A DNA stretch of 53,507 bases, from IMG/VR virus record IMGVR_UViG_3300031804_000500, positions 1 to 53,507 of that record; one strand, given 5' to 3'. Each line of letters begins with the position of its first letter. Position 1 is the stretch's first letter. A model generated the notes under the pieces. It ran no database searches. It worked only from the letters and a program-made list of their open reading frames with translations, and had not been told where the DNA came from. Source of the stretch: a virus. Lineage: Duplodnaviria; Caudoviricetes. The translations under genes and the position numbers were made by a program. This document shows, in pieces, positions 1 to 53,507 of this stretch.

Positions 1-72
1 TAACTCCGTACGAATCCTATATGCCCCAATGGCTCTAATAGATGCAGAATCTGTAAAAAGTATACCATGCAT
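1..72 (-). CDS. 5' part of a gene running off the window edge; N-terminus resembles phage cobalamin-binding-domain radical SAM proteins
   Basis: Not in the ORF track. ATG at 72, 2 nt after the stop at 75, reads MHGILFTDSASIRAIGAYRIRTEL. The R-x-x-GAYRI-x-T-x-L start is recalled from B12-binding radical SAM families; only 24 codons are visible. Confidence 0.45.
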   Translation of the reverse strand, partial: MHGILFTDSASIRAIGAYRIRTEL

Positions 73-74
73 TT

Positions 75-692
75 TTAAATACCGTATTTATTTTTAACAA
101 GTTGTCTAAAATCTTTATTAAGTTTTGCATCAACCCTTACAGAGTATGTAAAATCTATAGAAGAATCGACTCCGTGATAATCACTTACATCAATCCAATT
201 AATTTTACCTTCAAAATATTCTTTTGTATTAGTATCGGGATTGTACATATATAAACGTTTCTTGTTTCCAAAACTAATGTTTAATAATCTATCATAATCA
301 GGAACTTCTTGTTCACTAATAAACTGATTATCAATATGTGTTGTAACTTCTTTGTTAGCATCAATGGACATTATAATTGCTCTACCTAATCCCTCTATAG
401 GAAGATTGTTTATAAACTTAACTAGTTTGGGAAATAAACGTAAAGCCATTGCATTCCAACTGCGCGGCTTATAATAATCTACATCACCATATACTGTGTC
501 ATCTACTAATACCCATGCATTCCATTCTTTGTTTTTTTCATCAACAAGGTCGAGTTGTCCTTCTGAATTTTTACCAACATAAACAGGCTTTACTTTTCGA
601 ATTACTTTGTTAATTTCGATAGCAACTTCATTAAACATTTCATCTGAATAATTCAATAGACTATCTAAACTAATTGGTTTACTATTTTTCAT
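75..692 (-). CDS. Putative 2OG-Fe(II) dioxygenase (double-stranded beta-helix fold, Asp/Asn beta-hydroxylase-like)
   Basis: HxD...H triad (THID...YHGVD) followed by an Arg strand (YSVRVD). Start moved to ATG 692, which forms an ATGA overlap with the upstream stop. Confidence 0.65.
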   Translation of the reverse strand: MKNSKPISLDSLLNYSDEMFNEVAIEINKVIRKVKPVYVGKNSEGQLDLVDEKNKEWNAWVLVDDTVYGDVDYYKPRSWNAMALRLFPKLVKFINNLPIEGLGRAIIMSIDANKEVTTHIDNQFISEQEVPDYDRLLNISFGNKKRLYMYNPDTNTKEYFEGKINWIDVSDYHGVDSSIDFTYSVRVDAKLNKDFRQLVKNKYGI

Positions 693-1414
693 TCTGGAAA
701 CTCTGCTTTTGCCATACGCCATGTGCCATCTGTATTTTTTTCTCTACCGCTCCATTTGTCCATTGTGTATGTATGTTCTGAATGGGTGCGTTTTCTATTT
801 GCAACTATATCAGGGTCTTGTGGATCTATCCATCGTTCTGGAGTATCACTTGCGGCATTTTTCCACAAATCTAATCCTCGTTTTCGTAAAGCATTGGGTG
901 CTAAAAGTTCAAATCTTTCTCCTGTAGACGGCTCTATGGTATGTAAATATTTACTACCGTTAAGATACCATACTGTGCCATTGTCGGCGTAGATATAAGA
1001 TTCTATACCTTCGTCTTGTATTTTTACTCTAGCATTTCCTTTTATTGTAATATGAAACTGGCCATCAAAATATGTTTTATCTTTATGCCATACACAAACC
1101 TTTTCACTACTATCAATGGTATGGGCAAGATAAACATATCCTAAATAATATTCTTTATCAGGATATGTTGCACAAAATGTTTCTGAAAAATTATCTAATG
1201 TTTCGACAAATTTTTTAACGATAGGAAGTTCTGAATCAGTATAAAATCTATACGTATGATAGTTACGAAAAAACTTACCACTATTATTAGCCTTTTCAAA
1301 TATAGGACAAGTATTAATAATTTGATAACATTGATCTAAACACCAATCAACATTAAATTTATCAATGTTTATATATGGTGATTCAATTTTCAAAATGTTC
1401 TTTCCATTCTTCAT
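689..1414 (-). CDS. Putative 2OG-Fe(II) dioxygenase
   Basis: WHKD...FHITI...LHTI...ERFEL matches the HxD...H...R pattern. Start uncertain (1414, or TTG at 1393). Confidence 0.6.
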   Translation of the reverse strand: MKNGKNILKIESPYINIDKFNVDWCLDQCYQIINTCPIFEKANNSGKFFRNYHTYRFYTDSELPIVKKFVETLDNFSETFCATYPDKEYYLGYVYLAHTIDSSEKVCVWHKDKTYFDGQFHITIKGNARVKIQDEGIESYIYADNGTVWYLNGSKYLHTIEPSTGERFELLAPNALRKRGLDLWKNAASDTPERWIDPQDPDIVANRKRTHSEHTYTMDKWSGREKNTDGTWRMAKAEFPE

Positions 1415-2009
1415 GTGTCATACTATCTAAATCAAATGTATAATTATTATTTAATGTGCATAATGTTACATTTTGCCAACAAGTTTTTTCTAGATGTGAT
1501 CCAATATACTTTCCTTGTTTGTTATGTTTATTACATACAAAATACATATCTGGAAGTAGTGTAAATGTACCATTAAGTCTTTCAGTAAATCGGTTTAAAC
1601 TTTTCCAGCGTCGAGGAAATTCTGTAGTAACAAATATAGCATCTAATTCAATTTGTTTAGCAAATGAAATTTGTAAGGGAGTAAAAATATCACTCCATAA
1701 GTGTTGCATATTATCTGTACTAGAATTATATCCTAAACCTTTACGTCTATACATTGGATTTTTATATGTACGTTGTAATGCTCTACCTATATTTCCCCAT
1801 CGTTTACTATATAATCCACTAAATGCAATAAGGGTATTTTGTTCTATTAGAACATGAAAACAATCATATTCTGAAACTTCATCTAACAATGTTTTATAAT
1901 TTTTAATATTATATAGTTTTTGGTCCGATAATGATTGTAGTTCTTTTTCTATAATGTTTAATATTAATGGATCCGGATTGTTGACAATGTCTTCAATAAC
2001 CATATTCAT
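1383..2009 (-). CDS. GNAT-family acyltransferase
   Basis: Acetyl-CoA binding motif A (YKNPMYRRKGLG) after a LIAFSG beta strand. Confidence 0.65.
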   Translation of the reverse strand: MNMVIEDIVNNPDPLILNIIEKELQSLSDQKLYNIKNYKTLLDEVSEYDCFHVLIEQNTLIAFSGLYSKRWGNIGRALQRTYKNPMYRRKGLGYNSSTDNMQHLWSDIFTPLQISFAKQIELDAIFVTTEFPRRWKSLNRFTERLNGTFTLLPDMYFVCNKHNKQGKYIGSHLEKTCWQNVTLCTLNNNYTFDLDSMTHEEWKEHFEN

Positions 2010-2862
2010 TTAATTTTACATCCTCAAAAAATGGAGCACATTTCCAATCTTTAGTTATTCGACCTCGGTATTCATTTTCAGAATCAACTACACCGTCTTC
2101 GTCCACTTTCCAATCTATAAATCTGATCAATATATTTTTATATTCATATACAATACTAGATCCACTATTTTTTATTGGTTGGTTAGTTTTTTTAATATCA
2201 AATTTTTGTTTAAATTTTTCTACCAATTCTTCAATAGTATATGAATGATCTTTTCCCATATTACGGCCTATTTGACCTACACTTTTAAAACGTAATATAG
2301 GTTTAACTTTTGGTTTATAGTTTGTTTCTTCCATTATACTAAAAAACAAATTGATTTGATCATCTATTGTATGTTCATTAACACCTTTTGCAATAATAGT
2401 TCCGGTATTAATAATCATATTTTCTGCCATACAATTACGAAGTGCTCTTACTTTTAAAGTTGCATATTTTCCACTATCGATAATTTTATAAACATCATCA
2501 TCTGCGGCTCCATTCATGGAAATTAAAACAAGTCGTAAACTAGCAGCTTTTAATGCTTGAACATATTCAAGTCTACCCAATTTTAAACCATTGGTGGTTA
2601 GACTACAGTTGTGCCCATACTTTTTTACATTTTTAATAATGTCACAAAGGTCATCTCTCATTGTTGGTTCTGCACCAATGAGTCTTATATATGTTCTTTT
2701 GGGAAGTTTTTCCAAAAACGCATATAATTTTGATATATCCATATCAGGTATTTCGCGATTTGGAATATAGCAGTTTGCACACTCCATATTACATCGATGC
2801 GTTATATCTGCTACCAAAACATCAAAAATACTATCTTCTGGTTCTAATGTAATATATTTCAC
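1993..2862 (-). CDS. Radical SAM enzyme (MoaA-like core, no C-terminal auxiliary Cys cluster)
   Basis: CNMECANC (CX3CX2C), LIGAEPTMR, LTTNG and ISMNG motifs; GTG start. Confidence 0.85.
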   Translation of the reverse strand: MKYITLEPEDSIFDVLVADITHRCNMECANCYIPNREIPDMDISKLYAFLEKLPKRTYIRLIGAEPTMRDDLCDIIKNVKKYGHNCSLTTNGLKLGRLEYVQALKAASLRLVLISMNGAADDDVYKIIDSGKYATLKVRALRNCMAENMIINTGTIIAKGVNEHTIDDQINLFFSIMEETNYKPKVKPILRFKSVGQIGRNMGKDHSYTIEELVEKFKQKFDIKKTNQPIKNSGSSIVYEYKNILIRFIDWKVDEDGVVDSENEYRGRITKDWKCAPFFEDVKLNEYGY

Positions 2863-2890
2863 TGTTATCGACTAATCGATATGATAAATT

Positions 2891-3184
2891 TTAAAGTTCT
2901 GTATAATTAAATTGTGCTTTAAAAGATGAAATTGCGGCATCATGATTCAGTTTATATGCTTCATGTGCAGCTTGATCTACCCAAACTTTATTTAATATTA
3001 CAGATCGTCCATCAGCTGACAAAGTAAGCGACTCTGATAATAAGTTACCAGATGTTAATTGTGCGGCATTGCTTGTCGAATATGCAGTTTGTTGAGGATG
3101 ATCAGCTACCCATTCGTTTGAAGATGCATATACTTTTGTAGGAAATGCCACTGATGTTAATCTATAACTTTTAGAAAATGCCAT
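2891..3184 (-). CDS. Small Ser/Ala-rich protein heading the tailoring-enzyme cassette
   Basis: 97 aa, GGGAG Shine-Dalgarno, TAAATA late-promoter motif upstream. Confidence 0.7.
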   Translation of the reverse strand: MAFSKSYRLTSVAFPTKVYASSNEWVADHPQQTAYSTSNAAQLTSGNLLSESLTLSADGRSVILNKVWVDQAAHEAYKLNHDAAISSFKAQFNYTEL

Positions 3185-3220
3185 TTTATTTTTCTCCCAT
3201 GTTAAACATGTGTTTAATAT

Positions 3221-3228
3221 TATTTATC
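3221..3228 (-). promoter_or_regulatory. T4-type late promoter motif (GATAAATA)
   Basis: Matches the TAAATA motif that recurs upstream of many genes in the window; the T4 late consensus is TATAAATA. Confidence 0.6.
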
Positions 3229-3236
3229 TCTATTAT

Positions 3237-3434
3237 TTAGTGTTTCTTAACTACCATTAGTTCTTCATACCCTAAAAAATTACCTATTAATATTTCGTGA
3301 TCTGTAATAACAGTTTCACCACATCCCCAATTAAACAATAGTGCTATAGTGAAACCTATAACTATACCTACACACTTTGCTATTATTAATTCTGATGTTG
3401 TAAATTGATATTTAAGTTTGGGTAATCCTTTCAT
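3237..3434 (-). CDS. Small membrane protein
   Basis: One hydrophobic segment; ATGA overlap with the thyA stop. Confidence 0.55.
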   Translation of the reverse strand: MKGLPKLKYQFTTSELIIAKCVGIVIGFTIALLFNWGCGETVITDHEILIGNFLGYEELMVVKKH

Positions 3435-4321
3435 ACTGCCATCTCCGCCTTAATGCTTGGCATGGGATCATAATCCGCTAACACAAAATCTGTTATATTA
3501 TAGTTGTCCCACTTCTTTCCAACCGATATAAACAGTTCGGGTAATTCTTTTGGTGTGCGAGTTAATTGCTCTGTAACTGCCTCCATATGGTTATTGTATA
3601 TATGACAGTCACCACCTGTCCATATAAAGTCTCCTATATACAAATCACATTCGCGAGCAATGATTTGTGTAAGTAGACTGTAACTTGCTATGTTAAACGG
3701 TACGCCAAGGAACATATCACACGATCGTTGGTATAATTGACAACTTAATTCCATATTTTTATTAACGTTAAATTGGAACATCATGTGGCATGGTGGCAGG
3801 GCCATTTTATCTAGTTCTGCAGGATTCCATGCTGTAACAATATGCCTACGGCTAAAAGGATCCTCTTTTAAACCACATATTACGTCGGTTATTTGATCTT
3901 TGTATAGGAATACGCTACGAGGGTGGGGGCCTGTGGGCGTCTGTGCTCCGTGCTCGCCTACGTGGCGCCATGACCGCCACTGTATACCGTACACCCTACC
4001 TAGATCGCCAGTAGTGAGCGATCTAGAGGCCCAGTACGGCGCATTTAAGTTGGCAGTCCATATAGTATTAACATTATCGTCGCGTGTACCATGGGTTATT
4101 TCTGCTAATCTACGCTCATTTCCTGAGCCTTCTAGCATCCATAGCAATTCCCCTACAACAGCATTCCATGCCAACTTTTTGGTAGTAACAGCAGGAAATC
4201 CTTCACGTAAATTAAACCGCATTTGATATCCAAATACACTCTTTGTACCTACGCCTGTGCGGTCGTCTTTGTCGTCGCCGTTATCTAATATATGCTGTAA
4301 TGCATCTAGGTATTGTTTCAT
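3431..4321 (-). CDS. thyA: Thymidylate synthase
   Basis: DRTGVGT, LPPCH catalytic Cys, YQRSCD, VPFNIASY (Asn, consistent with dUMP specificity), C-terminal MAV. Start moved to MKQYL at 4321. Confidence 0.97.
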   Translation of the reverse strand: MKQYLDALQHILDNGDDKDDRTGVGTKSVFGYQMRFNLREGFPAVTTKKLAWNAVVGELLWMLEGSGNERRLAEITHGTRDDNVNTIWTANLNAPYWASRSLTTGDLGRVYGIQWRSWRHVGEHGAQTPTGPHPRSVFLYKDQITDVICGLKEDPFSRRHIVTAWNPAELDKMALPPCHMMFQFNVNKNMELSCQLYQRSCDMFLGVPFNIASYSLLTQIIARECDLYIGDFIWTGGDCHIYNNHMEAVTEQLTRTPKELPELFISVGKKWDNYNITDFVLADYDPMPSIKAEMAV

Positions 4322-4323
4322 AA

Positions 4324-4560
4324 TTAACCACCTTCTATCATTGGCATAATACAAACCTTTTCATCTTCTTTAATTACTCTAGACCAATCACCAGCATACA
4401 TTGTGTGGTTTAATGCTACCATAGCAGTGCCCCATTTACCACAGGGATATTTTTCTTCCATCACATTAAGCAATTTTCTAATAGTGTGGGGGCGAGATTC
4501 TAAAGTAATTTCACTACTGCCTGCTATATGCCGCCACTCACCCATTAATAATACTTTCAT
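4324..4560 (-). CDS. MoaD/ThiS-family ubiquitin-like (beta-grasp) protein
   Basis: 78 aa, VALNH...IKEDEKVCIMPMIEGG, ending in a free Gly-Gly. Confidence 0.8.
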   Translation of the reverse strand: MKVLLMGEWRHIAGSSEITLESRPHTIRKLLNVMEEKYPCGKWGTAMVALNHTMYAGDWSRVIKEDEKVCIMPMIEGG

Positions 4561-5114
4561 TTTGGATTACTTAATATTTGATATGTTTCTTCGTCATGTA
4601 CTTCCTCCCATTTAACTGGCCATGCATTTAATTCATTGAGTGGTAGGAATGTATCGCAGTCATATGTTCCTGCTATCCTTGTTAAATAAAACTCTTCTAC
4701 CATATTTAATGTTTGTTCGATAATAGAACCTCCGCCTATTATCCAAAGAATTCTATTAGAATATTGTTTTTCTAATTCTTTAATAGACCGTTCTAAACGA
4801 TCTACAATAATATGTTGAGCGGCAGAAAATAACATAGTCTTAGGTCGAGCATGTTTAGAACTACTCCATTGGCTTCTACCCAAGTTACTTTTGTGTGCAG
4901 TTGCGCCTACAGATTTACTAACAACAACATTCTTTCTATCAAGTAATGGCATGTATTCACAGCCGTCTTCCCATGTTTTCCTGCCCATTACAACAACCTG
5001 TTCAATAGTGTTTTGTTTAAACCATTTCATGTCGCGACTGTTGTGAGGCCACGGTAGAACACCAGCACGACTTATACCACCCTCATCGTCGCAAGCCATT
5101 ATAGCTTTAATCAT
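4557..5114 (-). CDS. folA: Dihydrofolate reductase
   Basis: LPWP, DMKWFK, VVMGRKTW, IIGGG, CDTF motifs; carries an insertion of about 20 aa after NVVVS. Confidence 0.93.
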   Translation of the reverse strand: MIKAIMACDDEGGISRAGVLPWPHNSRDMKWFKQNTIEQVVVMGRKTWEDGCEYMPLLDRKNVVVSKSVGATAHKSNLGRSQWSSSKHARPKTMLFSAAQHIIVDRLERSIKELEKQYSNRILWIIGGGSIIEQTLNMVEEFYLTRIAGTYDCDTFLPLNELNAWPVKWEEVHDEETYQILSNPK

Positions 5115-5776
5115 TTCTTTTTTAGTATTAAACTTAATACAGGAATTTTATTATTTTGGTGCTCGTACGACCAGATGTCCTCTTTGATGATTTCGATATT
5201 TAATTCCTTTATAGTTTCTAAAATTTTATTATGATCTACATGAGTAAAGCATTTTGCTAGATCAGGTTCTCTATATTTTCCTAATTTATTAAACCTAATA
5301 AAAAATAATCCTTCAGGTTTTAATACTCTATGCAGTTCGTTTACATATCGTATTATGGTGTCGGTATCACAATGAATAAAAACAGAGCATGCCAAAGCTT
5401 TATCAATTGAATTATTGTCTAAAAATTTTAAAGGTTTTTCTTGATAATTTAAATTCCAATGAAAGGATATATTATTACAATCTTGACAATTTACTTGAGT
5501 CATTAAAAGTAAACTTTTATTAACATCACAGCAAAATAAACGTCTAACTGTTTTCGAAAGAAGTTTACTAACATCTCCTATACCCGATCCTATTTCTAAT
5601 ACACTATCATTGTTTTCTAAATTTAATATACTACAAGCCACGGCAACTTTTTCTATTATCAACCTAAAGTACTCTTCGGAATTAATGCCTTTTTCACCGG
5701 CTACTGCACGTCGGCCTTCTACTATTGTATCATATTGATAATGATAATAACGATCATATTCATATTCATATTTCAT
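5111..5776 (-). CDS. Class I SAM-dependent methyltransferase
   Basis: VLEIGSGIG motif I, CDVN, SVFIH, LHRVLKPEG. Confidence 0.88.
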   Translation of the reverse strand: MKYEYEYDRYYHYQYDTIVEGRRAVAGEKGINSEEYFRLIIEKVAVACSILNLENNDSVLEIGSGIGDVSKLLSKTVRRLFCCDVNKSLLLMTQVNCQDCNNISFHWNLNYQEKPLKFLDNNSIDKALACSVFIHCDTDTIIRYVNELHRVLKPEGLFFIRFNKLGKYREPDLAKCFTHVDHNKILETIKELNIEIIKEDIWSYEHQNNKIPVLSLILKKK

Positions 5777-5781
5777 GATTA

Positions 5782-6081
5782 TTATTCTTTAAAATGCTTA
5801 CCTAATACACTGTTGACGTATTGCATTACATTGTTTTTGAGTTTATCACTATCCATTACTATTTCAATATCATCAACAATAGGCCCTATAGCCTCTAGTC
5901 GTGGATCATCGAAAAGATTATCAGTATCAGTAATATTCTTTAATTCGGCAGGGATAATTTTAAGTTTGCGGCCATCAGTAAGATGCAATACAATCCAATG
6001 AATATATTCTATTGGTATATTGTCAAATTGAATATCTTCTAAAATATTATTAAAAGACTTATCTTTTTTGTATATTGCCAT
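5782..6081 (-). CDS. Hypothetical protein
   Basis: Fits the gene tiling; TAAATA motif upstream. Confidence 0.6.
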   Translation of the reverse strand: MAIYKKDKSFNNILEDIQFDNIPIEYIHWIVLHLTDGRKLKIIPAELKNITDTDNLFDDPRLEAIGPIVDDIEIVMDSDKLKNNVMQYVNSVLGKHFKE

Positions 6082-6114
6082 TTCATAAATGCTTTACTGT
6101 ATTTATTTTAGCAT

Positions 6115-6738
6115 TTATGAAGTCTTTTTTGGTCGACCGCGTTTTGGTTTTAAATTAGGATCGTAGTCATATGCTTCATCTCGAAGACGTTTTGCTTCTT
6201 CTTCTAATGATGTTGCTTGTGTTAACCGTTGTGCGGCTATATCAGAATCCGATAATGCAGTTTCGCCTGCCGAGGTAGCACTAGCAGGAGCATGATCTCC
6301 AGGTTGTACAGCATATGTATCAACTGCTGAAGGTCCTGGTTTTTCTGTGGATGCTTGTTGATCTAATCCACCCCAATCAATGTCCTTAAGATCTACATTT
6401 AATTCGTCTAGTTTGATAACCATATCTCTCCTAGGTGTCATTAAAATCTTATCTGTTGGATGTTTATGGAGCAGCTTCTTTCTATGTAATGCTTCAAGCA
6501 TAGGTATTCCATCTGAAAATCGTTGCCTTTGTAGCCATGGAAATAAATCTGGGCCAGATTGTGCGTTTACACTTTCTATTGCACTCATTAACTCGTCATG
6601 ATAACGATCGGATAATGCATCACTAAAAACAATTAATGCATTCTCTAGTTCGTCTGGTAATTGACGAAATACTACTACAATACGAGATCCTGTACTATCA
6701 ACTCGTCCTACATGCCTTATAAAATCGGGCGGTGCCAT
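6115..6738 (-). CDS. Hypothetical phage protein with a basic C-terminal KRGRPKK tail
   Basis: 207 aa, coupled to the upstream ORF (TAATG); AT-hook-like GRP tail. Confidence 0.7.
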   Translation of the reverse strand: MAPPDFIRHVGRVDSTGSRIVVVFRQLPDELENALIVFSDALSDRYHDELMSAIESVNAQSGPDLFPWLQRQRFSDGIPMLEALHRKKLLHKHPTDKILMTPRRDMVIKLDELNVDLKDIDWGGLDQQASTEKPGPSAVDTYAVQPGDHAPASATSAGETALSDSDIAAQRLTQATSLEEEAKRLRDEAYDYDPNLKPKRGRPKKTS

Positions 6739-6980
6739 TATTCTTCACCTCCTGCTTCTCCGGCATCACTTTCTTTTAAAGTTTCTGCGGCTGGAGCAGC
6801 TTCTTTTTCTGCTTCACTCACTGATTCTAAGAACGCAGTGGTTTTTTCATAAACACTACCTACAACCTTTAATTCGTTAGCACGAAATGCACCTCTCTGA
6901 GTTGCTGTATCGATAATGTTTACAATAGTTTGTAAATCTGCTATAGTCAGATTTTCGTTTGTTGTTGCTTCTTCAGTCAT
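6738..6980 (-). CDS. Hypothetical acidic phage protein
   Basis: AGGAGG Shine-Dalgarno and a sigma70-like promoter upstream. Confidence 0.75.
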   Translation of the reverse strand: MTEEATTNENLTIADLQTIVNIIDTATQRGAFRANELKVVGSVYEKTTAFLESVSEAEKEAAPAAETLKESDAGEAGGEE

Positions 6981-7011
6981 GATATGACCTCCTAATATAC
7001 GTATAGTTATT

Positions 7012-7041
7012 ATTATAATACGAACTTTACGGTATTGTCAA
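7012..7041 (-). promoter_or_regulatory. Sigma70-type promoter
   Basis: TTGACA-N18-TATAAT. Confidence 0.7.
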
Positions 7042-7054
7042 CCTTTTTTTTTAT

Positions 7055-7083
7055 AAAAAAAATGAGCCCATTGCAGGCTCATT
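7055..7083 (-). terminator. Intrinsic terminator
   Basis: AATGAGCC/GGCTCATT stem followed by a T tract on the minus strand. Confidence 0.75.
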
Positions 7084-7108
7084 CAATCTTATTATTATTG
7101 TTATGTTA

Positions 7109-7261
7109 TTAGAATAGTTTTGATATTAATCCAACTACAAACACGGTGGGTATGAAAATAATAAAGGCCCAAGCAATTATACATAAAACAAATTCAACAA
7201 GTGAAAATGCTCCATTGAATAATGCAAACGTATATGGATATGTGTCTTTAAAATCTTTCAT
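7109..7261 (-). CDS. Small membrane protein (50 aa)
   Basis: Not in the ORF track. MKDFKDTYPYTFALFNGAFSLVEFVLCIIAWAFIIFIPTVFVVGLISKLF fills the gap between two hairpins. Confidence 0.5.
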   Translation of the reverse strand: MKDFKDTYPYTFALFNGAFSLVEFVLCIIAWAFIIFIPTVFVVGLISKLF

Positions 7262-7274
7262 ATTAGTTACCTAA

Positions 7275-7293
7275 GGGGGACACAAGGTCCCCC
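7275..7293 (-). terminator. GC-rich hairpin after the HTH gene (possible terminator or RNA stabiliser)
   Basis: GGGGGAC/GTCCCCC 7-bp stem with only a weak T tract. Confidence 0.45.
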
Positions 7294-7309
7294 ACTCGGT
7301 AATTTCTGC

Positions 7310-7570
7310 TTACGCAGAACCTTCGGCAAGCGCCTTGTAGCCAGCGGCTACAACACGTCTGGAAGGAGTACCCAATCGATACTTCTTAGTCATACGACCT
7401 TTGGTATCTTTGTGGGTATTAAGGTACACAGAGTGACCCTTAAAGCGCAGGTTCTGGATCACGGCACCTACGTTAGGGACATCCCAACGAGCACTGATCT
7501 GCGCTGAAGTCATTTCCTGACCTTCTTGTAGTGCTGTAAGCACCTTATCGGTTTTTGTGGCAGTAGCCAT
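7310..7570 (-). CDS. Small winged-HTH-like DNA-binding protein
   Basis: MTSAQISARW...VIQNLRFKG helix pattern plus a basic wing; AGGAG Shine-Dalgarno. Confidence 0.6.
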   Translation of the reverse strand: MATATKTDKVLTALQEGQEMTSAQISARWDVPNVGAVIQNLRFKGHSVYLNTHKDTKGRMTKKYRLGTPSRRVVAAGYKALAEGSA

Positions 7571-7634
7571 ATAAAACTCCTATTATTAAACTGGAAAGAG
7601 TCCAGTAACCCTTTTCGCATCTTGCGAAAACCTT

Positions 7635-9035
7635 TTAAGCACCACGTGCATGTTCCTCATAATGAGCAGTAACACCAAATGGCGCTTTAAATTTCTTGTC
7701 TGGATAGCCATGGATTAGAAACAGTGTATCACAGTAATGTTCTTCTCCCCATTTACCCCAGGGGTAGCCATCTGTAAATATAATCAACTGTTTTGGTTCA
7801 ATACCTTCCGCTCTCATAAACTCCCAATTCTTCATGAACTCTGTTCCGCCACCCCCGTTTACTTTATAGTTGCGGATGTCTTTACCGTCTTCATGAGTGA
7901 ATATTTCATATCCTAATACTTTAGTATCAAACTGCCATATATGGATGTTATAAGCATCGTACTGATTCATTATACCATCTACTTCAGTGAGCATTTCTCT
8001 AACCATATTGTCTGAAATACTACTACTAGCATCAATACCTATTGCAACATCTAATTTTTCACCGTCTCTAATACCTGGTAAAATAGCATCTATGTGCCAT
8101 GCTTTACGGTTTGGACGCATAAATGAATAGTCACTTTTTAAAGAACTTTCAATTTGCACATGGAGTAGATCTTTCCAGTCCATCTTAGGTCTAGTTAGAT
8201 CATTTATCATCCTATTAATATCAGTGGGCAAATTGTCTGCACCAGCGGCCTGTGCCGCCTGAAGTACAGCATCCTTTAATTCATCTTTAATCTGTTTCCT
8301 TTCTTCTTTAGTAAAGTTTGGTCTGCCTGGTCTTTTGTCATCACCATTTTCTTTGCCTTCACCTTCACCATCTTCACCATCACCATTTTCGTTTAGGTGC
8401 TCATCAAGTATTTTATCTACTAATTTATCTAAATCGATCTTAGGAACATTAGCAAGGACATCATCATAGATTTCAAAACTAGACATGCCTCTGTATTTGT
8501 AGTCGAGCAATATTTCAACTAACGTAATTACTTTACCAATACCCTGTTCATCTAGGGTCATATTGATATTATAATCTGTTGCAATGTTCCATATAATACT
8601 ATTTCTATCTCCCTTTACATCTGGATCCATGTGTTCATAGATACAATGGAGGAGTTCATGACCAACTAGAAATACAAGTTCGTCATCATCTAATAACTTA
8701 ATAAATTCCTGATTGTAGTACAGACAACGACCATCTGTAGCGGCTGTAGGACACCAGTTACTCGCTTCTACTACTTTAAGTCTTGTAGCAAGATTGCCCC
8801 AAAACGGGTGCTTCATGAGCATCCTAACTCTAGCGAGTGTAATCCTTTCTCTCTGTTCCTTATCAAACACGAACGGAACATCTGGAAGGTTAAGAGCCTT
8901 TTTAATATCGGCGTTTTCCTTCTCTAGGAGAAGACGGAGCGGGGAGTAAACCTCCCCGTCCCTATCCTCGAGCAGGGAACTATAAGAGTTAGGCTTTCTG
9001 GATGAGTTTCCCATAACGCTCAAAGAATTCTCCAA
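7635..9035 (-). CDS. VWA-domain-associated metallopeptidase (DUF2201-like); start codon unresolved
   Basis: TAATDG, HELLH zincin motif, WNIATDYNIN, C-terminal IDASSS/GGGT/FTDG MIDAS-like motifs. Confidence 0.85.
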   Translation of the reverse strand: MENSLSVMGNSSRKPNSYSSLLEDRDGEVYSPLRLLLEKENADIKKALNLPDVPFVFDKEQRERITLARVRMLMKHPFWGNLATRLKVVEASNWCPTAATDGRCLYYNQEFIKLLDDDELVFLVGHELLHCIYEHMDPDVKGDRNSIIWNIATDYNINMTLDEQGIGKVITLVEILLDYKYRGMSSFEIYDDVLANVPKIDLDKLVDKILDEHLNENGDGEDGEGEGKENGDDKRPGRPNFTKEERKQIKDELKDAVLQAAQAAGADNLPTDINRMINDLTRPKMDWKDLLHVQIESSLKSDYSFMRPNRKAWHIDAILPGIRDGEKLDVAIGIDASSSISDNMVREMLTEVDGIMNQYDAYNIHIWQFDTKVLGYEIFTHEDGKDIRNYKVNGGGGTEFMKNWEFMRAEGIEPKQLIIFTDGYPWGKWGEEHYCDTLFLIHGYPDKKFKAPFGVTAHYEEHARGA

Positions 9036-10077
9036 AGTTTTTAAGTTTGCGATGATTGAATGGCAGGTTGTAATTCTTAATTGCTAACCTTGATGCCATA
9101 ATCACCATTTCTGGTTCGAAGTTGTCCATTATGAACCTAAAGAAGTTATCGGCGTACTTGTCCCACTTGGCCCGATCGTCCTTCTTTGTAAGTTTCTCAA
9201 AACTATCTTTAAGTTCATAACAAAGACTGGTTGCCAATGCATACATAGCACTGACCTCTTTGACTTTAAGTTCCTTAACCTTACCTGACAACACATGTGT
9301 CGGATTAGGCATTTTACCTGCGACCTTCATGTGGTTCTTGAACTTAATTGCCAATCCTTCTCCAACACAACCAGCAACCATGTCAGTTAACAAGTCCTCT
9401 GGAACATCAGGGAGCATGTTACTAACAAAAGTCCAGGACCTAGGAGTAGCAAATGAATGCCCATCTGCTGTTGGATCAAAATCATATAGGTCCTGTTTGT
9501 TCACTGTGATGTAACCAACCACATCGGGTTCTATATTATTGTTGGTTGCCCAATCCAGCCAATCTTCATAGTCGACCCTAACTTCCATATGGAAGAAACG
9601 GTTGGCTAATGGTTTGGGCATTCTATAAGTAACACCTTTATCTGTTTCACGGTTTCCACAAGCGATAATAACCACGTTGTCTGGTAGTGAATAAGTACCA
9701 ACCTTGCGATTAAGAATCAACTGGTAAGCCGCGGCCTGTACACTAGGAGGAGCAGAGTTTAACTCATCTAGGAGCAAAACTATAATGGGCCACTTCTTTG
9801 CCAACTCTGCATCAGGCAGTTCAGTTGGTGGTGCCCATTCCATTTTTTTTGTCTTAGAGTTGAAAAACGGTATTCCCTTAATGTCGGTGGGTTCCCATAA
9901 TGGAAGACGGACGTCTATTAATAGTCCAGTTAATGAATCTGTAATCTGTTGTGCCAAATCACTTTTTCCTATTCCAGGAGGGCCCCACAAAAATATAGGT
10001 CTTTTATGATTGAAAGCATGAAGTATTAAACTTCTTGCTTCTGACAGTTTAACTGTCCTTGTATCTGTTACACTCAT
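8989..10077 (-). CDS. MoxR-like AAA+ ATPase
   Basis: Walker A GPPGIGKS, Walker B LLDELN, LANRF, TPRSW; adjacent to its VWA partner. Confidence 0.9.
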   Translation of the reverse strand: MSVTDTRTVKLSEARSLILHAFNHKRPIFLWGPPGIGKSDLAQQITDSLTGLLIDVRLPLWEPTDIKGIPFFNSKTKKMEWAPPTELPDAELAKKWPIIVLLLDELNSAPPSVQAAAYQLILNRKVGTYSLPDNVVIIACGNRETDKGVTYRMPKPLANRFFHMEVRVDYEDWLDWATNNNIEPDVVGYITVNKQDLYDFDPTADGHSFATPRSWTFVSNMLPDVPEDLLTDMVAGCVGEGLAIKFKNHMKVAGKMPNPTHVLSGKVKELKVKEVSAMYALATSLCYELKDSFEKLTKKDDRAKWDKYADNFFRFIMDNFEPEMVIMASRLAIKNYNLPFNHRKLKNFGEFFERYGKLIQKA

Positions 10078-10125
10078 ATTAGCCTAACTCTCTTATGTGT
10101 GAATGATTGCTTCTACTATTATTAC

Positions 10126-10154
10126 ATTATATGGTCAGACGCTATATGTGTCAA
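10126..10154 (-). promoter_or_regulatory. Perfect-consensus sigma70 promoter
   Basis: TTGACA-N17-TATAAT. Confidence 0.88.
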
Positions 10155-10159
10155 CCGTA

Positions 10160-10234
10160 TAAGTCATTGATTTTAAAAGGAAACCAAAAATAATTATAAA
10201 TGCTTGATTTTGCTAGGTTTTTAAGTCATTGATT
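10160..10234. promoter_or_regulatory. Three IHF-consensus sites
   Basis: WATCAANNNNTTR on the minus strand at 10160-10172, 10197-10209 and 10222-10234. Confidence 0.65.
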
Positions 10235-10250
10235 TATTAGGATTCTCTAA

Positions 10251-10688
10251 TTATTCTCTCATTGCCTTGCACCATACGTTCAAATCCCCATCAAAAAGTG
10301 TGAATTCTTGCTGATCTAGAGCATTGAATACATACAATAATTTCAGGGTTTTTGACTTATACATATGATACGGGCCTGTCAAAAATCGGTCTAAATTCAG
10401 TAAATGATCAGGAGTTACTTTATCGATGCGTAATTCTATTCGTTTATAGTCATAGAATTTTTTCATAAAAGACCAGCCAGCGGATGTCAATCGTACACCT
10501 TTAACAGATTTAAGTCCAGCTAGATTGCCAAAAGGCAGTACTGTCCTATAATTCATAAAAAATTTGTGAGGATCTATTAGATTACCTGTATATGACAAAT
10601 CTAAAGATTTAATTTTTTTCTCAACTTCGTTAATTATATCTATAGGATCAGTTAAAGTTAATGTCACTTTCTGTGATCGTTTCGCCAT
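10251..10688 (-). CDS. Hypothetical protein
   Basis: 145 aa ORF in the gene tiling. Confidence 0.65.
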
Positions 10689-10953
10689 CTCGTAATTTTA
10701 CAACTGTAAAATCCTTACATTTAAAAAGGTTGTTCAATCTTTCTGCTAAATTGAACGCATGACCTGAATTAGAAAAACTAACTTTTTTGTATTTTGGTCC
10801 AGGGTAGTTGACAAGAGAGTTAAGTGCTCGTAAATTTATAGGAGCATTTTTATAAAATACTGCGTATATAGCATCTGTTTCTAAAACTTGTTCGCTTTTA
10901 TATGTTTCTTTGTTAGTGTAATCTAATAAGATTTTCGGTTTTGGTCTAGCCAT
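10648..10953 (-). CDS. Hypothetical phage protein (MARPKP start)
   Basis: GGAG Shine-Dalgarno; GGTAAATA upstream. Confidence 0.75.
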
Positions 10954-11005
10954 AACATACTCTCCGTATAACTATTTACCATTAAAAGGTAGTATAATAC
11001 GGAGA

Positions 11006-11458
11006 TCATTGCATTTTGTTTATAACTGGACTTTGTGGTGCTTCATTTGTTGGTTCGGGTTGTTCCATATGTGAAGGTAATAAACCAAATGCATATACAC
11101 AACCTATTACTGATTCGTCTAGCATTTTATGTATTTCTATTACAGACCAAGTTCCCGATTCGGGATTAACCCACAGCCAAAGTTCGTGTAAACCATTTAA
11201 TGGGTTGTCACTATCGTTGGGGTTATACATTACACCCCTCCAAACTGCAATCTCACCCCTTTCTCGCAGAGTAGGAACAATCGATTGTAGTGATGCACAG
11301 TATACCTGTCTATATGCTGTGCCACTGTTCGGCGTTGCGTTTGGGTCTGGCTGGCCCGGCGGTCGAATCGATTCGGCAAATACTTTTGGTATTACATACA
11401 TGAATAATAGTAAGGCTACAATTAGAACCAAAACTATTTTAATTTCTTTTCTAAACAT
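11006..11458 (-). CDS. Exported or membrane-anchored protein
   Basis: N-terminal basic plus hydrophobic signal-like segment; two Cys that could form a disulfide. Confidence 0.65.
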   Translation of the reverse strand: MFRKEIKIVLVLIVALLLFMYVIPKVFAESIRPPGQPDPNATPNSGTAYRQVYCASLQSIVPTLRERGEIAVWRGVMYNPNDSDNPLNGLHELWLWVNPESGTWSVIEIHKMLDESVIGCVYAFGLLPSHMEQPEPTNEAPQSPVINKMQ

Positions 11459-11673
11459 TAAAAATCTCCTCCGTCTAAATCGGTGTTTATTATATTAAAT
11501 GCTGTTGTTCGTTCTTCTTTTTTTTCATTTAAATCTGCTAGTAATTCTACTAGTGCAGTACTAATAGCAACAGCATTTTCTATAGGTATGTTAACAACTC
11601 TAGTTTTTGTTTTTGCTACATTGTTAACTCTATCTAAAAAGTCTTCTAAACTCTTTCTGGATGCTCTTCGCAT
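11458..11673 (-). CDS. Hypothetical protein
   Basis: 71 aa, translationally coupled to its neighbours. Confidence 0.6.
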   Translation of the reverse strand: MRRASRKSLEDFLDRVNNVAKTKTRVVNIPIENAVAISTALVELLADLNEKKEERTTAFNIINTDLDGGDF

Positions 11674-12155
11674 TGTTCCTTGTGTCTCATTGCTATAAGT
11701 AAATCATCTTCTGATTTATATGGACCTATGAAGTCATATTTAAATACGGTTTCAAGTTTAGGACAAAAACTTTTAACCCATTTATGTGCAAACCGTAAAC
11801 CAAAATACCCTGCACAATACTTAATAGTACTAGTTTTTGTTTTGGTAAAACAGCAACAAAGTAAAACTGCCGGGTCTGTATATCCTACTTTTTCTTTGTT
11901 ATATATAACTTCAAAGTCTGTAGGATAATCAAAACAGTCTTCTTTATCTGAAGTTGCAACGGCCATCTTTATTTCTTGAAATATATTTTTCCCGAATGTT
12001 CTATACAATGATTCTTCGGTTAATAATTCAGAATTTCCATTTGAAACATATTCGTAGGTATCTTCATTAATAAATCTTAATGTACCTGTTTTTGTACCGT
12101 TGTCTAAAATTATCCAAAATTTCTTTTCTACTAATATTTTTGCTCTAATTGACAT
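11646..12155 (-). CDS. Hypothetical phage protein
   Basis: Likely start at MSIRAK; YCAGY...WVKSFCPK motif. Confidence 0.65.
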   Translation of the reverse strand: MSIRAKILVEKKFWIILDNGTKTGTLRFINEDTYEYVSNGNSELLTEESLYRTFGKNIFQEIKMAVATSDKEDCFDYPTDFEVIYNKEKVGYTDPAVLLCCCFTKTKTSTIKYCAGYFGLRFAHKWVKSFCPKLETVFKYDFIGPYKSEDDLLIAMRHKEQCEEHPERV

Positions 12156-13134
12156 ACTTTGCATTTAGGTACTCTGCATGTTCCGGAACAGATGTACTAA
12201 TCCGTTGTAAATCCCACACTCCACAAAAACGCATGAAATGTAAACCAACGTTTTGTACGGGATCTTTATTAACTACAGTATCTATAGTTTCATTTAAGGC
12301 TTGTTTTATTTCGTCAGGTTGCTGTGTTAAATCTACAAGCATACGATTCCTTTCATAGTCTTCTAATACTCTATGTTCGTTACCTTCATGGTCTACCCAT
12401 CTTTGTAACATAAGATTGTTCCAGTCGAACCCCCTGTTATGTCTGTCAGCAAATGCTTCTATTAATCCTACTTTATTCTTAGATCCTTTTTTACGAACAC
12501 CAGGATAAGCACTAAAGATATTATCAGATGTATCACCTCGCATACATTTTTCGAACAACAACCATTCTGGCTCTGCTAATTTTTTATGCTCGCCCGTTTT
12601 TTTATCTATTAGTTCTTTATTAGAATCATCATAATAACCATCGATGGTTATTATATGTTTCATAATACCATTGTATTGTCTTACGTTGTCGTTTATTAAT
12701 TGATAGAAGTCACTATCTGAACTAACAATAACATGTCTATCTTTTGGATGATTAAAAATCCATTGTGCTATAAAGTCATCTGCTTCACATTGACTATCTT
12801 GTAGCACAGTACAATTTGTTTTTTCTTTAAGAAACGTTTGAAATTCTATAAATGCATTCCAAAAAACTTCATCTTCTTCTTGTTCTTTGGGGGTTAATGC
12901 ATCTCTAACTGCATCTCTATTTCTCTTATAAGGTTCGTACACACCTCGTCGCCAACTGCGACCTTCTAAACAAAATACAACATGGTTACCGTGAAACTGT
13001 TTCCATGCTTTATTAATAGATGAAAACATTATATGCCAACACATACCTATTTTAGTATCTAGCGAATCTCCTCTAACAACATGTTTCGCCCTAAAAAACA
13101 TGTTGGCAGTATCGACAATGATGTAATTAATCAT
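12145..13134 (-). CDS. rnh: T4 RNase H-like 5'-3' exonuclease (FEN/PIN fold)
   Basis: IVD, YKRNR, EADD, SSDSDFYQL and GDTSDNI motifs. Confidence 0.9.
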   Translation of the reverse strand: MINYIIVDTANMFFRAKHVVRGDSLDTKIGMCWHIMFSSINKAWKQFHGNHVVFCLEGRSWRRGVYEPYKRNRDAVRDALTPKEQEEDEVFWNAFIEFQTFLKEKTNCTVLQDSQCEADDFIAQWIFNHPKDRHVIVSSDSDFYQLINDNVRQYNGIMKHIITIDGYYDDSNKELIDKKTGEHKKLAEPEWLLFEKCMRGDTSDNIFSAYPGVRKKGSKNKVGLIEAFADRHNRGFDWNNLMLQRWVDHEGNEHRVLEDYERNRMLVDLTQQPDEIKQALNETIDTVVNKDPVQNVGLHFMRFCGVWDLQRISTSVPEHAEYLNAKYVN

Positions 13135-13492
13135 TTTTTTTATTTTTTTTAAGTTCTTTCTTGTTTAAATCTTTTATTTTAACGACATCTTCATCGACAA
13201 CGAAGTCATCGGCTGATTCTTCTCTAACAATACCTCTACAAACATCTGTAAACCAAGCATTAACTGTTTCTTCAGGACTAGTACCTGTGTAACCATTATC
13301 TATTAACATTTCTACAAATTGTTCATTCCAATCTAATTCAAAAAATCCTTGACTAACATTTTCTTCATTAACATCTACATTTAAAACTTTAACCCAAGGT
13401 TCATTAGAAACATTTGCTAATGCCTTTTCTTTATCTGTACCTTTTAAAGTATTTGCAATTACTTTTTTTTGTATCCAAGTTTTAATACTCAT
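13127..13492 (-). CDS. Hypothetical phage protein
   Basis: Likely start at MSIKTW, coupled to the queE stop. Confidence 0.65.
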   Translation of the reverse strand: MSIKTWIQKKVIANTLKGTDKEKALANVSNEPWVKVLNVDVNEENVSQGFFELDWNEQFVEMLIDNGYTGTSPEETVNAWFTDVCRGIVREESADDFVVDEDVVKIKDLNKKELKKNKKND

Positions 13493-14343
13493 TATGTTCC
13501 CCAATTATTTCCAAATAAGTCTACATGTAATCTCGGCGAGTAACGGTAACCTTTTCTGAGGCATGCTTCTGCAATTTTCGATCTATTTTCCATATACTCA
13601 GCTTCGCACCCACCAACTGGCATGCAATACGTAGGCGCACTAACACCCTTATGTTGGAATTCTTGAACTGCCTTATCAACTTCAACCATATCAGTTTCGT
13701 CAGCGACAACAAACTTGAAGTACATATTGCTACTAGGAATAGAAAGGTAATCCATAGCAACTTCAGGATTGATTGCAATATCCCAAGGCTCACCCGATAC
13801 GGAAAGTTTTGGACTACAGGAAAAAGTTGTTTCGAATCTTGCTTCAGTTGCGAGAAAATTAACGAAATCATCTCCAAGTAATTGTGTACAATTTGTTTCA
13901 AATGTAACATTCTTTATATTCTCCATACCTGGAAGCCTAAATAATTCTGGCCATCTGCGTTGTTGTCCTGGTAATAATGGTTCGCCTCCGGTAATAACTA
14001 AATGTATATCTTGATCGTTGGGCTCTACCCATCTTTTGTTTGGTGTGTATGATAATAATTTTTTTACTACTTCAGTTGTTTCAATTGATGTCGTAAAATC
14101 TTTAAATCGTGCATCCCAACTTGCATAACTATCGCAACCTGTTTTAACCAATGGCAGTTCTTCTAAAGAATTATAATTGTTAGGGTCTACATCTAAATAT
14201 TCTGTGCTTAATTCTCCCTTCGGCATGCCAAAGCCTTGACATGTAAAGTTGCAACCAAACATTCGTAAGAACACAGAAGGAACTCCTACAAACTTCCCTT
14301 CTCCTTGTATACTATAAAAAATCTCCGTATAACGGAATTTCAT
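13492..14343 (-). CDS. queE: 7-carboxy-7-deazaguanine synthase (radical SAM)
   Basis: EIFYSIQGEG, FLRMFGCN, ITGGEP, FETN, SPKL, SPRLH; the Cys motif is split as CX3CX34C. Confidence 0.92.
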   Translation of the reverse strand: MKFRYTEIFYSIQGEGKFVGVPSVFLRMFGCNFTCQGFGMPKGELSTEYLDVDPNNYNSLEELPLVKTGCDSYASWDARFKDFTTSIETTEVVKKLLSYTPNKRWVEPNDQDIHLVITGGEPLLPGQQRRWPELFRLPGMENIKNVTFETNCTQLLGDDFVNFLATEARFETTFSCSPKLSVSGEPWDIAINPEVAMDYLSIPSSNMYFKFVVADETDMVEVDKAVQEFQHKGVSAPTYCMPVGGCEAEYMENRSKIAEACLRKGYRYSPRLHVDLFGNNWGT

Positions 14344-14835
14344 TTATTTTTTCCAACCCTTAAATCCTGCTTCAGGATTTACATAGATTGAACTGTTTTT
14401 ATCGTTTTCACGTGCTTCAACACTAATAACCCATGCTCTACCATTTGTTTTTTTGCGTAGAAACTCGTCTGTCCATTCACATAGATAATGTGCTGTACCT
14501 TCCATTCCTGGTCCCATTGGATGTGTTCTAATTTTACATACACCACCTGCTTCCAACTCTTTAAACAAATGCATATACGGATCTTCTTCATCTAATACTA
14601 AAGTATGATCATACATGTAATCTAAATGTGCTTTTAATTCATCTAGATCCCCATAATCTACTGCAAATCCTTCCTTGCTAAATGTTTTAATACCAAATAT
14701 AAAATGAAAACTTCTGCTGTAGCCATGTATTAAGTGACAATTACCATCATGCCTATATTGTCTATGGGCACAAGGAAAGTTCCAAAAACTTTTCGTTGAT
14801 GTAAAATACTCTTCAAATTCTTTTTCTTTTGTCAT
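14344..14835 (-). CDS. queD: 6-carboxy-5,6,7,8-tetrahydropterin synthase
   Basis: AHR, CHLIHGY, DH and E..KNS T-fold motifs; adjacent to queE. Confidence 0.9.
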   Translation of the reverse strand: MTKEKEFEEYFTSTKSFWNFPCAHRQYRHDGNCHLIHGYSRSFHFIFGIKTFSKEGFAVDYGDLDELKAHLDYMYDHTLVLDEEDPYMHLFKELEAGGVCKIRTHPMGPGMEGTAHYLCEWTDEFLRKKTNGRAWVISVEARENDKNSSIYVNPEAGFKGWKK

Positions 14836-14841
14836 AATTAT

Positions 14842-14869
14842 ATTATACAGTATTTTTGTAGTTTGTCAA
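14842..14869 (-). promoter_or_regulatory. Sigma70-type promoter, probably giving a leaderless queD mRNA
   Basis: TTGACA-N16-TATAAT-N6-ATG with no Shine-Dalgarno. Confidence 0.65.
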
Positions 14870-15187
14870 TTAACTCCAATACAATTTTGCATAAATTAAA
14901 TCTTCGCTACTATGAAACTGTATTGTACAAGGATCATATGCCATGCATTTATAATGTAATGGAGATATTTCATTTTGCTTGGCCCATTTTTCAAATTTTT
15001 TAAATGTTTTAAAACCATCTCTACCATTTTTTGCTTTTAATACTAATTCTCCCTTACCCGGCAACCACTTATTTACATATTCAAATACTTCAATTGGCTG
15101 AGGTAAAATTCCACCGAATGCTTCTTTAATCGGTTCCTCTCCATATATCTCATACATCAACCTCCGTGTTCGAATAAACTTGCCCAA
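14870..15187 (-). CDS. Hypothetical protein
   Basis: Fills the gap exactly; TTG start or an internal ATG. Confidence 0.55.
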   Translation of the reverse strand: MGKFIRTRRLMYEIYGEEPIKEAFGGILPQPIEVFEYVNKWLPGKGELVLKAKNGRDGFKTFKKFEKWAKQNEISPLHYKCMAYDPCTIQFHSSEDLIYAKLYWS

Positions 15188-15703
15188 TTATAGAGTCCAC
15201 CATTCTTCCCAGGGAAATACAATCCAAACATCATCCTCCAGTTTGTTTATTTCTTTACTATAATATGTTACACCTTTAAATTCACTAGATGTATTTTCAA
15301 CAATAACAGCAAATCTTACATTGCCTCCCCATACATTATTCCATTTTTCATCTTTAGGTAAACAATTATTTTGCCAATCGTTTTGTAGATGAAGAAATGT
15401 TGCCCCACTATCATTTATATCATCTACTATAAGAATATTTTTTGCATCAGGGCCACCCCATGCATCTCGTGCCATCCTTATATTTGATTCTGCTCCGGTA
15501 CCGCTTAAATCTTGTCTTAATCTAATATCCAAAGTATACATTGGAAGATTATAATAATGACTAATTAATTTGGCAGGTGTCAACCCCCCTCTAGTAATTC
15601 CTACTATATAGTCAGGCCGCCAGTTATCTAAATTAACTTGCCTACATATTTCATGAGTATGTGCAAGTAGTTTTTTAAAATTTATATACGCTAATCTTGC
15701 CAT
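15188..15703 (-). CDS. Type I phosphoribosyltransferase (xanthine/guanine PRT-like)
   Basis: GITRGG, PRPP-binding ILIVDDINDSGAT, WIVFPWE. Confidence 0.9.
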   Translation of the reverse strand: MARLAYINFKKLLAHTHEICRQVNLDNWRPDYIVGITRGGLTPAKLISHYYNLPMYTLDIRLRQDLSGTGAESNIRMARDAWGGPDAKNILIVDDINDSGATFLHLQNDWQNNCLPKDEKWNNVWGGNVRFAVIVENTSSEFKGVTYYSKEINKLEDDVWIVFPWEEWWTL

Positions 15704-16380
15704 TATCTCATCTCTTGCATTAACGTTAAAAATTCTTTCTTAAGTTCGGGATCGTCTCTAAACACTCCACGCATCACAGATGTTGTCATGTCAGATTCGT
15801 GTTCTTTGACTCCTCTATGTGTCATACACATATGTTCTGCTCTCATTACAATAGCAACACCATCTGCACCTGTTACTTCTTCTACAGCGTCTGCTATTTG
15901 CATTGTCATTTCTTCTTGTATTTGTGGACGCTCTGCAATCCAATGTATAAGACGATTAAATTTGCTTAATCCTATTACTTCTTTGCCTGGAAATACTCCT
16001 ACGTATGCTTTACCTACAATATTTTGGAAATGATGAGCACAAGTACTCCTAATGGAAACAGGACCTGTTATATATAGTTGATCATAATCTGTAGCGTTAG
16101 GAAATGTAGTTATTTTAGGTTGTTCTCTATATCTGCCACGAAATATTTCATGTATAAACATCTTAGCCATACGTTTGGCAGTGTCTTTTGTGTTATGATC
16201 GTTTTCTGTATCAATGATAAGGCACTGTAAAAGTTCCTCTATTTTCATTTCTACATCACGTTCAATACAACATAATTCACTTTCGTTTTGAATATATTTA
16301 GAAATGTTATCGTTACAAAAGAATTTGCCGCCATCTTTGGCTATTCTCTTTTTTATAATCGTTTCTATTGCTTTAGACAT
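15703..16380 (-). CDS. folE: GTP cyclohydrolase I
   Basis: STCAHH, GLSKFNR, PQIQE, HMCMTHRGV. Confidence 0.95.
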   Translation of the reverse strand: MSKAIETIIKKRIAKDGGKFFCNDNISKYIQNESELCCIERDVEMKIEELLQCLIIDTENDHNTKDTAKRMAKMFIHEIFRGRYREQPKITTFPNATDYDQLYITGPVSIRSTCAHHFQNIVGKAYVGVFPGKEVIGLSKFNRLIHWIAERPQIQEEMTMQIADAVEEVTGADGVAIVMRAEHMCMTHRGVKEHESDMTTSVMRGVFRDDPELKKEFLTLMQEMR

Positions 16381-16388
16381 AATATATA

Positions 16389-17480
16389 TTATACACTAGA
16401 AGAGATGGTATTGTAAAGTCTTTCACCATGGAAAAAATGTAGCAAATCATCTGTTTGATCAATTAGACTTTCTAGGTATATGGGATAATTGTCCATTATG
16501 TCTGTTATAACAGAAATTAATTCCTTCTTATGTTTTATATAGTGTTTAAAACTTCTTGTCCATTCTGAAGGATATGTGTATATTTCATTATACATTTCTG
16601 AATAACTTAATCTGTCTGGCACCAAAGGTATGGTATTTACTAATGCACCTTCATAACAAGATATGCCTAATGTTTCTTGTAAATTAGCAGAAAAAACTAT
16701 TTTTGCAGTACCAAGTAGTTCATGGTATTCATCTTTAGTTAATTCTGTATCTTGACACACAATACATTTAAAAGGCAGTTCTTTGGCCAAGTCTCTAAAA
16801 ATATCTACTTGCTTTTCAGGTGCAATACGATGTGGAAAAAGTATTAGATTATGTTTTTCCATATCCTTATATGGCTCAAGTATAGGCTCCATATATTCCA
16901 TAGGCCAACCTGTACGTATAACTTTTCGATTTAATAAATTTCTATCCACTTGCCATTCTTCTGTTTTTAATAGGTTTCTATTAAACATGTTCATATGGAA
17001 TTGTGTAGCAAAATAGTTATGGTCAAATGTTTCAAACATACTTCTTTCTGCTGTTCTAACCCACAGAGCATCTCCTACTAAACGCCCTAAAAAGTCTGCA
17101 GGATCATATGAGCCAGCATGCCACATTCCACCTATTTGAATTTTAATACCTAGTAATTCGGCCATGTACTTTAATTGTAATACAGTAGGATTCCATGCAT
17201 CAGTGTATAAGAAGTAGTCGCCAGTTTTTATAGAACCAATAGAAAACAAATATGAGATTTCTTGCATTTGCTGACTCTTATAAGAGTTTGTTCCAGCAAA
17301 ATTTAAAAACGCTCCTGGATCAGTGGTTTGGGGGACATCGCCCCCTGATATAACCCTAACATCGACATGCTGTTGAAAGTCACCTCCTAGGGCATGCCTT
17401 AACTGTTGTGGTAAATGTTTTTTCCACTGTGCAGTATAACGAGTATCTACTGCTTCTATATCTACAATGTAAACAGTCAT
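16389..17480 (-). CDS. GT-B (GT4-like) glycosyltransferase
   Basis: ILFPHRIAPEK and ETLGISCYE (EX7E), PLVPDRLSYSEM. Confidence 0.8.
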   Translation of the reverse strand: MTVYIVDIEAVDTRYTAQWKKHLPQQLRHALGGDFQQHVDVRVISGGDVPQTTDPGAFLNFAGTNSYKSQQMQEISYLFSIGSIKTGDYFLYTDAWNPTVLQLKYMAELLGIKIQIGGMWHAGSYDPADFLGRLVGDALWVRTAERSMFETFDHNYFATQFHMNMFNRNLLKTEEWQVDRNLLNRKVIRTGWPMEYMEPILEPYKDMEKHNLILFPHRIAPEKQVDIFRDLAKELPFKCIVCQDTELTKDEYHELLGTAKIVFSANLQETLGISCYEGALVNTIPLVPDRLSYSEMYNEIYTYPSEWTRSFKHYIKHKKELISVITDIMDNYPIYLESLIDQTDDLLHFFHGERLYNTISSSV

Positions 17481-17800
17481 GCAACTTCTCTTTCTTTATA
17501 TTTCTTTTTCTTTTTAAACGGCCAATTACTTTTATAAATGCCCACATGGACTTTTATTTTTTTACTTGTTCTGCTTGGTTCTAATTGTATACCCACATCA
17601 AATGTATAAGATGCATTGTCATTTCGTGTATATTCAATATCATATTTAATAATATATCTATCTTTTGTTAAATCACTTAAATATGAACGCATCAATCTAT
17701 TAACTATTTCTGCTGTATTATCTTCCCAAAGAAGACCATCATATGGTTCGGAGATCTTAATAAGATCATACTTTATATTTTGTAAGCCTATGGATTTCAT
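17477..17800 (-). CDS. Hypothetical protein
   Basis: 107 aa, ATGA-coupled to the glycosyltransferase. Confidence 0.6.
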   Translation of the reverse strand: MKSIGLQNIKYDLIKISEPYDGLLWEDNTAEIVNRLMRSYLSDLTKDRYIIKYDIEYTRNDNASYTFDVGIQLEPSRTSKKIKVHVGIYKSNWPFKKKKKYKEREVA

Positions 17801-17804
17801 TTTA

Positions 17805-18194
17805 TTATTCGGCGTTAAGGGTTACTGGATAGATACAATGGCTACCATTTTCGCCATCTTCACCTATGTCTATCCAAATTTCTCTATCAGGATATCTACT
17901 AGAAATTTCCTCATAAAGTTCGTCGGCTATCATTTCACAAGACTTATAGTCTAGTTGTAATGTGCCAGCATACAAGTTTTCTAACCAACGTTTGAATTGA
18001 ATAAATTCAATATCTCTGTCATCATGGAATACTTGTATAGTAACTTTGAAATGGAATGTATGACGATGTGGATATCCTAAAAAGGATACATCGTATTCAT
18101 CACCTGTGGCTAATTTTGGATCATCCAATGCCGCTGGATACTTATGTATACCTTCCTTTTGAAAGGTAACCCATATTAATCTTTTTGTATCCAT
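17805..18194 (-). CDS. QueD-paralog T-fold protein, DpdL-like (candidate CDG decarboxylase)
   Basis: LGYPHRHTF fits LxxxHRHxF; also SCEM and EDGENG; lacks the QueD CxxxHG motif. Confidence 0.7.
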   Translation of the reverse strand: MDTKRLIWVTFQKEGIHKYPAALDDPKLATGDEYDVSFLGYPHRHTFHFKVTIQVFHDDRDIEFIQFKRWLENLYAGTLQLDYKSCEMIADELYEEISSRYPDREIWIDIGEDGENGSHCIYPVTLNAE

Positions 18195-18195
18195 T

Positions 18196-18399
18196 TTAAT
18201 CTTCTTCTAAATTAACTTTATCTGCTTCAAACAGTTTTTCAAATCGTTTCATAATTTTGTACATTTCCCATAACTTCCAATCAATTTGACTTAACATGTT
18301 AAGAATAGGACCTATAGATGAATTGTCCGTATCTGTCGATGAAATAGATAAATCCATAGCTTCAACTGATGTATCTGTTAAATCTATTTTTTTGACCAT
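18196..18399 (-). CDS. Hypothetical protein
   Basis: GGAGG Shine-Dalgarno. Confidence 0.6.
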   Translation of the reverse strand: MVKKIDLTDTSVEAMDLSISSTDTDNSSIGPILNMLSQIDWKLWEMYKIMKRFEKLFEADKVNLEED

Positions 18400-18408
18400 T
18401 TTATCCTC

Positions 18409-18936
18409 CTATATAGGTTTATCACTTTTATACTGTTCCCAGTTTGTAAATTTATCCAATGATTTTAGTTGATGTATTCTATGTACCCATACACCCGGGT
18501 TTGATGCTTTAAAATCTATATCATCTAATTTAAGGCATGCATTATAATTAAGACATTCTTCCATATATGGTATTTTAACAGATAGCATTAATATAAAATT
18601 AGTCTCGGCTTTAAACAATGATAAAGTATCTAAAATATGCGGATAAAATTTAATATCAATGTCAAGTGTTACGTGGAATTTTTCTTTTAGTAAACCCATT
18701 ACTAAATATTCCCATTCTGTTATATCTGCTTCGTTTTTATATGTAAAACTTTGATTTGCTCCAAGATATATATGTGTACAGTTGTTTATATTTGCTAAAT
18801 CTATTATATTCTGTGTGTCATGCTTACCAGCAACAAACAATGTTGTCATGCCATGTGCTGGTGTATGTTCTACTTCTACACCCACAAACATGATATCTTC
18901 TACATCAGAAGTACCGGTTATATACTCTCGTTTCAC
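18409..18936 (-). CDS. Hypothetical enzyme-like protein inside the deazaguanine cluster
   Basis: GVEVEHTP, HIYLGANQSF and KLDDIDFKASNPGVW look like conserved motifs; GTG start. Confidence 0.65.
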   Translation of the reverse strand: MKREYITGTSDVEDIMFVGVEVEHTPAHGMTTLFVAGKHDTQNIIDLANINNCTHIYLGANQSFTYKNEADITEWEYLVMGLLKEKFHVTLDIDIKFYPHILDTLSLFKAETNFILMLSVKIPYMEECLNYNACLKLDDIDFKASNPGVWVHRIHQLKSLDKFTNWEQYKSDKPI

Positions 18937-18939
18937 TTC

Positions 18940-19152
18940 TTATCTTTTTATTAAATTTGTTAGTCTGTCTTTAATTAGTGCTATTTCATCTTTAAGATGA
19001 AGTTTTTTAACTTTTTGTAATTTTATGTCTTCTTCATTACTATGTTTATTATACATGTTTTTTATTTCTTTGTCAATGTTTCTATGTGTTTTTACCAACT
19101 GATTATAATTATTTTCTACAATATCTATTAATGCAATTGTTTCATATGCCAT
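18940..19152 (-). CDS. DUF465/YdcH-like small coiled-coil protein
   Basis: H..ID..I...K.KKL.LKDEI pattern. Confidence 0.6.
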   Translation of the reverse strand: MAYETIALIDIVENNYNQLVKTHRNIDKEIKNMYNKHSNEEDIKLQKVKKLHLKDEIALIKDRLTNLIKR

Positions 19153-20695
19153 TCATATTTTCCTCTAATTTTTCTAATGTTTTATCCATTGCGCGATCTT
19201 CTCCTTCATGTATACCATCAAAAGTTTCTGAATCACTACTATGGGTTACCTCATCTAAATCAAATAAACTGTTAAATGTACTTGCACTTGTTTTAAGTGT
19301 TTTCTTTTCATTAAAATTTGCTAAAAGACCTTCTGCTTTATCCAACAAGTCAAAAGGCGTTTCAGATTTAAATACATTGTTAATTAACTCTACCATATAT
19401 ACGACATCGCGTGGGGTCCAAACATCAAATTGTCCTTCTGCACTTTTGTTTTTAATTTTGCGCCATTCATTGATATTTGGTTTATGCATAACACATGCCG
19501 CATCTGCTAACGCATTTGCTCGTTGTACACTCTCCATGTGTTGATAAACATTGTGTGCCATATATAAGAAATACGAAAAACTATCCCAAGATGTTTTTCC
19601 TTCCTTACCTAATTTATTAAGATCGCCTGGCTTATAATAACAAATGTCTCCCATTGTCATTCTCTCTGCTATAGGAGAAGTCCATGGAAATGGTATGTCA
19701 CTGCCTGCTAATGTTTTTGAATCTACAGCTTTATCCATAATATAACTAAATCTGTCATTTCTATGTACGTGCTGTGTGTATACCTGTCCATGTGCTGTTG
19801 CAATAAACGGGGATGCACAATCAAATGTAACCTTTATATCTTTATTTACTGTTTCTCGTAAATTTCGCTGGATTGAGGTTAAAATTACGGCCCATTCTAA
19901 TTTGCTTGTACCCAAGTAATGGATAACATCCCTGCCAGGTTCTAATAATTTATCATCTCGTAATTTAATCAATCGTCGAAGAACAAGATCAACATCACGC
20001 ATGTTATTGCCGCCCATTGCCCAGCCTTCGAATGGATAATGCTTTACAGCATCATACCAAATATCTGCTTCAGTATTATTACCACCCTGTAGTACGTTAA
20101 GGAATTTTGTTACTCCTAATCTATTCTTTAAGAAAAAATCACAGTTATGTATTGTACCCTCTAGACAATCTTTAAAACTAGTAAGTCCTGTGCGATCTCT
20201 ATTTACAGGATCCGCCGCCCATGCAGGAATATCTAATATCATTGAATAATCTGCTGTGTACTCTAACCAATTAAGAATTGCTAATCGTACTTTATCAGCA
20301 CTACCCACATAGCCTGGATCTCCATCCTTCTCCCAGAAATGCGGCCAATCAAAATTTAGTACACCCTTACCAATTTGAAACCCGCCACTGTCTCCAAGTA
20401 TCCATGTGTTTTTTCTATCTCGTTCCTGCACCATAGATTCTTGTATAACACTTTTGTCAATATTTAATTGTGCATGACCTGCAGAATATAACGCATGGTC
20501 ATATGTAAAGTAACCTTTTTCTTTGTTTAAAAAATTACAACCTTCTATTCCATGTTCGAAGTCGGCAGGTATACGGTCATGCGGAACGTATTCCCCATAT
20601 CGTTGTTTTGAAACGAAGGTATTATAAAAACCAGAGATGCTCGGTAAAAAAATAGCGTAATCTCTATTTCTTTTACTAAGATTTATTGTTTGCAT
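19142..20695 (-). CDS. tRNA-guanine transglycosylase-fold protein, DpdA-like (candidate DNA 7-deazaguanine insertase)
   Basis: DSGGFQ, ILDIP, VLQGG, WAMGG, HYLG, FDCAS and HN motifs of the TGT barrel; no CxCxxC zinc motif; context of folE, queD and queE. Confidence 0.8.
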   Translation of the reverse strand: MQTINLSKRNRDYAIFLPSISGFYNTFVSKQRYGEYVPHDRIPADFEHGIEGCNFLNKEKGYFTYDHALYSAGHAQLNIDKSVIQESMVQERDRKNTWILGDSGGFQIGKGVLNFDWPHFWEKDGDPGYVGSADKVRLAILNWLEYTADYSMILDIPAWAADPVNRDRTGLTSFKDCLEGTIHNCDFFLKNRLGVTKFLNVLQGGNNTEADIWYDAVKHYPFEGWAMGGNNMRDVDLVLRRLIKLRDDKLLEPGRDVIHYLGTSKLEWAVILTSIQRNLRETVNKDIKVTFDCASPFIATAHGQVYTQHVHRNDRFSYIMDKAVDSKTLAGSDIPFPWTSPIAERMTMGDICYYKPGDLNKLGKEGKTSWDSFSYFLYMAHNVYQHMESVQRANALADAACVMHKPNINEWRKIKNKSAEGQFDVWTPRDVVYMVELINNVFKSETPFDLLDKAEGLLANFNEKKTLKTSASTFNSLFDLDEVTHSSDSETFDGIHEGEDRAMDKTLEKLEENMNGI

Positions 20696-21442
20696 TTATC
20701 TTGCTAATGCAGGTAAGATATAGTTATAAGCACCAATACCACTATCAATTATGATTTGTAGTGCTCCTTGATCAGAAATTTGTACAACACAAATACCACT
20801 TATGCCTAATTTAAGAATACTTAAAACTTGATTAAGAGGCCAACTCCAACCTTCAGTTAACTTGCCTTCTATGTTATTAGCAAACACTCTGCGTCCTGTG
20901 TGACTTGCACCAGCACCAGCACCAATAAGAATAACTAAATCAGTTCCTTCTGTTTTAACTTTAAATGTAGGATCTATTGTGGCATATATAGATGCAACCA
21001 TTGTCAACTCACTAACTTTTTGTTTTGTGGGTTGAAAAGTAACATTCCAATTTGCACCTTTGAAGACTGCTGTTTTTAATTGTTGTTCTACTATTTGTTT
21101 ACTCATAAAACGATATGTATCTGTATTACCATTTGCATCTTCAAATAATAGATTTTCGGGTTGTTCCTCACCATTACGGTCTCGCCTAACTACTTTTATA
21201 GTTGCATCATCTTCTTTATAATTTGGTAAATGTGATATACCATTAAGAAAACTTAAATTACCCATACCAAATTCACCCATTAGATCAGGTACTTGAGTAT
21301 GTAATTTTGCATTAAGAATAACTGTTCTATCAGTATCCATTGCGTCTATTCGGGTTTCTTCTTCAGTGCCTGTAACCTTAACACTTTCAATAAACCCCAG
21401 CCCTGCTGTATGTTTAACAATATCTAATACAACGTCTTTCAT
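20696..21442 (-). CDS. Sliding clamp (gp45/PCNA-like)
   Basis: About 248 aa, beta-rich, ending YILPA, directly downstream of the polymerase. Start moved to MKDVV, which has a GGAG Shine-Dalgarno. Confidence 0.7.
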   Translation of the reverse strand: MKDVVLDIVKHTAGLGFIESVKVTGTEEETRIDAMDTDRTVILNAKLHTQVPDLMGEFGMGNLSFLNGISHLPNYKEDDATIKVVRRDRNGEEQPENLLFEDANGNTDTYRFMSKQIVEQQLKTAVFKGANWNVTFQPTKQKVSELTMVASIYATIDPTFKVKTEGTDLVILIGAGAGASHTGRRVFANNIEGKLTEGWSWPLNQVLSILKLGISGICVVQISDQGALQIIIDSGIGAYNYILPALAR

Positions 21443-21476
21443 CTTAATCTCCATAATGTATATTATAACACCAATT

Positions 21477-24119
21477 CTACGCCCAGTCAAATAATTTATC
21501 AAATGCTTCGTTGGTCTTACTTTTACGTAAATCCCACTTTAATACACCCAACAAATTGTCTATTTTTTTGTCTACAATTGAATTTTCCATTGCAGTATCA
21601 TCGAATGGAAGTTCTTTATACCAACTTGGTATGCGTAACTCATCTATAGGATATGCTACACTAGTCATATTCATTGGATTATTGCGTAACTTACAAACAA
21701 TAGTTTTCATACCATCTACAATTTCTAAACAATAATTGTCTGAATACATTTTACGCAATTTGTTCCAATTAATGGCAGCCATAGCATGTCCTATACCACA
21801 ATGCCCAGTTTTCTCATATACTTTAGTATGCCTTGTTAAATTGTTAACACGTTTGGGTGTGCCTTTTTCCCAGTCTGGTTTGTTTCTAAAGTCATTGCGA
21901 AACTCTCTTATCTTATTGATAATATTTTCTTCTGTTGCTTTTGTTAATGTCATTAACAATAATTCACTAAGAAAGTCTTGCATATATGCAGGAGTATCTG
22001 ATCTTTTAAGATCTAATCCCATTGCTTTTATTTTTCCCGGCACACCTATATCTACTCTGTTACCTTCTAAATCATATACTAATACAGCATATCTTTTTTT
22101 AGTAATGAATATACCTGCAGAACTAATAGTTTCTTTACTTGCTGAAATAAGTTTACCTTGATCCCTTGGTACATTAAATGCTTTTGACATAAAAGACGGA
22201 AATGTAGTATTTGCTTCATTACATATTACATCATATAATTCTATTGCTTTTTCTTTATTCCATTCTAATTTACCATCAATGATATCTTTTTCAAATACAG
22301 GATATGCTGAAAAATAACAACTATCTGTGTCCCCATATATAATTGTTTCACCTATATGATCATATTTGCCAGTTAATATTTTGTTTATTTCTGCACTCAT
22401 ATGTCGCACAATGTTACGACCACATAGTGTTGTTGATTGCCCTAAACGTTGATCAAAGAAACGTGAACCTGGATTTAACAATGCACCATATAAACTATTC
22501 AAGTTAATTTTTTTAACTAACTGTCGCTTATCCCAAAACTCATATTCTATATTATTATTGTGCTGTTGTGCTTGTTTTGCTTTACGTTGAAGTTCTATAC
22601 GTTCTTGATACCAACGCTCTAGTAATCCTGGAATGACTCCTTTCTTGTCATACTTAAATATAGTACCATTAGCAGTTATCATCCATTTATGTTCGCCATG
22701 GAATACCATATCATATATTTGTGCTCCGGTGGCTTCTAATGTACTTTTATCCTCAAAGTCTAAATTTAGAATAACATTAGTATCCTTTTCCATGACTAAA
22801 TCATATTCGAGACTAGAGAATTTACCTTCCCATGCTTCAGCAATTTTATAGTTATGACTTTCTAATAATTCTATTGTTAGTGTTTGTCTGACTTGCCCTA
22901 CAATAGTTTCTGGACTCATATTCAAACTACGTAAAATAGATGGATACAGACTGCTTATATCAATTGATCCAATCCATTGATGCATTCCTTTTTTAGGAAA
23001 TGCTACGTATGCTCCGGCGGCTGTTGTTGTATCTTTATCGTGTACTTTATCGGGTACAATTAGATTTTGTTTATGTGCTTCATTTATTATTCCTTGATCG
23101 GTAACTGCCACAGCACCCATTGTAGTTTGTATTAGCACTGTATTAGCGTGTGCTAATACATTAGACAAGTCTATAAACTGTAACTTGTCATCAAACTTTT
23201 TAAGTAATATACAATCTTGTCTATTATATTCTATAAACGTTTCAAAATCATTTTTAAACAATTGATCCAACGTTCCATCATATGCAATTTTACGTTCACC
23301 TAATTCATATTCTCCTATTGCATCTAACGAATATGAATGCATTTCATGATATGTATATTTTCTATATAGTTCTAAATAATCTAAATGAATACGACCTTTT
23401 AAATCATAACTTGATTGTTCCCTTCCATACTTTTCATATTCGCGTTTTTTAGGTTTTTGACCCCATAAACAAAACTCACGTGTTCGCTGTTTACCTAATA
23501 CGCGAGCAATACGATTAACCATATATGGTATATCAAATCCTTCTGAGTTCCAACCACTTAACACATCTGCATCATCTATTAATGATAAAAACGTTTCTAA
23601 TAATTCTTTTTCATTATGACATAAAATAGTATCGTTGAATTTGTCGACAATATCTTGTCCTTCAAATGTTGTTAATGTATTTGGTTTAATACAAATAGTT
23701 ATTAACTTATCTATCCAACTCAAGTATAAAGATATAGCATTAACAGGTGCAAATGCATCTGCTGGATCAGCGAATCCTTGCTTGATATCAAAGTCCACTT
23801 CAATATCAAAAAAGCATTTGTGTAAAGTAGGTGCTTCCCCATCTATGTAATTTTCACTAAGACATTTGAAAATAGGATTTATATCCGATTCATATAATTT
23901 TTTATGTTTGTATAATTTTTTTTCTCTATGGAAATGTTTACCGGTAGTCGTACTGACACGACTCAAAGGATCCCCATATATTGAAGAGAACTTACCTTTG
24001 CGGTCAAGATAGTAAAAAACATATTGAGCAGGGAATTTCCGGAAGTTTCTCTTTCCTCCTATTCTCTCGACAACGTGGATTGTATCGTGATCCCTATCAA
24101 AAAGAGCATCAACGTACAT
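21477..24119 (-). CDS. Family B DNA polymerase
   Basis: Exonuclease FDIE, WNSEGFD, YNRQD; polymerase DISSLYPS, KINLNSLYG, YGDTDS, KKRY. Confidence 0.97.
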   Translation of the reverse strand: MYVDALFDRDHDTIHVVERIGGKRNFRKFPAQYVFYYLDRKGKFSSIYGDPLSRVSTTTGKHFHREKKLYKHKKLYESDINPIFKCLSENYIDGEAPTLHKCFFDIEVDFDIKQGFADPADAFAPVNAISLYLSWIDKLITICIKPNTLTTFEGQDIVDKFNDTILCHNEKELLETFLSLIDDADVLSGWNSEGFDIPYMVNRIARVLGKQRTREFCLWGQKPKKREYEKYGREQSSYDLKGRIHLDYLELYRKYTYHEMHSYSLDAIGEYELGERKIAYDGTLDQLFKNDFETFIEYNRQDCILLKKFDDKLQFIDLSNVLAHANTVLIQTTMGAVAVTDQGIINEAHKQNLIVPDKVHDKDTTTAAGAYVAFPKKGMHQWIGSIDISSLYPSILRSLNMSPETIVGQVRQTLTIELLESHNYKIAEAWEGKFSSLEYDLVMEKDTNVILNLDFEDKSTLEATGAQIYDMVFHGEHKWMITANGTIFKYDKKGVIPGLLERWYQERIELQRKAKQAQQHNNNIEYEFWDKRQLVKKINLNSLYGALLNPGSRFFDQRLGQSTTLCGRNIVRHMSAEINKILTGKYDHIGETIIYGDTDSCYFSAYPVFEKDIIDGKLEWNKEKAIELYDVICNEANTTFPSFMSKAFNVPRDQGKLISASKETISSAGIFITKKRYAVLVYDLEGNRVDIGVPGKIKAMGLDLKRSDTPAYMQDFLSELLLMTLTKATEENIINKIREFRNDFRNKPDWEKGTPKRVNNLTRHTKVYEKTGHCGIGHAMAAINWNKLRKMYSDNYCLEIVDGMKTIVCKLRNNPMNMTSVAYPIDELRIPSWYKELPFDDTAMENSIVDKKIDNLLGVLKWDLRKSKTNEAFDKLFDWA

Positions 24120-24128
24120 TGTATAATA

Positions 24129-24380
24129 TTAAAATGTTCTACCGACAGTTTCTAGGATTTCTTCTAACTCACTAAACTCATTACGGTGCTTCTGTAACTC
24201 ACCTTTGAATGCAACACGTATTGCTTTATTAAGAACAGACGGCTTAAGATCTAATTCTTCGGCTATTGCATTGACAGTGTCTCGCAGTCCTTCGCGAAGA
24301 TATGATATTTCTTGGGTAACTTGTATACCCTCATTAATTATTGTTTTTAATCGTTCTTGTTCTTCTGGTGTATGAGCCAT
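24129..24380 (-). CDS. T4 DsbA-like small dsDNA-binding protein
   Basis: 83 aa helical protein with the pattern L..II.E......I...RE...D....IAEEL; AGGAG Shine-Dalgarno. Confidence 0.55.
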   Translation of the reverse strand: MAHTPEEQERLKTIINEGIQVTQEISYLREGLRDTVNAIAEELDLKPSVLNKAIRVAFKGELQKHRNEFSELEEILETVGRTF

Positions 24381-24413
24381 ATTTTGCTCCTATGGTTATT
24401 ATATTGTTTATTA

Positions 24414-24442
24414 AGTTTAAAGCATATTGACAGAAATGTCAA
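24414..24442 (-). promoter_or_regulatory. Sigma70-type promoter for the replication/modification operon
   Basis: TTGACA-N17-TAAACT; the -35 box is one arm of the inverted repeat TTGACA-GAAA-TGTCAA. Confidence 0.65.
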
Positions 24443-24460
24443 GTGTTTTTTAAAAAAAGT

Positions 24461-24532
24461 GGGCTCCCTACGCCTAGTGTGGATGCAGAGGACAATGACG
24501 GCGGTTATGTCCTCTCTAGCGTAGGAGAGCCC
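24461..24532 (-). ncRNA. Long bulged hairpin followed by a T tract (structured RNA or terminator)
   Basis: Nested stems GGGCTC/GAGCCC, CCTACG/CGTAGG, CTAG/CTAG and AGAGGACA/TGTCCTCT. Confidence 0.5.
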
Positions 24533-24537
24533 GTCAA

Positions 24538-25554
24538 CTATTTCAACATATCTTTTTTCATTTCTTGCAGAGTGGAATCTACGTCGTTCCACCATGGTTG
24601 GGGGTCTATAGAATCTTTTAATGCTTGATCTATTTTTGTGTGTCGTGTATCTGTTTGATCTTTTGTTTTACCTTTAAGATCTTTAAGCCATTTGTAGCCA
24701 GCTGTTCCAGCACCTATTGCCGCCGCGCCTGCGGCCATTGCAAAAGGTAATCCTTCTTTTACGGCTACTTCGTCTTTCTTTGGTCCAAATTTTTTCCAAA
24801 GTTTATACCATGTCTGCTTTTCTTTTGGCTTTGTCGCTTGTTCAATACCCCACATACCTAAACCGGCTCCTACACCAGCCGCTACCGCTGGCAATATTTC
24901 ATTGAGTTGTTCTTCGGTAAGTGATTCGTCGTGCAATTCTAATATAGACATTACTTCTAGGAATTGTTCTTCGTTGAGTTTATCTACATCTAGCGTGTCA
25001 ATTGCTTCAAAAAATGAATGTGCATCTGCTTCTGCTTCTTCTTGACTTTTGTGTGGTTGTCCTTGTGCTATCCAACCATGTGGTCCACGAACATATACTT
25101 GAAAACCGTAATCTGTTTTTACTACTCTAGCAACTATATCACTAGAGCCTTGTGGACTATATGCCCAAACATCTTCGTCTTTTTCCATTAAACCTGCTAA
25201 TGTTCTCATTCGAGTTAAATCATCGCCTACAGCTTCTGAAGTAAATTTATCTTTTAACCAGTTAATTCCTTGTTGTCTAAGATCTAATAATCTCTGAGTA
25301 TATTTGTTTGGTGTATTTGACCATTCTGATTCTGGTTCTGGCGCATAATGTTGATCGCGCATAGTATTCCATGCATTTTGTGGAACACCTTCTGGTGCAA
25401 GTTCTTGAGTATAATCAGGATTAGAATTTGTATGTTCAGGTGCAACAATATCTGTTTTAAATTCCAAATCCATTATTGGTTCATTAGTAATTGCTGTACC
25501 TTTAACTTCTGATCCTTGTGGAAGTGCGGTGACTTTTAATTCATTTATTTTCAT
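24538..25554 (-). CDS. Glu-rich putative virion internal protein
   Basis: MKINEL start, many (L/I/V)xE sites, two Ala/Gly-rich hydrophobic helices. Confidence 0.6.
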   Translation of the reverse strand: MKINELKVTALPQGSEVKGTAITNEPIMDLEFKTDIVAPEHTNSNPDYTQELAPEGVPQNAWNTMRDQHYAPEPESEWSNTPNKYTQRLLDLRQQGINWLKDKFTSEAVGDDLTRMRTLAGLMEKDEDVWAYSPQGSSDIVARVVKTDYGFQVYVRGPHGWIAQGQPHKSQEEAEADAHSFFEAIDTLDVDKLNEEQFLEVMSILELHDESLTEEQLNEILPAVAAGVGAGLGMWGIEQATKPKEKQTWYKLWKKFGPKKDEVAVKEGLPFAMAAGAAAIGAGTAGYKWLKDLKGKTKDQTDTRHTKIDQALKDSIDPQPWWNDVDSTLQEMKKDMLK

Positions 25555-26050
25555 TGGATTGATTATCTAATATTTTTAACAATGCATTACCCATAAACTC
25601 TCTTGCAGTTGCTTGTAATTCTGTATCTTCATCTAGTGCATTTTCTTCATCTTCTTCTTTAGATGCTAAAAGACTTGTAGGTGTATCGTCCCCCGGACCC
25701 GGCCATGGAGTTTTATCTTTTTTACGTTTTCTATATTTGTGCTCTTCTACTTTGTCTTCTTCTACGGGTACAATGGATTCCATTTCCATTGGAACCATTT
25801 CTGGTTCTGGCATTGGAGCTACTTCTGCTGTAGAAACCATATTATATTCCATATAGTGCTTAACTGCACCCATATAGTCTGCCGCTTTTGTTATTTTTGC
25901 TTGCATCCATGGTTCTAATTCGTCAGTGTCTCCTATCATTGAATGAAGTTCTCCTGCATATTTTGCAATTTTATACAGTTGGGATTTAGCCATCCACCCA
26001 TCTTCATCTGTGACATCAAGTACACCTTCACTAATATTTTTATGTTTCAT
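25541..26050 (-). CDS. Glu-rich putative virion internal protein
   Basis: MAKSQL...ELEPWMQAKITKAADY helical domain; TAAATA and AGGA upstream. Confidence 0.6.
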   Translation of the reverse strand: MKHKNISEGVLDVTDEDGWMAKSQLYKIAKYAGELHSMIGDTDELEPWMQAKITKAADYMGAVKHYMEYNMVSTAEVAPMPEPEMVPMEMESIVPVEEDKVEEHKYRKRKKDKTPWPGPGDDTPTSLLASKEEDEENALDEDTELQATAREFMGNALLKILDNQSNENK

Positions 26051-26081
26051 AATATGTTCCTATACAGCCTACTTTAAGTAT

Positions 26082-26558
26082 TTATTCAATTCCGTCTAAT
26101 TGTTTGTTCCATTCTGTTACTAAATTTTTATAAGTAGAATTTAAACTTTCATTTTCATCTTCTTCATCTTCTGGAGCAAATCTACCTAAATAAGCATGTT
26201 CGGATGACCAATCTTTTTGTCCATCATAGTATTCAGAGTCTTTTTTATGTCCACTTGCTAGGTATTTGTCAAATGCTTCATCATATGATTGTGCAGGAAC
26301 TTTATAGTAATGACTAATTGTTTCTGTTATTTCTATAACATGTACGCCTGGTAGATCAGGATCATAATCGTCTACTTTAAAAGCATTTCTAAATAAAGGA
26401 TTGTCCTTTGTTAGCATTTTATACATAGTAGCACTTCGACTGGCCGAATCTTCTACTATGCTTTCTCCTGTCATCTCACGTTTAATTTTTTCAAAATCAT
26501 CACTAGTAATTTGTATGTTTTGTCTACCTATTTCGTTTTTTTCATTTGGTATTGTCAT
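26082..26558 (-). CDS. Hypothetical acidic protein
   Basis: ATGA-coupled to the upstream gene. Confidence 0.6.
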   Translation of the reverse strand: MTIPNEKNEIGRQNIQITSDDFEKIKREMTGESIVEDSASRSATMYKMLTKDNPLFRNAFKVDDYDPDLPGVHVIEITETISHYYKVPAQSYDEAFDKYLASGHKKDSEYYDGQKDWSSEHAYLGRFAPEDEEDENESLNSTYKNLVTEWNKQLDGIE

Positions 26559-27250
26559 AATTGTTTACCTTCTTTTAAACCATCATTTAGATCCCATGGA
26601 CCCCAATGTCCGTGTTTTAGCATATTAATCATGGCTTTTTCTTTATTATATGTAGCATATGCTCCTGTTTCTTCTACAACACCACCAAGTGGATAGTATT
26701 GCTCTTTACGCATTACTACATTATTGCCGTTACTATTATCTAATACAACATCACCTTGCTCATTCCACGCATGTTCAAACCGTCTACCTGTTAAATTACC
26801 TTGACCATAAACGTATGCATGTACTAATTTCATACCGGACAGTTCTTGCTCTTCGGTTAAGTCTATCATTGTTCTACCTGCTACTTCAAAACAATCCCCT
26901 TTATCATCTTCTTCAAATAATGCACCCATTTCATTTAAAAGATCATTTAATTTACTTATACCTTCTGTTACCATTACTTTCCATACAGGGGATAAGTCTC
27001 TACCGTTTACAAAACTTTCCCAATTACGAATATTTAAAAATTTTATAGGCAATGCATTGTGTTCTGCCCAACCATTTGCTTGTTGTAATATTACATTTTT
27101 AGGAGCAAGCGGATTGGTGGATTTAGGTATACCTAAATTTAAAAGCATAGAGTTAAATTCTCCCAATGCATTGGGATTTTCTGGATATACACCAAATCGT
27201 GTAAGATCTTTAAGAAATTGATCAGATTTCACAAATCCTTGACGAATCAT
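26555..27250 (-). CDS. Protein with a C-terminal transglutaminase/papain-like domain
   Basis: GDCFE...HAW...VLDNS gives the Cys-His-Asp order of this fold. Confidence 0.55.
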   Translation of the reverse strand: MIRQGFVKSDQFLKDLTRFGVYPENPNALGEFNSMLLNLGIPKSTNPLAPKNVILQQANGWAEHNALPIKFLNIRNWESFVNGRDLSPVWKVMVTEGISKLNDLLNEMGALFEEDDKGDCFEVAGRTMIDLTEEQELSGMKLVHAYVYGQGNLTGRRFEHAWNEQGDVVLDNSNGNNVVMRKEQYYPLGGVVEETGAYATYNKEKAMINMLKHGHWGPWDLNDGLKEGKQL

Positions 27251-27576
27251 TGTTCCTTTTTGAGTTCCGTTTTGTCGGTACGTAAACCACCCTTACCAAA
27301 TTTTCTTGTTGCTATTCGTCTGACAAATTCCTCTTGAGCTCCTTTTGCTTGTTTTGAATCTTTTCCAAATTGTTGAATTGTTCTTTCTATTTCTTGTGCT
27401 AATTCATCCCTAGTCAAATTTTTAAATTTTCCAGCAGTTACTGTCCCTTCGTCGACATCAGACGATGCAAATAATGTTTTTGATTTTTTTCGTCGCGACA
27501 TTACACCCATAGGAGCGACTACTGTAGCAATTCCTGCTGACATGGTACTTTCATTTATAATATCATGTATTTTCAT
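27247..27576 (-). CDS. Putative virion internal protein
   Basis: MKIHDIINE start. Confidence 0.6.
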   Translation of the reverse strand: MKIHDIINESTMSAGIATVVAPMGVMSRRKKSKTLFASSDVDEGTVTAGKFKNLTRDELAQEIERTIQQFGKDSKQAKGAQEEFVRRIATRKFGKGGLRTDKTELKKEQ

Positions 27577-28051
27577 TTTTAGGTGGAAGTTCCATTTCTT
27601 TTTCTTTTTCTAAGCCTTTCATATAATCCCAAAGTTTTGAGCCGCCATAAAGAATAGCTACTACGGCAGCCGCCGGTATACTATATTTTACTACAACCTT
27701 TGCTAGGTTTTCGGCTGTTAAGGAATCTATTAAATCTTCTGCAATACTTACTATATAATCTATTGCATCAGTAACCTTATCAAATATATAATATGCACCT
27801 ACACCAGTTGCAACTTTAGTTGGATTTTTAACAATAGCTTTAGCAGTTCCCGTAACAACTTTTTTAGTTAGATTGCCTGTACCCTTAACTACTCTAGGCC
27901 CTTGTTTAACAAACTGCTTTGCAAGAAATCTACCAACTGCTGGCGCGCCAATTCTAACTGCTGTTGCTAATGCTGGAACTAGCCATGGTAAAAATACCCA
28001 TTCATTTAACTGTTGTTGTTCTTGGTGTTCTTCTAATTGTTGTATTCTCAT
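27563..28051 (-). CDS. Putative virion internal protein with hydrophobic helices
   Basis: Likely start at MRIQQLEE (ATGA overlap with the upstream stop); LNE followed by a hydrophobic segment. Confidence 0.6.
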   Translation of the reverse strand: MRIQQLEEHQEQQQLNEWVFLPWLVPALATAVRIGAPAVGRFLAKQFVKQGPRVVKGTGNLTKKVVTGTAKAIVKNPTKVATGVGAYYIFDKVTDAIDYIVSIAEDLIDSLTAENLAKVVVKYSIPAAAVVAILYGGSKLWDYMKGLEKEKEMELPPKNENT

Positions 28052-29463
28052 TCTTCCATGCCGCCCTCTTGTATCCATTTTATTAATTTAACCATTACAC
28101 CATTTGGAAGAGATTGATAAAGATCTCTATCTTTCTTATTAAATGCTATAACATCAATTTCTGGATGGTCAAGTGGTGTGCCACCCTGTACTTGTTGTGG
28201 TGAAACAAGAGGTCTTTGTCCACCTTGGTCGGGTCCTTGCCCTGGTCTAAGACCCCAATCTGGCTGATGGTTGGTTCGCGTACCGAGTTTACCTTTACTA
28301 TATACTGGAGCTAGGTGATGTTCTAATCCTAATGTCTCTGCTTCAGCAGAACTTACTTTTTTAAAGTTTACAAATGCAGTTGGATCATCTTCACCAGTAG
28401 CACTACCTAAAGCACTACCTGTACTACGATATTTTACTAATACAAATTGTCCTGTCGGCATTCGAATATACACTTGTTTTGGGGCAAGTAAATCTAATTC
28501 AGTTAACTGTTGATCTTCATTCATTGCTTCCCAGTCATCATTAGAAATATACATGTCTGTATCTGGATCGTAGTACATACCTTCTTTAGGATCATAATAA
28601 ACTACTCTACCATTACGTGCTCGAAATGGGCCTTCTAATCCAGGACGTTCGCCATAATGTTCTGTGTCTATTGGTGGTAATGTAATATGTCCTTCGTCTA
28701 CTGCTGGTGCTGGACCATAATCATGCTCCCATGGCTTTTCTTTATTCCATTTTACATGCTCTGGTTTAGAATCAACTTTGCGGAGTTCCGACGAGGTATA
28801 CTTTTTAAGTTCGTCCATTCTATTTTTTGTATGTGGGGCATTTTTCCAATAACCAAACATATATCGTAATCCAGCAGGACCGTGTATAAGTTCTGTGCGT
28901 TCGTGATAGTTTTCATCTATTTCTGTAATTATGGAATTTATCATTTTTATAGCATTTGCAAAATGATCTATTTCTTCATTAACACCTTCTTTATTTGCCA
29001 TATCAATAACAGTATGATGATCATACTGTTCAGGTTTCGCGCCGTATTCTTGCATAGCAGGGTCATATCCATTGAAATGATCTTTTAATTCAGACATAGG
29101 AACTATTATAGGGCCTGTGCTTTGTGATATTAACATAAGATCTTTACCCCATTCACCGTGTTCCTGTGCAACGTTTTCTACTTTTGGATTTGTTAAAAGT
29201 TCTTGTGCTTGTTGATAAGATGGAATATTTTTTGCTAATACAGCACCAGCATCGCCTTTTGATTTATAACGACCTTCACCTGTTGAAGGATCTTCAGTGC
29301 CATACCATTCATGATATTGTGCATGCCATATAATAGCATACGGGCCTTCGTCTGTTAATTGAGCAATATTTTCTTGCCCATTATCAGTTTCCCAGTCTTC
29401 CTCATTATGTCTGACAGCTTGAGATCGACCATCGGCCTCGGTCATTACTTCTTTAAATTTCAT
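28048..29463 (-). CDS. Multi-module putative virion internal protein
   Basis: MKFKEVMTE start; modules separated by VNE/VDE/LTE; includes a YYDPKEGMYYDPDTDMY aromatic repeat. Confidence 0.6.
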   Translation of the reverse strand: MKFKEVMTEADGRSQAVRHNEEDWETDNGQENIAQLTDEGPYAIIWHAQYHEWYGTEDPSTGEGRYKSKGDAGAVLAKNIPSYQQAQELLTNPKVENVAQEHGEWGKDLMLISQSTGPIIVPMSELKDHFNGYDPAMQEYGAKPEQYDHHTVIDMANKEGVNEEIDHFANAIKMINSIITEIDENYHERTELIHGPAGLRYMFGYWKNAPHTKNRMDELKKYTSSELRKVDSKPEHVKWNKEKPWEHDYGPAPAVDEGHITLPPIDTEHYGERPGLEGPFRARNGRVVYYDPKEGMYYDPDTDMYISNDDWEAMNEDQQLTELDLLAPKQVYIRMPTGQFVLVKYRSTGSALGSATGEDDPTAFVNFKKVSSAEAETLGLEHHLAPVYSKGKLGTRTNHQPDWGLRPGQGPDQGGQRPLVSPQQVQGGTPLDHPEIDVIAFNKKDRDLYQSLPNGVMVKLIKWIQEGGMEE

Positions 29464-30227
29464 TAATATTCACCCGAATAACTTGTATGGAAATTATCTA
29501 TTGGTCCCATGTCTTCTACATTTGCTACGTCTAGTGGTATAAATTGACCTGTCATTGGATTCCACATAAAAAGTTTAAATTGAGGGCCTGCTTCAGGTGC
29601 TATGTCGCTGCCACAGCCACAGTTTTCATAAACATGTACTGATTCTTCAGTATTTCTAATAGGAACTTTTCTTCCACTCATATAACGTTTTAAAAGACCT
29701 TGCTTTTGTGCAGAACTAAAAACTTTCATAATTAATTCTATATCTTCTTTACTAACATTTGGCTTTCTCTCGTCAAATTTTTCTAATGTCTTCCAGACTG
29801 TAGATGCTAAATCTATATCTTTTATTCTTGGAAGAAGATCTCTTACAACATATAATTGAAATCGGCCTTCGTCGGAATAACCCATTGGATAACTTTCCTT
29901 ACCAGTTTTTGGACCAAATATAACTTTGTCCTCATCTTCTTTTATTTTAAGTTGGATGATATTTTTAAATTCGGGTGATTCTGTAATCATATCCAATATT
30001 AATTCTTTGGTATCTTTATCCATTTTCTGCAGAAGAGCAGTTACCTTATTAGCATTACCTTCTTGAATATAATTTGCTGTATTGTTATAATTGTTAATGT
30101 TTGTTAGACCTTCACCGGTTGAAGATTGTAAATATTCGTCTGTTTCTTGTGCATACGTACGAAGATTTTCAGCTATTTGCTGTAACTGTTCAACCAATGA
30201 ACTTTTGATCAGTGAACGAAATTTCAT
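29463..30227 (-). CDS. Putative late/virion protein
   Basis: GATAAATA motif and AGGAG Shine-Dalgarno upstream. Confidence 0.65.
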   Translation of the reverse strand: MKFRSLIKSSLVEQLQQIAENLRTYAQETDEYLQSSTGEGLTNINNYNNTANYIQEGNANKVTALLQKMDKDTKELILDMITESPEFKNIIQLKIKEDEDKVIFGPKTGKESYPMGYSDEGRFQLYVVRDLLPRIKDIDLASTVWKTLEKFDERKPNVSKEDIELIMKVFSSAQKQGLLKRYMSGRKVPIRNTEESVHVYENCGCGSDIAPEAGPQFKLFMWNPMTGQFIPLDVANVEDMGPIDNFHTSYSGEY

Positions 30228-30254
30228 AATAAAACTCCTAGAAATACTTTTAAG

Positions 30255-30262
30255 TATTTATC
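30255..30262 (-). promoter_or_regulatory. T4-type late promoter motif
   Basis: GATAAATA ahead of the Glu-rich gene run. Confidence 0.6.
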
Positions 30263-30309
30263 TAGAGGATAATTATTTTCTGAGTAGTTAAAGGAAGGAA
30301 GAATCTGGC

Positions 30310-30352
30310 GCGGATAGTAAAGTGTGGTTGATGGTGGAATTTTACTATCCGC
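30310..30352 (-). ncRNA. 12-bp perfect hairpin in a promoter-proximal non-coding region
   Basis: GCGGATAGTAAA/TTTACTATCCGC stem with a 19-nt loop. Confidence 0.45.
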
Positions 30353-30391
30353 TACCCGAGCTCGTGGCTCCTATTAGTTTCTTATTGTTGT

Positions 30392-30419
30392 ATTATACAC
30401 TATTTTAATGATTTGTCAA
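30392..30419 (-). promoter_or_regulatory. Sigma70-type promoter
   Basis: TTGACA-N16-TATAAT. Confidence 0.65.
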
Positions 30420-30438
30420 CCATTTTCCGATAAATAAT

Positions 30439-30527
30439 TGGCTCCGGGGGGTGGATTCGAACCACCACGCCCTCATCTGGACACTAGATAAACTGTCTAG
30501 CATGTCTACCGATTTCATCACCCCGGA
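30439..30527 (-). tRNA. Atypical tRNA-Asn(GUU) with a long variable arm and a non-canonical anticodon loop
   Basis: Cloverleaf: acceptor TCCGGGG/CCCCGGA, G73, encoded CCA; D arm ATG-AAATCGGTAGA-CAT; anticodon arm CTAGA-CAGTTTA-TCTAG; 17-nt variable region; T arm GGTGG-TTCGAAT-CCACC. Confidence 0.85.
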
Positions 30528-30535
30528 TCATTTTT

Positions 30536-31354
30536 TTATCCATTAACTACATCAAATGCTCGTATAAGTCGTGTCATTCCAATACCGCCGCCTGTGCGAG
30601 GTATGAAATCTTTACTTAAAAACTCTTCAAGTTCTGCTTCTACACGCTCTTTACCAAACTGACCATATAGTAAATCTGCATACATTCCATTACTGATTGT
30701 ATGGAATTGATCACGCATTTCGTCTGTATCTGAACTACGTTCTGCACTACCTATTGTTTCCTGGCCTGCAATTATAACATCTATTTTTGCAGCTGTACCA
30801 TCACCATTTTGTTTCATATTCCAAAAAGGCGATGTATGATTTGGAAAGTTCATTATCATTTGAGCATTACCATGTTTTCCGTACATAGCATTTTCTTCTG
30901 CATGTGTTAATTCTTCAACATTAAATTCTATTGCCCAATCTTCATAGTTTTTATCTACTACACTACCAAAACCTAAATATGCACATAATTCTATTTCCAT
31001 TTTATGTAAATCATCTATAGTGCCGGGCATTTCAAATTCAAACATTGGAAATATTAAATCATGTCTACCTTCTATTATGTTAGGTTCTTGTCTATAGGAT
31101 GTGGAAACACAAAAAAAGCCAGGTACTTCTGGCTTTGATAATAATTCATGTTCTAACCACATTTGGCCTGTTTGTGGAAGCGGCCAAACATTACCGGCGT
31201 AATTATAAGTTGAAACTGTTGTTGGATCTTCGCATGCCGCCAATATGCTTAATCTATTTTGTGTGTGTACTTCTAAGAAACCTTTTTCTAAAAAAAAGGA
31301 CCTTAATAGGCCCGTTGCTTCAGTAAATTTCCTTGGATCGATTAACTGCGTCAT
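30536..31354 (-). CDS. Class IIb aminoacyl-tRNA synthetase paralog (AsnRS/AspRS-like), catalytic domain only
   Basis: Motif 1 FFLEKGFLEV, motif 2 SYRQEP...RH...F, ETIGSAER, motif 3 GGGIGMTRL; 272 aa with no N-terminal anticodon-binding OB fold. Confidence 0.85.
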   Translation of the reverse strand: MTQLIDPRKFTEATGLLRSFFLEKGFLEVHTQNRLSILAACEDPTTVSTYNYAGNVWPLPQTGQMWLEHELLSKPEVPGFFCVSTSYRQEPNIIEGRHDLIFPMFEFEMPGTIDDLHKMEIELCAYLGFGSVVDKNYEDWAIEFNVEELTHAEENAMYGKHGNAQMIMNFPNHTSPFWNMKQNGDGTAAKIDVIIAGQETIGSAERSSDTDEMRDQFHTISNGMYADLLYGQFGKERVEAELEEFLSKDFIPRTGGGIGMTRLIRAFDVVNG

Positions 31355-31419
31355 TTTTTTCTTTCTCCTTCAGTCAAAAAAAATCAAACTAATTTCTTTT
31401 GTTTATTTATGCAAAAAGA

Positions 31420-31983
31420 TTATTTCTGGTGGATACCGTATCCCTTGTGTCCTAGCAATGACATAAACATGCTAGGAAGATTACCATCTACAGTTCTTAC
31501 ACTTTCTGGCAATGCATCCCAACTAACAAGATGTGGATGTGTTTTTTGTTCTTCGTTTATTTCTTGACCATATCTCCATCCTGTTGCAACCTTATGATCT
31601 ACCCAACGGTTATGTCTATACTTGGCAAAGTCATTTGCTAAATGTTCATAATGATTATCGCCTATTTCTTCATTGACCTCATCTAAATTTGCTTCCATTT
31701 CAAGAGAATTTGTGCCTTCGATTAAAAAGTCAGTATTTTCATCTATTAATTTATTAATAGCTTCAGCAACAATATCGCCCTGTTCTATATCCATATCTTC
31801 TGCTAAATTAATATCATAACAGTGTGCATCATCTAATAGATGATGTACCATAGAAACATTATCTTCATCTGGTTGAACAGTTTCGCCTAACTGTTCTTTA
31901 ATAGTATTATAATATTTTTTAATCACATCGGCATCTAGTTCATTTTCAACGACTAATCTAATGTGATGTTTAAATGCTTCCAT
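31420..31983 (-). CDS. RyR-domain protein
   Basis: HNRWV..K...GWRYG......KTHPHLVSWDALPE. Confidence 0.8.
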   Translation of the reverse strand: MEAFKHHIRLVVENELDADVIKKYYNTIKEQLGETVQPDEDNVSMVHHLLDDAHCYDINLAEDMDIEQGDIVAEAINKLIDENTDFLIEGTNSLEMEANLDEVNEEIGDNHYEHLANDFAKYRHNRWVDHKVATGWRYGQEINEEQKTHPHLVSWDALPESVRTVDGNLPSMFMSLLGHKGYGIHQK

Positions 31984-31995
31984 AGTAATATTTAC

Positions 31996-32334
31996 CTATT
32001 TTTTCTTATGTCCGCTACCAACATATAATCCAAACCATGCGGCACCCGCACCTACTATAGTTGATATAAATGCAGCTTGTGCATTAGTTGGATCTGGTTG
32101 TGCCATAAACCATTGTGTTGATACCCAAAATATATAACCATAACAAATCATTAGTAATCTAGGAATTAATCGTAAAGTATCCATGAACCCGGCAGTCTTG
32201 TTGTACCAAGTCTTACTCTCATCCCATCCTTCTTTTATTAAAAAGTCAGACTTATCTACTTCATAAGTTTTTTCAGTAACTAATACCTGTGTTTCTTTAG
32301 GAGGAGATGCTGAAATTTTAGCTGTTCTAACCAT
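31996..32334 (-). CDS. Two-TM membrane protein (holin-like candidate)
   Basis: Two hydrophobic helices and a basic C-terminus. Confidence 0.55.
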   Translation of the reverse strand: MVRTAKISASPPKETQVLVTEKTYEVDKSDFLIKEGWDESKTWYNKTAGFMDTLRLIPRLLMICYGYIFWVSTQWFMAQPDPTNAQAAFISTIVGAGAAWFGLYVGSGHKKK

Positions 32335-32786
32335 TATTGTACACTAGTTGCAACATTAATAAATGTTGTCCAATTTATAATTTTTCCGATTTCACCGTGA
32401 ACTATAAATTTGACTACATTGGAACTTGCGCCTCCGGCTAGTATTTCTGCATACCATGTAGATGTAGATTCTTGATATACTGTTTCGGCGGGTATATTGG
32501 CTAATGTAACAGTACTATTGAAACTAGTTACTGTAGTAGAAATTCTATAACCTGAAGTTTCTTGAATGGAACCTTGTATATAATTTCCTACAAAATCAGC
32601 ATGGATTAATGATACACTATTATCAGGTAGTGTTAATTGTGTGCTTGCACCATCTAGAAACAATTCTGTTGCAGTTGCATTAGTGCTTTGACCACGCATA
32701 ACATGAAGTTCTGCTGTAGCAACTCCGCTTTTTATTTTAAAAGAAGGACTTGTGGTTCCTTTTATATTATATGTTGTGAAACTCAT
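32334..32786 (-). CDS. Putative virion structural protein
   Basis: Thr/Ser-rich beta-strand composition; lies in the late region. Confidence 0.55.
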   Translation of the reverse strand: MSFTTYNIKGTTSPSFKIKSGVATAELHVMRGQSTNATATELFLDGASTQLTLPDNSVSLIHADFVGNYIQGSIQETSGYRISTTVTSFNSTVTLANIPAETVYQESTSTWYAEILAGGASSNVVKFIVHGEIGKIINWTTFINVATSVQ

Positions 32787-32788
32787 AA

Positions 32789-33211
32789 TTAATAACCGTC
32801 GGTACTATAAGGATTCCCGCCACCAGCACTTCTACCATTGGAAGCCATCCAATCAAATATCTTTTCGTGTTGTTGCATAATTTCTCGATCTACTTCACGT
32901 AAAGTTTTAATTTCTTCTCGAAGTTGATCTACTTTAAAAGCAAGAACATCTAATCCGCTAACTGCTTCTTCATTTTCCCGTATGTCTTTAATCGCTTGTA
33001 CATTATTGTGAATAGCAATACCACATTTCTGTGCCTCGGCCTCTAATGCCGGAATTGCTGTACCTTGTATACTTGCTAATCGTGTTACTTCTGAATTGAG
33101 TCCAGACATCCACCAAACGAATCCACCTGCTTGAACTAAAAAGGCTACTCCTATTGATAGTAAGAGTCCTTTGTTTATTGATTTATCCGCATTCATACGT
33201 CTATCTACCAT
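32789..33211 (-). CDS. Membrane-anchored coiled-coil protein
   Basis: One TM segment then heptads; start moved to MVDRR (GGAG Shine-Dalgarno, GGTAAATA upstream). Confidence 0.6.
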   Translation of the reverse strand: MVDRRMNADKSINKGLLLSIGVAFLVQAGGFVWWMSGLNSEVTRLASIQGTAIPALEAEAQKCGIAIHNNVQAIKDIRENEEAVSGLDVLAFKVDQLREEIKTLREVDREIMQQHEKIFDWMASNGRSAGGGNPYSTDGY

Positions 33212-33244
33212 TGTACTAACTCCAATTATATAGTTATTTACCAC

Positions 33245-33271
33245 AAAAAAGCCCCGCTCGAAAGCGGGGCT
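33245..33271 (-). terminator. Intrinsic terminator
   Basis: AGCCCCGCT-TTCG-AGCGGGGCT followed by a T tract. Confidence 0.85.
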
Positions 33272-33304
33272 AAATTTTGTGTTAATACGCTATTGAATTA
33301 GGTA

Positions 33305-33604
33305 TTAGGCCAATTGCCATGCGGCTGTTGTGTCTGTAATCGATGTTACATCTGCAACTGCTTCACCAGCTGTTTCTTCTGCAGCTGAAATTGCATGTTC
33401 TGTCCAAATGCTAAAACCAGTTGCAGTCATTACACTCCAAATTACTGGTTGTGCACCAATTGCATTTAGAAAAAGATCACCTGTGCCTGTACCGGCTGCA
33501 TTAGATACTAATGCGGCGCCACATACAACCTTATATACAAATAGACCTCCCATTGTATCGCCAGATGCGGCGAATTCAAATGTGCCATTTACTTTTGTAG
33601 TCAT
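33305..33604 (-). CDS. Small putative virion protein, monocistronic late unit
   Basis: Ala/Thr/Gly-rich; own GATAAATA motif and its own terminator. Confidence 0.6.
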   Translation of the reverse strand: MTTKVNGTFEFAASGDTMGGLFVYKVVCGAALVSNAAGTGTGDLFLNAIGAQPVIWSVMTATGFSIWTEHAISAAEETAGEAVADVTSITDTTAAWQLA

Positions 33605-33737
33605 AGTTTTTTCCCATTTAATGGCAACAATCGTTTGTTGTTAACTCTATTTATCTAAATGGGGGGAAACTAATCAACTGAGTTAATACTATTAAATAGT
33701 TACTTAATTTTCATTAAAATACCTGATAAATATTTAT

Positions 33738-34061
33738 ATGAGTACCCAAAAAAGCGAAAGCAGGTTCAATATCAACGACAGGTCCGAAATTACAATACCT
33801 TTAAGAAATTTAATTGCATTAATTGTGTTTATAGGATTTGCAATCACAGGATATTTTAGTGTAACAGAAAGAATTACATTCCTAGAACACAATGCGGATC
33901 TGCAGAAAATACATGTTGATCAAAATAGTGAGTTTCGTATTAAATGGCCACGAGGTGAACTAGGAGCGTTGCCCGATGATGCAGAACAGAATATGCGGTT
34001 GAATCAATTAGAGAAACAATTAGATAAAATTACTAACCAATTAGAAGACGAAGAAGAATAA
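33738..34061 (+). CDS. Membrane-anchored coiled-coil protein; the only credible + strand gene
   Basis: Fills the gap with no minus-strand ORF; one TM segment; TAAATA-N5-ATG. Confidence 0.75.
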   Translation: MSTQKSESRFNINDRSEITIPLRNLIALIVFIGFAITGYFSVTERITFLEHNADLQKIHVDQNSEFRIKWPRGELGALPDDAEQNMRLNQLEKQLDKITNQLEDEEE

Positions 34062-35798
34062 TTAATCTGTTATATACGTTAATATAATATAACCAGCACC
34101 GCCAGTTGCTGATCCCCCAATGTATGCTACCACTTGCTCAGAAACAGATCCGTAATTATGATGCAATTCAATTTGATATAACCCGGATGTTTCTAAATCT
34201 ATTTCATTAGATTCCATTAATCGTGAATTGTTTCCTGCATCACCTATTGTCATTGCAACATTTGTACCTGTATAAGGAGTTGTAATGTGTATTTTGATAG
34301 ATACTACCCGTGAATATGCAGGTAAATTAGCACCAATATTAGTAGTCGCTGTAGTTATTGCTACTTGACGTGTTAATTCGATTTGAGATAATATAGTACC
34401 TAAATCATCCCATATTGGATTACCTGATGAATTAACTTGTAATACTTGACTGGTAGAACCTATTCCTAATGTTGTTAAGACACCATCTCCCCCTGTACTG
34501 CCCGCATAAATTATATCACTTTTTGTATATGTTTGTATACCAGTACCGCCATGTGATTCTGGTAATATTCCTGCAACTGCCGCAGCTTCATCTAGTTGTA
34601 CAGATCTCCAAGTAAGTACACCAAACCCATCTACACCTAATACTTGATAATTTGATCCTATGCCAAACTTACCTAATTTACTACTACCATCTCCAACTAG
34701 TAAATCATATTGTGTATATGAAGTTTCACCTGTGCCTCCATGTGTTTCATCTAATGCACCTGTAATAACACCGGCTTGTGATATATCAATTCCACCATAA
34801 CCTAAATTACCAGCACCATCTATACGCAGTATTGTGTGATTAGCACCTGGTGCCAGTTGTATTGTATTGTTACCTGTTAAATTAGATACGTATAAACTTT
34901 GATCTATAAACCCACTAACATCAGCTGCTAGTCCGCCTCGTGATCTTAATAAAGTATCTGACGTTGCTTGGGGTTCTCCTAAATCTAATGCACCCCAAGT
35001 TGCTGTGCCTCCGGATCCATTTGATCTTAAAACTTGATGTGGTGTGCCACTTGATTTGACAGCGACATCGTCATTGTCTAAATAAATTGTAGTTCCGTCT
35101 GTGCGGACATATAATCTATTACCGTCTTGTGCTAAACCATCTGTAGCATAAATTCCTGTTGCTTTACTAAATTGTACAAAATTAATTGGATCTGTACCAA
35201 AATTAGCAACACCAATTGGACTATTAACTATCCATCCTGTGCTCCCCCATACTTGACCCTTTAATACAAAAACAAAAGTACCTCCACCAAATTCAGAACC
35301 TATTGCAGTTACATTATCTGAATCAGGTGCACGAGTAAATTTCTTTGTAGCAGATGTATAAACAAAAATACCATTACCTATCATATCTCCGCCAGTGGCA
35401 TCTTTAATTAAAACTCTATCATTATTTAATAATACATATCCATCTAAAGTAGCACCTGCATTTAACGTCCATTCATCAGGACCTGAACCATATCCTAGGT
35501 TACCCATATCAGGTGTAACTAGTCCTCCCGAAACATTACTATCTATAACTGCAAGATTATTAGTAGAAACTACAACTGCTTCTTTTGGATTTAATCCTTG
35601 TGCAACAGAATCTACATAAAATTTTGTTGCTACATCTGTTGCATCTACTGGGTCAGAAGTTTTAAGTCGTACATAATTATTATCAAGGGGATCTCGTGCT
35701 TTAAAATGATCGGTATCATACTTTAAACGACCGCCACCTTTACCTAATTGTAAGTCGTCTGCTACGCCCGATAAACCATATTGTTTGACAATTGCCAT
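34062..35798 (-). CDS. Tail fibre-like structural protein with internal repeats
   Basis: DVATKFYVDS, DRVLIKD...NGIFVY and repeated L.E.HGGTG...YT..D units. Confidence 0.7.
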   Translation of the reverse strand: MAIVKQYGLSGVADDLQLGKGGGRLKYDTDHFKARDPLDNNYVRLKTSDPVDATDVATKFYVDSVAQGLNPKEAVVVSTNNLAVIDSNVSGGLVTPDMGNLGYGSGPDEWTLNAGATLDGYVLLNNDRVLIKDATGGDMIGNGIFVYTSATKKFTRAPDSDNVTAIGSEFGGGTFVFVLKGQVWGSTGWIVNSPIGVANFGTDPINFVQFSKATGIYATDGLAQDGNRLYVRTDGTTIYLDNDDVAVKSSGTPHQVLRSNGSGGTATWGALDLGEPQATSDTLLRSRGGLAADVSGFIDQSLYVSNLTGNNTIQLAPGANHTILRIDGAGNLGYGGIDISQAGVITGALDETHGGTGETSYTQYDLLVGDGSSKLGKFGIGSNYQVLGVDGFGVLTWRSVQLDEAAAVAGILPESHGGTGIQTYTKSDIIYAGSTGGDGVLTTLGIGSTSQVLQVNSSGNPIWDDLGTILSQIELTRQVAITTATTNIGANLPAYSRVVSIKIHITTPYTGTNVAMTIGDAGNNSRLMESNEIDLETSGLYQIELHHNYGSVSEQVVAYIGGSATGGAGYIILTYITD

Positions 35799-35826
35799 GT
35801 AGTCTTTCTCTTATTAACTATATTTA

Positions 35827-37197
35827 TTATACATAAGTTATCAACACTTCTGCTGATCCCTGAGAAGCAGTGCCAGGATCTAAAAATGCAATAACATCTT
35901 GTTCCGCTGCCTCATTATATAAATGATTAGGAAAACTATAATATTTTCCATCTGAATATAAATCATTCTCTGTTACTTCCATAAACCTAATATTATTTGC
36001 ACCGTCGCCTACTGTAATAGTAGCGCCTAGTCCATTGAATAATGTCATTACTTCTACACTAACGTTAAGCACTCGCACGTTATGACTTACCTTATGAATA
36101 ACTGTTTGCGAAGCACTGTTCCATGAAACTAATTGTTTATGACTTTTAGCATCAACACCAACGCCGTCTTCTGCTGATATCATTTTCCAGTTAGTACCAT
36201 CGTACACAAAATATCCCCATTCTCCTGCACCTTCTGGAGATCCGATATCTAAAACAAATGCAGTATCTCCTGTCGACATAGAAGTAATAGATAATAAAGC
36301 AGTCATATCTGCTACTGTATAACTTCCTATTACGTTATTAATTGCTTCATCCAATCCACTTGCCATAAACACTGCTCGAGTATTATCAATTTTAATGTAT
36401 ATAGGAAGTGATTGCATCGAAGGTTGGGTAGTTGTTAATTGGCCAGTACTACTAGTTCTATCTAAATAAAAGACAGACCCTGCTGTACCTGTTGTTAAAT
36501 TAACATCAATGACAGGTCCTACTGTCCGTATACGAACATTGTCTGGCTCGGGATAATGTATTTCTTCTACTACACCAAATACTTGTTTATTACTAGAGGT
36601 ACTAGTGTAATCTATCATTTCAAATTCACCATTTGTTTTTAAACAAACTGCTCTACCTTCTGATAAATTATGACCTGCTTGCATAGTGTGATATGTATCA
36701 TGTTTTCCTCGTTGCATAAAACGAGAAATAATTTCGCCAGCAAATCCTCTAGTAAATTGTGCCGGTAAAACTGCTGGCAAGGGATACAACACCGGCATGT
36801 TATTTTTTACTTCAAATATAAAACCATCAGTTGTTTCTGTAAAACCATCACCTGCTTGTGTTTCATCTGTTAGTGCGTTAAGTTTATCTTCATCTTCTAC
36901 TTCACAAATTATTTGTCCTATGTTTTGTGAACTAATAGCAAGTATACGTAAAAATTTAGCGCCGCCTTCAGTTGTAATATAGTCGCCTACATTAACATCT
37001 CTGCCATCATATACTCCGCTATTTTCTACACTACTATGAAATTGTGTATTGACAGAAACAATAACATTCCAAGATCGTGCTTTTCCTTTTAAGTCAGTTG
37101 TAACAGTACCTGTCCAATAAGAAGCAATGGGGGTAGTTGCATTTAATGTCATATTGCAACTGAGCAACTTTGGAGGCGGAACGTTATGAATACTCAT
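35827..37197 (-). CDS. Virion structural protein
   Basis: Beta-rich, YDGTNWK motif; C-terminal domain similar to that of 34062..35798. Confidence 0.65.
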   Translation of the reverse strand: MSIHNVPPPKLLSCNMTLNATTPIASYWTGTVTTDLKGKARSWNVIVSVNTQFHSSVENSGVYDGRDVNVGDYITTEGGAKFLRILAISSQNIGQIICEVEDEDKLNALTDETQAGDGFTETTDGFIFEVKNNMPVLYPLPAVLPAQFTRGFAGEIISRFMQRGKHDTYHTMQAGHNLSEGRAVCLKTNGEFEMIDYTSTSSNKQVFGVVEEIHYPEPDNVRIRTVGPVIDVNLTTGTAGSVFYLDRTSSTGQLTTTQPSMQSLPIYIKIDNTRAVFMASGLDEAINNVIGSYTVADMTALLSITSMSTGDTAFVLDIGSPEGAGEWGYFVYDGTNWKMISAEDGVGVDAKSHKQLVSWNSASQTVIHKVSHNVRVLNVSVEVMTLFNGLGATITVGDGANNIRFMEVTENDLYSDGKYYSFPNHLYNEAAEQDVIAFLDPGTASQGSAEVLITYV

Positions 37198-37198
37198 A

Positions 37199-38275
37199 TT
37201 AGAATACCATGTTTACATAAGCCTGGCCGCTGACATTTGATCCTGCAACAGCCGCAATAACATTAATTTCAAATTGTACAGTTTCCATTCCCGATGGTAG
37301 CATTACTTGATATGTGCCGGTAGGTTCTCTATATTTCCATGCCGCAATAGTACTATCCCATCCAAAATAAGATATGGACTTAGGCCAAGTACCCAAAGTA
37401 TGTGATATTGTTATTTTATTACCGGAAACCATGCAGATAAATTCGGCCGGCTTAGAAGCAGGATCTACTAATGAAAGATTACCTGTACCATCAAATTCTA
37501 TTCTTATGGTTTTAGAAATACTTAAAGATTGATCGCTCCAATATACACCTGCACCCGGGCCATTGGAATGTAAAACTTCACCTGCGGCGCCGTCTGGTAC
37601 AACTGTTATTTCACCGGTAGTATCTACTTGTACTAATTTATATTCATCAGCACCTGTAAATCCAAAGTCTGTACTAACTAATACATCAGTGCCTGAGTTA
37701 ACAGCAGAAATTTGTTGTCCACCTAATATACCTCTGAACTCTAAATTTTCACCTGTTTTACCATAAACTACAGATGCAGCTGAACCTGTACCAACACTAG
37801 AAGATGTGTTTATTTCACTTTGTGTTGCAATAAGAATATTATTAGCATCAAATCCTACAGTTATATGCCCGGCAACTACTCGAAGTGTTCTGAACTGTAA
37901 ATCAAACCCTACTTTTCCTGCAAAGGGAGGACCTCTATCTGAACCGCCTGCTCCCAAGTTACTACCAGTTATTACATTACTAGGATCACTATCTATTGTT
38001 ATACTAGTACCATCATCTGTAAGGGTAATACCTGTACCCTCTTTGAGTGATTTAATTTGAAGATCATTGTCTACTTTAGGAGCAACTAATGAAGTGCCGC
38101 CACCTATACTAGTTAATGTTGTAATAGAACCGCGAATTGTATTTACAAATGCTTGTTCTGTTGTATTGTATACAAGAAGTTGATCGTCTACTAACTCAGC
38201 AGACGTAATTTTAAAGGCTGGAATTGGTTGATTTGCAAATACAGAGCCGGCTGAATTAATTGACATAAGTGACAT
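37199..38275 (-). CDS. Fibre-like structural protein
   Basis: Three repeats of the type K....L.(I/F)(K/R).(L/I)..G..I. Confidence 0.65.
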   Translation of the reverse strand: MSLMSINSAGSVFANQPIPAFKITSAELVDDQLLVYNTTEQAFVNTIRGSITTLTSIGGGTSLVAPKVDNDLQIKSLKEGTGITLTDDGTSITIDSDPSNVITGSNLGAGGSDRGPPFAGKVGFDLQFRTLRVVAGHITVGFDANNILIATQSEINTSSSVGTGSAASVVYGKTGENLEFRGILGGQQISAVNSGTDVLVSTDFGFTGADEYKLVQVDTTGEITVVPDGAAGEVLHSNGPGAGVYWSDQSLSISKTIRIEFDGTGNLSLVDPASKPAEFICMVSGNKITISHTLGTWPKSISYFGWDSTIAAWKYREPTGTYQVMLPSGMETVQFEINVIAAVAGSNVSGQAYVNMVF

Positions 38276-38308
38276 TTCCTATCATTTTAATTATTTATCG
38301 TTTAATAA

Positions 38309-38689
38309 TTAAATGTTTAATAGGATTTTACTTAATGTTCCAACCTCAGTGATAATTAGGCTTAGATGGGATCGTTCGACTTTTGCTCTTAGATATATCA
38401 TATTACCTTGAAAAGTGTATGCTACTGTACTTGTTACACCTGTACCTGCGCTGGTACCATACGTAACATAATCATCATTACCGTTAACTTTAATATTAAA
38501 CCAATCTGTTTCTGTTGGAGTAGATGATAGTGTACCTTGAATATATATACGTCCAATAAAAGCTGCAACAGTAATTTGTACAGTATGTATGCCGTCTGAA
38601 AATCCGTAAAACCCATCACCCCTTACAGAATCACCAGTATAATCTAGTTCATTTTCTGTACCTAACATTAATACACTTTGTCTACTCAT
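38309..38689 (-). CDS. Putative virion structural protein
   Basis: GDGFYG..DG.HTV...F.G.I.IQGTL...P...DWF beta-sandwich-like pattern. Confidence 0.6.
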   Translation of the reverse strand: MSRQSVLMLGTENELDYTGDSVRGDGFYGFSDGIHTVQITVAAFIGRIYIQGTLSSTPTETDWFNIKVNGNDDYVTYGTSAGTGVTSTVAYTFQGNMIYLRAKVERSHLSLIITEVGTLSKILLNI

Positions 38690-38692
38690 AGG

Positions 38693-38854
38693 TTATCCTC
38701 TGGCTATTTCAACAAGAGTTTCAGGAACAAGTTCACTAATAACCTGTTCTAATTGATTAACAATTTGATCATCTAATATAGGTACGTCTTCTTCTGTATC
38801 ACGCAATAATTTGCTAACTTTTATAACAATTATATCTTCATTTAATCTGGCCAT
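38693..38854 (-). CDS. Small hypothetical protein (53 aa)
   Basis: True start probably MARLNE at 38854 (TAAATA-N5-ATG); the longer track ORF overlaps aceA. Confidence 0.65.
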   Translation of the reverse strand: MARLNEDIIVIKVSKLLRDTEEDVPILDDQIVNQLEQVISELVPETLVEIARG

Positions 38855-38867
38855 AAAAGTATTTATC

Positions 38868-40139
38868 TTAAAACTGATCTTCTTCTGTGGACCCCGACAA
38901 TGCTGTAGTTGAAGAAGAGCCTCCAGAAACTGCTTTAGATACTTCATCAAAGTAACCAGCGCCAACTTCTCGTTGATGCTTTGTTGCTGTATACCCATCT
39001 GCTTCAGCTGCAAATTCTTTATCTTGCAGTTCACAGAACGCAGGCATTCCTACTTTATTGTATTTTAATGCTAGATCAAACATGTTATAGTTTAAACTAT
39101 GGAAGCCAGCAAGTGTAATAAATTGATACTTGTATCCCATTTCGCCTATTGCTTCTTGAAAATTAACAATATCTTTTTCATCTAAATTTGCTCGCCAGTT
39201 AAACGAAGGAGAACAGTTGTATGCCAACATTTGTTTTGGATACTCTTTATGTATTGTTTCTGCAAACTTTTGTGCTTGTTCCAAATTTGGTTTAGATGTT
39301 TCCATCCAAAGTAAATCACAATATGGAGAAAAGGCAAGTCCTCTAGCAACACATCGTTCAAATGATTGTGCCGGGTCTAGGCGATAAAAACCTTCTTCTG
39401 TTCTATCGTCACTAATAAATGGATGATCGCGTTCGTCTATATTACTTGTTAGTAGTGTAGCACTTTCTGCGTCTGTACGAGCAACAATAACAGTAGGTAC
39501 TCGCATAACATCTGCCGCAAGTCTTGCCGCATTTAATGTTCGTATATGCTGTTGTACAGGAATAAGAACTTTACCACCCATGTGTCCACATTTCTTTTCA
39601 GATGCTAATTGATCCTCAAAGTGAACACCGGCGGCGCCGGCTACTATGTATGCTTTTGTAAGTTCAAATGCGTTTAACGCACCCCCAAAGCCTGCTTCAC
39701 AATCTGCTACAATAGGAGCAAACCATAATGTATCATCATCTTCTAATTGCCCTATTTGATCCGCACGTTCAAATGCATTATTAATCTTTCTTACTAATTC
39801 TGGCCCGCTGTTAGCAGGGTATAAACTTTGATCTGGATATGTAGTTCCGGCTGTATTATTATCAGCTGCTACTTGCCATCCTGACAAGTATATTGATTGT
39901 AATCCAGCTCGTACCATCTGAACCGCCTGGTTACCAGTAACCGCACCTAGTGCTCTAACAAATGGATTGAAGTTTAAATAGTCCCATAGATTTTCTGCAC
40001 CCATGTGAGCGAGAGTATGTTGAATGTCAACAGAACCAGATAAACGATAAACATCATTAATTGAATAGTCGCGTTTTATATTACTAAAACGCTTATGGTG
40101 GGTACGGACAAGGCGGGCAAATTCTTCATGTGCGCCCAT
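38868..40139 (-). CDS. aceA: Isocitrate lyase
   Basis: [17 protein letters not shown], catalytic [30 protein letters not shown]. Start moved to MGAHE (AAGGAG Shine-Dalgarno). Confidence 0.97.
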
Positions 40140-40179
40140 TATTTGTATCTCCTTTAAGAACAAATGTCTGTCGCACTAT

Positions 40180-40974
40180 TTATTTTAATTCGTTATAAGT
40201 AACACATTTGATGATCTTTTTTATTGAATTGGGTGCTATCATTTTTAAGACAAGAACATCTTCTATTGCTTTACAATATATACTACAAATAGACCATTTA
40301 TATATGTATCTTAATCCACCACCTCTACGGCCAAAGCTTGATCCCGGAGTTGTAGGACCCCATGCTCCTGCACGACTCGGAGTTCCCATATGACTTCCGT
40401 GGGAAGCCATTCCTACTTTATGATGAAAATTTATCCGTTTAACATTAGGACTATACATATATTCAGTCTTATCTATATTGTCTAAATAGTTTTTAATTTT
40501 AACAATATCCTTTTCTACAAAATCATGATCTCCATAAAATTCTACTTTCCATCTATACTGTTTAAACCAAAGATTGTCTTTAGCAACCACTTCATAATCT
40601 TCTACCATTAAGTCACTATGAGTATCATTCATGGGACCATATGCATCTATAACTAAATTTTTAAAAGATTTAACAAAACATAATGTCCAAAAAGGATCTT
40701 TAAAATAAAAAGTTGTTGTCCATTCACGCCGCATTTTAAAATCTTTACCTTTTTGTAACTTATTTTGTCTAAGATACATTTCGATTTTAAGTATATCTTC
40801 ATCAGTTAATAAAGGCGCATCTTCTTCTGGTGTTTTTCTAAAGTGAAGAAAGCCATAATTAGATGTATGATGCAATCCAAACAGACGTACTTTATAAAGA
40901 AAGTTATTATAATAAGCACGTGAAGCCACGTGGTATGTACAACACTGTTTTAGTTCATCCAGTTTGCTTTGCAT
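40180..40974 (-). CDS. Hypothetical protein
   Basis: 264 aa ORF in the gene tiling. Confidence 0.65.
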   Translation of the reverse strand: MQSKLDELKQCCTYHVASRAYYNNFLYKVRLFGLHHTSNYGFLHFRKTPEEDAPLLTDEDILKIEMYLRQNKLQKGKDFKMRREWTTTFYFKDPFWTLCFVKSFKNLVIDAYGPMNDTHSDLMVEDYEVVAKDNLWFKQYRWKVEFYGDHDFVEKDIVKIKNYLDNIDKTEYMYSPNVKRINFHHKVGMASHGSHMGTPSRAGAWGPTTPGSSFGRRGGGLRYIYKWSICSIYCKAIEDVLVLKMIAPNSIKKIIKCVTYNELK

Positions 40975-43198
40975 TTACTTTTACTTCGTCTGTTTCTAAA
41001 TCGATGCCTATAACAATTTCACAATCTCGTACATCGTTATAAACTATTAGTTTACTAATTGGCTTTTTAATTTTTGTATCTATTAATCTTTTCATAGGCC
41101 TTGCTCCCATAGTAGGAGTAAATCCTTTTTTACATAACCAATCCAATAAATCCTTTTGCGGTACTAATGTAATATGTCGAGGTTTTAATAACTCTTCTAC
41201 TTCGTTTAAGAATTTAGTAGCAATTCTCGAAATAAACTTTTCGTCTAGTTTATTAAAATTAACAGTAGCATCTAATCTATTACGAAATTCAGGAGCAAAA
41301 AACTTTTTAACAGCAACACCTGCGGCATGATCATCTGTGCCTCCTGCAAACCCAATTGCTACTTTTTCACTATCAGATGCTCCTAAATTAGATGTCATTA
41401 TTAAGATAATGTTTTTAGTAGATATGGTTTTTCCGTTACTAGATGTTACCACTCCACTATCCATTATTTGTAATAATATGTTCAAGACATCTTGATGTGC
41501 TTTTTCTACTTCATCTAATAACAATACACAATTAGGATTGTTTTCTATTTCATTAATAAGTTTACCACTGCCTGCACCGCCGTCTTCATATCCTACATAG
41601 CCAGGTGGTGATCCTATTAATTTTGCTATTGAATGTCTTTCTTGATATTCACTCATATCAAAACGGACAAGTTTCAATGCTAAATTATCAGCAAGTTGTT
41701 TTGCTGTTTCTGTTTTACCTACACCAGTAGGTCCGGTAAACAAAAATGAACCAATTGGCTTTTCAGGATCTTTTAATCCTGCTTGTGATATATGAATTGC
41801 ATCTGTTAACTTTTCAATTGCTCCGTCTTGTCCAAATACTTTGTTCTTAATTTTTTCATCTATGTTTATTACAGAACTAGAACTTGTTTCAGTTGTATTG
41901 ATTATTTCTAGAGGAATGCGAGTTTGATGTGCTACTTCTCGTTTAATATCTATATCTTCTATGTGTGTTTTACGTTCTGTTATAGGTAGTATACGTTGTC
42001 TAGCCAATGCACTATCTATTAAGTCTAATGCTTTATCTGGCAGATACTTATTCATCATATGCTTAACACTTAATTCTACTGCTGTTTTTATAGATTTTCG
42101 TTCAATAGTAATGCCATGGAAGTCTTCATAATATGATGCTAGACCTTCTATAATTTTAATTGTATCTTCAGCACTAGGTTGTTGTATATCTAGTTTTGTA
42201 AATCGTCTTACTAATGCAGAATCCTTTTCAAAATATTTTCTATAATCTTCATGTGTTGTTGCGCCTATACAATGTAGTTTCCCTTTTTCCAATGCAGGTT
42301 TTAACATATTAGCAACATCCATACTACCTTGGCCACCGGTACCGGCGCCCATTATCATGTGTATTTCGTCTATGAATAAAATACATCCTTCTTTACTTTG
42401 TAATACGTCTAATACTGTTTTAAGACGTTCTTCTAAATCTCCACGATATTTTGTTCCTGCCAATAACGCACTTATGTCTAATAGATAAACTGTATTACCT
42501 TTTACAGTATCCGGTACTTGATCTTCTGATATAAGTTTTGCTAATCCTTCTGCCATTGCAGTTTTACCAACGCCTGATTCACCTACCATTATTACATTAT
42601 TTTTCTTTCTTCGTGCAAGGACATGAAGTAATTCATGCAACTCTTTTTCTCTTCCTATAATGGGATCTATATTTCCTTCTTTTGCTTGTGCATTTAAATC
42701 TACACAAAATTCTTGTAGTATTTTATCTGCATCCATTCCTTCAATGCTACCTTGACCTTGAAATTCATCGACAAGTTGTTGCTGAATTAATTTAATAATA
42801 CTATCACGATCCACTCCGTGCTTTGCTAGAAAATAAAATGCATGGGAATTTCTTTCTGCTAATATACTTAAAAATAAATCCTTTGCTTGAATAGCATTTC
42901 TTCGATTAAATAATGCTTGGGTAAATGCTCGATTAAATGTTCTTTCTAATGTTGTTGTTTTACGAGGTTCCACAGTCCCTGGTACAATTATATCACTCAT
43001 GTTTGTATTAACATGATTAAGTATAGATATACGAATTTCTTCTGGATTAGGTCCAACACTTCCTACTATATGTTTAACTTCTTCTTCTTCTAATAAAACA
43101 GCTAACAGATGTTCTATTGTTACATACTCGTGGTTTAACGATTTGGCTAATCCAAACGCTCTACTTATAATATGTTCTACTTTATCTCGATCAGGCAT
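40955..43198 (-). CDS. clpA: ClpA-like Hsp100 ATPase
   Basis: Clp N-domain (HEYVTIEHLL), two Walker A motifs (GESGVGKT, GPTGVGKT), ClpP-docking IGF loop, no ClpB middle domain. Confidence 0.9.
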   Translation of the reverse strand: MPDRDKVEHIISRAFGLAKSLNHEYVTIEHLLAVLLEEEEVKHIVGSVGPNPEEIRISILNHVNTNMSDIIVPGTVEPRKTTTLERTFNRAFTQALFNRRNAIQAKDLFLSILAERNSHAFYFLAKHGVDRDSIIKLIQQQLVDEFQGQGSIEGMDADKILQEFCVDLNAQAKEGNIDPIIGREKELHELLHVLARRKKNNVIMVGESGVGKTAMAEGLAKLISEDQVPDTVKGNTVYLLDISALLAGTKYRGDLEERLKTVLDVLQSKEGCILFIDEIHMIMGAGTGGQGSMDVANMLKPALEKGKLHCIGATTHEDYRKYFEKDSALVRRFTKLDIQQPSAEDTIKIIEGLASYYEDFHGITIERKSIKTAVELSVKHMMNKYLPDKALDLIDSALARQRILPITERKTHIEDIDIKREVAHQTRIPLEIINTTETSSSSVINIDEKIKNKVFGQDGAIEKLTDAIHISQAGLKDPEKPIGSFLFTGPTGVGKTETAKQLADNLALKLVRFDMSEYQERHSIAKLIGSPPGYVGYEDGGAGSGKLINEIENNPNCVLLLDEVEKAHQDVLNILLQIMDSGVVTSSNGKTISTKNIILIMTSNLGASDSEKVAIGFAGGTDDHAAGVAVKKFFAPEFRNRLDATVNFNKLDEKFISRIATKFLNEVEELLKPRHITLVPQKDLLDWLCKKGFTPTMGARPMKRLIDTKIKKPISKLIVYNDVRDCEIVIGIDLETDEVKVNAKQTG

Positions 43199-43691
43199 AT
43201 TCTTTTTTCTTGTTGGATTTTTTTTGCTTTTGTCTACCCATTCGTAATGCTACTGGTTTTGCTTTACTTGTAAACAAAATACCATCTAGATGGTCAAATT
43301 CATGTTGAAAAACTCTACTCACAATACCATCAAATTTTTGAGTTCTTGGATCACCAAGCATACTTGTATATTCTACTTCAATCCAGTCTGGTCTTAAAAT
43401 ACTCATATAAAGGCCAGGAAAACTTAAACAGCCTTCTGGCATTAATACTAATGTATCACTAGATTGAATAATTTTAGGATTGAAACAGGAAAACGACATG
43501 TCGTTATTACCCATAACAAAAACACGTAATTGTACACCAACTTGTGGACCTGCTAATCCTATACCATTTTCGGCAAGCATTGTTTTTAACATTCCTCTTG
43601 CAAGTTCTTCAGGATCAACAACATCTTGATCAAAATCAAATGGTAATGTTTCTGCTATTAATGTTGGATTTTTTTCGTAAACTAATTTCAT
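43191..43691 (-). CDS. def: Peptide deformylase
   Basis: GIGLAGPQVG, EGCLS, QHEFDHLDG. Confidence 0.95.
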   Translation of the reverse strand: MKLVYEKNPTLIAETLPFDFDQDVVDPEELARGMLKTMLAENGIGLAGPQVGVQLRVFVMGNNDMSFSCFNPKIIQSSDTLVLMPEGCLSFPGLYMSILRPDWIEVEYTSMLGDPRTQKFDGIVSRVFQHEFDHLDGILFTSKAKPVALRMGRQKQKKSNKKKEYA

Positions 43692-43707
43692 ACTAATATT
43701 TATGGAG

Positions 43708-44529
43708 TTATTTTTTTAATATATCTTTAAGAGGTAATTCTAAATCTTCTTCTGACAATATAGGTACTTTAATTTCAATTTGAATAATAAGATCACCTGA
43801 TCGTTGCCCACCACGTCCAGGAATACCTTGTTCAGGAATTCGTAATTTAGTATTAGGCTGTGTTCCTTTATTAATTTTTAGATTAAATTCTTGTCCAGAT
43901 AAACCTGATACAAATTCTTCACATCCCAATGCCGCATCTAATGCATTAACTGTTACTTTAGTAATCAAGTCTCGACGATTAAATCGTTTAAAACGAGGAT
44001 GTTCTAATATTCTTATAATAACATATAAATCTCCTTTGGGCAACTCCGGAATGTCATTTCCTCCCATACCAGCATATCGTATTTTGTCTCCATGCTCCAC
44101 TCCTCGAGGCACATTTAGATCAAGTTGAAGTGTTTGATTATTTCCCATGTTAACATTAAGTTGTCTTTTAACTCCGGTATAAACTTCTTGTAAAGATATA
44201 TCATACTGCATTTGAATATCTCTATTTCTTTGAGGTTGTTGTTGAAAACCAAATCCTCCTCTAAAAATTTCATGGATGTTACCAAACGGATCTCCTCTAT
44301 TTACAAATGGATTAAATCCTTGTCGCGGGTCTATTTGTGATGCTTCCCACGTTTGTCTTGCATCTTGATCTTTTATATTTTGATAAGCATCATTTATTTC
44401 TTTAAACTTATCACTTGATCCACCGTCTCGATCAGGATGATGCTTTTGTGCAAGTTTTCTATAAGCAGTTTTTATGTCAGAATCTGTGGCAGTTTTATCG
44501 ACTCCGAGAGTTGTCCAAGGGTCACTCAT
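43708..44529 (-). CDS. DnaJ-class co-chaperone without the zinc finger (CbpA-like)
   Basis: J domain with HPD, G/F region, C-terminal GDL motifs. Start moved to MSDPW. Confidence 0.9.
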   Translation of the reverse strand: MSDPWTTLGVDKTATDSDIKTAYRKLAQKHHPDRDGGSSDKFKEINDAYQNIKDQDARQTWEASQIDPRQGFNPFVNRGDPFGNIHEIFRGGFGFQQQPQRNRDIQMQYDISLQEVYTGVKRQLNVNMGNNQTLQLDLNVPRGVEHGDKIRYAGMGGNDIPELPKGDLYVIIRILEHPRFKRFNRRDLITKVTVNALDAALGCEEFVSGLSGQEFNLKINKGTQPNTKLRIPEQGIPGRGGQRSGDLIIQIEIKVPILSEEDLELPLKDILKK

Positions 44530-44551
44530 ATAGTATATTATAGCATGTTCT

Positions 44552-45574
44552 TCATAATAGTTCAACTAATACAGGACCACTTGATGATTTAATATCTGTG
44601 GTATTTGCAATAACTTTTCCAATAGGAACATTAAGCCACATTTCGTCCCTTAACTCATAATTTTTAATCCAGTTATAAAATTGAGTACCAGTAAAAAATT
44701 TATAATGTTCATTGTTCGGCCATATTGTAATACCACTGCTTATATCTTCTATATTTCGAATATCATATTCAAAAGCATCATCGTACTGAGCATAACATGT
44801 TGCATAATCTTTTCCAGCAGTTGATTTAATTATTGTAACATTATACTCTTCATAATTGTCAGGAAAACTAGAAATTATTTCTTCATGAGTAATACATCCG
44901 AGATATTCAGGTTTCCAAAAATCTCTTTTATAACAAATATTGTCTTCACCTTTTTTAACAAATGTAAATTTTCTATCTCTATTAAAGTCTAAAATCTTTT
45001 CTGGTTTCTTTCCAAATTTTTCTAAATATTTATTATTTGTTTGTTCTGCAATTAAACTAAATTGTTGATCTTCAAATTTATGTACATAAAAATTAATATT
45101 ATGTATTTCATCTAGAAAAACTGTCATATCTAAAATTTCAAATTGAGGAGTAGACCATTCATATACAAAACGATTAAAATCCTTTTTACTTGTAGATTTC
45201 AGTTTTAATAACTGCTCATTTGTTAAATTATGTTGCCAACAATGTTTTGATATTAAGGCAGTAGTAAAGCATCTATGTATACGATTAGTTTGCATCCATG
45301 GCATACCATCATATGCATAATATGGAAATTCCATTCCATTTATAAGAGCATTAGCATTATCTATTGCTATATTAATTTTATTAACATACTCTTCGCTGGT
45401 TGTTACTGGAAATTTATCATAATAAGGCAGTATGTTAAGGAAATTAAATATATAGGGAATATTTGTTTTATTCCATGCTTCATACACAGAAAGCCACTTA
45501 TCTACAACAGGGGTTTGTAATAATTCAATAGTAAGATGTCCAGAGGGAAATGTTACTTTTATATAACGGGACAT
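44552..45574 (-). CDS. Hypothetical protein
   Basis: 340 aa; NRIHRCFT and GKDY may be conserved motifs; no family recognised. Confidence 0.65.
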   Translation of the reverse strand: MSRYIKVTFPSGHLTIELLQTPVVDKWLSVYEAWNKTNIPYIFNFLNILPYYDKFPVTTSEEYVNKINIAIDNANALINGMEFPYYAYDGMPWMQTNRIHRCFTTALISKHCWQHNLTNEQLLKLKSTSKKDFNRFVYEWSTPQFEILDMTVFLDEIHNINFYVHKFEDQQFSLIAEQTNNKYLEKFGKKPEKILDFNRDRKFTFVKKGEDNICYKRDFWKPEYLGCITHEEIISSFPDNYEEYNVTIIKSTAGKDYATCYAQYDDAFEYDIRNIEDISSGITIWPNNEHYKFFTGTQFYNWIKNYELRDEMWLNVPIGKVIANTTDIKSSSGPVLVELL

Positions 45575-45585
45575 ATTCTTACCTT

Positions 45586-46122
45586 TTAATAATTTGCTAA
45601 AAATTGATAACGTTTTTTATATTGAAGTGCTTCTGTTGAAAGAGTGGTTTCAGCTGACTGTTCTTCATCTCCACCAGGATCTGCTAACTCTTCCATTGTT
45701 TTATATGTAGCAGGATCAGTAATTATATTCTCAGCAAAATTCTCTTCATTAAATGGAAGTATTGATTCATTGCGATATGCTCTAAATTTCCATTCCTCTG
45801 GTTTTAAGTTTGCAACTTGATATATGTGTGCTACTAATTCTGAAACTTCTCTAAACAAAACATTGTTTCTATTAAATTCACAAAAAACAAGGTAATGTCC
45901 TTTTTTATTAGGCCCACCTGATACTTCACAATCCAATTGATCAAAAGCACCATTTTCAATAAAACTTTTAAGGTCGTCTGCCGGTTCTTTATGATCGGCA
46001 ATAAAAGCAACAACAACTATTTCTTCATTCTTTCCAAATTTAGGCTCAAATATATCTACACTAAAATAAGGTTTAATTAAATCTTTTAAATCGTTTTGTC
46101 TTAGACCTTCAACTAATTTCAT
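45586..46122 (-). CDS. Hypothetical phage protein
   Basis: MKLVEGL start; paired with the upstream late gene. Confidence 0.7.
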   Translation of the reverse strand: MKLVEGLRQNDLKDLIKPYFSVDIFEPKFGKNEEIVVVAFIADHKEPADDLKSFIENGAFDQLDCEVSGGPNKKGHYLVFCEFNRNNVLFREVSELVAHIYQVANLKPEEWKFRAYRNESILPFNEENFAENIITDPATYKTMEELADPGGDEEQSAETTLSTEALQYKKRYQFLANY

Positions 46123-46678
46123 TAGGTACCTCTAATGGATTTTTGTCTTGCAACGCTTCTTCTTGATCTAAATTTTGATCATATGCAGAAGTAACTGCAT
46201 CTAAATCTAATTCTGTATCAGACACTCTAATTTTTTCACTGCTTTGACTATTAACAAACTTTCGTGGTAAAGTAATTTTAACTAGCCATACAGGTATTTT
46301 TACTAGTTTAGGACGCATTTCTTGTTCATGAGGATCATCAGTGAATGGTTTTTTTCTAGCTTCCATATCTGTTGGTTTTGAAATCTTAACAGGTTTTAAA
46401 TAAGTATCTTCACCATAAAATACTTTACCGCCACGTTCAATAATACGTAATGCACCATCTGGATTAGGCATTAACTTTTTAGGATACATTAATGTAACAG
46501 TAACCCAATATTTTTCTAAATCAGGACCTTGAATTACTTCCCCATGTTCCCAATTTTCATATGTATATACATCTAAATGGTCTAATACACCTTCAAAGTC
46601 TATTAATACATTTAGAATACTATCGCTTTCAAATGCACTAGTAATAGTATTGTTAATTTGATTAAATTCTTGTGGCAT
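46109..46678 (-). CDS. Hypothetical phage protein
   Basis: TAAATA upstream; FE.VLD.LD.Y...NW..GE...GP motif. Confidence 0.7.
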   Translation of the reverse strand: MPQEFNQINNTITSAFESDSILNVLIDFEGVLDHLDVYTYENWEHGEVIQGPDLEKYWVTVTLMYPKKLMPNPDGALRIIERGGKVFYGEDTYLKPVKISKPTDMEARKKPFTDDPHEQEMRPKLVKIPVWLVKITLPRKFVNSQSSEKIRVSDTELDLDAVTSAYDQNLDQEEALQDKNPLEVPNEIS

Positions 46679-46776
46679 TATTTCTTCTCGTTAAACACTA
46701 TATATATTTAGCCTTTTTTGACCAAATAAAAAGCATACGAAAATGTATGCCTTAATAATAAAAATATTGAAAGATT

Positions 46777-47703
46777 CTATAATCTTGGCAGTTGTTCTAA
46801 CTCTATTAGTGTTGCACTCAGATTAATTTCAGGATCAGCAATCTGTCCATGCTTAACCAATCCATTGCGGATAATGATAATTGCTTCATCTTGCGTATCA
46901 GGATTGCTACTCCAAAAGTCTAAATTTCTATATAAGAATTTATATATGTCTTCGTATTCGTCTGTCCTTATTTGCTTGCATATTAAGTTTCTTGCTGTCT
47001 TTAATTTTCCTTGCTTAAACAAAGACACCATTTCTAGTCTATAATCTCCATCTGAAATTTCATCACTCTTAGGTTTTTGTAAAACATTGTTTGTAGAATT
47101 TAATTGAACTGTGTTTATTGTTTTACGTAAATCAGGATAATGTGCTCTAATATACAGTTCCAATACATCCATTTCAAATTTAATAGATTCGTCGTCTAAT
47201 ATTCGCCCTACTCTAACTGTAAATTCTGTTTCATCTAATGTTTGAATATTTAAACTCTGACACCTACTATGTATTGCTGGAATAATTCTATTAGGATAAT
47301 TACAAGTTAAAATAAATCTCAATATTTCATGATACTGCTCCATAATACCACGCAATATTGCTTGACCATTTGGTGTTAAATAATCTGCTTCGTCTAACAA
47401 TACAATCTTATACTCACCAAACGGCATTGTTTGACCAAAGTTTGTTAATCTTTCGCGCATAAGATCAACCCCATTATCTCTACTGGCATTGATTTGCAAA
47501 AAGTCGTATTCGGCAACCTTTAACTCATTGACAAGCAATAATGCCAATGTTGTTTTGCCTGTACCTGCACCACCACTAAACAGTAAATGAGGTATGCCGC
47601 CTTCACTAATCCAATTCTCTATTCGTTGTTTATGCAACAAATCGCGGAATACATATTCAGATACTTTCTTAGGTCTGTACTTTTCTACCCAGAGTTCTTT
47701 CAT
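46777..47703 (-). CDS. Clamp loader ATPase (gp44/RFC small subunit-like)
   Basis: WVEKYRP, GGAGTGKTT, INAS, LDEAD, SRC. Confidence 0.93.
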   Translation of the reverse strand: MKELWVEKYRPKKVSEYVFRDLLHKQRIENWISEGGIPHLLFSGGAGTGKTTLALLLVNELKVAEYDFLQINASRDNGVDLMRERLTNFGQTMPFGEYKIVLLDEADYLTPNGQAILRGIMEQYHEILRFILTCNYPNRIIPAIHSRCQSLNIQTLDETEFTVRVGRILDDESIKFEMDVLELYIRAHYPDLRKTINTVQLNSTNNVLQKPKSDEISDGDYRLEMVSLFKQGKLKTARNLICKQIRTDEYEDIYKFLYRNLDFWSSNPDTQDEAIIIIRNGLVKHGQIADPEINLSATLIELEQLPRL

Positions 47704-47963
47704 GACCACTTCAGTTTTTCTATTAGTACTATTTTACTATCATCTAATGAAATTGTCAATTCGTCTAGGGAAAACCCTTCCCAATAAAAGTCTTTGCCGT
47801 ATTCTAAACCTATATTACCCAAATGATTGGCTACTTTTGCAACGGCTTCCACTTGCCTATAATTTGCATTACACGCACCACCTTCAACAGACGTACCGGT
47901 TGTTTCACCCAACCATCTGTCTCTAGAGGTAACCTTGTTTATGTCTATTGTAAAAGACTTCAC
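47700..47963 (-). CDS. Hypothetical protein
   Basis: Overlaps both neighbours by 4 nt. Confidence 0.55.
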   Translation of the reverse strand: MKSFTIDINKVTSRDRWLGETTGTSVEGGACNANYRQVEAVAKVANHLGNIGLEYGKDFYWEGFSLDELTISLDDSKIVLIEKLKWS

Positions 47964-48271
47964 ACTATAGGAGCATCTTCAGAAACTAATAAAACAGCCT
48001 TTTCTTCAACAATTGAATAATTATCGATATCAGTTCCAGAAAATCTACGGGACCATCGTCCGTGTTCTACCAATACATAATCTCCAATTTTAATATCATC
48101 GGGATTTGTATCTATGTTTACATTTATTACTTGAAACCATCTAGGACGGACACCGCCCGGTCCAGAAGTAGCACTATTATCATCAGTTAAAATAATACCG
48201 CCTGCTGATGTTCGTAATCCTGTTTCTAATGCTTTACAGTATAGCCTACCAGGTAATGGTTTAAGATTCAT
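47960..48271 (-). CDS. GroES-like co-chaperonin
   Basis: LKPL, TSAGGIIL mobile loop, IKIGDYVL. Confidence 0.8.
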   Translation of the reverse strand: MNLKPLPGRLYCKALETGLRTSAGGIILTDDNSATSGPGGVRPRWFQVINVNIDTNPDDIKIGDYVLVEHGRWSRRFSGTDIDNYSIVEEKAVLLVSEDAPIV

Positions 48272-48677
48272 TTCCTGTTACCTCAATTGTTTCCATTGTT
48301 CCATCATTATATTCTATTTCTCTATATTGGCTTCCGTCGTCTCGAGTTATTATACCATCATTAACTATTGTAGAATCATTATCACGGGCCGAATCCATTG
48401 TTACAATTGGTTCTTCTTTTTTTACTTTTGGTTGTATTTTTTTTGTAGGATCTCTATCTGTAGATTTTTTTATACTTACTGCTTTGGTTGCTTTTGGGTC
48501 ACCTTCATAATATGCGGCTGTAATAATTCCTCTATCGACTATTACTTCCCCATGTTCATCTAATAAGTCACCTTTTGCATTTATATTTACATTACTAACT
48601 GCTCGAGTTGTAGGATTATCATCTGCTAATGCCTGCATATTTAAAATTCTACCTCGTGCTGTTCTAACTTCTCTCAT
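48261..48677 (-). CDS. Hypothetical phage protein
   Basis: RTARG..LNM..L...N...RAV.N...NAKGD pattern. Confidence 0.65.
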   Translation of the reverse strand: MREVRTARGRILNMQALADDNPTTRAVSNVNINAKGDLLDEHGEVIVDRGIITAAYYEGDPKATKAVSIKKSTDRDPTKKIQPKVKKEEPIVTMDSARDNDSTIVNDGIITRDDGSQYREIEYNDGTMETIEVTGNES

Positions 48678-49258
48678 TTTAAAAATTCCTCCATATCTAA
48701 ATTATATTTAATACTATCTATCTTATGAACGCCTAATAGATAAAGACAATATGAAGCAACACTAGATCCTCTACCTACGCCCCATACTATATTATTTTTT
48801 CTTAATGTTTCTACAAAATAATTAAGAAACTTCAAAACAGGAATCAATCCTCGTTTTTCAAATTCAATATATTCGTCTTCTACTCTTTGTTTTTCTATAT
48901 CAGTAATACAACGTTCTGATAATAATTCTTTAATATTACAAGATTCATATTCTACAGGAAGATTCCAATTTTCTAAACAATTTTTTATATATTCTTCTTT
49001 TGATAACTTGCTAAGTTTTTCATATTTTATATTATCACCTATGTCAAAAAGTTTAGCAAATTGATTATATTTTTCTATAAATGTTGGATCTTCTGTTAAA
49101 ATTTCTGTCAATTCTATATCTCTATACACACATTCCATTATAGACTTTTCGTCTATGGACATTTCAAATCCATTTGGTGCAACACTACCATTTGGCCAAC
49201 CGCCGATTACATGAGTAGGGGCTTTACCCGATCGATATGATGTCGGCATCTTCATCAC
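48674..49258 (-). CDS. Stand-alone fragment homologous to part of DNA polymerase III alpha (DnaE)
   Basis: RVEDE...WGVGRGSSVASYCLYLLGVHKIDSIKYNL resembles the DnaE GRGSAAGS segment; start uncertain. Confidence 0.75.
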   Translation of the reverse strand: MMKMPTSYRSGKAPTHVIGGWPNGSVAPNGFEMSIDEKSIMECVYRDIELTEILTEDPTFIEKYNQFAKLFDIGDNIKYEKLSKLSKEEYIKNCLENWNLPVEYESCNIKELLSERCITDIEKQRVEDEYIEFEKRGLIPVLKFLNYFVETLRKNNIVWGVGRGSSVASYCLYLLGVHKIDSIKYNLDMEEFLK

Positions 49259-49463
49259 CTTTGTCTATTCTTTTTAATAAAGCAGCTTCGTGATAATGTT
49301 CGTATATTTGATTAGCCATTACCTGCATTTGACCTATAATGTGCTGATTTGCTCCTGCTCTATAGGCAAGCCGGATTTTCTCATTAATATCATTATACTT
49401 TTCTAGTACTTGTTCTTGTGTTAACTCTTTAAAATCAGGAAACGGACTAAAAGGATCTGCCAT
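49224..49463 (-). CDS. Hypothetical protein
   Basis: AGGAG Shine-Dalgarno; coupled to the upstream gene. Confidence 0.65.
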   Translation of the reverse strand: MADPFSPFPDFKELTQEQVLEKYNDINEKIRLAYRAGANQHIIGQMQVMANQIYEHYHEAALLKRIDKGDEDADIISIG

Positions 49464-49864
49464 TATATGTCTCCTTCTTTTCGCTGTTCTGATTTTGATG
49501 CATCAAATTCTCCACCCGGATAACGTTTTTTTAATTTCTCTACATTCTTAATTATAACATCATTTGGATCTAAATGCAATGCCAAACATGCCTGCGTCCA
49601 ATACCACATTATATCTCCAAGTTCACGTTCCATATGATGTTTAGCATCTTCATCTAACGGCTTGCCTTGAAACGTACATTTTTTTACAATTTCACTAAAC
49701 TCACCTGACTCTGAACCAAGTCCTATACTAGCAGTCAACAGGCGAGGTATTTCAACAAACATATTAAGTTCCCACAACCGTTCAACTAATACAGCAGGGT
49801 CTTTTGATTCTTTGGATGTTACTTCATCTACAAAGTGTTTGTATTTGTTTAAATCTATTTCCAT
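49463..49864 (-). CDS. MazG-like nucleotide pyrophosphohydrolase
   Basis: ESGEFSE..KK...ELGDIMWY...N..KL..RY. Confidence 0.88.
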   Translation of the reverse strand: MEIDLNKYKHFVDEVTSKESKDPAVLVERLWELNMFVEIPRLLTASIGLGSESGEFSEIVKKCTFQGKPLDEDAKHHMERELGDIMWYWTQACLALHLDPNDVIIKNVEKLKKRYPGGEFDASKSEQRKEGDI

Positions 49865-50008
49865 TTAATGAATTATTAAATAAACAATACCAGCAACGAT
49901 AATTATATCAGCACAGATACTCCATACGATATATGCTTTAAACATATATGATACTATTCTCCTTGCAGGATTGGATAACGAATCTATTTGGTCCCGGAGG
50001 AACTTCAT
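49865..50008 (-). CDS. Small membrane protein (47 aa)
   Basis: Not in the ORF track. AGGAGG Shine-Dalgarno; MKFLRDQIDSLSNPARRIVSYMFKAYIVWSICADIIIVAGIVYLIIH; its stop abuts the MazG start. Confidence 0.65.
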   Translation of the reverse strand: MKFLRDQIDSLSNPARRIVSYMFKAYIVWSICADIIIVAGIVYLIIH

Positions 50009-50032
50009 TAGTTCCTCCTTGAATTAATTCTG

Positions 50033-50350
50033 TCATAGTTGAAAACTCTCTCCGCAACCACAGGAACTAGTATTTGGAATGCTTACTTTAAAAGCAGGCA
50101 TAAAATCACCAGTATAATCTATGGTTGCATTTTCCATATATGTAATAGTAACTTTATCTATTAATAATTGGTTATTGCCTTCGTCTAATTTAAATGGTAC
50201 ATCTCCTTCTTCTAATTCAGAAGAAGATTCCCATTTACCTATTAACCCAGAACAACCGCCGCCATCTAATGCATAACGTACATAATTTACGTTATTCTTT
50301 TCCAATATATGTAACATCTGTTCTTTGGCGGCTTCTGTAATGGTTATCAT
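50033..50350 (-). CDS. A-type Fe-S cluster carrier (IscA/HesB family)
   Basis: ITITEAA, GGGCSG, CGCGESF. Confidence 0.92.
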   Translation of the reverse strand: MITITEAAKEQMLHILEKNNVNYVRYALDGGGCSGLIGKWESSSELEEGDVPFKLDEGNNQLLIDKVTITYMENATIDYTGDFMPAFKVSIPNTSSCGCGESFQL

Positions 50351-50362
50351 AACAGTATTTAT

Positions 50363-50602
50363 CTAGCCTCGTTGTGCTTTTCTAAATGCCATAAGATCTT
50401 CAACCATTTCCCGTTTAGACTTTCTACGATCTAATTTAATGCCTTCTTGCTCTCCTTGATGATCAAGTCTGAGTTTTGACATTTTCATTAATGCAGTCTT
50501 ACTAGGTAATCTGACTTTCTTCTCTGGCGGTGGCGGTGCAGGCTCATATGTTTGACCATACGAACCTAGATCACTAAAAAACTTCTTTATCCATTTCCAC
50601 AT
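50363..50602 (-). CDS. Hypothetical protein
   Basis: AAGGAGGT Shine-Dalgarno; GIKLDRRKSK motif. Confidence 0.7.
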   Translation of the reverse strand: MWKWIKKFFSDLGSYGQTYEPAPPPPEKKVRLPSKTALMKMSKLRLDHQGEQEGIKLDRRKSKREMVEDLMAFRKAQRG

Positions 50603-50613
50603 AATTTACCTCC

Positions 50614-51186
50614 TTATTTTGCTAATTTGCGGTAACAATTTTGTATACCGACTATTTGCCTCCAACAATCCATTAATGCATGATGTTTACTTCCTTCAGG
50701 CATTTCAGGATTTTCTAAGGCATATATTGTTCTACAATCTCGTATCTCCCAAAAGTTCCACGGATTGCCTCTATTTAATTTTCTATTATAATCCTCTATT
50801 ATCATTATGTCAAATATAGAACCATTTGACCAAAAGGCTTTTGCACCAAAACACCATTTATGAAAATCTGTTAAAACAGTTTCAATTGAATGTCTATCGT
50901 CTTCTGCAAATGCCTCATCTCTAACTTTATCGTCTTGTTTTGCCCACCAATCTATAGTGTGTTCATCTATTGTTTGACCTAGGCATACACAACTTTCTAA
51001 ATCTATTCTTTTGTAGAAACTATGTTTACTATTAAATATTCGTTCTTCTGTTTCTTTCCTTGCATCATTGCAAGGATTAAATTTCATTGCCGCGAACGTT
51101 AAAATTACTGCATCAGGTTTAGTTGACAATGTTTCTAGGTCAACCATAACATGCAATTCTTTTGCTTTAGTCACTAGGAAGTTCAC
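50614..51186 (-). CDS. DEDDh 3'-5' exonuclease
   Basis: MVDLETL, NGSIFD, RDCRT, HHALMD. Confidence 0.88.
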
Positions 51187-51772
51187 GATTTTCTACTATT
51201 TTATCTGCTAATCCATAATCAACAGATTCTTGTGCAGTTAAAAAATTATCTCTATCCATGTCTGCAACTAATTGCTGATATGATTTATTTTTTGAATTAT
51301 GTTTTGCATAAATCTGAGTTAATTCTTCTTTTACCCTGAGCAATTCTTTTGTACGAATTTCTATATCCGATGCTTGACCACTCATTCCGCCTAATGGTTG
51401 ATGTACCATGTGTCTACTATGCGGTAATATCCAACGTTTACCGGGAGCACCTGCCTGTGCTAAAAGAGACCCCATTGATGCCGCTTGGCCCATAACAATG
51501 GTACATATATCTGGTGCAATGAATTGCATTGTATCATATACTGCCATACCTGATGTAACTGTTCCGCCAGGAGAATTTATATACATAAAAATATCTTTTT
51601 CAGAATTCTCACTTTCAAGAAACAATAATTGACTTACTATTAAACTAGATGCTCGATTTTCAATCTCGTCATCTAACATTATAATACGGTCTTTAAGCAG
51701 TCGACTATATATATCGTACGATCGCTCTCCTTTGTCTGTTTGTTCTATAACAATTGGTACTAGATTTGCCAT
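51167..51772 (-). CDS. clpP: ATP-dependent Clp protease proteolytic subunit
   Basis: [23 protein letters not shown] (Ser), HQP (His), DRD (Asp). Confidence 0.97.
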
Positions 51773-51778
51773 ATCTAC

Positions 51779-51807
51779 ATAATACGCTATTTTTCTTGTT
51801 TTGTCAA
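51779..51807 (-). promoter_or_regulatory. Sigma70-type promoter, probably giving a leaderless clpP mRNA
   Basis: TTGACA-N17-TATTAT-N6-ATG. Confidence 0.7.
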
Positions 51808-52199
51808 GTCAAATGACTCACTTTTGTTTCTGTACGTTGAAGTGCCGGTGTGCCAACATCAGCATATTGACCATCTTCAAATTTATAATAAAGATCGTAC
51901 TTTCCATCTTCTGGAAGTTTGAACTTATGTACTTCTGTACCTGGTATCCATTGTACTGAATAAACGTCTCGAGAAAAGTTACCGTCAGCGGTCACTCTTT
52001 TAGCAAGTGCAAGACTATCCCAAAATTCTTTTGTATGATTTTCCTTAACCGTCGCGGTTGCCATAGCATCGTTCGTCCGCCTATATTTTGGATGCATTGC
52101 CAGTGATGACATTTCTTCTATTACAATTGACGAATCTCCGGGTATTGTTTCTAGGTAGTCTTCTACGTCTTCCCATTTCGCACATATATAAGATTTCAT
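51804..52199 (-). CDS. Hypothetical protein
   Basis: GGAG Shine-Dalgarno; fits the tiling. Confidence 0.6.
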
Positions 52200-52230
52200 T
52201 CTGGAAGTTCTCCAATTGGTAGGCTTTTTC

Positions 52231-52437
52231 TCACCTAGGTAAATGTCTAGGATTTCTCACCTGATTCCAGGGATGTCCTGGTTTCTTCCAAGGATCCTCA
52301 GACAGGTCACTTTGTAATCGCTTTACTAGCACTGTCAGTGTAGTTACAGCCTGTTCCAGCTCATCTACCTGCTTATGTAGGGTATTTAATTTACTAGAAG
52401 ATCGTTGTGTACTGAACACATCTATATTAGCACTCAT
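52231..52437 (-). CDS. Hypothetical coiled-coil protein
   Basis: ATGA-coupled to the upstream gene. Confidence 0.55.
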   Translation of the reverse strand: MSANIDVFSTQRSSSKLNTLHKQVDELEQAVTTLTVLVKRLQSDLSEDPWKKPGHPWNQVRNPRHLPR

Positions 52438-52772
52438 GATAGTGGTAGTCGAAATATAAGACTTGCACGTTTTTTAATAATTTGAATATTATTTTCGTCT
52501 GCAAATTTTTCAACTTCTCTTGCTTCTTTAGATATTTTATCTCTGACATTAGGTGCTTCGACTTTAATAGCAATAAACTTTTCTCTAAAATTAAGATATA
52601 CTCTACTACGAAAAAAGGCTCGTACTACCATAGTCTTAAACGTTTCTGCTTTATATACTTGTTCTTGAGAATATAATTCTACATTCTGCTTACTTCTTTT
52701 TTCAGCATCTTCTGCACAAAGCCATTTGGGCAATTTTGAACGTTGTTCTTCTTCTACATCTGTATAGGCCAT
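52434..52772 (-). CDS. Hypothetical protein
   Basis: AGGAG Shine-Dalgarno. Confidence 0.65.
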   Translation of the reverse strand: MAYTDVEEEQRSKLPKWLCAEDAEKRSKQNVELYSQEQVYKAETFKTMVVRAFFRSRVYLNFREKFIAIKVEAPNVRDKISKEAREVEKFADENNIQIIKKRASLIFRLPLS

Positions 52773-52897
52773 ATTATACTCCTATAGTAGTTAAATTCGC
52801 GGGGGCGATTTTTAGGTATTTTCGGTCTGCCCCAGGACCTCCGCTACGGCTGAGGTTTTTTGTTATTGTGTCCTCTGCGTATGCACCCTGATTTATA

Positions 52898-53128
52898 TTA
52901 TCTTCGATTCTCTCTAAATTCGGTTAATTCTATTTCGTTGCGTTCTACCCATCTGTCATGTTTACTATCTTTGCAAGATACAATAAGGATTCCTTCTTTT
53001 TTACCAAAGCAAATTGTTTCTGGATTAATTTCTAGGACTTCCCATTCGTATTTGCCTTCTTGTGCTCGTAATTGCCTATTACGATTATTAGTCGGCAACA
53101 ATTCTACAATGTCTCCTACTTTAAGCAC
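52898..53128 (-). CDS. Small hypothetical protein (SH3/KOW-like start)
   Basis: LKVGDIVEL; overlaps the upstream stop. Confidence 0.55.
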   Translation of the reverse strand: MLKVGDIVELLPTNNRNRQLRAQEGKYEWEVLEINPETICFGKKEGILIVSCKDSKHDRWVERNEIELTEFRENRR

Positions 53129-53507
53129 CTTCGACTTCCGCCAGTCTCATTTCAACGAAACGCAATGCGTTATTATCAAAACCACCAACGTGCCAATTAT
53201 ATTCTTCCATTGGCGTATAACCTGTCTTGTAATCGTATACGGTTGCAATAACACTAGCACTGTCATCCATGCCACCATCATCTGGGTCACCTCCACCAAC
53301 AGCAAATGCCAATACCCATTCTGCTGTTACCTTATCGCCAGCATCATAATCGGCGTAATAAGGAGGACTGCCTTTTCCTAACCACGAACTGCCAGTATCA
53401 GTCGGTTCACCAAATGCTTCCACTAACTTTTTATACGTTGTCTTAACATAACCTGTAAGACTTGTACCAACAACAGGAACTCGGTCGCTATTTGTAAATG
53501 CCATCAT
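53121..53507 (-). CDS. Hypothetical phage protein at the window edge
   Basis: GTSL.G...TY..LV..FGEP...DKV..EW...ATVYDYK...WHVGG pattern. Confidence 0.65.
   Translation of the reverse strand: MMAFTNSDRVPVVGTSLTGYVKTTYKKLVEAFGEPTDTGSSWLGKGSPPYYADYDAGDKVTAEWVLAFAVGGGDPDDGGMDDSASVIATVYDYKTGYTPMEEYNWHVGGFDNNALRFVEMRLAEVEGA

What the first reader, a model, noticed from the sequence alone, without database searches (positions are those of the whole stretch)
30439..31354. Anticodon-blind AsnRS/AspRS paralog paired with a chimeric, non-canonical tRNA-Asn: candidate orthogonal aminoacylation system
Seen: a 272-aa class II synthetase catalytic core (motifs 1-3, no anticodon-binding domain) ends 8 nt before an 89-nt tRNA on the same strand. 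The tRNA has a GUU anticodon, a U1-A72 pair and G73, but also a 17-nt stem-forming variable region and a Leu-type D arm. Its anticodon loop is CA-GUU-UA instead of the usual CU-GUU-AA. Known: U1-A72, G73 and GUU are bacterial tRNA-Asn features. Long variable arms are normally limited to Leu/Ser/Tyr/Sec tRNAs. U33 and purine 37 are near-invariant and support decoding, TGT recognition (U33-G34-U35) and t6A37. Catalytic-only class II paralogs such as EpmA and archaeal AsnRS2/asparagine synthetase have non-translational roles. Inference: the enzyme may recognise this tRNA through the acceptor stem and variable arm, forming a private pair. The pair could supply Asp/Asn for non-ribosomal transfer, act in tRNA-dependent asparagine synthesis, or resist or decoy host anticodon nucleases.
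Basis: partly seen in the sequence, partly recalled or inferred. Interest (0 to 1): 0.88.

Follow-up and report, generated by a model that had tools for sequence, protein, structure and literature searches.

The report
AsnRS-like enzyme plus odd tRNA
Many marine phages carry a stripped-down relative of asparaginyl-tRNA synthetase followed at once by a strange long-armed asparagine tRNA; the pair is real, but the enzyme looks more like an unrecognised pyrimidine-pathway enzyme than a private tRNA charger.

Summary
A 272-aa class IIb synthetase core (30536-31354, minus strand) ends 8 nt before an 89-nt tRNA (30439-30527). The tRNA has GUU, U1-A72, G73, an encoded CCA, a 17-nt extra arm and the loop CAGUUUA.

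This is not a sequencing error. The same pair occurs in cyanophages P-SSM2, P-SSM5 and P-SSM7 and in many marine viral contigs:
- 80 of 86 enzyme loci carry the tRNA.
- 113 of 116 tRNA loci have the enzyme upstream; the other 3 were too short to judge.
- Across 104 distinct tRNAs, G34, U35, G73 and U1-A72 never vary. Position 33 (U91/A6/C5/G2) and position 37 (U77/A21/C4/G2) do.

The "private synthetase" reading is weakened. The same enzyme, with 94 identically conserved residues, occurs without any such tRNA in giant-virus contigs and in cellular genomes. There it is fused to or adjacent to dihydroorotate dehydrogenase and PyrE-PyrF. No carrier tested has pyrC (0 of 11) or pyrB (0 of 6), and only 1 of 5 has carB.

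Best reading (0.45): an AsnRS-derived ligase that feeds dihydroorotate synthesis, tied in phages to a Leu-bodied Asn-identity tRNA that host enzymes charge. Why the tRNA never occurs without the enzyme is unexplained. I found no paper describing either part.

The parts
30536..31354 (-). 272-aa AsnRS-derived class IIb catalytic core without an anticodon-binding domain. PGAP names cellular homologs 'amino acid--tRNA ligase-related protein'.
   Evidence: AF2 model pLDDT 95.6. Foldseek top hits are AspRS/AsnRS catalytic domains, TMq about 0.76. A profile search of PDB sequences gives AsnRS 2.6e-14, archaeal AspRS 1.3e-11, AS-AR 7e-6. hhalign against E. coli AsnRS gives probability 93.5. Name.
30439..30527 (-). 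89-nt long-arm tRNA: U1-A72, G73, CCA encoded, anticodon GUU, loop CAGUUUA, 17-nt variable arm, Leu-like D arm and body.
   Evidence: Scores 91.7 bits against the family covariance model R1. The best non-family hits of R1 in two huge phage genomes are tRNA-Leu genes.
30528..30535 (-). 8-nt spacer between the stop codon and tRNA position 1. No promoter-like or terminator-like site lies between the two genes, so co-transcription is likely (inferred).
   Evidence: Across relatives the tRNA starts 4-11 nt after the stop in most loci.
31365..31369 (-). AGGAG Shine-Dalgarno-like motif 10 nt upstream of the ATG of the enzyme gene.
   Evidence: Read from the sequence.
30392..30419 (-). Perfect sigma-70-type promoter match (TTGACA, 16 nt, TATAAT; 12 of 12), 20 nt after the tRNA. 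It marks the start of the next transcription unit (gene 29463-30227) and hence the end of the enzyme-tRNA unit.

Best explanation
The locus is a two-gene phage module, probably transcribed as one unit.

(1) The 272-aa protein descends from the catalytic core of AsnRS. It keeps an intact adenylate-forming active site, but it works as a small-molecule ATP-dependent ligase, not as a tRNA synthetase. In cells and giant viruses the same enzyme belongs to the distal pyrimidine pathway. Most likely it produces dihydroorotate, or its immediate precursor, from an asparagine/aspartate-type substrate, and so stands in for the missing CarAB-PyrB-PyrC steps. In the phage it would be an auxiliary metabolic gene that pushes host Asp/Asn into pyrimidines for DNA synthesis.

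(2) The downstream RNA is a genuine tRNA-shaped molecule built on a tRNA-Leu body. It carries the complete bacterial asparagine identity set: G34-U35-U36 and G73 for AsnRS or non-discriminating AspRS, and U1-A72 for GatCAB. G73 also blocks LeuRS. It is therefore charged by host enzymes, not by the mini enzyme. It serves AAY decoding while the enzyme draws on the same amino-acid pool. The drifting positions 33 and 37 are read as tolerated, or as selected to escape host anticodon nucleases.

Shown: the anatomy, the conservation, the linkage in both directions, the fusions, the gene neighbourhoods and the phyletic pattern. Inferred: the reaction, who charges the tRNA, and why the two genes stay together.
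For: The pair is real. 80 of 86 enzyme loci carry the tRNA. 113 of 116 tRNA-pattern loci have the enzyme upstream, 3 are too short and 0 lack it. The cloverleaf covaries.

The enzyme does not depend on the tRNA.
- In the tree a phage clade (85 rows: 78 with tRNA, 6 without, 1 unknown; support 99) stands against a giant-virus-type clade (49 rows, 0 with tRNA; support 96).
- 0 of 32 GVMAG loci and 0 of the cellular-type loci have the tRNA.
- 94 of 272 positions are identical at 85% or more in both groups, including every motif. Only 8 positions are clade-specific and none is catalytic.

Pyrimidine link.
- DHODH (PF01180) is fused N-terminally in 9 of 15 longer homologs.
- DHODH is adjacent in 11 of 69 cellular loci and PyrE-PyrF in 12 of 69, across several phyla.
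- Giant-virus locus L230 carries DHODH, PyrE-PyrF and the enzyme together.
- Carriers lack pyrC_multi over the cut-off in 0 of 11 genomes, pyrC_dimer in 0 of 5 and pyrB in 0 of 6; carB is present in 1 of 5. Controls have pyrB and carB in 14 of 14.
- In one order, 5 of 61 genomes lack both pyrB and pyrC, and both carriers are among those 5. In a second family, 10 of 51 genomes lack pyrB and both carriers are among those 10.

Asn-type pocket. Aligned to E. coli AsnRS, the family has Leu where I recall AspRS having Lys198, Glu where I recall Asp233, and conserved motif 2 and motif 3 arginines (residue roles recalled).

tRNA identity rules come from passages of Giege and Eriani 2023 (PMC9976931). 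Labile anticodon loops in phage tRNAs as nuclease evasion come from passages of van den Berg 2023 (PMC10264068).
Against: - Nothing here explains why the tRNA is never seen without the enzyme, while the enzyme is seen without the tRNA (6 of 85 rows in the phage clade).
- The enzyme keeps the flipping loop and the motif 2 loop, which in class IIb synthetases (recalled for the motif 2 loop) admit the acceptor end. The tRNA keeps exactly the acceptor features an AsnRS core would read.
- U37 in 74% and a non-U base at 33 in 12.5% of distinct sequences are very unusual for a decoding tRNA.
- The complete genomes of P-SSM7, P-SSM2 and P-SSM5 encode no DHODH, and the 53.5-kb window encodes neither DHODH nor PyrE-PyrF. 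The phage enzyme would therefore have to feed host PyrD.
- Three genomes lack pyrB and pyrC and also lack the enzyme.
- The phyletic tests rest on few independent lineages, on MAGs and on curated cut-offs.
- The proposed chemistry (Asn plus CO2, or Asp plus a carbamoyl/urea donor) is speculation. No assay, and no paper that I could find, supports it.
Confidence: 0.45

Rival explanations
1. Private orthogonal pair. The anticodon-blind mini-AsnRS charges the long-arm tRNA with Asn through U1-A72, G73 and the Leu-type body. This gives the phage its own Asn-tRNA supply, independent of host AsnRS or GatCAB and of host tRNA nucleases. In cells and giant viruses the enzyme would have a second, tRNA-free job.
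For: AsnRS-like pocket and intact motifs. The tRNA never occurs without the enzyme. The spacer is 4-11 nt in most loci. U1-A72 and G73 are invariant in 104 of 104. Eight positions are conserved only in the tRNA-linked clade, such as W140 and L228. P-SSM2 has this tRNA as the only one ARAGORN found in the 6.8-kb locus.
Against: The same catalytic and loop residues occur in clades with no such tRNA. Cellular carriers mostly have a normal AsnRS (4 of 5) and place the gene with pyrD and pyrE-pyrF. An anticodon-blind enzyme gives no reason for an invariant GUU next to labile positions 33 and 37. The variable arm ranges from 11 to 39 nt and switched class at least 18 times, so it is a poor fixed recognition element.
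Confidence: 0.18
2. tRNA-dependent metabolism. The tRNA is a non-decoding carrier. Host ND-AspRS/GatCAB or AsnRS loads it with Asp or Asn, and the AsnRS-derived enzyme takes the amino acid from the acceptor end as its substrate for pyrimidine synthesis. Phages whose hosts have little free Asn bring their own carrier.
For: The conserved set (GUU, G73, U1-A72, CCA) is exactly what host charging and amidation enzymes read, while the ribosome-critical U33 and purine 37 are free to vary. Loss of A37 removes t6A, reported in yeast as an antideterminant against AspRS (PMC9976931). The tRNA depends on the enzyme and not the reverse. The enzyme keeps its acceptor-end loops in all clades.
Against: No tRNA-Asn lies near the gene in 60 cellular loci. 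Dihydroorotate keeps a free carboxylate, so an ester-activated substrate gives no chemical advantage. Host AsnRS and AsnB status was not tested. There is no precedent.
Confidence: 0.12
3. Asparagine supply module. The enzyme is an ammonia-dependent asparagine synthetase, an independent analogue of archaeal AS-AR. The tRNA is an extra tRNA-Asn for an AT-rich, AAU-rich phage.
For: The architecture is the same as AS-AR, a truncated AsnRS core. There is a weak PDB profile hit to 3p8t (E 7e-6) and a weak hit to NCBIfam PRK06462. 2 of 5 cellular carriers have AsnRS but no AsnB over the cut-off. AAT 583 versus AAC 200 codons in the window.
Against: It does not explain the DHODH fusions, the pyrD and pyrE-pyrF neighbourhoods, or the loss of pyrB, pyrC and carB in carriers. 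3 of 5 carriers already have AsnB. Asn is only 5.7% of window codons. E. coli AsnA is unrelated at profile level (probability 2.5).
Confidence: 0.1
4. No functional link. The tRNA is a hitch-hiker on a roughly 1-kb mobile cassette, or a nuclease decoy or 3'-end processing element. It arose once next to the gene and travels with it only because the two are 8 nt apart.
For: The tRNA-linked genes form essentially one clade. The cassette sits in different genomic contexts in P-SSM7, P-SSM2 and the window. Homing-endonuclease and intein insertions in the gene show mobility.
Against: All four stems covary and the identity nucleotides are invariant over enzyme divergence down to about 60% identity, so the RNA is under strong selection. 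There are 6 enzyme-only rows but 0 tRNA-only loci. An Asn-identity tRNA beside an AsnRS-type protein is unlikely by chance.
Confidence: 0.08

Closest known systems
Archaeal asparagine synthetase A (AS-AR, 'AsnS-like AsnRS-related protein', PDB 3P8T/1NNH)
   Same: A class IIb AsnRS/AspRS catalytic core of about 290 aa that has lost the anticodon-binding domain and works on a small molecule instead of tRNA (role recalled; the PDB title is seen).
   Different: Only a weak profile match (E 7e-6 over residues 61-198, against 2.6e-14 for AsnRS). NCBIfam PRK06462 scores 20.5 bits against a cut-off of 389. AS-AR has no pyrimidine gene context or linked tRNA that I know of.
Canonical asparaginyl-tRNA synthetase (for example PDB 2XTI, 1X54, 8TC8; E. 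coli AsnS)
   Same: The best sequence-profile and fold matches. Motifs 1-3, flipping-loop Glu, SGQ-type motif, motif 2 Arg-His and motif 3 Arg all align.
   Different: No N-terminal OB-fold. NCBIfam asnS scores 25.8 bits against a cut-off of 414. The core is shorter (272 aa), with an 11-residue family-specific insert before motif 3. It occurs in genomes that already have AsnRS.
Dedicated synthetase paralog plus anomalous tRNA pairs (ProRSx with tRNA-ProA in Streptomyces; PylRS with tRNA-Pyl)
   Same: A synthetase-like gene genetically tied to an atypical tRNA whose body and anticodon do not match the usual rules (recalled from memory; no call tested this).
   Different: In those systems the enzyme is shown to charge the tRNA, and the pair does not occur as an enzyme-only form inside metabolic operons. 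Here charging is untested and the comparative evidence points away from it.
Phage tRNAs with anticodon-loop substitutions that escape host anticodon nucleases (van den Berg et al. 2023, PMC10264068)
   Same: A phage-encoded tRNA with a normal anticodon but an altered loop context. Positions 33 and 37 changed at least 14 and 12 times on the enzyme tree.
   Different: Those tRNAs otherwise have canonical bodies and are not tied to one protein gene. Here the body is Leu-like, the extra arm is 11-39 nt, and U37 is the majority state.
Type II tRNAs (Leu, Ser, Tyr, Sec)
   Same: Long extra arm, 3-bp D stem and a Leu-like D loop. The family model's best outside hits are tRNA-Leu genes (55-65 bits).
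   Different: G73 instead of A73, U1-A72, and a GUU anticodon. By the passages read, G73 is an antideterminant for LeuRS and TyrRS.

Membership tests
Asparaginyl-tRNA synthetase (AsnRS) | Class II catalytic core with motifs 1-3 and an AsnRS-type pocket | tested here: met
   PF00152 E 1.3e-14. hhalign to E. coli AsnRS gives probability 93.5, with aligned motif 2 Arg, Arg-His, a Glu at the site I recall as AspRS Asp233, and motif 3 Arg. Foldseek TMq about 0.76.
Asparaginyl-tRNA synthetase (AsnRS) | N-terminal OB-fold anticodon-binding domain | tested here: not met
   The protein starts at the position aligned to E. coli AsnRS residue 142. Pfam finds only the core. No longer homolog carries an OB fold; the extensions are DHODH, GIY-YIG, an intein or low-complexity sequence.
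Asparaginyl-tRNA synthetase (AsnRS) | Scores over the curated equivalog cut-off | tested here: not met
   NF003037 25.8 bits against 414; TIGR00457 22.5 against 342.6.
Asparaginyl-tRNA synthetase (AsnRS) | Transfers Asn to tRNA-Asn | not testable with these tools
   Needs an aminoacylation assay.
Archaeal-type asparagine synthetase A (AS-AR) | Scores as a family member | tested here: not met
   NF005055 20.5 bits against 389. The PDB profile hit to 3p8t is only E 7e-6.
Archaeal-type asparagine synthetase A (AS-AR) | Fills the Asn-synthesis gap in genomes without AsnB/AsnA | tested here: inconclusive
   2 of 5 carriers lack asnB over the cut-off and 3 of 5 have it.
Bacterial AsnA (E. coli type) | Sequence or profile homology | tested here: not met
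   hhalign probability 2.5, E 0.019.
EpmA/GenX (EF-P lysine ligase) | Scores as a family member | tested here: not met
   NF006828 17.4 bits against 264; TIGR00462 15.1 against 286.9.
Bacterial tRNA-Asn | Identity set G34-U35-U36 plus G73, and U1-A72 for GatCAB | tested here: met
   Window tRNA. 104 of 104 distinct relatives have G34, U35, G73 and U1-A72; 102 of 104 have U36. Rules from PMC9976931 passages.
Bacterial tRNA-Asn | Class I body (4-5 nt variable loop), U33 and A37 (t6A site) | tested here: not met
   17-nt variable arm, A33 and U37 in the window. Across the family the arm is 11-39 nt, and A37 occurs in only 21 of 104. In the E-value-mode Rfam scan the only match at the tRNA is tRNA-Sec, 23.3 bits, below its gathering score of 47.
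tRNA-Leu | A73 discriminator and a Leu anticodon | tested here: not met
   G73 and GUU in all. Only the body resembles tRNA-Leu.
Proposed: pyrimidine-pathway ligase replacing CarAB/PyrB/PyrC | Genomic association with pyrD and pyrE-pyrF | tested here: met
   Fusions with PF01180. Neighbours in 11 and 12 of 69 cellular loci. Giant-virus loci L216, L220, L230 and L278. Not met in the window itself or in the P-SSM phages.
Proposed: pyrimidine-pathway ligase replacing CarAB/PyrB/PyrC | Carriers lack the canonical early steps | tested here: met
   pyrC 0 of 11, pyrB 0 of 6, carB 1 of 5 carriers. Non-carriers: pyrB in 54 of 59 and 41 of 49. Caveat: three genomes lack pyrB and pyrC and also lack the enzyme.
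Proposed: pyrimidine-pathway ligase replacing CarAB/PyrB/PyrC | Forms dihydroorotate or a precursor | not testable with these tools
   Needs an enzyme assay or complementation.

The most novel reading that the evidence does not exclude
An AsnRS-derived enzyme family carries out a so far undescribed, carbamoyl-phosphate-independent entry into pyrimidine synthesis, building dihydroorotate from asparagine or aspartate. Marine phages run this pathway on a dedicated, non-decoding carrier tRNA. Host AsnRS, or ND-AspRS plus GatCAB, loads the Leu-bodied GUU tRNA, and the enzyme takes its substrate from the tRNA's acceptor end. That would be a tRNA-dependent nucleotide-precursor pathway encoded by viruses.
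Probability: 0.12. Interest if true: 0.95.

Novelty: new variant of a known kind. Interest (0 to 1): 0.85.

Why it matters
Three points would each be of wide interest if they hold.

1. A very abundant marine viral gene has sat in cyanophage genomes since 2005-2010 labelled only 'tRNA ligase'. It may be a missing enzyme of pyrimidine synthesis. It may replace three textbook steps (CarAB, PyrB, PyrC) in Bacteroidota, CPR, DPANN, Chlamydiae-type genomes and giant viruses.

2. A whole family of tRNAs breaks two near-universal rules: class I tRNA-Asn with a short variable loop, and U33 with purine 37. Yet the same family holds the Asn identity nucleotides absolutely fixed. This is a natural experiment on which parts of a tRNA are read by synthetases and which by the ribosome.

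Each alternative can be tested with cultured systems, such as P-SSM2 or P-SSM7 on Prochlorococcus NATL strains, or Moheibacter.

Tried and rejected
Considered and rejected:
- Sequencing error or decaying pseudogene for A33/U37. Rejected because the loop variants recur in many independent contigs and all stems covary.
- tRNA-Sec, the only Rfam hit. Rejected: 23.3 bits against a gathering score of 47, a 7-bp acceptor stem and a GUU anticodon.
- E. coli-type AsnA and EpmA. Rejected on scores.
- tRNA as an integration site with the enzyme as cargo. No empty site was seen: 0 of 113 tRNAs lack the enzyme.
- A special tRNA elsewhere in genomes that lack it next to the gene. None was found in two complete huge-phage records, where the top hits are ordinary tRNA-Leu. 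None was found in five enzyme-only phage-clade contigs, but those are only 7-26% complete.

Led nowhere:
- The search for related loci with the distant homologs P0213 and P0152 found no relatives.
- A single-sequence search of PDB gave only two marginal hits, so I used a profile instead.
- Literature searches for the pair, for a long-arm tRNA-Asn, for giant-virus truncated AsnRS and for an alternative dihydroorotate route found no description. Sullivan 2010 (PMC3037559, passages) lists 'tRNA ligase' only in a gene table. Maruyama and Ueki 2016 (PMC5127864, passages) note an AsnA-like protein without an anticodon domain in HaV53; I did not test whether it belongs to this family.
- I could not establish whether Prochlorococcus or SAR11 hosts have AsnRS or AsnB. 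No handle to such genomes was available, and PMC11357015 says nothing on it.
- One search was wasted. I set E <= 1e-300 to shorten the output and nothing could match; I repeated it properly.
- I did not use complex prediction, read laying, the look-up of sequencing runs or the protein-atlas search.
- I did not open any supplementary files. Those of Sullivan 2010 and van den Berg 2023 may list these tRNAs.
Full report
**What is at the coordinates.** The minus strand carries a 272-aa ORF (30536-31354). Its only Pfam match is the class II D/K/N synthetase core (PF00152, E 1.3e-14, residues 11-265). NCBIfam gives only sub-threshold hits to AsnRS, AspRS, archaeal asparagine synthetase A, LysRS and EpmA (25.8 bits or less against cut-offs of 264-468). 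Eight bases after the stop codon begins the only tRNA ARAGORN finds in the 53.5-kb window (30439-30527, 'Asn gtt'). Parsing it gives U1-A72, G73, an encoded CCA, a 3-bp D stem, the anticodon loop C-A-G-U-U-U-A, a 17-nt variable arm with a 4-bp stem, and a normal T arm. Rfam does not accept it as a tRNA; its only hit is tRNA-Sec at 23.3 bits against a gathering score of 47. No promoter-like or terminator-like site separates the two genes. A perfect TTGACA-16-TATAAT match follows 20 nt after the tRNA.

**The tRNA is a conserved family, not an accident.** The cyanophages P-SSM7, P-SSM2 and P-SSM5 have a 62-65% identical protein annotated 'tRNA ligase', followed at once by an 85-88-nt 'tRNA-Asn'. 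IMG/VR holds at least 597 stretches that encode the protein. The protein search returned 8000 of 8000 scored candidates, which was its cap. Of the window plus 85 loci, 79 carry the tRNA within 450 nt downstream by a strict structural rule, and one more (L066) is found by covariance model. On 55 distinct sequences the cloverleaf pairs in 99.5% of cells, 19 of 22 pairs show compensatory changes, 0 of 500 shuffles reach this, and slid controls pair in 40-58% of cells.

Over 104 distinct sequences:
- U1-A72, G73, G34 and U35: 104 of 104.
- U36: 102 of 104. The other two are GUC.
- Encoded CCA: 101 of 104.
- Position 33: U91, A6, C5, G2.
- Position 37: U77, A21, C4, G2.
- Variable arm: 11-39 nt.

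On the enzyme tree, positions 33 and 37 and the arm-length class changed at least 14, 12 and 18 times. The family model's best hits outside the family are tRNA-Leu genes at 55-65 bits, against 72-103 bits for complete family members. A33 in the window is a minority state; U37 is the norm.

**Linkage in both directions.** Of the 116 new loci, 113 have the enzyme gene upstream on the same strand (match end 8-233 nt before the tRNA). The other 3 have too little upstream DNA, and none lacks the enzyme. This sample covers only one acceptor/D-arm subtype.

**The protein.** The AlphaFold model is confident (pLDDT 95.6). Its best structural matches are AspRS and AsnRS catalytic domains (TMq about 0.76, 17-22% identity). 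A family profile finds AsnRS first (2xti, 2.6e-14), then archaeal AspRS (1.3e-11), archaeal asparagine synthetase AS-AR (7e-6) and EpmA (1.5e-5). Aligned to E. coli AsnRS (probability 93.5), it keeps the flipping-loop Glu, the S/T-G-Q motif, motif 2 Arg and Arg-His, the Glu-x-Glu strand, the Glu/Arg of the amino-acid pocket and motif 3 Arg. It has Leu where I recall AspRS having Lys198, and Glu where I recall Asp233 (residue roles recalled). That is an Asn-type rather than an Asp-type pocket. An 11-residue insert with a conserved FGKERV sequence precedes motif 3. E. coli AsnA is unrelated at profile level (probability 2.5).

**The family is not confined to phages, and elsewhere it has no tRNA.** Longer homologs are fusions, not full synthetases. 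Nine of 15 carry an N-terminal dihydroorotate dehydrogenase domain (PF01180, E 1e-39 to 7e-52). Others carry a GIY-YIG/NUMOD3 endonuclease, an intein or low-complexity tails. Using a fusion protein as query brought in many giant-virus MAG contigs. None of the 32 GVMAG-named loci has the tRNA, whereas 21 phage-type loci in the same batch do. Two huge phages (735 and 484 kb) have the enzyme but no such tRNA anywhere in the record.

In the species-genome collection, 94 stretches encode the protein. The 50-61% identical copies lie on long chromosomal contigs of Bacteroidota (Moheibacter and other Weeksellaceae, Aureispira, Chitinophagales), Patescibacteria, DPANN archaea, Chlamydiae, Dependentiae and some Alphaproteobacteria and Myxococcota. 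PGAP calls it 'amino acid--tRNA ligase-related protein'. Only six short, phage-like MAG contigs have the tRNA. Of 60 cellular loci, none has any tRNA-Asn nearby.

A tree separates a phage clade (85 rows: 78 with tRNA, 6 without, 1 unknown; support 99) from a giant-virus-type clade (49 rows, 0 with tRNA; support 96) (FastTree, midpoint root for drawing only). Ninety-four of 272 positions are identically conserved (at least 85%) in both the tRNA-linked and tRNA-less groups, including every motif above. Only eight positions are clade-specific, and none is catalytic. The enzyme therefore almost certainly does the same chemistry with and without the tRNA.

**What the chemistry may be.** In 69 cellular loci the recurrent neighbours across phyla are a DHODH (11 loci) and a PyrE-PyrF fusion (12 loci). 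Pfam confirms these in Chitinophagales, Aureispira and an alphaproteobacterium. Giant-virus locus L230 has DHODH, PyrE-PyrF and the enzyme side by side, L220 and L278 have PyrE-PyrF adjacent, and L216 is the fusion.

Genomes that carry the enzyme lack the canonical early pyrimidine genes:
- pyrC_multi over the cut-off: 0 of 11 carriers.
- pyrC_dimer: 0 of 5.
- pyrB: 0 of 6.
- carB: 1 of 5.

The 14 control genomes all have pyrB and carB. In a sample of 61 genomes from one order, the enzyme occurs in 2. pyrC is found in 55 and pyrB in 54. Five genomes lack both, and both carriers are among those five (hypergeometric 10/1830). In 51 genomes of a second family, 2 carry the enzyme, 10 lack pyrB, and both carriers are among those ten (45/1275). 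asnS and asnB give no clean pattern: asnS is present in 4 of 5 carriers and asnB in 3 of 5.

Taken together, the fusion, the neighbourhoods and the phyletic complementarity point to an enzyme that supplies dihydroorotate to PyrD without CarAB, PyrB or PyrC. By analogy with AsnA, a class II fold that amidates an activated carboxylate (recalled), and given the Asn-type pocket, two routes are chemically conceivable: asparagine plus CO2, or aspartate plus a ureido donor. This is inference only. I found no paper on such a route.

**What this means for the tRNA.** By the passages read in Giege and Eriani 2023 (PMC9976931), the anticodon plus G73 is the bacterial Asn identity set. U1-A72 is the GatCAB determinant. 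G73 is an antideterminant for LeuRS. t6A37 in yeast tRNA-Asn guards against AspRS. The invariant nucleotides of this family are exactly those read by AsnRS, ND-AspRS and GatCAB. The two positions the ribosome cares about most are the ones that drift.

My preferred reading is that host enzymes charge this tRNA and that it supports AAY decoding. I attribute the loop drift to tolerance or to escape from anticodon nucleases, a proposal made for other phage tRNAs (PMC10264068, passages). This reading does not explain why the tRNA never occurs without the enzyme, which remains the central open fact.

**Context and caveats.** The window is a 15%-complete IMG/VR virus record with a T4-type DNA polymerase, an ATP-dependent protease and an HNH endonuclease. 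It has no DHODH or PyrE-PyrF. The complete P-SSM genomes also lack DHODH. Three genomes lack pyrB and pyrC and also lack the enzyme. The carriers are few independent lineages and mostly MAGs, and absence calls rest on curated cut-offs. Residue roles in AspRS and AsnRS, the AsnA mechanism, and the ProRSx and PylRS comparisons are recalled, not tested.

**Verdict.** The module is unusual on two counts, the enzyme and the tRNA, and neither is described in the literature I could search.

Noticed in passing
P0271-P0277, P0125, P0283; L216:2501-4365: Fusion proteins of 584-661 aa with an N-terminal dihydroorotate dehydrogenase domain and a C-terminal AsnRS-like core, found on giant-virus MAG contigs.
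   Followed up: yes
P0281 and P0284: The enzyme gene is sometimes preceded by or fused to a GIY-YIG/NUMOD3 homing endonuclease, or interrupted by a LAGLIDADG (intein-type) domain. These are signs of mobility.
   Followed up: no
L013/L014:3859-3958, L020:3868-3966: Three loci (two distinct tRNA sequences) have the same tRNA body with loop CUGUCGA, that is a GUC (Asp) anticodon with G37, still with U1-A72 and G73.
   Followed up: partly
for example L046:3848-3948, L079:3874-3974: About half of the tRNAs have an extra arm of 24-39 nt, a roughly 10-bp hairpin, with a conserved loop region (consensus near UACUGCAAUAUAUUUA). This is much longer than in Leu, Ser or Tyr tRNAs.
   Followed up: partly
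L046:2528-2914, L056:993-1375, L059/L061:2480-2895: ARAGORN calls permuted tmRNA genes with tag peptides ending in ALAA within about 100-1650 nt upstream of the enzyme gene in several phage contigs.
   Followed up: no
L002 (AY939844.2): In the P-SSM2 record the tRNA-Asn feature (PSSM2_199) is annotated about 2 kb away, inside a CDS (locus 5825-5910). ARAGORN finds the tRNA at locus 3813-3900, directly after the ligase gene. The coordinates were probably not updated between record versions.
   Followed up: partly
window 30392-30419 (-): A perfect 12-of-12 sigma-70 consensus promoter match lies 20 nt after the tRNA, ahead of gene 29463-30227. Several related loci instead show TATAAATA-type (T4 late-like) motifs after the tRNA.
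   Followed up: partly
P0169, P0173, P0183, P0267 (alignment A2): Some distant family members have lost the motif 3 arginine and parts of motif 2. They may be inactive paralogs.
   Followed up: no
G018, G049, G061: Three genomes of the order sampled lack pyrB, pyrC and the AsnRS-like enzyme. They are either auxotrophs or use yet another route.
   Followed up: partly
L328:3952-5655: In the Chitinophagales chromosome a 567-aa Amidohydro_3 protein follows DHODH and the enzyme on the same strand. It may be a further pathway member.
   Followed up: no
window 31420-31983 (-), 40955-43198 (-), 21477-24119 (-): Neighbouring genes: a 187-aa protein of unknown function (phrog_5154) directly upstream of the enzyme; a 747-aa ATP-dependent protease (phrog_4871); a T4-type DNA polymerase (phrog_262).
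   Followed up: partly
L284/L285: Two tRNA-linked enzyme genes branch outside the main phage clade on a long branch (0.42). This is either a second lineage with the tRNA or a placement artefact.
   Followed up: no
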